DNA of 41,000 nt from Mustelus asterias (taxonomy: Eukaryota). Positions 1 through 41,000 of this stretch are shown in pieces. The stretch's first letter is position 1. The number at the start of each line of letters is the position of its first letter. The translations under genes were made by a program, and so were the position numbers. The notes under the pieces are model-generated. The model was not told the origin of the DNA. It made no database searches and saw only the letters and a program-made list of their open reading frames with translations. Location of the stretch: positions 1 through 41,000 of the forward strand of contig NW_027593001.1 in NCBI RefSeq assembly GCF_964213995.1, read 5' to 3'.

Positions 1-4
1 TTGG

Positions 5-330
5 TTAATCATCAGAATGTGACGCATGGTGAGAACATCTGAACGGTCTCTCGTCAGTGTGAACAAGCTGATGATGCCTCAGGTCCCAAGAACTTCCAAA
101 GCACTTCTCACAGTCTGGGCATTTAAAAAATCTCTTCCCAGTGTGAACTCGCTGGTGCGTCAGCAAGGTAGATGAACTAGTAAATCGCTTCCCACAGTCG
201 GGACAGGGGAATGGCCTCTCCCCAGTGTGATTGCGTCGATGAATTTCCAGCACTGACAGGTAACTGAATCCTTTCCCACATTCCCATAGTTTCTGCCCAG
301 TGTGACTTGTGTTTCAACAGGTCAGACGAT
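5..330 (-). pseudogene. C2H2 zinc-finger gene fragment (degenerate)
   Basis: ORF 5..253 has CxxC/HxxxH fingers with HTGERPF linkers. The upstream part is degenerate and the last finger is truncated. Confidence 0.75.
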
Positions 331-424
331 TGGCAGAAGCCATTTCACCCACTGTCAGAATGAACATGGTTCAGTCCTGGATGTGATTAACAGCAGCAAT
401 AACAGCAGAATCCAACCCCTGTCA

Positions 425-1319
425 TCACTTGTGAATTCGCTGGTGTCTCAGCAGGCGGGATGACCAAGTGAATCCCTTCCCACACACGGAGCAGGTGAAT
501 GGTTTCTCCCCAGAGTGAATTCGCTGGTGTGTCTGCAGGCTGGAGAACTGAGTGAATCCCTTCCCACACACGGTGCAGGTGAACAGCTTCTCCCCGGTGT
601 GAACTCGCTGGTGTGTCAGCAGGGTGGATGAGTGAGTAAATCCCTTCTCACACTCTGAGCAGGTGAACGGCCGCTCCCCAGTGTGAACTCGCCAGTGTGT
701 CAGCAGGGTGGAGGAGTCTTTAAATCCCTTCCCACAGTCAGAGCAAATGAATGGCCTCTCCCCAGTGTGAACTCGCTGGTGTCTCAGCAGAAGAGATGGA
801 TTAGTGAATCCCTTCCCACATTGAGAGCAGGTGAATGGCCTCTCGACTGTGAACCTGTTGGTGTGTCAGCAGTGTGGACGACTGAGCAAATCCCTTCCCA
901 CACTTGGAGCAGATGAATGGTCTCTCCCCAGTGTGACTGCGTCGATGAGTTTCCAGCTCAGACGGGGACCTGAATCCCTTCCCACAGTCCCCACATTTCC
1001 ACGGTTTCTCCATGGTGCAGGTGTCCTTGTGACTCTCCAGGTTAAACAATCAGTTAAATCTCACATCAAACACGGGTACAGTTTCTCCTCGCTGTGAATG
1101 CTGCGATGTATTTTCAGGCTGTGTAACTGGTTAAAGCTCTTTCCACACTCAGTTCACTGGAACACTCTCACTCGGGTGTGTGTGTGTCTCGGTGCTTTTC
1201 CAGTCACACTGATGTTAGAATGGCCGATGGTTTCACATCCCAGTGAATTGAGTGGCTCAGATCTTGACGTGATGTTTGTTTTGAGATTTCTGTCTCAAAA
1301 TTCTCCCCTTCTAATATCC
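425..1319 (-). pseudogene. C2H2 ZNF gene (ZNF-1), frameshifted
   Basis: Acceptor ttttacag|gatattagaag at ~1319 and [10 protein letters not shown] start. A 2-nt deletion in a linker at ~845 shifts the frame. Five further fingers run to QRIHK-stop at 425-427. Confidence 0.8.
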
Positions 1320-1552
1320 TGTAAAAGGAGTTCACAAAAGTCACCACTATTAGTGTCGGATAAAAATTCAGAACAGACAGTTTTAGTTTCTCTGGAACAA
1401 TCTGTCCTCTCATTCCCCCAAAGCTGTAAATCTGTCTATTTTTCCTCCATTCTCAGTCTGCTGTCCCTCCAACGCTCCTGAAGATGCTAATTCATGTTGA
1501 TTGACAGATCAATACATAATGCTTCCTGTCCTCAACACAGAGACCATAACAT

Positions 1553-1850
1553 CATGGAAAGTAGGAGGAATAGACCATTCGGCCCATTGAGCCTGCTGTT
1601 CCATTCAATAAGATGATGGTTGATCCGATTGTGCCCTTAACTCCACGTTCCCGCCTGTCGGCCATAACTCTTGTGGATAACAGTCTGCCTAACTCAGCCT
1701 GACGCAGCCTCCACTGCTCCCTGGGGAAAATAATTCCAAAGACCCCCTGAGGGAAGAAATTTCTCCTCCTCTCCATTCGAAATGAGAAACCCTTCATATT
1801 TGGCATTCTGCCCATGTGGGGAAATAACCTCTCTTCATCTGTCAAGCTAC
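1553..1850 (-). mobile_element. CR1/HER1 LINE 3' fragment
   Basis: ERRRNFFPQ-like ORF2 C-terminus and an atgggccgaatggtctattcctcct-type tail. Confidence 0.65.
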
Positions 1851-1853
1851 CTT

Positions 1854-2155
1854 GGGCAGCACGGTGACAGAGTGGTAAACACTGCTGCCTCACAGCGCCA
1901 GGGATCCGGGTTCAATACCAGGCTTAGGTCACTGTCTGTGCAGAGTCTGCACATTCCCCCCGTGTCTGTGTGAGTTTCTTCCAGATGCTCCGGTTTCCTC
2001 CCACAGTCCAAAAGACGTGCTGGTTAGGTGCACTGGCCAAACTAAATTCTCCCTCAGTGTAACCAAACAGGCGCTGGAGTGTGACGACTAGAGGATTTTC
2101 ACAGTCACTTCTTTGCAGTGTTAACGTAAGCCTACTTGTGGCACTAATAAATAAA
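1854..2155 (+). mobile_element. tRNA-derived SINE (HE1/V-SINE-like)
   Basis: gggcagcacggtgacagagtggtaaacactgctgcctcacagcgccagggatccgggttcaat (A/B boxes), the tccggtttcctcccacagtccaaa core, and an A-rich end. Confidence 0.8.
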
Positions 2156-2339
2156 ATTTAAACTTAAAAAGATTACCCCTCATTCTTCTAAACTCCAATG
2201 AGTACAGGCTCAACCGTTCCCAATAACACAACACCTTCCCAGGTATTAGACTGGTGATCCAGTATAACGTGGGAAAATGTGAACTTGTCCACTCAGACAG
2301 AAAGAACAGAAAAAGCAGCAGCTTATTTAAATGAATTGC

Positions 2340-3296
2340 AGAACAAAGAACAATACAGCACAGGAACAGGCCCTTCGGCCCTCCAAGCCTGCACCGATCA
2401 TGTGTTCCTAACTGGACCATCCGTTTGTATCCCTCTATTCCCAGTCTGTTCATGTGGCTATCTAGATAAGTCTTAAATGATCCTAGCGTGTCCGCCTCAA
2501 CCACCTTGCTTGGTAGTGCATTCCAGGCCCCCACCACCCTCTGTGTAAAAAACTTTCCCATACTTATCTGTATTGAACCTTGCCCCCCTTACCTTGAACT
2601 TGTGACCCCTTGTGTTTGTCATTTCTGACCTGGGAAAAAGCTTCCAACTGTTCACCCTATCTATGCCCTTCATAATTTTATAAACTTCTATTAGGTCGCC
2701 CCTCAACCTCCGTCTTTCCAGGGAGAACAACCCTAGTTTACTGAATCACACCTCATAGCGAATACCCTCCATACCAGGCAACATCCTGGTAAACCTTCTC
2801 TGCACTCTCTCCAAAGCCTCCACGTCCTTCTGGTAGTGTGGCGACCAGAACTGGACGCAGTATTCCAAATGTGGCCGAACCAACGTTCTATATAACTGCA
2901 ACATCATATGCTAACTTTTACCCTCGATGCCCCGTCCAATAAAGGCAAGCATGCCATATGCCTTCTTCACCACCTTTTCCACCTGTGCTGCCACCTTTAA
3001 GGTTCTGTGGACTTGCACACCCAGGTCCCTCTGTGTGTCTATACTCCTGATGGTTCTGCCATTTATTGTATAGCTCCCCCCTGCATTAGATCTACCAAAA
3101 TGCATCACTTCACATTTATCTGGATTAAATTCCATCTGCCATTTCTCCGTCCAATTTTCCAGCCTATCTATATCCTGCTGTATTCTCTGACAATGTTCAT
3201 CACTATCCGCAACTCCAGCAATCTTTGTGTCATCCGCAAACTTACTAATCAGACCAGCTACATCTTCTTCCAAATCATTTATATATATCACAAACA
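2340..3296 (-). mobile_element. CR1/HER1 LINE, 5'-truncated (RT C-terminus + 3' UTR)
   Basis: SKFADDTK, WQMEFNPDKC and LERRRLRGDLIEVYKI motifs, with a (ttctttg) tail. Confidence 0.95.
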
Positions 3297-3929
3297 GAAC
3301 TCTGAGGTACAGAGCAATTTGGGTGCCTTGGCAGGTGAATCACAAGTTAGTTTCCAGGTGCAGGGTTAATACTCAGGTCCATGAACTCCACCACCGTGCA
3401 CCCCACAAACTTTGTCACCCTCATCAGTGATACTATCCTCCTCCCTGACCACAGTCTGAACCAGACCAATTGCAATCTTCCTTTCCTATTTGACCTCGAG
3501 TTGAGCTATTGGCGACATATCCTTACCCTCTCTAATATTACTGTTTCCACCTCTAAGACAATTAGATCCATCCTGCCTCAGTTCATTTGCTGCTGAACTT
3601 CTCATCTTGCCTTTGTTACTTTCAGATTTGACTATTCCAACGCTCTTCTGATCGATCCCCCATCTTCCATTCTCCATAAACTTACCCTCCTCCAGAACTC
3701 TCTGGATGGTTGGCAGTTTAGTGGGAAAGAGTGAATAGAACGGAAGATGGGTTTCATGGACAAGATTAGCTCTTGAAGGGACAAGGGGAGATGGAGAGAA
3801 ACGAAAGAAAGAAGTCAGTTTAAGGCCTGGGCTGGGCAGATCTTCACAACAATTTTGAACTTCCGGGGTAGTGGACGGGAGGAAAGCAGCAGAGGCAGCT
3901 GATCAGATTGTCTCAATCTTAGTGACAAT

Positions 3930-4266
3930 GGGGCAGCACAGAGGCAGAGTGGGAGCATTGCTGCCTTACAGCGCCAGAGACCCAGGTTCAATTCCAGACC
4001 AGGTGGGCAGTTTGCACGTTCTCCTGAAGTCTGTGGGGGTTACCAATGGGTGCTCTGCTTTCCTACCACAGTCCAAAGATGTGCAGGTTAGGTGGCTTGG
4101 CCATGCTAAATTGCCCCTTAGTGTCTAAAGATATGTGGGTTGGGCGTATTGGCCATGATGGATGCATGGGGATAGGGCCGAGGTAATATGCTCTGTTGGA
4201 GAGTTGGTGTAGACTGAATGGGCCGAATGGCCTCCTTCCACATTGCAGGGATTCTATGATTCCATG
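3930..4266 (+). mobile_element. HE1-like SINE with HER1-derived tail
   Basis: tRNA-like head, SINE core, and 3' gggccgaatggcctccttc...gattctatgattc. Confidence 0.8.
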
Positions 4267-4542
4267 AGCTCCTCACACTCGTTGCTTTGGCAAGAATGAA
4301 GGAGACTGGGGATACCGAGGATGTTTTAAAAAGAGCTAACTTGTGTTAGAGATATTAAAATTATTAACCACACTGGCTGTTCCAACACAAAGCTGATTTA
4401 TTTTACTTTTATCCAGATTATTAACACATATGATAGGGATTGAGTTTCTCAACATCAGCAGAAACAGAGAACAAAGGTATTTTTTAAGACAAATGATAGA
4501 AAAATATCAGGAAGGTCAATGCAATAAGAAGATTGTATTAAG

Positions 4543-4657
4543 TAAAAGCAAATTACTGTGGATGCTTGAAATCTGAACTAAAACAGAAAATTTGGGAAAA
4601 TCTCAGCAGGTTTGGCAGCATCTGTGGAAAGAGAAACAGAGTTAACGTTTCAAGTCT
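4543..4657 (-). mobile_element. Penelope-like terminal-repeat fragment (family 2)
   Basis: Homologous to 7330-7440 and 33410-33580. On the minus strand it contains gacttgaaacgtt. Confidence 0.5.
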
Positions 4658-4779
4658 GTACAGATCAGGTAAGAATGGCAGATTTCCCTCCCTCAAGGAC
4701 ACTAATGAACCAAAGATCCAATTTCCCTCCCTGTCAAGTTGAGATTAGGGAAGGGGATCAGAGTGAAGGTGTAAGGATT

Positions 4780-5390
4780 ATGGGTGAAGACTTGAAGAAT
4801 ATGAGTAGCTTCAAGTTCCTGGGGTCAGTGATGGGAGGAGATGGAAATTTGGAAATGAAGAAACAGATTAGCTCTGGCTGCAGTAATTGGAAGATGTGCA
4901 GTGGAATATTCGGTGATAGAAAATTATCACTGAACTTGAAAAGAAAGAATCTACAATCACAAAGTAGTTGAGGCCGAAACATTGTGTGATTTCAAGAAGA
5001 AATTAGATATAGCTCTTGGGACTAAAGGGATCAGGATATTGAATTTGATGATCAGCCATGATCATAATGAATGGCGCAGCAGGATCGAAGGGCCGAATGG
5101 CCTACTCCTGCTTCTAGTTTTTATGTTTCTATGTAGTGGAGAAGAGATTGAAATGGTCTGGACATCTGTTATGGAGAGTGAGGGAGGAAATGTGGTGAGG
5201 GGAGTGATGGACATGGGACTGTCAGGAAGAAGGAGAGGAGGAATGTCTAAGACCAGATGGAAAGATGTGGTGGACAGAATCAGAAATACAGTGGGATTGG
5301 GAGAGGGATGGTGACTGACAGGAGGAGATGGTGAAGCAGCTTTGTGGTGATTCCAAGTAAAATCGGAAGAGGAGGAAGAAAAACACCCAG
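4780..5390 (+). mobile_element. Decayed RTE-clade LINE 3' end, interrupted by a CR1 3' fragment (~4960-5135)
   Basis: FKFLGSV, WKMCSGIFGDRKLSLNLK, RLKWSGH and GRRRGG..KTRWKDVV are typical of the RTE ORF C-terminus. Confidence 0.65.
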
Positions 5391-5438
5391 ATCCCAGTGA
5401 ACATGGATGTGGTTAACAGCAAAACCAAATTGTGGTAG

Positions 5439-6567
5439 TTACTCGTGAACTGACTGGTGTCTCAGCAGATTGGATAACTCGATGAATCCTTTCCCGCACT
5501 GGGAACAGGTGAATGGCCTCTCCCCAGTGTGAATTCGCTGGTGCCTCTGCAGGTTGGCTGACTGAGTGAATCCCTTCCCACATTTAGGGCAGGTGAATGG
5601 CCTTTCTCCAGTGTGTGTGCGCTGGTGTTTCAGCAGGGTGGATAAATCAGTGAATCCCTTCCCGCACTCGGAGCAGGTGAACGGTCTCTCCCCGGTGTGA
5701 ATTCGTTGGTGAACAGTCAGGTTTGTTGAACTCCTGAACCCAGTCCCGCAGTCAGTGCACTTGAATGGTCTCTCGTCCGTGTGAACGCGTTGATGGGACA
5801 TCAGTTGGCTGGAACTTTTATAGCACTTCCCACAGTCTGGGCATTTAAAAGGTCTCTCGTCAGTGTGAACTCGCTGGTGTATCAGCAAGTCAGATGGCCG
5901 AGTGAATCCCTTCCCACACTCGGAGCCAGGTGAATGGCTTCTCCCCAGTGTGAGTCAGTTTGTGTAAATGCAGGCTGCCGGACTGAGTGAATCCCTTCCC
6001 ACACTCGGAGCAGGTGAACGGTCTCTCCCCAGTGTGAACCTGCCAGTGAACCAAGAGGTTGGATAATTGAATGAATCCCTTCCCACACTCAGAGCAGGTA
6101 AATGGTCTCTCTCCAGAGTGAACTCGCTGGTGCGTCTGTGGGTGGGATGACCGAGTGAAACTCTTCCTACACACGGAACAGGTGAATGGCTTTTCCCCAG
6201 TGTGATCACGTTGGTGTGTCAGCAGGTGGGATAACTGAGTGAATCCCTTCCCACACTGAGAGCAGGGGAATGGCCTCTCCCCAGTGTGAACTCGCCGGTG
6301 ATTCAGCAAGGTTGCTGACCGAGTGAATCCCTTCCCACACTCGGGGCAGGTGAACGGCCTCTCCCCACTATGAAGTCGCTGGTGATTCTGCAGGGCAGAT
6401 GAATGACTGAATTCCTTCCCACAGTCCCCACATTTCCACACCTTCTCCCTGGTGTGACTGCGCTTGTGTCTCGACAGGCCAGATGACTGGCTGAAGCCTC
6501 GCCCACACACAGAACACACGTACAGTTTCTCTCCACTGTGAACAGTGCTTTTTCCTTCCATGTTCAA
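5439..6567 (-). pseudogene. 13-finger C2H2 ZNF (ZNF-2) with a single +1 frameshift
   Basis: ORFs 5890..6567 and 5439..5888 join if one C of gagccagg (~5926) is removed. Acceptor tttcacag at ~6671. Could be an intact gene with a sequencing error. Confidence 0.8.
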
Positions 6568-8524
6568 AATCCGATGAAATTCAGGTTATGATAAATTAGG
6601 TGACCCCGTCAGATTTTGATGTGATGTTTGATTTCTGTTTCCTGACTGCAAATCCTCCCCTTCTAAAACCCTGTGAAATTGATTTAAAACAGAAAAAAGG
6701 GCGTGAGAGAGAACCCACAAGAACACAAAGGCAGGTTGTGAAATTGAGCTGAATGAATCTGGTAATTTGTGGGGCAGGCACTAGGAAAACGTGACCATGG
6801 AAACTGCTGGATTGTCACAAAAATCAGACAGGTTCAGTAATATCCTTCAGGGAAGAGAACCTGCCATCTGTTCTGTGCCTTCACAAGACTCTGGACACAA
6901 TGGGTGAAGAGAGATAGAGAGTGATATATATACACATAATATATACATACACACGAGAGAGATTGCCCCAATACAAACTTCACTCCCTAACCGCGCTATC
7001 CTTCTCCCGAGCAACTATCTGAAGTGAAATTAATTTCACAACATTACTGCCATCCTTTACCCAAAACTGAGCTTCCGACCCTGTACCTCTAGACTTAACC
7101 ACCCCATCTCTGAAATCTCCTCCATCACACAACCCTGTGAGATATCTGTACTGATCTAATTGTGGCATCATGAGTGTGCCACATTTCAATCACACCAACA
7201 CTGTGAAAAAGTGTGTGTAACTGGAAAACACAGATCAACATCCACAACCAACACCCGCCCCGATACAAGTCATTCTTAATTGGTCAATCTGTGCTTCAAG
7301 GCTCGGTTCTGGGACAAACGCCTGCAACAAAATAATAGCAAAATACTGTGGTTGCTGAAAATCTGAAATAAAAAGAGCAAATACTGAAAATACTTAACTT
7401 GTTAGCAAGTAACTGTGGCAAGAGAACAGAGTTAAAATATCAGGGTGTGCAGAATCCATATGGATATACAATCAGGATCAAGCGTAGGCCATTCAGCCCC
7501 TCAAGCCTGCTCCACCATTTAATAAGATCATGGCTAATCTGACAGTAAGTTCAAATCTTCAATTCCAGGGAATTATGGTGCAGATTTGATGTTTAATATC
7601 AGCCAATGAGCAAAAGAGAAATGATCTCCAGTGCAGGAAAAATAATTCCTGACCATTGGAAGATAAAGATGGTACATCAGAAGCACATAGCTGAGGGATG
7701 GGAAAAGGTGAAAGCTTCATTTAGATACAGTTGCAAGAAAATAACAGTAAAGTACCAAACACGGTTAAAATAAATCTACCACTAGAAAAATAGAGAGTTA
7801 AACAATGACAGAGGTAATCAGAGAGGGCAGAGGTGAAACAGAGCAATGGATGGATATAGATTCAGATCCAAATGAAAGGACTCAGACCAGCCTGAGAGGT
7901 AGAACAGAGCACAAATAACAGAGCATAGCACTAAAAGCACTGGATTGTAGATGAATGCTCAATAATACTCACTTCTGGAACTATTTGAAAACCTCCTGCT
8001 GCAGCTGGAAAGATATCAGAAGCATTGGAATCAGAGAAATCACAGACTTCAAATCTTCCAACTCCCTGTAAAAGGAGATTACAAGAGTCATGTGTCAACT
8101 GTGGTTAGAAAATAAGAGATAAACATTTTTCTTGGTTTGCGATTGCTCCTCTTTTAACCCCCTGTAAAAGGGTGCAGGATTATGTAAAATGGGATATGCT
8201 TACATTGGAAGTAATTCAGACAAGGTTCACTGAGCTGATTCCAGGCACGAAGTGTTTTTTTTAAATGAGGAAACATTGGGCAGGGTGTACCTATACTCAT
8301 TAGATTTTAGATAAATGTTGTAACTGAAGCATATAAGATTCTGTGGGTGCTTGACAGGATAAGTGCTGCAAGGATGTTTCCCCTCAGAGGGAAATGTGGA
8401 ACTGCAGAGACAGTTTAAAAGGAAGGGTTGAAGACAGATGAGGAGAAATCGCTTCGCTCAGAGGTCCAGTAGCCTGTGCAATTCTCTCCTTCAGTGAGCA
8501 ATGGAAGCTGGCTCATTGGGTATA

Positions 8525-8599
8525 CACACAGTAAGCGTTTTAACAACACCAGGTGACGCTTACTGTGTTTACCCCAGTCCAACGCCGGCATCTCCACAT
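8525..8599. mobile_element. Penelope-like inverted-repeat mini-element (family 1)
   Basis: Inverted arms plus ccccagtccaacgccggcatctccacatc tail. TSD cattgggtata at 8514-8524 and 8600-8610. Confidence 0.75.
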
Positions 8600-8899
8600 C
8601 ATTGGGTATATTCAGGGCTGTGTTGTACACCATTTTTACCGACAAGGGAGTGGTGGGTTGGGGAGGTTGGGGCTGGAGGAACATTGAGTGAAGGCAATGA
8701 TCAGATGAAGCACTGAATGGCAGAGCAGCCTCGATGGGTGGAATGGCCTGACACATGCGCACTGATTCACATTCCCACCTACAGAAGGGCGGCAGTCAGC
8801 CCAGGCCCAACACTACCAGCTGCGGCTCCATTTGGTACAAACGGGGGGACCGGGATGTTCTTTCCCGGGATTTGAACAACATGTTTCCGAAGCCTCTCC

Positions 8900-9500
8900 A
8901 ACCGCCACATTCACCGCGCGCCGCTCTTCACCTCCTATTGACCCGGGATCCGTCTGTCGCCATTTCCCGCACTGCGCATGCCCGAGGCTCCGCCCCTCAT
9001 TCACTCTGATTGGTTGGAGGACCCGCCGCTCCCGCACGGTCCTCCAGCCCCGCCCCTCATTCACTCTGATTGGTTGGAGGACCAGCCGGTCCCGCTTGGT
9101 CCTCCATCCCCGCCCCTCATTCACTCTGATTGGTCCGGAGCTGCCGTCAATCTGTTCCCGGGCCCAGCGAGCTGGAGCATGCGCATTGTCGAATCCGGAT
9201 GGGGTCAGTTTGGTTGGAAACTGGCAGCGGGTCAGATTCAGAAACGAGGTGAGCGGGAAACACTGGAGCCGGCGGGTAGTGTGGGAGGCTAAATAAACAC
9301 ACGGTGTAGGCCCAGAACCGCCAACGAAAAACCATCGGCCTTCCATTTGCCACACAGGAGCCGTCGTTTTTTTTGTTCTGCGGTTGAAGGCTCGGGTTAG
9401 CGCCGCCATCTTTATAGGGGGCAACATTCTGCAATGCGCATGCGCCATCTTGATCATGGGCCATGTACTGCAGTGCGCAGGCGCGGCCATTGTGGCTGGA
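8900..9500. promoter_or_regulatory. CpG-island bidirectional promoter for ZNF-2 (-) and ZNF-3 (+)
   Basis: CpG-rich, with 3 x GC-box+CCAAT units, NRF1-like tgcgcatgc (8974, ~9177, ~9435) and YY1-like cgccat(t/c)tt (8958, ~9404, ~9443). Outward-facing donors at ~8914 (-) and 9249 (+). Confidence 0.75.
8990..9135. repeat. 3 x 60-bp tandem repeat (ccgcccctcattcactctgattgg)
   Basis: Identical cores start at 8990, 9050 and 9110. Confidence 0.95.
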
Positions 9501-9539
9501 CTCTGGGGAGGATTCCCAGTCTCTGACCTGCTCTTGTCA

Positions 9540-9790
9540 CAAGAAGTCTCACACCACCAGGTTAAAGTCCAACAGGTTTATTTGGTAGCAAAAGCCACTC
9601 GCTTTCGGAGCTCTGCTCCTTCATCAGGTGAGTGCGAGTTCTGTTCACAAACAGGGCACAAAGACACAAACTCAATTTACAAGATAATGATTGGAATGCG
9701 AGTCTTTTCAGGTAATCAAGTCTTAAAGGTCCAGACAATGTGAGTGGAGAGAGGGTTAAGCACAAGTTAAAGAGATGTGTATTGTCTCTT
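9540..9790 (-). mobile_element. Penelope-like pLTR fragment (family 1) with hammerhead-like motif
   Basis: aagaagtctcac...gttaaagtccaacagg end. The minus strand of 9596-9630 reads cac-CTGATGA-A-GGAGC-aga-GCTCC-GAAA-gcga-gtg. Confidence 0.75.
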
Positions 9791-10261
9791 TTAGACACAG
9801 GCTCTTGTAGGTCCAGTATTCATATGTCTAGTCCAGTTCAGTTTTTGGTCAACGGTAATCCCCAGGATGTTGATAGTTGGGGAATTCATTGATGGTAATG
9901 CCATTTAATATCATGGAGATGATGGTTAGATTCCCTCTTGTTGGGGATGGCATTGGCTGACATTTGTGTGTCGTGAAGGTTACTTGTCACTTATTAGCCC
10001 AAACCTGAACATTATCCAGGTCTTGCTGCTTTTGGACATGGACTGCTTCAATATCTGGGGAGTCATGAACAGTGCTGAACTTTGTATTATCACCAGTGAA
10101 CATCCCCTCCCGAGCCCCCCCTTTTCTGAGCTTATGGCGGAGGGAAGTTATTGAAGAAGTCACTGGAGTTGGTTGGACCAAGGACAGGACTCTGAGGAAC
10201 TCCTGAAGTGATGTCTTGGGCCTGAAATGACTGATCTCCAAAAATCACAACCATCTATACT

Positions 10262-10430
10262 TGTGATCTGGAGATGCCAGCATTGGACTGGGGTGGGCCC
10301 AGTAAGAAGTCTCACAACACCAGGTTAAAGTCCAACAGGTTTATTTGGAATCACAAGCTTTTGGAGTGCTGCTCCTTCACCTGATGAAAGCTCGTGATTT
10401 CAAATAAACCTGTTGGACTGTAACCTGATC
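10262..10430. mobile_element. Penelope-like inverted-repeat element (family 1) inside a decayed CR1
   Basis: Inverted arms around an internally deleted hammerhead (cacctgatgaaagctcgtg). Confidence 0.7.
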
Positions 10431-12001
10431 TCTATTTGTGTGAGGTGTGACTGAACTCGTGCAGAGGTTTTGCCCTGATTCCCATTAACCTCAATTTAGA
10501 CAGGATTCCTCGTGTTGACCTCTTTTATCCATGTTTAGATCAAGGCTGTAGTGAGTTTAGGAGCTGAGTGGCTCTGGTGGAACCCAAACTGAGCTTCAGG
10601 GAGCAAATTATTATTTTATAAGTACCATTTGATTGCACTGTCTAGAACCCTTTCCATCACTTTGCTGATGATCAAAATCCTGTAACTCTCTTCCTAACAG
10701 CACTGTGTAGCTGCACCACATGGACTGCAGCAGTTCAAGAAGGCAGCTCACCACTCCTTTCTTGAGGGCAATTAGCAATAAATGTCGGCTTAATCAGCAA
10801 TGCCCAGATCCCACAGAGGAACTTTTAAAAATTAGGAAAGGTAAAACAATGTTATGGTTTTGTGAGGGGAATTGAATACATAACAAAAAGAACTGATGTG
10901 GCTGCACTTGGCCAGGCTGGATTTGTCCTGCTTTCTGTGGACGGCCCAAACCTGGGCAATTTTTGACATTATTAGGTAAGTGTCAATACTCCAACAGCAC
11001 ATAAGCAGCTTGCTGGAAAATCATTTAGGAAGTGAAACCTTGTCCATTTTGGAGTTGTCTGACATCACTCTGGGTCTTTGGATTACTCGTCCAGTGACAA
11101 TACCACAATGCCACCATCTCCCCATAAGGTTACTGGTCTCTATGGGGAGATAACAATAGAGATATGTCCAGTGTTGTTTTATAGTACACATTAGATATAA
11201 TCATCATGTTTCAGTTATAGAATATATTTATTATTTCCATTCTTGTAATCTAGTACTGTAACCATGTTACATATTTCCAGTCTGTGACAGTACAGATCAG
11301 AAGGAATCTGGTTTAAAATTTGAGTCCCTGTCAACTCTCTGGATTCCAATCCACTCAGTCCCATTCCGTCCTCTTTATCCCCTTACCGTGTTTGTCATTT
11401 TCCTTCGAGTGTCCGCCCAATATCATTTTGAAACTTTGTCTTTTTAACCATCCTCAGAGACATTCCAGATTTTGACCACTCGCTGTCAAGATAAAGTTCT
11501 TCCTCACTTTCCCCTTCCCACCTCTCTCTAATTAAGAAATGCAATATTTATACCATATTTTTAGTCCAGTTATATGACCACAGAAACTAGAAATGTCTGT
11601 GCTGAATGTTAATCCTGCACTGACAGAGACAACTTTTGGAAATTCCTTTTACAGAATATCAGAAGGTGAGGATTTGCAGACAGAATTCTCAAACCAAATG
11701 TCAGGTGAAGAATGGCCAGAATCGCTCGATCGTCAGGACCTGAATATCATTGGCCTTTGAATCGAGAAGGAGAATGTTTCTCTGTTCTGTCTGCTTCAGA
11801 AAATTTTAAACATCAGTGTGACTTGAAAAGCACGAAACACACATGCAAATGAGAGCGTTCCAGTGCACTGACTGAGGAAAGAGCTTTGACCAGTTAGATA
11901 ATCTAAAGAAACATTACAGGAGAGAAAGACCATATCTGTGCTGAGTGTGTGGACACCTCGGCTGATCAACAAACCTGGAGAAACACAAGGACGCCTGCAC
12001 C

Positions 12002-13096
12002 ACGGAGAAACCGTGGAAATGTGGGGACTGTGGGAAAGGATTCAGATCTCCATCCGAGCTGGAAATTCATCGACGCAGACACACTGGGGAGAGACCGTTC
12101 ACCTGCTCTAAGTGTGGGAAGGGATTTACTAATTCATCTGATCTGCACACACACCAGCGAGTTCACACAGGAGAGAGGCCCTTCACCTGCTCTGTGTGTG
12201 GGAAAGGATTCTCTCGCTCATCCAACCTGTTAGAACACCAGAAAATTCACACTGGAAACAAGCCATTCACCTGTTCTGTTTGTGGAAAGGGATTCTCGTG
12301 GTCCTCCCACCTCCTGGTACACCAGCGGGTTCACACTGGGGAGAGGCCGTTCACCTGCTCTGAGTGTGGGAAGGGATTCACTCGGTCCTGTAAACTGCAG
12401 ATGCACCAGCGATTTCATGCTAGTGAGAGGCCGTTCACCTGTTCTGAGTGTGGGAAGGGATTCATTTATTCATCTACCCTGCGAACACACCAGCGAGTTC
12501 ACACTGGGGAGAGGCCGTTCACCTGCTCTGAATGTGGGAAGGGATTCACTCGGTCAGCCCACCTACAGACACACCAGCGAATTCACACCGGGGAGAGGCC
12601 ATTCCCCTGCTCCGATTGTGGGAAGGGATTTACTCGGTTTTCCATCTTGAAAACTCACCAGCGAGTTCACAGTAGGGAGAAGCTATTCACCTGCTGTCAA
12701 TGTGGAGAGGAATTCTCTCGGTTATCCATCCTGCAGACACACCAGCGAATTCACACAGGCGAGAAACCGTTCACGTGTTCTGACTGTGGGAAGAGATTCT
12801 TTCATTCATCCGCCCTGCTGAGACATCAGCGAGTTCACACCAAGGAGAGGCCATTCCCCTGCTCCGAGTGTGGGAAAGCATTCACGCAGTTATCCAATCT
12901 GCAAACACATCAACAAATTCACACCGGGGAGAGACCGTTCACCTGCTCTGTGTGTGGAAAGGGGTTCACTCGATTATCCCACCTGCGGACACACCAGCGA
13001 ATCCACACTGGGGAGAGGCCGTTCCCCTGCTCTGAATGTGGGAAGGGATTCACTCGGTTATCCATCCTGAAGACACATCAGCGAGTTCACAAGTGA
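12002..13096 (+). CDS. 13-finger C2H2 ZNF (ZNF-3); open frame, but the family ATG is ACG
   Basis: Stop-free 364-codon frame (T)EKPWKCGDC...HQRVHK*. Acceptor ttttacag at 11654. In-frame stop just upstream at ~11963. Confidence 0.7.
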
Positions 13097-13137
13097 TTGC
13101 AGGGGGTGGATTGTGCTGTTATTGCTGCTGTTAATCA

Positions 13138-13241
13138 CAGTAAGAAGTCTCACAACACCAGGTTAAAGTTTGGACTTTAACCTGGTGTTGTGAGACTTTT
13201 CACTGTGCTTACCCCAGTCCAATGCCGGCATCTCCACATCA
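13138..13241. mobile_element. Penelope-like hairpin mini-element in the ZNF-3 3' UTR
   Basis: Near-perfect inverted arms plus tail. TSD tgttaatca at 13129-13137 and 13242-13250. Confidence 0.8.
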
Positions 13242-14299
13242 TGTTAATCATAACCAGGACTCAACCATGTTCATTCTGATAGTTGGTGAAATGGGAGGGT
13301 TGGAGGGTTTCTTTCTGCTGGAGCCTCCCAACCTTTCTAAAGAGCAGTAACCTGAGCTGGGCTCAGTGTTCTGGTGTGGCCTCACCAGAGCTTTAGAAAC
13401 TATCAGAATAACCTCCCTGCTTTTGTTTTCAATTCCTCAATTTCTGAAGCCCGAGATCCCAGATTTTCCAAACAGGAACATCAAACAGTTTTGCCAGAAA
13501 ATAAAATGCATTTTAACAACATTCTTAAAATGGCAGAAGAAGATTTTGACCAGTGAAGGAAGGAGTTGTTGACACAAACAGAAGCTATTTTGAACTTGCT
13601 CTCTCCAAAAGAGAATCCAGAATGTTTGAGTCTGGGAAATGAAATTAAAAATGAAGCTCCAGCTACAACTGAGCAAGAAGAAGACATTTCAATGTGGAAT
13701 TGAGTGGAATATTCTCTCTGGATTTAAACAATGGAGGAACTGCAAACGTGAAAGAAAATAAATTTCAAAATGTGAACTCTGTACAGACTGTTTTCAAAAT
13801 AGAACTTGAAAATTCACAAATGAACAGCAATGAAGACTCTCCTTTTGCAGGAGGAACTTTGGATTATAATTATTGGAAGAAGAAAAGTTTCAGAAAAGAC
13901 TGCAAGCAGTAATTTCCATCTTCAGTGGGCTGAATTCCTGGACATGGAACCCAGCAGTGTGCTGAGTATAAAGAAACTCTTGGGGTGAGGTAAAAAAATG
14001 GAACTAGATTTATATCATAAATCTTTATCGACTGTAGTATTCAATTTGTAGTGTTGTCTTTTTAAATTTTATTTAAACATACAGTAAAGTTTGTTTTTGT
14101 TTAAAAATGTGGAATCTTGTGATGTAATTCTTTCAGTTAATCACTGGGTGTTCGAATTTCTCTGCAAACATTAACAGTCCTGACCGGGATCGCAAAAATT
14201 CACACAAAGTGTTTCAAAACAAATCGAAGAAAAAGATGGTTTTTCTTCTTCAGTCCAAACGTTACACATGAAGAAACCCTCTTCTGGTATCTCCAATAA

Positions 14300-15008
14300 T
14301 TTGTTGCTTCGAGCAATTCTTTTCATGGAACAATCAGATAATTGATGACTGAAAATGGAACTAATTGTATCCCTTTAAAGCAGGAGGGCGATCGCCCGGC
14401 ACAGAGGGGAATCTGGGATTTCTCCCATAGACCAATTGACAGGGATTCTACCCTCCAACCACCTGAAGTGAATTCTTTACATGAATCATCCGTGCCAGTG
14501 CAGGTATCAACCTGCAGTTTGGCTGATCAGAAAATGCTTTGTTGCTGATTTTCCTTGTGTTAGGAAGTGACAATGCCAAGGCCAGATCTTGTTTCCTCCT
14601 TGATCGGGATGTAACCCGTGTCCACATCGCCACTTCATTCTTCCACTGGTTGTATGGTTCAGACTCCGAGAGCATCAGCAGGTAATCAGACCCTGACAAT
14701 TCCCACTGCCTTTCAGTCATTTCTCACAAAAGCTGCTGGGATTGGAAGCTTCCGTCTGAAATATACTTTCTTTTAGTTTCCAACCTTCACCATTAGACAA
14801 GCATTTTCTGTTACCATGTTATAATCCTGACAGCCTTGGGGTGGAGTCAATCTTTATTTGGTCTAGATTTGTTCACAGAATCAAACATTACAGGTTCAAC
14901 TCTGACTCCAAGCTATATTAGTGAGTCCCACTTCATACCTGCTCATTATAACTATCTAATCAGTGCCCTCCATCTGAATAAACTTAACCTCTATTGATAT
15001 AATTAACA
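14300..15008 (-). mobile_element. LTR retrotransposon remnant: 5' LTR (14817-15008), PBS, gag N-terminus
   Basis: TGT...ACA LTR with aataaa, followed directly by TGGTAACAGA (tRNA-iMet-like PBS). The peptide YNQWKNEVAMWTRVT..KQDLALALSLP is gag-like. Confidence 0.65.
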
Positions 15009-15045
15009 GCCACCGTCAGAGCATCCAAAAGGTCACTAATCGGTG

Positions 15046-15998
15046 TTACTGCCATAGTGTCTCAGCAGCTTGGGTGAACAAGCATTGGTGTGTCAGCGGG
15101 AGGGATGAGTGAGTGAATCCCTTCCCACACTCGGAGCAGATGAATGGCCTCGGCCCAGTGTGAATGCGTTGGTGTGTCAGCGGGAGGGATGAGTGAGTGA
15201 ATCCCTTCCCACGCTCTGAGCAGATGAATGGCCTCGGCCCAGTGTGAATGCGTTGGTGTGTCAGCGGGAGGGATGAGTGAGTGAATCCCTTCCCACGCTC
15301 TGAGCAGGGGAACAGTCCCTCACCCATGTGAAAACGCTGGTGGTTCTGCAGGGTAGATGACTGAGTGAATCCCTTTCCACACACAAAACAGGTGAATGGT
15401 CTCTCCCCATTGTGAACCCGCTGGTGTGTCAGCAGGGCAGACGAATCGCTGAATTTCTTCCCACACTCAGAGCAGGTGAATGGCCTCTCGCTGATGTGAA
15501 GTCGCTGGTGATCCCTCAGGGTGGATGAATCACGAAATCCCCTTCCAAACTCAGAGCAGGTGAACGGTGTCTCCACAGTGTGGCTGCATCGAAGGGTTTC
15601 CAGCTTCGAGGGACAATTGAATCTCTTCCCACAGTCCCTACATTTCCATGGTCTGAGTGTCTTTGTAATCTCCAGGTTCAGATGAAGGTTTGACCCCACA
15701 GATAACACATAAATGGTCTTTCTCCTCACTGTGAATCCTTCAGTCTTTTCCAGGCTGTGTAACTGGTTAAAGTTCTTTCCACAGTCAGTTCACTGGAATA
15801 CTCTCACTCGAGTGAATGTGTCTCAGTGATTTTCCAGTCACACTGATGTTTAAACAGTTTGAAGGAACAGACAAACATTTTCCATTCTAGTTTCAAATGT
15901 CGATGGTATTCAGATCCTAAATAATTGGGTGACTCTGTCAGATCCTAACGTCATGTTTGTTGAGATTTGTGTCTGTAAATTCTCCCCTTCTAATAGCC
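15046..15998 (-). pseudogene. Degenerate C2H2 ZNF (ZNF-4)
   Basis: Fingers have lost Cys/His ligands (CSEF, CSER). The last three fingers are near-identical 84-bp copies. Acceptor tttcacag at ~15998. Confidence 0.8.
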
Positions 15999-16687
15999 TG
16001 TGAAAGAAATTCACAAAAATCATTGCTGCCAGTCCAGGATAAAAACTCAGAACAGACAATTCTAGTTTCTGTGGAACATTCTTTCCTCTCATTCTTGAAA
16101 ATTTGTAAATCTCCATCCCAAACACTCTCCCTCCATTCTCACTTTGCTGGACCTGAAATAGACATTGTCCTGAGGGTGCTGATTCATCCTAATCGACAGA
16201 TCCATGCTGACTGTTTCATGTACAGGACACATATTCCTGAAATCTTCACACAGGCTTGTGTCCAAGCATATAAAAAATTTGCATATTTAGTGAACTAAAA
16301 ATGTATGCAATATTCAGAACTCTATTACATGATTAGAGATACAGATGGGTGCAGAAGAACTTAACATGGGAGCAAGCAATCATGTTCTGGAACTCACTGA
16401 CGATGAGAGTGGTGGAAGTGGAGACGACCAGTGATTTCAAAATAAAATTGGTCGGGCACTTGAAGGAATGAAACGTACTGGGGAACAGGGATATGGAGGA
16501 AAAATGGCACTGAGTGGATTCCCCGACAGAGACTTGGCACGGACTCAAGCTGCTGAATTGATTTATCTTGTGCTCTGCTGACTCTTTAACTGGAAAATAT
16601 ACAGTGTAGTTACAATACTATTCTGGAATTAAACAACATCAACTGTAATACAAATCCATAAATAACATACCTAATATGCACCATATA

Positions 16688-16887
16688 GTAAGAAGTCTCA
16701 CAACACCAGGTTAAAGTCCAACAGGTTTATTTGGAATCACAAGCTTTCACAGCGCTGCCCCTTCATCAGGTGAGAAGGAGCAGCGCTCTGAAAGCTCGTG
16801 ATTCCAAATAAACCTGTTGGACTTTAACCAGGTGTTGTGAGACTTCTTACTGTGCCCACCCCAGTCCAACACCGGCATCTCCACATC
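16688..16887. mobile_element. Penelope-like palindromic element (family 1)
   Basis: ~80-bp inverted arms, two opposed hammerhead-like motifs, a one-sided tail, and a 14-bp TSD atatgcaccatata (16674-16687, 16888-16901). Confidence 0.85.
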
Positions 16888-17384
16888 ATATGCACCATAT
16901 AACAACACCAGACATATCAATGTTTTTACGATCCTCATGGTCAACTTATAATAAACAAATTCCCACAAATCCCAAGGGAATAAACTGAAAGACAATGTTT
17001 TATTTATTAAATTTTTACTTTAAAAAATAATCTAAAATTATCATCACTGAATCATTCATTAAGAAACAGTATTTGAATAGACAGGATAAATTACACTTTA
17101 AAAAGCTCAGACAATAAAAACAGGTTCCACAAAATCACAAACATTTTCCCCCTCAGCATATTTAGCTCTAATTCCAGTTCCAGAGAATTTCTCTGTCTCT
17201 GTATTTCCCAGGGGACGAAAGAAAGTATTTTCCTCACAGATGTTGGCCAGAGGAGAAAGTTTGAGTCTGTGGTGAAGTTTGAGTCTGTGTGTGAAGCTAC
17301 AAACAGAAGCTGAGCTGTTTCAAATCAAACTGCGGGACTTGGAAGAAAATGATGGGAAGAGATTTTGCAATCCTCCCATGCAGC

Positions 17385-17900
17385 GTACTCCAGACTGTCA
17401 CCACCCTCTGGGTAAACAGGTTTTCCTCACATTCCCCCGAAACCTCCTGCCCCTCACCTTGAACCTATTTCGCCTTGTGACTGACCCTTCAATTAAGGGG
17501 AATAGCTGCTCTTTATCCACTCTGTCCGTGTATCTCATAATCTTGTACACCTCGATCAGGTCGCCCCTCAGTTTTCTCTGCTCCAACGAAAACAAGCCAA
17601 GCCTACCCAACCTTGCTTCATAACTTAAATGTTCTATCCCAGGTAGTATCCTGGTAAATATCTTCTGCATCCCCTGCATTGCAATCACATCCTTCCGAGA
17701 ATGTGGCGACCTGAACTGCACACGGTACTCAAGCCTCACCAAAGTTCTGCACAGTTCCAACATGAGTTCCCTGCTTTTGCAACCTATGTCATGATTAACA
17801 AAGTGAAGTGTCACGTATGCCCTTTTCACCACCCTACTAACATACCCTTCCTCTTTCAGACATCTGTGGACAAACACGCCAAGTTCCCTTCGTTCCACAG
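17385..17900 (-). mobile_element. CR1/HER1 LINE fragment
   Basis: LEYRVQFRSP and LFSLEQRKLRGDLIEVYKI motifs. Confidence 0.9.
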
Positions 17901-18774
17901 AACACAAACTACCAAACTTGATGGTCACGTTCTTAACGAGGTCAACACGTTGATTATCAGCCTGTAAATCCTTTCGGTATTGCTGATGGCAGGTGATGGG
18001 AACGGAACAGATACCTGGTCAACAATACTGCAGAAGTCAATGACAGACCGCTGGAGTACTTTGAAATCACAGAGCGATCAAATGGACATCCATGGTCACC
18101 AATGCCCTCTTCGGGCATGGTAACTGGAAGAGGAGGAGGTGGACGACACAAGAGGCTTAGAGAGTGGACTCTATAAATCAATGTCACTCGGCAATCTGGA
18201 TAACCAGGTTTGCGCAACGTTTCTCATCAGTAAACAAACCTTCTTAAAAATAACGGTGTCCAATGATCCTTATTTGTTAACCAACAAAACCACAGTCTTC
18301 CATTATAAGTTAATGTATGTACTTGAAACTTTGATTAAATTAACCCGCCAGGCCTGCTTCGATAGCACCTTCGAAATCCGGAATCTCTTTCATTTCTAAG
18401 GAGAAGAGGAACAGATGCACGAAAACATCACATTCTGCGGCACCACTTCAAGCCACACACCATCCTCATTTTGAACCATATCGCCGTTCCTTGCGTCAAC
18501 ATTCTGGAAATCGTTTTCTGCTTAGGATTACTGGCAGAGGACAACCAATTAGAAAAGTATGGAAGGAGAAATGAAAGAAAGTGAGACATTACGAGTGCGA
18601 AATACAAAGCCAACTGATGGGGGGAGGACAGAAAGGAAGAGATTCAGAAATGACACAGAATGCACTGTTCTTTCAATTCATTTATATTTCCCTAGCGTGT
18701 GTTTACATAGTTGAATTGTTTGAAAACACGTCTCTCAATAAAAGACCGCTGGAGTCTGCCCATCGACAACCTTG

Positions 18775-18925
18775 CGCTTGTGGACAGTGTCACGTACCCT
18801 GAGTCACCGTCAGAGGGCGCAGTCGTCACATGTTTCTCCAAACTTGAAATGACACGGACAATGTCTCTGATACCATTGACATACCGTTGCTATTGGCAAC
18901 AAAGCCCGCAGTCTATTTTTTCTGC
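18775..18925 (+). pseudogene. Possible decayed TRA/DV relic
   Basis: DSVT..EGAVVT...YWQQ.SPQSI roughly parallels the intact V at 20947. No RSS seen. Confidence 0.3.
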
Positions 18926-18977
18926 TCTGTGTCGCCCCCTCTCTCTGGCCTACCTCACGTGTCCTGCATTACTAAAT

Positions 18978-19190
18978 GAGCGGCACGGTGGCACAGTGGT
19001 TATCATTGCTGCCTTACAGCGCAAGGAACCCAGATACAATTCCGGCCTTGGATGACTGTCTGTGCGGAGTTTGCACGTTCTCTCCGTGTCTACCTGGGTA
19101 TTCTCCAGATGCTACGGTTTCCTCCCACAGTCCAAAAATTTGCAGGTTAGGTGCATTGGTCATGCTAAATTGCCCCTTAGTGTTACGGGG
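18978..19190 (+). mobile_element. HE1-like SINE
   Basis: gagcggcacggtggcacagtggtta head and SINE core. Confidence 0.8.
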
Positions 19191-19936
19191 ATTTTTTCCG
19201 AACTGTAGAGTCATAGACTCGGGGAGAAGGAAGCAGAACCACAACCGACCTCTCCTCATCAATTTTCTCACTTCTCACTTAGCGTTTCCTTCCCAATTGA
19301 AAGTAAAGAATATGCTGTTCTCCTGACCGCTGTAACTCAGGCATTGCCATTATTCAAATGATATGAACTCTTTTAAAAAATTATTAATTGGGCGTCGGTG
19401 ACAAGACAATATTTCTGTCCATCACCTTTTGTCCTCGAACCGGGCTGGGATATTTGAGAATTCGTTATATTGTTGTTATTCTGCAATCACACACATTCCA
19501 GGCCTCGCTAGGATGGCATATTTCCTTCCACAAAGTGCATTAGTGAACTAGGTGGATTTGCAGTGAAAGCGTTCCAGCACCATCAATGCGACTAGCTTTC
19601 AATATCAATTCATCACATTTAAATTTAACCTTGACTTTTCTAAATTTAAATTTTGACCATTTTTCTCCAAAATCGAATTGAAATATAACGATTTGATATG
19701 GTGGGAATTGAACTAATTTTCCCAAAGCATTATTCTGGGCCCTTGAACTACTTGTCCAGTGACCCCCATGTTGATAATAATTAATAAGAAAAAGCGCAAG
19801 TTCTTAAAGTTGACTCTTCCCAGTACATTATATCAGAATGGGATCACAACCACACAGTGCATCGGGTTGTCTCTGAGTGGACCTTTGAAGAAACGGCAAT
19901 GTCACAATTAGCTGCACCAACCCTGCTGATTTCAGA

Positions 19937-20050
19937 CAGTAAGAAGTCTCACAACACCAGGTTAAAGTCCAGCAGGTTTATTTGGTAGCAAATACCATAA
20001 GCTTTCGGAGCACAGCTCCTTCGTCAGATGGAGTGGATATCTGTTCTCCA
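19937..20050 (-). mobile_element. Penelope-like pLTR fragment (family 1)
   Basis: Family terminus cagtaagaagtctcacaacaccaggttaaagtcc. Confidence 0.8.
19995..20031 (-). ncRNA. Minimal type I hammerhead ribozyme motif
   Basis: CCAU-CUGACGA-A-GGAGC-UGU-GCUCC-GAAA-GC-UU-AUGG: full core, paired helices I and II, and palindromic AGCU in place of helix III. Confidence 0.7.
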
Positions 20051-20780
20051 ACAGTGCATGGCCAGCTTTCAGGACAGCACCCACAGTACACACTTTACAT
20101 TATCTCAGGAATAATATACAGGCAACTAGACTTCATTGATTGATTTCTCTGTACCTTCAGTAAAACAAAGAAGATTGCATGGTATTCACAGCCCATCCAC
20201 CGATATCTCAACATTCGAACATAAAAATTAGGCTGCCTGCAAATCTGCTCTAACATTCAGTCAGATTACAGTTCATCTGATTTTCCGTTTAAATCCACTT
20301 TTCTGCCTTGATCTTCTTGAACCGTGGCATACATTTTCGTTAAAATGTTGAATTTCACTCAGTTTTAAAATTATTCAGTGGCCCACAGCCTCCACCGTTC
20401 TCTGGACTCTCACTGAGACTCAGGCACTAATGCTTGGATGCTAAAATTAAGAGAATGTGCACAGAACATTGATTGGAAATCCACCAAATGTATCAACACT
20501 CCTTGCTCCTCCGTTCCAATAACAAAATGAAGGTTTTTTTCTTGACATCCCGTTTCCAAAGCGGAACAATTCGCCCAACAGGGACACCGAATGTAGTACA
20601 GGTTGGGGAGCTTCTATTCACTGATAGTCATCTGAGCAATTACCAATCTCAGGGTGCCACTGGCGAGACACGGAACTGACGCATGAGCCTCTGAGAAATG
20701 TCGTCAGATTATTAAGGGTGGGGATTTAGAATGGGTGTCTTCAAATAACCAATTCCGCCTTCACAGAGCGGACAGAGACA

Positions 20781-21239
20781 ATGAAGATACTCGTCATTTG
20801 GATTGTGTGGGGGGCATTTCTAACAGGTATTTCTGGGCATCACGTTAGTTTTCTCATTTCCAAAACTTGGGTTGAATCTTACTGTTGAGTGCACGTCACT
20901 CTTTTCTTTATCTATTTGAACATATTTTCCAGGTCTGACCCATGGAGATTCTGTCACTCAGCCGCTGTCCTCAGATGTTAAGCCAGAAGGAGACGTGGTG
21001 ACATTAAACTGCAACTATGATACTGCAGAAACCAACTATTATTTATACTGGTATCGACAGCATCCAGACTCCCAGCCCGAGTACATACTGTGGAAGTACT
21101 CGGGGGGTAATGAATATCAAGCAGATTTTGCTAAAATCCGTTTCTCGACTGACCTCCAAACCTCGAAGAAATCCATCAGTTTGACTATCTCGGATCTGCA
21201 GTTGTCTGACGCGGCCGTGTATTACTGCGCTTTCAGCCT
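20781..21239 (+). CDS. TCR alpha/delta variable gene segment, apparently functional (leader exon 20781-20826, V exon 20933-21239)
   Basis: Leader MKILVIWIVWGAFLTG, phase-1 GT-AG intron, and DSVTQP..LNC..YWYRQ..LSDAAVYYC. Confidence 0.93.
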
Positions 21240-21278
21240 CACAGTGATGGAAAGCAGCCTGAGTCCTGTACAAAAACT
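21240..21278 (+). other. 23-bp-spacer RSS
   Basis: cacagtg, 23 nt, acaaaaact. Confidence 0.95.
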
Positions 21279-22435
21279 GTCTCAGCAGGATAAGTCAGAG
21301 CTCCTCGCTGCTGTCTAGAACTTCTGGCAGATGCAGCCACAATGAGCAGCGGCGCTGTCAGCCGCTCAAACACAAACCGACAGGAAACCATATTCACCTC
21401 GGATCAACTGTCACCCAACTGTTTCCAGGAGAGGCCGAGAAAACAAACTGCAGAACCGTTTTAGGCCGACAAGTCCATCACATAATGAATGTGTCAATTA
21501 AATCGTCCCTTCTGCTGCTAATCAACTCTGTATTCCTCTAAAATCAGACCTGGGTGATAAAATCCCAAACATCCGTCAAACCTGGCCGTGAAGCGCCACA
21601 CACACAGCAGACGGAGAGTTCTCCATGTTTGTGTGACGTCCTCTGATCCGGAAGTCCCTCTTTGTCCTTTTCTTATTTTTCCATGCCTGCTAACCATATT
21701 GAACACCACTCGCTCCATCTCCCTTTTCAGTTTCTGTGGGCCTTTGAGGGTGAGCTGTTCATAGCGTTTATTTGATCACTATTGCTATATTCGAGAGAGC
21801 TTGCACACCCTGAACACATTTCATAATGTTGTGACTTTGATTTCTCAAACAAATCCGAGCAGCCAGTTTCCACATCTCCCTGACTGTCTCCACCTGATAC
21901 CAGGGTAGCATTAAACTTCTTATCATATCTGGCTTGTTCACCTGTTTGTCGCTGCTCCGTGATTCTGTAAATCAGATGAATATTTGAATACTGTTTGGGA
22001 AACATTGTGAAATTCAATTGAATGATCAAAGTCAATGAGTTCTGAAATCTGTTCATTTTTCATAAACTGTTTCTGACCCAACAGCACAGTCTGATCAAAT
22101 AAAACCTGAGAACTGGTCTTGGGCCAAAGGCTCCAGAAATCTAAAAGGGGAGATGAGGAAGAGTTGTTTAATGTTACAGAGAGGCATGGAAACAGCTTCA
22201 AAACACTAAGTCAACGAAATAGTTCAAATAGATTTATAAAGGCGAGTTTAATTATGAACGCGAGTTAAAACCAACTAATACAATTCCGCAAGTGTCCCTC
22301 ACCTCTTCTTATGGGGGGTTATATTTTGTTCTTTTCGGAAGATTCCTGTGACTCTCACTGAGTTTAATTCTTGTCCCTATTTATCGGTGTGACAGCGCCA
22401 TCTTCTGGCCAACAACTGGAACTCCCATTCTGGGG

Positions 22436-24060
22436 GGTTTCGGACTGGATCCGCTCTATCTCTGTATCAGTGTGTGCTCCATCGCACGGAAATACACGGC
22501 AGGGACCTGGGTGTGCAAGTCCACAGATCTTTGAAGGTGACGTCACAGGTGGAGAAGGTGGTGAAGAAGGCATATGGCATGCTTGCCTTTATAGGACGGG
22601 GCATAGAGTATAAAAGTTGGGGTCTGATGTTGCAGATGTATAGAACGTTGGTTCGGCCGCATTTGGAATACTGCGTCCAGTTCTGGTCGCCACACTACCA
22701 GAAAGACGTGGAGGCTTTGGAGAGAGTACAGAGGAGGTTTACCAGGATGTTGCCTGGTATGGAGGGGCTTGGTTATGAGGAGAGATTGGGGAAACTGGGG
22801 TTGTTCTCCTTGGAAAGACGGAGGATGAGGGGAGACTTAATAGAGGTGTATAAAATTATGAAAGGCATAGATAGGGTGAACGGTGGGAAGCTTTTCCCGG
22901 GTCGGTGGTGACGTTCACGAGGGGTCATAGGTTCAAGGTGAAGGGGGGGGGGAGGTTTAACACAGATATCAGAAGGACATATTTCACACAGAGGGTCGTG
23001 GGGGCCTGGAATGTGTTGCCGGGCAAGGTGGTGGAGGCGGACACACTGGGAACGTTTAAGACTTATCTAGACAGCTATATGAACGGAGTGGGAATGGAGG
23101 GATACAAAAGAGTGGTCTAGTCTGGACCAGGGAGCGGCGCGGGCTAATTGTTCCTTGTTTCTCGTTTCAAGGCTTCATTCTATGATCATCTTGCTGGTGC
23201 CAGTACAGAGCGAGACTGCGGATAGTTGGGAACCTGTCTCGGGGGCAGGGAATTCATATCGTGTTCGTGGAAGTGGAAATGACTAGGGTTGGGAAGCATT
23301 TTCCGATCGGGGCCATTGTGATCTCCTGGACTCGTTTCGATCGCCTCAGGGGGTCGGAGAGGAATTTCCCAGATTTTTTTCCCCATATTGGCCCTGGGGT
23401 TTTTCACTCTGGGTTTTCGCCTCTCCCTGGAGATCACATGGTCTGGAATGGGGGGGTAGGGGTGAGTTAATAGGTTGTAATGAACAAAGCATCGTAGCTG
23501 TGAGGGACAGCTCGGTGGATAGGATTTTGGTATGTAGGTAGGCTGGAAAATTGGGCGGGGATCCTGGATTCAGGATTCAATCCTGGACCGGGGAGCGGCG
23601 CGGGCTTGGAGGGCCGAAGGGCCTGTTCCTGTGCTGTATTGTTCTTTGTTCTTTGTTCTTATCCGACAGAAGAGCCCCCGCGAGATATAAAGGAACTGTT
23701 TCATTTCCCTTCTGTAAATCTGCAGAAAACCTCCGTTTGGGGACCTTTCGTAACCCCCTAAGCTATATTTCTTCAGCAAATGTCTCGGAGCTTCCCCGGA
23801 ATACTGCATGTACCAGGGTAGAGTTGGGGTAGTGTAAGTTATCAAGTAACGGCAGTCCAGTCCACACTGTCCTTCCCGAATTGTTAATTTGAAATGAGCC
23901 TGGAACACTGAAGTTTTGCCACTCATTCCTGTCACACAAATACAGATTGGCTCAAAAGTCAGGGTTTAAAAATAACCACTGGATGACATGGTTACCATTT
24001 AATAATGGACCCGCCGGGCAGCAAGATCATTATAATCAGTAAGGAGCATGGAGAACACAT
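22436..24060 (-). pseudogene. Inverted TRA/DV pseudogene split by a CR1 insertion
   Basis: Leader 24060-24015 (MCSPCSLLIIMILLPG, GC donor). V exon from 23928 reads SVFQ..LDCRY..WYMQYSGEAP..LLSD, then the CR1, then AVYFRAME. RSS is cacactg(22474-22468), 23 nt, tccgaaacc. Confidence 0.85.
22501..23660 (+). mobile_element. CR1/HER1 LINE, 5'-truncated, with extended 3' UTR
   Basis: RPHLEYCVQFWSP and RGDLIEVYKI motifs, with a (gttcttt)n tail. Confidence 0.95.
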
Positions 24061-24984
24061 GGTTTCCGTGTATACATCTCGATGCAAAGTAACAAAATGC
24101 TCTAATTCTGCTGATGATTCCAATCTAGTGTAAAGGGTAGCCCCTGTTATAATCTGGGTTTATTTTTTGAGAAACTGAGGGGCATTTCCCTGAGACAGGA
24201 TTGGCTACTCTGCCAGAACTGATGGATATTCCCCGCCAATAAATGAGAGCTGTAAAGAATCGCATTTTCTGGTTCCTTCTGTGTCTTATGCGACTTTCCT
24301 CATAACTCTGTCTCATTGCTTCCGTCTCTCTGTTATACCAACCTCTCATTTTTTGTAAACCTCCTTATCGCTATCAAATGACTGGAAATTAATTCAAATA
24401 ATTCAAGCGGTGACAACAGAGTTTGACAAACTCGACAAACAAAGCTACCCGAAACCACCAGCAGGTGGCGTGACTTACCGTCGTTGCGGAGTTTTCACAT
24501 TGCTACCTGAAAATCAATGTGCCCTTTCTATTTGTCTCATTTAATGAATTCGTCATTAGTAGAGACCATGAGACTGGCGGTGTAAATAAGAAGTAGAAAG
24601 CTAAAGTTGGCGACATACATTTAAGGTCACGTGTGTTCTCTGCTCTTGGATTGTTTGGAAATAGATAATGTTCACCGGATTTAAGCAGTGATCCTTCCTT
24701 GTTGATCAGCCCCACTACTCGCCATCAGCAATTGCTGAAGCGATTCATTCCGCTGCTGTCTGCACCCGGGCAAAGACGGTGAAAGCAAAAGTAGTGGACC
24801 AGACCTTGGCTTCATTTCGCGTTTTATCGACAGTCATCGAATGGAGCAGCACCACCTTATCCTCACTGCTCACATCCGCACAGCGAAGTGTGTAAACCAC
24901 CAAGGGAATCCTGCAACTCCATAATATTTGCAGATCGTGCGATGGGCCATTCACCCCATCATGCGTGCTTGGCTGTCATTAATT

Positions 24985-25305
24985 GGTACAGTGGCGTCAC
25001 AGTGGTTAGCACTGCTGCCTCATAATTCCAGGGATCCGGGTTCAGTTCCAGGCTACGTGGAGTTTGCAGATGCTCCCAGTGTCTGTGTGGGGTGCCCCTT
25101 TTCCTCCGACAGTTCAATGATGTGCAGGTTAGATGCGTTCAGCATTCCAACTTGTCAAATATTTGTGGGTTAGAATAAATCGCCACGATAAATCTGTGGG
25201 GTTACGGTGATGGAGCAGGAGAGGACCAGGAAAATATACTCTGTCGGAGAGTCACTGCAGACTCGAAGAGCCTGATGGCCTCCTTTTGCACTGTATGGAT
25301 TCGAA
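24985..25305 (+). mobile_element. Degenerate HE1-like SINE
   Basis: cagtggttagcactgctgcctca head and tggcctcctttt tail. Confidence 0.7.
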
Positions 25306-26456
25306 GACAATTATTGATCTTTTCATCAACTGCATTCCCTAAACTCCATATTCCTTATGCAAACGTAATTGGAGCAGCGCTGGTAAGCTTACTTCCAGCA
25401 ATGTAGCTCAAACAGACATGAGAGTTTATTTATTGAATTTTCAGTCATCTACCTGAATCACTCAAACATTCTGGTTCACTGTGTACCATTCAGGATACCT
25501 GTCACTGAATCAAGTGGTTAGCTGATTTCCGTCAAACACTTACTCATCTCGAACCTCTTAATGAGGAAGTATGATCTGTATTGCTGAACGTTCCCCTCCA
25601 GTTATTTCTCGGATCTGATCTGCTTTCTTCCCGACTACAAGATACAATAGCAAATCTTCCCTTGTTGGTGTTTCTTCCAACATTTCGGATGATACAAGCA
25701 TCTAAAACCAGTCGTAGAAGCTATTCGGTTACCTCCTTTACCGATTTCTTGCATAGAAATAATACGAGACAATATAAATCTCCATTACTATTGTTGCATA
25801 ATTTGTCTGCATATTTCTTCCACTACCTTCCTTCCCGGTGCAGAGACATGGTGAGGGACACAATAAGTTCAGAGATAGGGTTGTCGAGGTGAAGAGCTAT
25901 AGAGTGACACGAAGATGTACAGATTCCGAAAGATACTGAGAAAGAAACTCCTGATATTGAGTTTGATGTAACGGTTAAAATGCACTCAGTGTAAACGTTT
26001 GCATCCCATCTTCTGATTCTGATTCGCACGCTGTCTCTCAAAGGCAATAAAGAAAGACTTCCATTTATATACCGCCGTTCATGACATCAGGACTTCACAA
26101 AGAGCTTTACACCCAAAGAAGTCTTCGAATTTTCATCACTGTCTTAATATAGGAGACGTGGCAGTTAATAGGCTCGCTTCAAACTCCACAAAGAACAAAG
26201 TGATAATCAGGTCATCGATTTTAGTGATATAGATTGGAGGGCTGATGGAAAGTGACATCTGTCAGAAAACCTGTCATTCTGTCATCTAAGTTGCCATTTC
26301 CGCTCTTCGGTCGCACAGAAAAACATTCAAGTTCTCATTTCAGGTTTTGGCTCATTTAGTTCCACTGTTGAGGTGGAGGGTGGGTGATGCAGGCTTTATA
26401 AACCTATTACTAAGGGTCCGAAGCTGTGTTGCTGCTGTGTTCTGTATTCTGATATT

Positions 26457-26809
26457 ATGCATCATTTTCTCTTTTTGACATCGATATTCATTCTTCTCAT
26501 TCAGGCCAGTGAGGAAATGGAGGCAGTGTTTCAGGATCCACCGAGCATCAGAGTGAGTTACGGAGACAGTGTGAAGCTAAACTGCAATTGTTCGACATCA
26601 CATACTTCTACTGCTTTCTTCTGGTATATTCAGCACCCAGAGAAACACCCTCAATATCTATTGGAAAAAAGGAGTACTGGAAAAAATGTGACTGCCTTTG
26701 GGAAGCGGCTGCTTTATGCTACCTTAGATAACACAGCAAGAACTGTTCCTTTAAGCATTCACTATGCGCAGTTCTCTGACAGTGCGGTGTATTCCTGTGT
26801 ACTGGGACA
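26457..26809 (+). CDS. TCR alpha/delta-like V segment with leader and V in one exon
   Basis: Open frame MHHFLFLTSIFILLIQAS-EEMEAVFQDP..LNC..FWYIQ..SDSAVYSC. TATA-like tttataaaa ~60 bp upstream. Confidence 0.85.
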
Positions 26810-26848
26810 CACAGCGTTACCAGGTCAGTAGAGACCCGTACAAAAAAT
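26810..26848 (+). other. 23-bp-spacer RSS
   Basis: cacagcg, 23 nt, acaaaaaat. Confidence 0.85.
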
Positions 26849-27226
26849 GCTCCTTCTTTCTAATATGACGTTTTGACTCCACACAAGTTGTGATATTTTG
26901 CAACTGCCGCAGCAATGTGATGTACATTCTATTAACTACATTCAACAGTTAAATTTGTCTGTATCTGGTTCACTATCTCGTCGGTTGGGCTTTCTCCACC
27001 TGCTCAGACTCTTTTCGCAAATCCCTTTATGTGGTTCCCGCATGCCTGACTGCTCGGTTTGTCACTCTCTCTCGCTCGCTCGCTCCCTCATTCTCAGTTT
27101 TCTTTTCTCACATTCCCGTTTATATCACCTCCATCAGACGCATTGCACTCGGTCTCATCTCCCGTTGATATGCAATGGTATTAATTATCTCCGAGTATTA
27201 TCATCCTCTGGGTTGGCATTTGACAG

Positions 27227-27360
27227 NNNNNNNNNNNNNNNNNNNNNNNNNNNNNNNNNNNNNNNNNNNNNNNNNNNNNNNNNNNNNNNNNNNNNNNNNN
27301 NNNNNNNNNNNNNNNNNNNNNNNNNNNNNNNNNNNNNNNNNNNNNNNNNNNNNNNNNNNN
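27227..27360. other. Assembly gap (134 N)
   Basis: Run of N. Confidence 1.
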
Positions 27361-30300
27361 GTGTGTCCCTCTTTCTCTTTCTATTCTTTCTGTCTATCGT
27401 TTTCTTTAGTTCTCCCTCTCGATTTTCGCTCTGTTGTTCTCTCAGCTGGACTTATGTCGTGCTCAACGGTTTGCAACTGTAACAAAATTAATTTTCTCTT
27501 AACCACACCCACTGATCCAATACATTAGTGCCTAACGGTATTAGATTGCAGTTTACTGGATCAATATTTCTCCTCAAATCGGTGACACGGTTTCTCAGCC
27601 AGTTTTTATTTTATATTGTCCCACAAATCTTTCTATTGGTAACATCAATTTCTGACACTATGATCACTATTGCTGAGATTTTCTACTTCACCCACCTCCT
27701 TCCACATGGAATACAATCACAGAATCATTACAGCACATCCAAGCTTTCGGCCCTTCCATTCCAGGCTAGCTCCTTGCAATAACAATTTACCTATATTCAC
27801 GAGCCGACAGTTCCTAATAACTGTGGAATTTCATTTCATTCAGCTGTTAATGTTATTGCTCTTTGAAAACCATGTGCTCATCGGTCTTTGCCACCAATTA
27901 ATTTAACTGTAGAATTAAATCTACCATCCTACCTGCGCCCCGTATCCTTTGACTCCGTTGTAGATCAGAAACATGTCCAATTCAGCATTCGATCTTTGGA
28001 AGGCCACAAAAAAAATCTGAGAGAAGAAATTCCTCCTAATCTCTGCTAAATTGGAGGCCTCTTATTTTGAAATTGTGCCACAAGTTCTCCTTTCTCCAAT
28101 CTCCACATCTATGTTGTCAAACACGCTGAGAAAAAGTTATGTTTCCAAATGTTCGTCTCTCATTGATCTATATTCAAGTGTATGTCGGCACTTCTAACTA
28201 AACATATTGCCATAATTCAAACATTTGTTCCCTGGAAATAACGTAATGAATCTTCCCCGAACAGCTTCCATGCACGTATAACCCTTCTTAAATCAGGACA
28301 CGAAAATTGTGTTGAGGTATGATTTCACCAAAACTCTGTATAGTCAGAACATTTTGTTTGCCTTCCTAAATATGTACCGTATCTGCAATGCTAACGTGTT
28401 GTGATTTATATACGTATGTACCTCGGTAACGTGCAGTCTGTAGTCTCTCCCAAAATAGTCTTATTTTCTATTCAAACCAGTAATCTGGACAATCTCATTT
28501 TTGCCCCATTTGCCTCAGGGACAAATGTCAATGTAACCTAATTTTTGGTGATAAACAATGGTTACTCCCCCGAAGTTCAGTGCTAGCATCACTGTTCTGC
28601 ACTATATATGTTCCGTGTTCTTGTCATGTTGATTGAAATTTCTAAATATTTCGAATTGTGTCACAGATTGAGAATTGGACCTTTTCGTGCAAATGGACCG
28701 GTGCAGGCTAGCAGAATTGGTAAATGAGTGAAAGCTGGAATTTAAGGTGATGCATCTTGACAAAAGGCGTTAACGAGGGCTGATATATGTCAATGCATGG
28801 AAGGGGTTCCAATGAAGGAGGTTGCTTTGCCCTAGATCATGCCACGTTCCATCTTTGTTATTCCAAATGTCGTCCTCAGTTGACTGTGTGAATTCGTTTT
28901 CTGCTTTGTCCACTATCCAGGAGCGCAACTCCCTCTGCACTCTCATTTTGTTTTACTTTTATGCCTTTGTTCCATTCCCTAAAGGATAAATCCTTCAGAT
29001 TGGCACAAGGGGTTTCAACACGAGGAGCCAGGAAACAAACCAGAACGCAACTACGATTTGTTAAGAACTGGGAAAAATTTAGATTCGGAATCAACTTATT
29101 AAAACAAAAGAAAATTGGGTAATATAAATTTTAAAAAAGAAATTTATGAGGACAGCTGGAAGAAGGGGGTACTAGTAAGTGAATTAACATGCCAGTCAGA
29201 GAAGCAAGGGTCTACATATATGATTGGGGGAATACAATCGGGCGTGGAAGAGGTAACTTCAATGTGATCGTTCAGGGAATTGGAACTTATATGCTCTAGA
29301 TGCTCATACAGTTGTATAATATTGGTTGCTGTTTGGCAATAAGGGGCATGTCAGATTTCAGGAAAAGTTGGTTGTTGGGAAAAAAGGGGTTACTTCATGT
29401 TAACGTCCGTATTTATAGCCATTAATGTGGTTACGTGCACTGTATTAGTGTTTTATCGTCATGCTTGTCATGCGCTTTTCTTTTTATGTTAATAAATGTT
29501 CTTTATTAAATGATCGCAGCAAGACTTGACTGTTCCTCCCGGGTTTGCATATCGTACTTAATGGACACCAAATTGAAATATAAACCATTAAGCACCAGTG
29601 TTCCAAGTTACACCTCTAGGTTCTGGGATACCCTCGTATTTCACATTAGCAGGGTACATAACAGATGTGTATTAGAGGCAGACAATGTGTGAGAATTGCG
29701 AAGATTAAGAAGCCACTTGGTTGAAACCTTGAAGATCCTGAGGGCTGTGACCGGCTGATTTTCTTCCTGATGGCCTTAATGTGTGGAATGTTTTCTCAAA
29801 GAAAGAGTACCTGCTTTTAAACTAGTTCAATGATTCATGCAAGGACAAATCACCAAATAATGTTTCTCACTGATTTATTTTAGCACTTCACTTCTGACCT
29901 ACGAGGTCACTTGATACTATCCTTTTTGTATCCGGAGGCAGGAACTGCGAGAGAGACGGGGTGAAAATTGAATGGTATGGGTATATAGTGTCTGGATTCA
30001 GACCATGAGAAGTTCTCAGTGACGTGTTTCAACTCCTGTTTGAAGTTGACAGCGTGAATAATCAGAAGCTATTTCTCCATCCAGATAGTGTGAAGGATGA
30101 GAGTTTTAGATTAACGAAGAACGACTGGGATGATGAGAAATAGCTGCGCTCAAATTGTTGATAATTTTGGATTTCACTATGTGATCGCTGTGGTTATTCA
30201 ATTGTTGAACATGTTCAGGATTGATGTTGATGGATTTTGGGGCACTGAATGGCTTAAGGAATAAAGGTACCGAGCAGATTTATTGTTTCATGAAAAAGAT

Positions 30301-30634
30301 TGGTCCCAAACATGTTAAATGACAGCACTGATTGGAGGAGCCGAGTGGCCTCTCTTCTCCCGATTCTTATTTTCTTAAGAGGAAATCTCTAAGGAAGGAT
30401 GGAAACAGAATGGAAGGGACAGGTTACATTAGCCTGGTGACCAGAAAGCAGCTGCCATCTTTATATGTGATACAACTTTCTTCAATTGCCACCTCAGTGG
30501 AATAAAAGGGAAACTCGTGGTAGTTTTCTTACAGAGCTGCTGAAGACCAATTTCACCGTACAAGTCAAGGCGAAAAATTCTGTGATAAAAATATACATTT
30601 CGATTTGTAATTTAAACCAAACCTTTTGGATTTT

Positions 30635-32994
30635 CTACTTTACTATGCTTACAACGAGACTGCCAATATATATTGCTGCATGTTTCAATTCTTCTCGGAA
30701 TTTCCTCTGCGTCACTGCATAAATACACGTGTTAGTGCAACAGCTCAGCAGCTGCAGCATGTTTCCACTTTCTTGGCGAATAAATTTTGGGTCATTGAAA
30801 TTGGATCCTCCGAAATATGCTTCATTTGTAATTTTCACATAGAGGAAATCCAAAACGTATGTCATCCACAACAGAATGAAACTTCCTGAGATGGCGAAGA
30901 GTAAAACAACAGATTTCTTCCTGTTCTTCATTTCTGGATCACTCTGATTATCTGCACTGCTGTGAGCCCGGAGTCGACGGCGGGATCTACTAGCCGCCAG
31001 GATGTGTCTGACGGTCAGTGCATTAAACAACAAAATCAGAAGGAATGGCAGAATGGGATTTAATATACGTGCAAACCAATCATAGGCTGTCCATGAGAAG
31101 GAAGTGTAGAAAGCTGACTTTATATTACAAAACCATGGCACATTGTTCATTATATAGAGCGGTTCATACATAAAATACCAGGGAATGCTTTTTAAACAAC
31201 TCAACAAACAGACCATTCCAATCACCACAGCTGCTGTTTTCTCGGTGCAATAGTTTGCTTGCAGTTTCTGGCAGCAAATGGCTACATAACGATCAAAGGT
31301 GAAAACGACGGTTAACCAGACAGAACTCTCCGTGGCTGCATAGATTATCACAGTACTCAGAGTACAGGCTGGAGTCAACGACAAAAAACTTACTGGAAAA
31401 TAAATGCCAATAATCCGGTTGAAGATCACAGCGGTGACAACGACAAGGAGATCCGTCACTGCCATGGAAACCAGATATCGAGTGATGCATTTGGAGAGAC
31501 CACACCTTCCTCGGGAGAGGATCACAATCGCCATCAAGTTAACTGAGAGCAAAAGCAAAATTAAAGTTGTAAATTTATTCAACAAATTCCAAGCACACGC
31601 ATGGGTGCTGCGGGTTTTTTTGTGACACTTTTGCTGGTTTATCTTCGTTATGGAAGACAGCTATTCTTGGCTTTTCAAGGTTAATTATATTTCAAAAAGA
31701 GCTACAAGGGCAGACTCCATTTATGTCGCAAATTTAACGCAAAGGGTGTCTCAAGTCGCTTCACAGGAAAGCAATGCAGCAAAATTTGACACCTAATAAC
31801 ATGAGGCGATATTAAGTTAAATGCTGAATAACTTGACAATGAGATACACTTAAGGAAACTATATAATGAGCAGAGTGAGGAAGAATGGCAATGGCAGCAA
31901 TTGCAATGTTTGGGACCGAAAGGCTGTAGATCTCCGGGTTGCATGTAAAATTCGGCATTCAAGCTTTGGACCATGTAGCAGATAAGCAGAATATCCTGTA
32001 AATACGCTTGACATATTAGTTACACCTGCGTGGTTAAAATGTATAATGTGATAAGGATTTGGTTTGGCTTGTTAGGATTCCACGGGAATATATTCAGTAA
32101 GTATGATGTGTCAAATTAACACAATTTAAGGAGCATCAGATGTGTTTTAATCAGAAATCCCGCTTGCTGGGAAAATACATTTCCAATCTGTTGAGCAATG
32201 ACACTAATTGTTCCGTAATGAGAAGTGAAAAAAAGGATATATATTGTCTGGAGTTTCGAAGAGTAAAGGCGATCTTGTTGAAACAAACAAACTTCTCGAA
32301 AGGCTTGACAGAGTAAATACTGGAAGGTTGTGCCCGCTGATTTTGGAATCATGCCCAAAGATTGTATTGCTGGAAATGTTTTCTCACGTTTCCCCCTGTA
32401 GCTGAATGCCCAGGAACTATAGGTTACAAAGATATGAAAAACCTTGCCTCGGTATATGCATGCTGGCAAGAACAGCCACAGAGTATTGAATGTGTCAGAG
32501 ACTTAATGAGCAAGGCTTACGTTTAAGTAAAATACATATTTCAGTGATGAAAAGACGGGCTACCACTGAGCAATAATGTTTTAGAAGAAACCTGGAAACA
32601 ATTATGTCATGTTCTTTATTACCATAATGAGCGCTAACTTCATAAATCAATCATAGAAATCATAGGAACATAGAAACCCTACAGTGCAGAAGGAGGCCAT
32701 TCGGCCCATCGAGTCTGCACCGACCACAATCCCACCCAGGCCCTACCCCCACATATTTTACCCACTAATCCCTCTAACCTACACATCCCAGGACTCTAAG
32801 GGGCAATTTTTTAACCTGGCCAATCAACCTAACCCGCACATCTTTGGACTTTCATTAACTCATTAAATCATTAACTTGACGCATCAATGATGCGTCAAGT
32901 TAATGATTTAGTACCACGACTTACCTGGAACTCCAATGGCAGCAAGAATTGGATAGTAAATGGCATAAACTACACCAGATATTCGCCCGTGCAT
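30635..32994 (-). CDS. Class A GPCR, GPR139/GPR142-like, two coding exons (32994-32925, 31542-30635), 325 aa
   Basis: MHGRISGVVYAIYYPILAAIGVP|VNLMAIVIL with a phase-1 gtaag...ctcag intron, seven hydrophobic segments, FDRYVAIC and NTCIY motifs, and no disruptions. Confidence 0.9.
32650..32850 (-). mobile_element. HE1-like SINE 3' half in the GPCR intron
   Basis: Minus strand agtccaaagatgtgcgggttagg...gggccgaatggcctccttctgcactgtagg with a ctatg tail. Confidence 0.8.
32864..32910. repeat. Perfect 47-bp palindrome (23-bp arms, 1-nt spacer)
   Basis: taaatcattaacttgacgcatca-a-tgatgcgtcaagttaatgattta. Confidence 0.95.
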
Positions 32995-33409
32995 TCTGTA
33001 TGAGAAAAGATGACAGTTAAACACAAAGATTCTCTGTTACAAAGTCACAGGCACCCACATTAATACTGTTGGAAATCTACAGGGACGCAATTAATTTCCA
33101 ACATTATTTACACTTACTTGAACAAACAGATTCAGCATTCATTTTCCATGTTCATTCTGGGAGGGGTTAGAATATTGCGATATTCCAGGGAGGGGACGAT
33201 CTAGTCTTTATGTCTCCTGCCGCCTGGGTAATTTTGAGTTGAATTACTTAATACTTGGGCAAAAGTAACGGATGCTTATCATGTGAAATGTTCATTATAA
33301 TGATACAGCTAAAAAATATTACAGCCACGAGGCAGCAGGCAGCATAGCTCAGTGACATTAGAACAGATGAAAATCGGAATGATAGTAAGATTTAAAAAAC
33401 TACTGAAGC

Positions 33410-33580
33410 TAGAATCTGGAACAAAAACAGAAAATGCTGGAAAATCCCAGCAGGTCTGACAGCATCTGTGGAGCGAAGCGGTCTGACAAAGGGTCATTCA
33501 GACTCGAAACGTTCGCTCTATTTTCTCTCTGCAAATGCTGTCAGACCTGCTGAGATTTTCCAGCATTTTCTGTTTTTGTA
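33410..33580. mobile_element. Penelope-like palindromic element (family 2) with hammerhead-like motif
   Basis: ~50-bp inverted arms around CTGACAA-A-GGGTC-attca-GACTC-GAAA-CGTT. Confidence 0.65.
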
Positions 33581-34094
33581 TCGAAATGGGAGTGACAGTC
33601 ACATGCTATCGAATGGCCTCATATAACAGAAGTTGGAGTCCCGTGCAACATATAAGTTCCTCATAAAATGTAAGTCATTCCCAGACAGTACAAATGATGC
33701 CGACAGACTCCACCGACCTTCACGTCACAATAGCATGCATTCTCACAAACACATTCACACAGCACCGGAAACATCATGAAACTGCCCAATGCACACCACG
33801 TGGGAGCTGTCAAAAAATCCGACAGAAGAACATATGGAAATTAATAGATATGTTGATAACAATCCCAGCCCTCTTGACTATTCCACTCGTTTCTTTCCAT
33901 GTTTATTTTTCTCTGGACCCCATTTCTATTGTGCTAGCTAGATTCTCCTTGTTTTTTGGTGGTTTTAAAGCTCTGGTTATTTATTTAGTAGTCGTTGTGT
34001 CATTCGTGAATTCACTAGGCTCTCTATAATATTGCTTCATCCTGTTTGATTAGGATGCAGGGATAAACAAGATCGAGATTGTCTCCTCCTCCAA

Positions 34095-35190
34095 TGGATA
34101 CAAAATTGGCTTCTTGACGCAAGCCAGAGGATGGTTGGAGAGGGTTGTTTTTTCAAACTGGACGCCTGTGACCAGCAGTGTGCCTCGGGGATCAGTGCTG
34201 GGTCCACTGTTATTTGTCATTTAGATTAATGATTTGGATGAGGATATAGGAGGCATGGTTAGTAAGTTTGCAGATGACACTAAGATTGGTGGCATAGGGG
34301 AGAGTGAAGAAAGTTATCTTCAATTGCAACGGGATCTTGATTGTGCCAGTGGGCTGACGAATGGCAGATGGAGTCTAACTTAGACAATGCGAAGTGATGC
34401 GTTTTGTTAGATTGAACCAGGGCAGGACTTACTCAGTTAATGGTAGGGCGTTGGGAAGCGTTAGAGAACAAAGAGATCTAAGGGTACATGTTCATAGCTC
34501 CTTGAAAGTGGAGTCTCGGGTGGACAGAATGGTGAAAAAAGCATTCGGCATGCTTGGTTTCATCGGTCAGAACATTGAATACAGGAGTTGGGACGTCTTG
34601 TTGAAGTTGTACAGGACATTGGGAAGTCCACACTTGGAATACGGTGTGCAATTCTGGTCACCCTATCATAGAAAGGATATTATTAAACTAGAAAGAGTGC
34701 AGAAAAGATTTACTAGGATGCTACCGTGACTTGATGGATTGAGTTATAAGGAGAGGCTGGATAGACTAGTACTTTTTTCTCTGGAGCGTAGGAGGCTGAG
34801 GGGTGATCTTATGGAGGTCTTTAAAATGATGAGGCGCATCGATCAGCTAGATAGCCAATATCCATTCCCAGAGTTGCAGAGTCTAAAACTAGAGAGCATA
34901 GGTTTAAGGTGAGAGGGGAGAGATTCAAAACTGTCCAGAGGGGCATTTTTTTCACACAGAGGGCGGTGAGCGTCTCGAACAAGCTGCCAGAGGTAGTAGT
35001 AGAGGCGGGTATAATTTTGTCTTTTAAGAAGCTTTTAGATAGCTACGTGGATGCGAAGGCTATGGAGGGATATGGGCCAAATGCGGGCAATTGGGATTAG
35101 CTTAGGGGTTTAAAAAAAAGGGCGGCATGGACAAGTTGGGTCGAAGGGCCTGTTTCCATGCTGTAAACCTCCATGACTCTATGACTCTAC
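34095..35190 (+). mobile_element. CR1/HER1 LINE fragment, disrupted
   Basis: SKFADDTK and HLEYGVQFWSP motifs, with a (ctatgact) tail. Confidence 0.92.
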
Positions 35191-35503
35191 TGGCATCGCC
35201 AGCGAAGCCCACATCCCCTGAATCAATAACAATAAATAATGTACTCGAAACCAAGTAGAGCATGCCACCCACAACTGTTGATCACCTGCTGAAATTCTGG
35301 ATTCTCGCTGCCGGGAGTTTCGACTGAAAATTCACAGCTCAGTTCCCCATTTAAATACTTGAGTTTCATTTTAAACTGTGGGCGTGGCCTAATTTACCAT
35401 TGATCGGGTCTGAAGTATTTCAGTGCAGCTCTGATATCCAGTCTCCCAGAGCAGTCCAGCTCTGTAGTCTCAGCTCCCTGGCATATAAACCGTCAGCAGA
35501 ACG

Positions 35504-35999
35504 ATGGGAATCCTTCTTGTTTTCACCCTGTGTGCCTGTTTACCCTGATGAGTACCGATCAAACTCACCCACATTGCGTGGATTGAATATAAAGCTGCCC
35601 CAGTCCATCTCAATTACAGACACTGTCTAGGATTTTAGCCCCTTTGTTTGGTCCATTAAACTCTGTGTTTAATTTCCAGGATCTTTCAATCAGTCAGTGA
35701 CACAGAGCCTGGCAGCGTTGACCAGGAAGGAGTGTCAGTCTCTTACCATCACCTGTGTTTTCTATGGAGTTTATGATTTAGAAAATTGTCATTTTTTTCA
35801 GACAAATCCAGACCGGGACGGAGCGGGAGCGGATCTCCAGCGGAGGGAGATTTATTGTACTGGTGAATAAAGCAGAAAAGACATTTTCACTGGAAATTCG
35901 GGATGTGAGAGTTGAAGACAGTGCCACCTATTACTGTAAAGTTCAGCACTGGTACTACTCACATAGGACACTGCACTGGGAGAGAGTTCGACAAAAACC
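35504..35999 (+). pseudogene. NAR-TCR (IgNAR-like) V segment, damaged
   Basis: Leader MGILLVFTLCACLP with a non-GT donor (atgagt). V exon from 35680 reads SVTQS..RKECQSLTITC..[+1 T at 35792-8]..ERISSGGRFIVLVNKAEKTFSLEIRDVRVEDSATYYCK. RSS is cacatag, 24 nt, acaaaaacc. Confidence 0.85.
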
Positions 36000-36334
36000 T
36001 CAGGACAATCAAAACAGTAATTCCCAGCAATTCCCATGTTCGGTAACTTGACTTGTCGGGTTGATGTTATTCCCAGTTCAATCTAGTTTAATTTCATTGT
36101 AATTTCCACCATCAGCTATAATTCTTCAAGGCTTTTCGCTGTTAATAAGAATCTTGCATCTCTGCTCCTGTTCCTGGGAAATTTTACCAGGAGCTCAGAG
36201 AGTCAGAAGGAAAAATTTTGTCCAATGATGTTTTGTTTTTAAACAACCAATGTTCATTATTGATTTAAATCCCCTGAATAACCGAGAAACACTGATTGCT
36301 GGGTAATGGCTGCTCGGCAGTTTGAGGTGTCAGT

Positions 36335-36431
36335 CATTCTTGTGCTGGGCTGACTGAGAGCGCTGACACTGTGGGGAGAATGAAGGTTACAGATGGGTCT
36401 GGGACGGTGGTGACTATCACAGCCGGTAAGT
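36335..36431 (+). other. J segment of the NAR-TCR cassette with 23-RSS
   Basis: cattcttgt, 23 nt, cactgtg(36367-73), then coding 36374-36425 GRMKVTDGSGTVVTITA and a phase-1 gtaagt donor. Confidence 0.85.
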
Positions 36432-36706
36432 GACTCCTAATCCCAGTGTGTTGCAGCCTGTTTAGGTTAGTGTTCACCGTCAGTTTAAATTCGTTACCAG
36501 CATCACTTCAATTGTCTGCTTCTAAAGCAGGGTGGTTTCCTGAGGAAGATTTTCAATTGCAGATTTAGACTTAGGAGCAGAGTATGAAACGGAAGTCGAG
36601 TCCGGCTGTGAGACCAGATTGAAGCAGTGTGAGACCCCAAAGGACAGGTTTCCTCCGGGGAAGGAGTTTCAGCTGATCCTATCTGGGCTATTATTGGTTT
36701 AAGGAA

Positions 36707-37243
36707 CAGCAAAAAGTCTCACAACACTAGCTTAAAGGCCGACAGGTTTACTTCGAATCACGAGCTTTCGGACCGCTGCTCCTTTCTCAGGTGTGTGGAG
36801 AGTTGGGTTCACAAACATGGCAGCTATAGACAGAGACGCAATTGCAAGAAAATGGTTGGAATGCGAGTCTTTACAGGTAATCAAATCTTTACAGGTGCAG
36901 ACAATGCGAGTGAAGAGAGGGATATTCACAGGTCAAAGAGGTGTGAATTGTCTCAAACCAGGACAGATGGCAGGACTTTGCAAGCCAGGGAAAATGGTAG
37001 AGGTTACATGTAGTGTGACATGAACCCAAGATCCCGGTCCTCAAAGACGCGCATTCCAACCATTATCTTGGAATTGCGTCTCTGTCTACATATGCCATGT
37101 TTGTGAACCCAACTCACCATTCACCTGAGAAAGTAGCAGTACTCCGAAAGCTCGTGATTCCAAATAAAACGGTTGGACTTTAACCTGGTGTTGTGAGACT
37201 TCTTACCGTGCCCACCCCATTCCAACGCCAGCGTCTCCAATCA
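36707..37243. mobile_element. Longer Penelope-like inverted element (family 1)
   Basis: Inverted arms, each with a cacctgagaaag...ccgaaagctcgtg motif. 12-bp TSD tggtttaaggaa at 36695-36706 and 37244-37255. Confidence 0.8.
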
Positions 37244-38844
37244 TGGTTTAAGGAAGGCATCGGGTAATCCTCACAACATCTTGCACTCTCACTCTCCTAA
37301 CTGGTTTCAGTGAGCGTACATTCGGGGAGGTGATGGCCAAATGGAATTATCGCTGGACTATTAATTCAAAAACACAGCCAAAGTTCTGGGAGTCCCGCCA
37401 GCGCAGATGGTGGAATTTCAATTTAATAATCATATCTGGAATTAAGAATCTACTGATGACCATGAAGCCATTGTCGATTGTCAGAAAAACCCATCTGATT
37501 CACTAATGCCCTTCAGGGAAGGAAACCTGCTGTCCTTGCCTGGTCTGGCCTACATGTGACAGCAGAGCCACAGCAATGTGGTTGACTCACAACTGCCTTA
37601 GGGTACCTGGGGATGAGCAGCAAGCCAGCGACGACGCCCATGTCACATCAATGAATAAAAATACATTATGGACGCTCCGAACCCTGCTCCCTGCTCTCCG
37701 CTGGGAGAGAGCGGAGCCACCGAGCACAGGATTTCTCTCTGCTCCAGGAAATGGTCTAAAAGAGGCCTGGAAATGTCAACGAGGTACCGGGAGAGGTAAC
37801 CCAAAATTGCAGCAGCCGGTCCAATACCTGCAGCGGCAGGAAAACGGGAACATGACACAAATAGCTTCGAGAGCTTATTTGATACTTGTAGGTGACATTT
37901 CACGTGCAATCAGTGACTCAAAATAATTATATCCTAACTGATCTTTATTTCCTTCCTATAAACAATCATTTTGGCAGAACTGCGAAAAGTTTGAATTGCA
38001 TTCTCTTCCACATATTGATCGCTAATTGTGGACAAATCCGTTTGCTTTATGTTTTTTGTCGATTTCAAAAACATGGGATTGTGCTGATTGAAGCATAATG
38101 AATCCCTCAAGGATTGAGTTGTGTCGAGGCTGAGGGTGCTGAACCGTTCCATGGATTTTAGTTTTGAATGCTAATGGAAATAATGGATTTGGGAATAGGA
38201 CGCACAGTTAGCATTAAGGTAGATGATCAGATCTAAACATTTCTGATTTGTACAGCGGGTCCCCAAGGTGGATTAGTCTACCATGTTTCTATTTCTTAAG
38301 TATCTTATTATCAGCATGAATTTCTTACACTTCTGAGAAAAAAAAATCAATAATGTGTTTGGATATCGAAAGTTTGGAAAAGCTCTGCCTTTTGGCTTTC
38401 GAAGGCCGGTAAGACATGAAAAAGCAGCACAGAAACACTGAACATTATATTGTAGTTTCAAGGAGCTCCATGTGCAGAAACTGTTCCTTCGGTGGGAGAG
38501 TTGTTCTTTTATCTTCTTTAATTCATTCGTGTGACATGTCGTCGCTGGTTGGCCAGCATTTATTGTGCATTCCTGGTCGCCCTTCAAATCAATGGCTGGC
38601 AAGGCCATTTTTAAGGGCAGTTGAGAGTCAATCACATTGCTGTGGCTTTTTCTAAACATCGGAAATGGTTTCACGGTCAGCAGCAGATACTTAACTTCAG
38701 ATTTTTAAAAATTGAAGTCAAATTCCACCAACTGCCGAGGCAGGATTCGAACCAGGGTCCCCAGAAGAAGTAGATATTTATATATGAAATATGAAATGAC
38801 TATCAGAAGAGATAGAAACATTCGGGTATATTTGTGCGGAAACA

Positions 38845-39720
38845 CATCAACTTGCAGAGGGATTTGGACCAACGAGAAAAATGGGCTGAAAAATGGCAGA
38901 TGGAATTTAACGCAGACAAGTGTGAGATATTGCACTTTGGAAGGACAAACCAAAGAAGAACGTACAGGGTAAATGGTAGGACTCTGAAGAGTGCAGTTGA
39001 GCAGAGGGATCTGGGAATACAGGTACAGAATTCCCTAAAAGTGACGTCACAGGTGGATAGGGTCGTAAAGAGTGCCTTTGGTACATTGGCCTTTATAAAT
39101 CGGAGTATCGAGTATAAAAGTTGGAGTGTTATGGTAAGGTTATATAAGGCATTGGTGAGGCCGAATTTGGAGTATTGTGTACAGTTTTGGTCACCTAGTT
39201 ACAGGAAGGATGTAAATAAGATTGAAAGAGTGCAGAGAAGGTTCACAAGGATGTTGCCGGGACTTGAGAAGCTGAGTTACAGAGAGAGATTGAATAGGTT
39301 GCGACTTTATTCCCTGGAGCGTAGAAGATTGAGGGGAGATTTGATAGAGGTGTATAAGATTTTGATGGGTATAGATAGAGTGAATGCAAGCAGGCTTTTT
39401 CCGCTGAGGCTGGGGGAGAAAAAAACCAGAGGGAATGGGTTAAGGGTGAAAAGAGAAAAGTTTAAAGGGAATATTAGGGGGGGCTTCTTCACGCAGAGAG
39501 TGGTGGGAGTGTGGAATGAGCTGCCGGATAAAGTGGTAAATGCGGGGTCACTTTTAACATTTAAGAAAAACTTGGACGGGTTCATGGATGAGAGGGGTGT
39601 GGAGGGATATGGTCCAAGTGCAGGTCAGTGGGACTAGGCATAAAATGGTTCGGCACAGACAAGAAGGGCCAAAAGTCCTGTTTCTGAGCTGTAATTTTCT
39701 ATGGTTCTATGGTTCTATGT
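38845..39720 (+). mobile_element. CR1/HER1 LINE, 5'-truncated, open ORF2 C-terminus
   Basis: 267-aa frame WQMEFNADKC...GYGPSAGQWD with a (ctatggtt)n tail. Confidence 0.95.
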
Positions 39721-40762
39721 GAAGCTCGCTCTTTGGAAAAACGTCGTGATGAATTTATGGCACAGCTTGAAAAATATGGGCGGGAGAGAGGAATAAATAG
39801 ACACACAGCTGAGGATGAGAGGAGAAGGGGATGTACGAGAACAAGCTTCGATCATCTGGACCAAGTGGCCTATTCGTGTTCAGTGGAAAGTGTAGAATAT
39901 AAAACTCAGAGACTATTCTGTTCGGAAAGGACAGGGAACAATCAGCCAATGGACTAAAGGGATTGAAATTATCACATCCCGTAAAGGCAGTTCCCAGTGA
40001 GTAACAGTAAAACCACTGCGGAAACTGAACAGACTGAACCAACCGATAACTGAGAGAAATTAGGGCAAGTTTTCATGACGGTTAGAAACCGCCATGAACA
40101 GACAGAAAACAACTCAGATGTAGAAATAAAATGAAATCAACTTGCAAATATTTCTAATGGAAGTAAAACGGTAGAATTGATGGACGGAAAGAGACAAATA
40201 GCCCAACGGCAGACTGGATTTACCTTGTAATGTTGAACTGCGGCCAAAAGTCGATCTTTGACCCACAGATTTACATTGTCATTTCGGATTAATAGGTGTG
40301 GACGAAAATCTCTGTTCTGTGCTGAACCTTGGTATGTACTGAAATATAAGACTGCTGATTTTCCTTCGGACAATCAAATCTAGACAACAATTGATTCATT
40401 GACGGGAAGAGTGAACTTTACGATTTAGTTTTCTGGTTCGCATTTCACCAACATATTTATTAGCAGATATTTAATAAAAATAAAATCATACTCTGCAAAA
40501 AAAACACAATTCTGTCAATAATGACAGTAATTTGAAGGTGCTGCCAATATATCCATTCGTTCTTCTTTTTGTCCCCACTGGAATCTTGTCCTGTCCCAGA
40601 AGTCTTTGTCCCTCAATTGCCCCTCAAGATAATGTTCAATCTGCTTCCAGAACCACCCCTTCCGCAGTGCACTTCAGGTGACTGCAATTCTCTGTGAAAA
40701 AAAGATCTGAAGATCTGCCACGCTTGTTTATTTCCAATAATCAATGCATTTTGAAACACATT

Positions 40763-41000
40763 CATAGAATCCTTACAGGACAGAAGGAGGCCATTTGGCC
40801 CGTCAAGTCTGTACCGACCACATCCCACCGAGTCCCAGGCAATATTCCCATAACCCCACATATTTATCCTTCTAATCTTTCTCGGACACTAGGGTCAATT
40901 TACCTTGGCCAATCAACGTAATCTGCACATCTTTGGACTGTGGGATGAAATCGGAGCACCCGGAGTAAACCCAAACACACACGGGGAGAATGTGCAAACT
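40763..41000 (-). mobile_element. HE1-like SINE running off the window end
   Basis: Reverse complement of the SINE core and gggccaaatggcctccttctg tail. Confidence 0.8.

Follow-up and report, generated by a model that had tools for sequence, protein, structure and literature searches.

NAR-TCR, as reportedly set out by Criscitiello in 2006, is a doubly rearranging TCR-delta of cartilaginous fish. RAG recombination follows the 12/23 rule. The V of this receptor is distinguished, in the accessible part of PMC1845163, by a cysteine in the a-b loop and by the lack of the tryptophan of the WYRK motif. Germline joining is known from shark antibody genes: the portions of PMC4279169 and PMC5192425 at hand describe partly joined VD-J clusters in shark Ig, and that of PMC2193156 (Lee et al.) notes VD joins in the shark germline. 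Outside the sharks, marsupial TCR-mu has a germline-joined supporting V, for which retrotransposition is proposed in the accessible part of PMC3457774. A pre-joined shark TCR cassette seems undescribed in the literature searched, where we did not find a germline-joined NAR-TCR; the available portions of PMC12227049, PMC6795676 and PMC5931798 describe NAR-TCR with no mention of pre-joined cassettes, and key NAR-TCR papers and supplements (table S1 of PMC12227049) may already hold such a description.

The window analysed here is the whole 41-kb contig C2969 of a 3.68-Gb genome, and towards its end lies a cassette (Table 1) that we consider to be, probably, a decayed NAR-TCR cassette, a pseudogene in which the V was fused in the germline to the 3' end of a D, likely by RAG in an ancestral germ cell. 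Like NAR-TCR, the family to which it belongs has a leader, the a-b loop Cys, no WYRK Trp, its own J with a splice donor and a downstream leaderless supporting V with a CDR1 Cys and a 23-RSS; it differs from NAR-TCR in that V and D are pre-joined, which would leave one somatic step for two, and in that the window copy is broken. With the shark Ig VD-J clusters and joined NS4 light chains, as presented in the accessible parts of PMC2193156, PMC4279169 and PMC5192425, it shares an inherited coding joint with the intervening DNA gone, a mix of split and joined forms and repeated independent events, but here the joined unit is a TCR cassette, and one join has been amplified to dozens of copies. Marsupial TCR-mu, as far as the available text of PMC3457774 goes, is likewise a two-V-domain TCR with a germline-joined V; there, however, the supporting domain is pre-assembled, whereas here the antigen-binding domain is half joined and retains its leader intron and RSS.

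Table 1. Features of the NAR-TCR cassette in the window, with the evidence for each.
Feature	Position	Strand	Evidence or remark
Leader exon (MGILLVFTLCACLP), 43 nt, phase 1	35504..35546	+	Sequence; alignment with 30 loci
Leader splice donor, broken by a 1-base insertion (GATGAGT vs GTGAGT in intact copies)	35547..35553	+	Common to 16/16 window-type loci
NAR-TCR V exon up to the inferred germline V coding end	35680..35959	+	VNAR PDB matches of intact sister; V-set; split-cassette tails
T7 run, +1 frameshift, V exon closed	35792..35798	+	Same frameshift in 7/16 window-type loci
V-D junction: 2-4 junctional bases and D 3' remnant TAGGACAC (relatives TGGGACAC)	35960..35971	+	Junction table
D 3' 12-RSS with dead heptamer (TGCACTG, 12 spacer, ACAAAAACC)	35972..35999	+	12 spacing in 40/40 loci; alignment to split-cassette D 3' RSS
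D-J intersegment without a D inside	36000..36334	+	Alignment of 35972-36373 to 14 D-J intervals
J 23-RSS (CACAGTG, 23 spacer, ACAAGAATG)	36335..36373	-	Consensus scan, alignment, weight matrix
NAR-TCR J (DGSGTVVTITA) and GT donor	36374..36427	+	J coding part 36374-36425
Intron towards the supporting V	36428..41000	+	Co-linear with C87 and C90 to base 41000

The V exon carries the a-b loop Cys at 35733 (in RKECQ), the motif ERISSGGRF and the second Cys at 35935, and reads HFFRQ in place of the Trp-containing WYR(K). Because the a-b loop Cys and the missing WYRK Trp are the marks listed in the accessible part of PMC1845163, we assign this V to the NAR-TCR type. Its domain class is V-set, the top PDB matches of an intact sister are VNAR domains (E 8e-19), and all named relatives come from sharks or rays. 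A leader peptide belonging to the NAR-type V begins at 35504, and the base inserted in its donor, broken in the window copy, is the A at 35548. The V coding end was placed by comparison with split cassettes, whose tails measure 25-27 nt. IgNAR clusters share the NAR-type V fold without a classical CDR2, but the IgNAR of the same genome (L111) has WFRK, no a-b loop Cys and three Ds, and the window V is at most 67% similar to the IgNAR V. The window shows neither a WYRK-type Trp nor three D segments nor C exons downstream, and the nearest C1-set match among those listed on C87 (150 of 793 candidates scored) is about 100 kb away. The original prediction had recognised an IgNAR/NAR-TCR-type V with its J, and both are real, with the leader, the KECQ Cys, ERISSGGRF and a J bearing a 23-spacer RSS and a GT donor; the IgNAR or IgW cluster with C exons just downstream, which it had named as the competing identity, was not found, and TCR-type Vs follow.

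It had also read the recombination signals as a pair with spacers of 24 and 23 nt, at odds with the 12/23 rule. The 23 spacer of the J holds, the 24 spacer of the V does not. The nonamer at 35991 is perfect and pairs with the heptamer TGCACTG at 35972 over a 12 spacer, and among the homologous loci the heptamer position lies 12 bases before the nonamer in 40/40, with a CAC heptamer in 21/40; CGCA or TGCA stands in its place in the 16 copies of the window type and the 3 interrupted by a repeat. A 24-spacer V RSS was rejected, the alignment of the 40 loci assigning the nonamer to the 12-RSS. In a weight matrix built from 68 RSS (lowest training score 18.4 bits), the window alone scores 14.0 bits for the 24-spacer reading against 10.6 bits for the 12-spacer reading, a preference due to the decay of the true heptamer. 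A 23/23 cassette whose D has decayed away, or one that serves as a non-rearranging donor, could appeal to these scores and to the decayed state of the copy, but it is hardly credible given an intact 12-RSS on the same nonamer in 21 of the 40 homologues. The split Vs, moreover, use 22 spacers of a different sequence from the window's, and in several of them a 24-spacer shadow match of the same kind occurs two bases ahead of the true heptamer; in the window the false heptamer is made up of the first bases of the V-D junction. As had been predicted, no D is visible between V and J: the best CAC-starting site in 36000-36340 reaches -5.6 bits, against at least 18.4 for the training RSS, the consensus scan likewise gave none, and the proposed scoring of the interval for a 12/12 D brought none to light. 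Since all related loci keep the 12 spacing and the interval holds no D-type RSS, the layout, by alignment, is 12/23 and not 23/23, and the apparent paradox dissolves.

The fate of the D emerged from other NAR-TCR cassettes. A protein search yielded 24 loci of other subfamilies, 14 of which are split V(22)-(12)D(12)-(22/23)J cassettes with a V-D interval of ~390-430 bp and a D-J interval of ~377 bp; the remaining 10 comprise two members of the window family, three loci in which a repeat follows the V, and five that have other joints. Positions 35972-36373 of the window (402 bp) align with the 14 D-J intervals at 60-63% identity and scores of 159-189, where the highest of 30 shuffles each was -11, and match the V-D intervals of the same cassettes at background only (-32 to -79). 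The 12-RSS spacer and nonamer of the window align with the D 3' RSS of the split cassettes. Behind the second Cys codon the split Vs have a tail of 25-27 nt and the window's family one of 37 nt, 10-12 nt longer, with the extra bases ending in TGGGACAC and resembling the split D ends, which read TGGGACAGT, GGGACCACT or GGGAGAGT. Interval homology, tail length and tail ends together show the window V to be fused in the germline to a D remnant, a VD-J arrangement that obeys the 12/23 rule, in which the V-D interval and both inner RSS are gone and the retained 12-RSS is the outer, 3' signal of the D. Separate V, D and J segments with two somatic joins are not what the window holds; it has a fused VD with a single 12-RSS. 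The original prediction had the D lost by decay, which does not stand, the D having been joined to V already in the family ancestor; its undescribed layout survives in the weaker sense that VD-J differs from the split cassette, while the 23/23 version of it falls.

An earlier candidate for the D, GGTACTAC, was dropped, as split Vs have GGTACTAC as their own tail. Genome-wide searches with exact patterns, run with no positive control, returned 0 matches both for an RSS-flanked D with core GGTACTAC and for a short-tail V end plus heptamer, the latter pattern being too tight for split tails of 25-27 nt that often continue in CACCGTG.

One might also regard the window type as a primary D-less V(12)-(23)J cassette, built like a light chain and never equipped with a D. 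No close split sister of the family was found, the closest split cassettes reaching 60-63% interval identity, and the joined family sits on its own long branch in the D-J tree, as such an origin would allow. Yet homology to D 3' RSS and D-J intervals extends over the spacer and nonamer of the 12-RSS and the entire interval, and the tail exceeds the split V tails by 10-12 nt of D-end-like bases, which makes this reading highly improbable.

The junction recurs at 40 distinct places, a count that may be inflated by haplotype duplicates in the assembly. A tree of the D-J interval, computed with 32 representative rows (14 duplicate or truncated loci or fragments were left out), places the 18 family rows on one side of a 100/100 branch and the 14 other rows on the other, and shows, for this interval, one origin of the joined family; in the V-exon tree, the joined subfamilies fall in an open fork, and a single clade is neither resolved nor rejected (p-AU 0.465). 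By these comparisons, D was joined to V in the ancestor of the whole 40-locus family, before the window copy decayed. Subfamilies with the same junction have diverged by up to about 30% in the interval. Contigs from short reads of samples S2 and S3 (records 17 and 25) bridge the V-D junction, the runs stemming from one study that possibly includes the assembled animal and hence not being fully independent. The same junction and 12-RSS are read through in P0002, an ENA protein from another source for which the best match in G000 reaches only 77-80% (150 scored of 518 candidates), a divergence which suggests that the V-D join is common to another lineage. A somatic V-D intermediate from lymphocyte DNA, caught in the assembly, would be in keeping with the several one-off joints found there and with the thymocytes of sharks, which, according to the accessible part of PMC2435157, make partial IgH joins, partial V-D joins being common. 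Since one junction is present in 40 diverged loci, is bridged in the contigs of two samples and occurs in P0002, the joint is inherited, and a somatic intermediate is very unlikely for the family, with next to no probability in our estimate.

Window-type (broken) and partner (mostly intact) cassettes form convergent pairs ~8-11 kb apart on 12 contigs (C87, C88, C90, C71, C115, C153, C157, C160, C444, C447, C786 and C2349), some of them maybe haplotype duplicates. In six NAR-TCR cassettes (L087, L089, L097, L045, L121 and L122), repeat insertions, LINE-like by eye, occupy the V-D or D-J interval.

The agent of the inherited join was assessed from the junction bases. They include CACA, identical to the first four bases of the V heptamer after split Vs ending in TACTACA, and may represent either V tail plus N bases or a remnant of the heptamer; in P0006 of Chiloscyllium punctatum, translation implies a V tail of 27 nt ahead of a 22-RSS, and with such a tail two bases would still need explaining. 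In the portion of PMC2193156 at hand, Lee et al. take P bases, trimming and the complete loss of the RSS as evidence of RAG action in the germ cells of sharks, so a CACA that could be RSS residue weakens the case for RAG origin. The same fusion might have come from a RAG-independent deletion of ~400 bp, running from the V heptamer to inside the D and leaving the frame open by chance, for which the match of CACA to the heptamer start speaks. We rate such a deletion as unlikely, though still to be reckoned with: in an interval of ~400 bp, both of its ends would have to fall only a few bases from RAG cut sites, no microhomology is seen at the joint by eye (the true ancestor not being to hand), and the same gene complex has other joints at RSS ends, including a precise signal joint in L082. 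A second, independent V-D join, L100 (G000:C110:84200-87700), retains nearly the same D remnant and a P-like base. It belongs to a split subfamily, its V exon is identical to that of L062, and, compared with L062, its V end is complete, its joint has a single palindromic C and its D has lost 7 bases, which reads as a cleaner RAG signature than the family joint. A RAG-mediated join in a germ cell is the reading we retain as the likelier one.

Further joints were found in the same complex. L086 (C173) and L085 (C90:1134.5 kb) both have D and J joined and a free V(22), with a reversed D piece and extra bases at the joint of the latter. With the runs aligned to a split cassette, the joint of L086 occurs in run X2 at a depth of 14.2 and that of L100 in run X4 at 3.5, each not being listed in the other three runs (X1-X3 for L100). 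L082 (C110:111000-115300) has its entire V-J interval in inverted orientation behind the V, the far end forming a precise heptamer-to-heptamer signal joint with a foreign 12-RSS, and in L095 (C122:391900-394500) a 12/23-legal inversion connects the coding end of a D with that of an inverted supporting V. L074, L076 and L078 (C96, C436 and C119) have one junction in common, at which a supporting V meets a D-like piece bearing a 23-RSS, followed ~300 bp further on by a J (ETRKLIFGNGSRLIVKP-like); L088 (C850) has the same kind of joint with a different junction. The joints of L082, L095 and L074/L076/L078 point to recurrent RAG-type events, and germline joining likely recurs at the NAR-TCR locus, the younger V-D and D-J joins each appearing in one short-read data set. 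For the one-off joints L082, L085, L088 and L095, and for these alone, a somatic origin is conceivable.

No intact leaderless V was found downstream of the J, in 36431-41000, as the original prediction had stated for the 4.5 kb downstream. Its wider conclusion that the cassette has no supporting V is contradicted by C87 and C90, which follow the window at 99.5-99.9% identity through its last base, 41000, and carry a leaderless TCR-type supporting V ~0.55 kb beyond the window end, broken by a frameshift and a stop; the segment is absent from the window because the contig ends about that far short of it. A leaderless supporting V-delta with CDR1 Cys and 23-RSS is thus located past the contig end, and behind the intact sisters it is open and has its acceptor, with no leader seen in the 520 bp upstream. 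Past the supporting V of C87 and C90, the opposite strand carries a second cassette of this VD-joined family, the partner. The partners in C90 and C88 combine an open V and a GT donor with a perfect 12-RSS, and their supporting V, which has the CDR1 Cys, is open as well; the supporting V of the C87 partner is without the first canonical Cys. Stacks of 3-5 or more 23-RSS repeats follow the supporting Vs in L036:6708-7152, L050:3488-4054, L083 and L129, and only opposed 23-RSS stacks separate the two supporting Vs of tail-to-tail pairs.

Judged by its broken leader donor, frameshift, dead heptamer and broken supporting V, the window copy is a pseudogene, which bears out the predicted decaying cassette; the T7 run and the A inserted in the leader donor had escaped that prediction. 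Other copies look intact, 16/40 family loci combining an open V exon and a GT donor with a CAC heptamer on either side. Between intact subfamilies, dN/dS amounts to 0.26, 0.31 and 0.45 in three pairs, and the V is 90% identical against about 70% for the interval. Within window-type pairs, 7/8 and 8/8 differences change an amino acid, and intact-vs-window pairs give a dN/dS of 0.98 in one case and 0.35-0.41 in two others, the substitution counts being small and gene conversion possibly adding to low values. Such figures are in keeping with intact joined cassettes being under purifying selection and the window's subfamily drifting. Four contig sets aligned to one intact cassette contained no V-to-J joint, which is uninformative either way.

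We propose that an ancestral split cassette V(22)-(12)D(12)-(23)J had its V joined to D once by RAG in an ancestral germ cell, the D being trimmed, 2-4 bases added and the V frame kept, so that the 12-spacer signal of the D would have come to face the 23-spacer signal of the J. The joined VD-J unit would then have multiplied, mostly as tail-to-tail pairs. Given the 12/23 rule, a single VD-to-J deletion of ~400 bp should suffice in an intact copy to complete the NAR domain, with one cut-and-join instead of two, and the completed domain, with a largely preset CDR3 (KAQHWYYTHGT), would be spliced to a rearranged supporting V-delta. The window's subfamily probably lost heptamer and leader donor early and drifted afterwards, and for the window copy we predict no rearrangement from the V side and no protein.

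More speculatively, RAG may still edit the shark TCR-delta/NAR-TCR complex in the germline, as the younger V-D, D-J and supporting-V-to-D-delta joins, the inversions and the signal joints would suggest, with intact pre-joined cassettes kept by selection for a semi-invariant, one-step NAR-TCR repertoire, a T-cell counterpart of the neonatal germline-joined IgM1gj; we offer this tentatively and with some doubt. If germline joining did shape a TCR family and continues, germ-cell RAG activity would extend to a TCR locus, and sharks would inherit part of their gamma-delta repertoire in preset form. For thymus repertoire data, the fixed CDR3 start KAQ[H/Y]WYY[T/A][H/Q][G/R]T offers a tag. What deserves attention is the family, together with the hints that germline joining has happened repeatedly at a TCR locus, the window copy being an ordinary pseudogene.

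Upstream of the cassette, the window contains further TCR segments. A TCR alpha/delta-type V at 20781-21279 (+) is open and has both a leader and a near-perfect 23-RSS, and there is an open TCR-type V exon with YSC, not YYC, a 23-RSS and an acceptor but no obvious leader just upstream at 26506-26848 (+). At 23661-23860 (-), a frameshifted TCR V remnant adjoins a LINE fragment.
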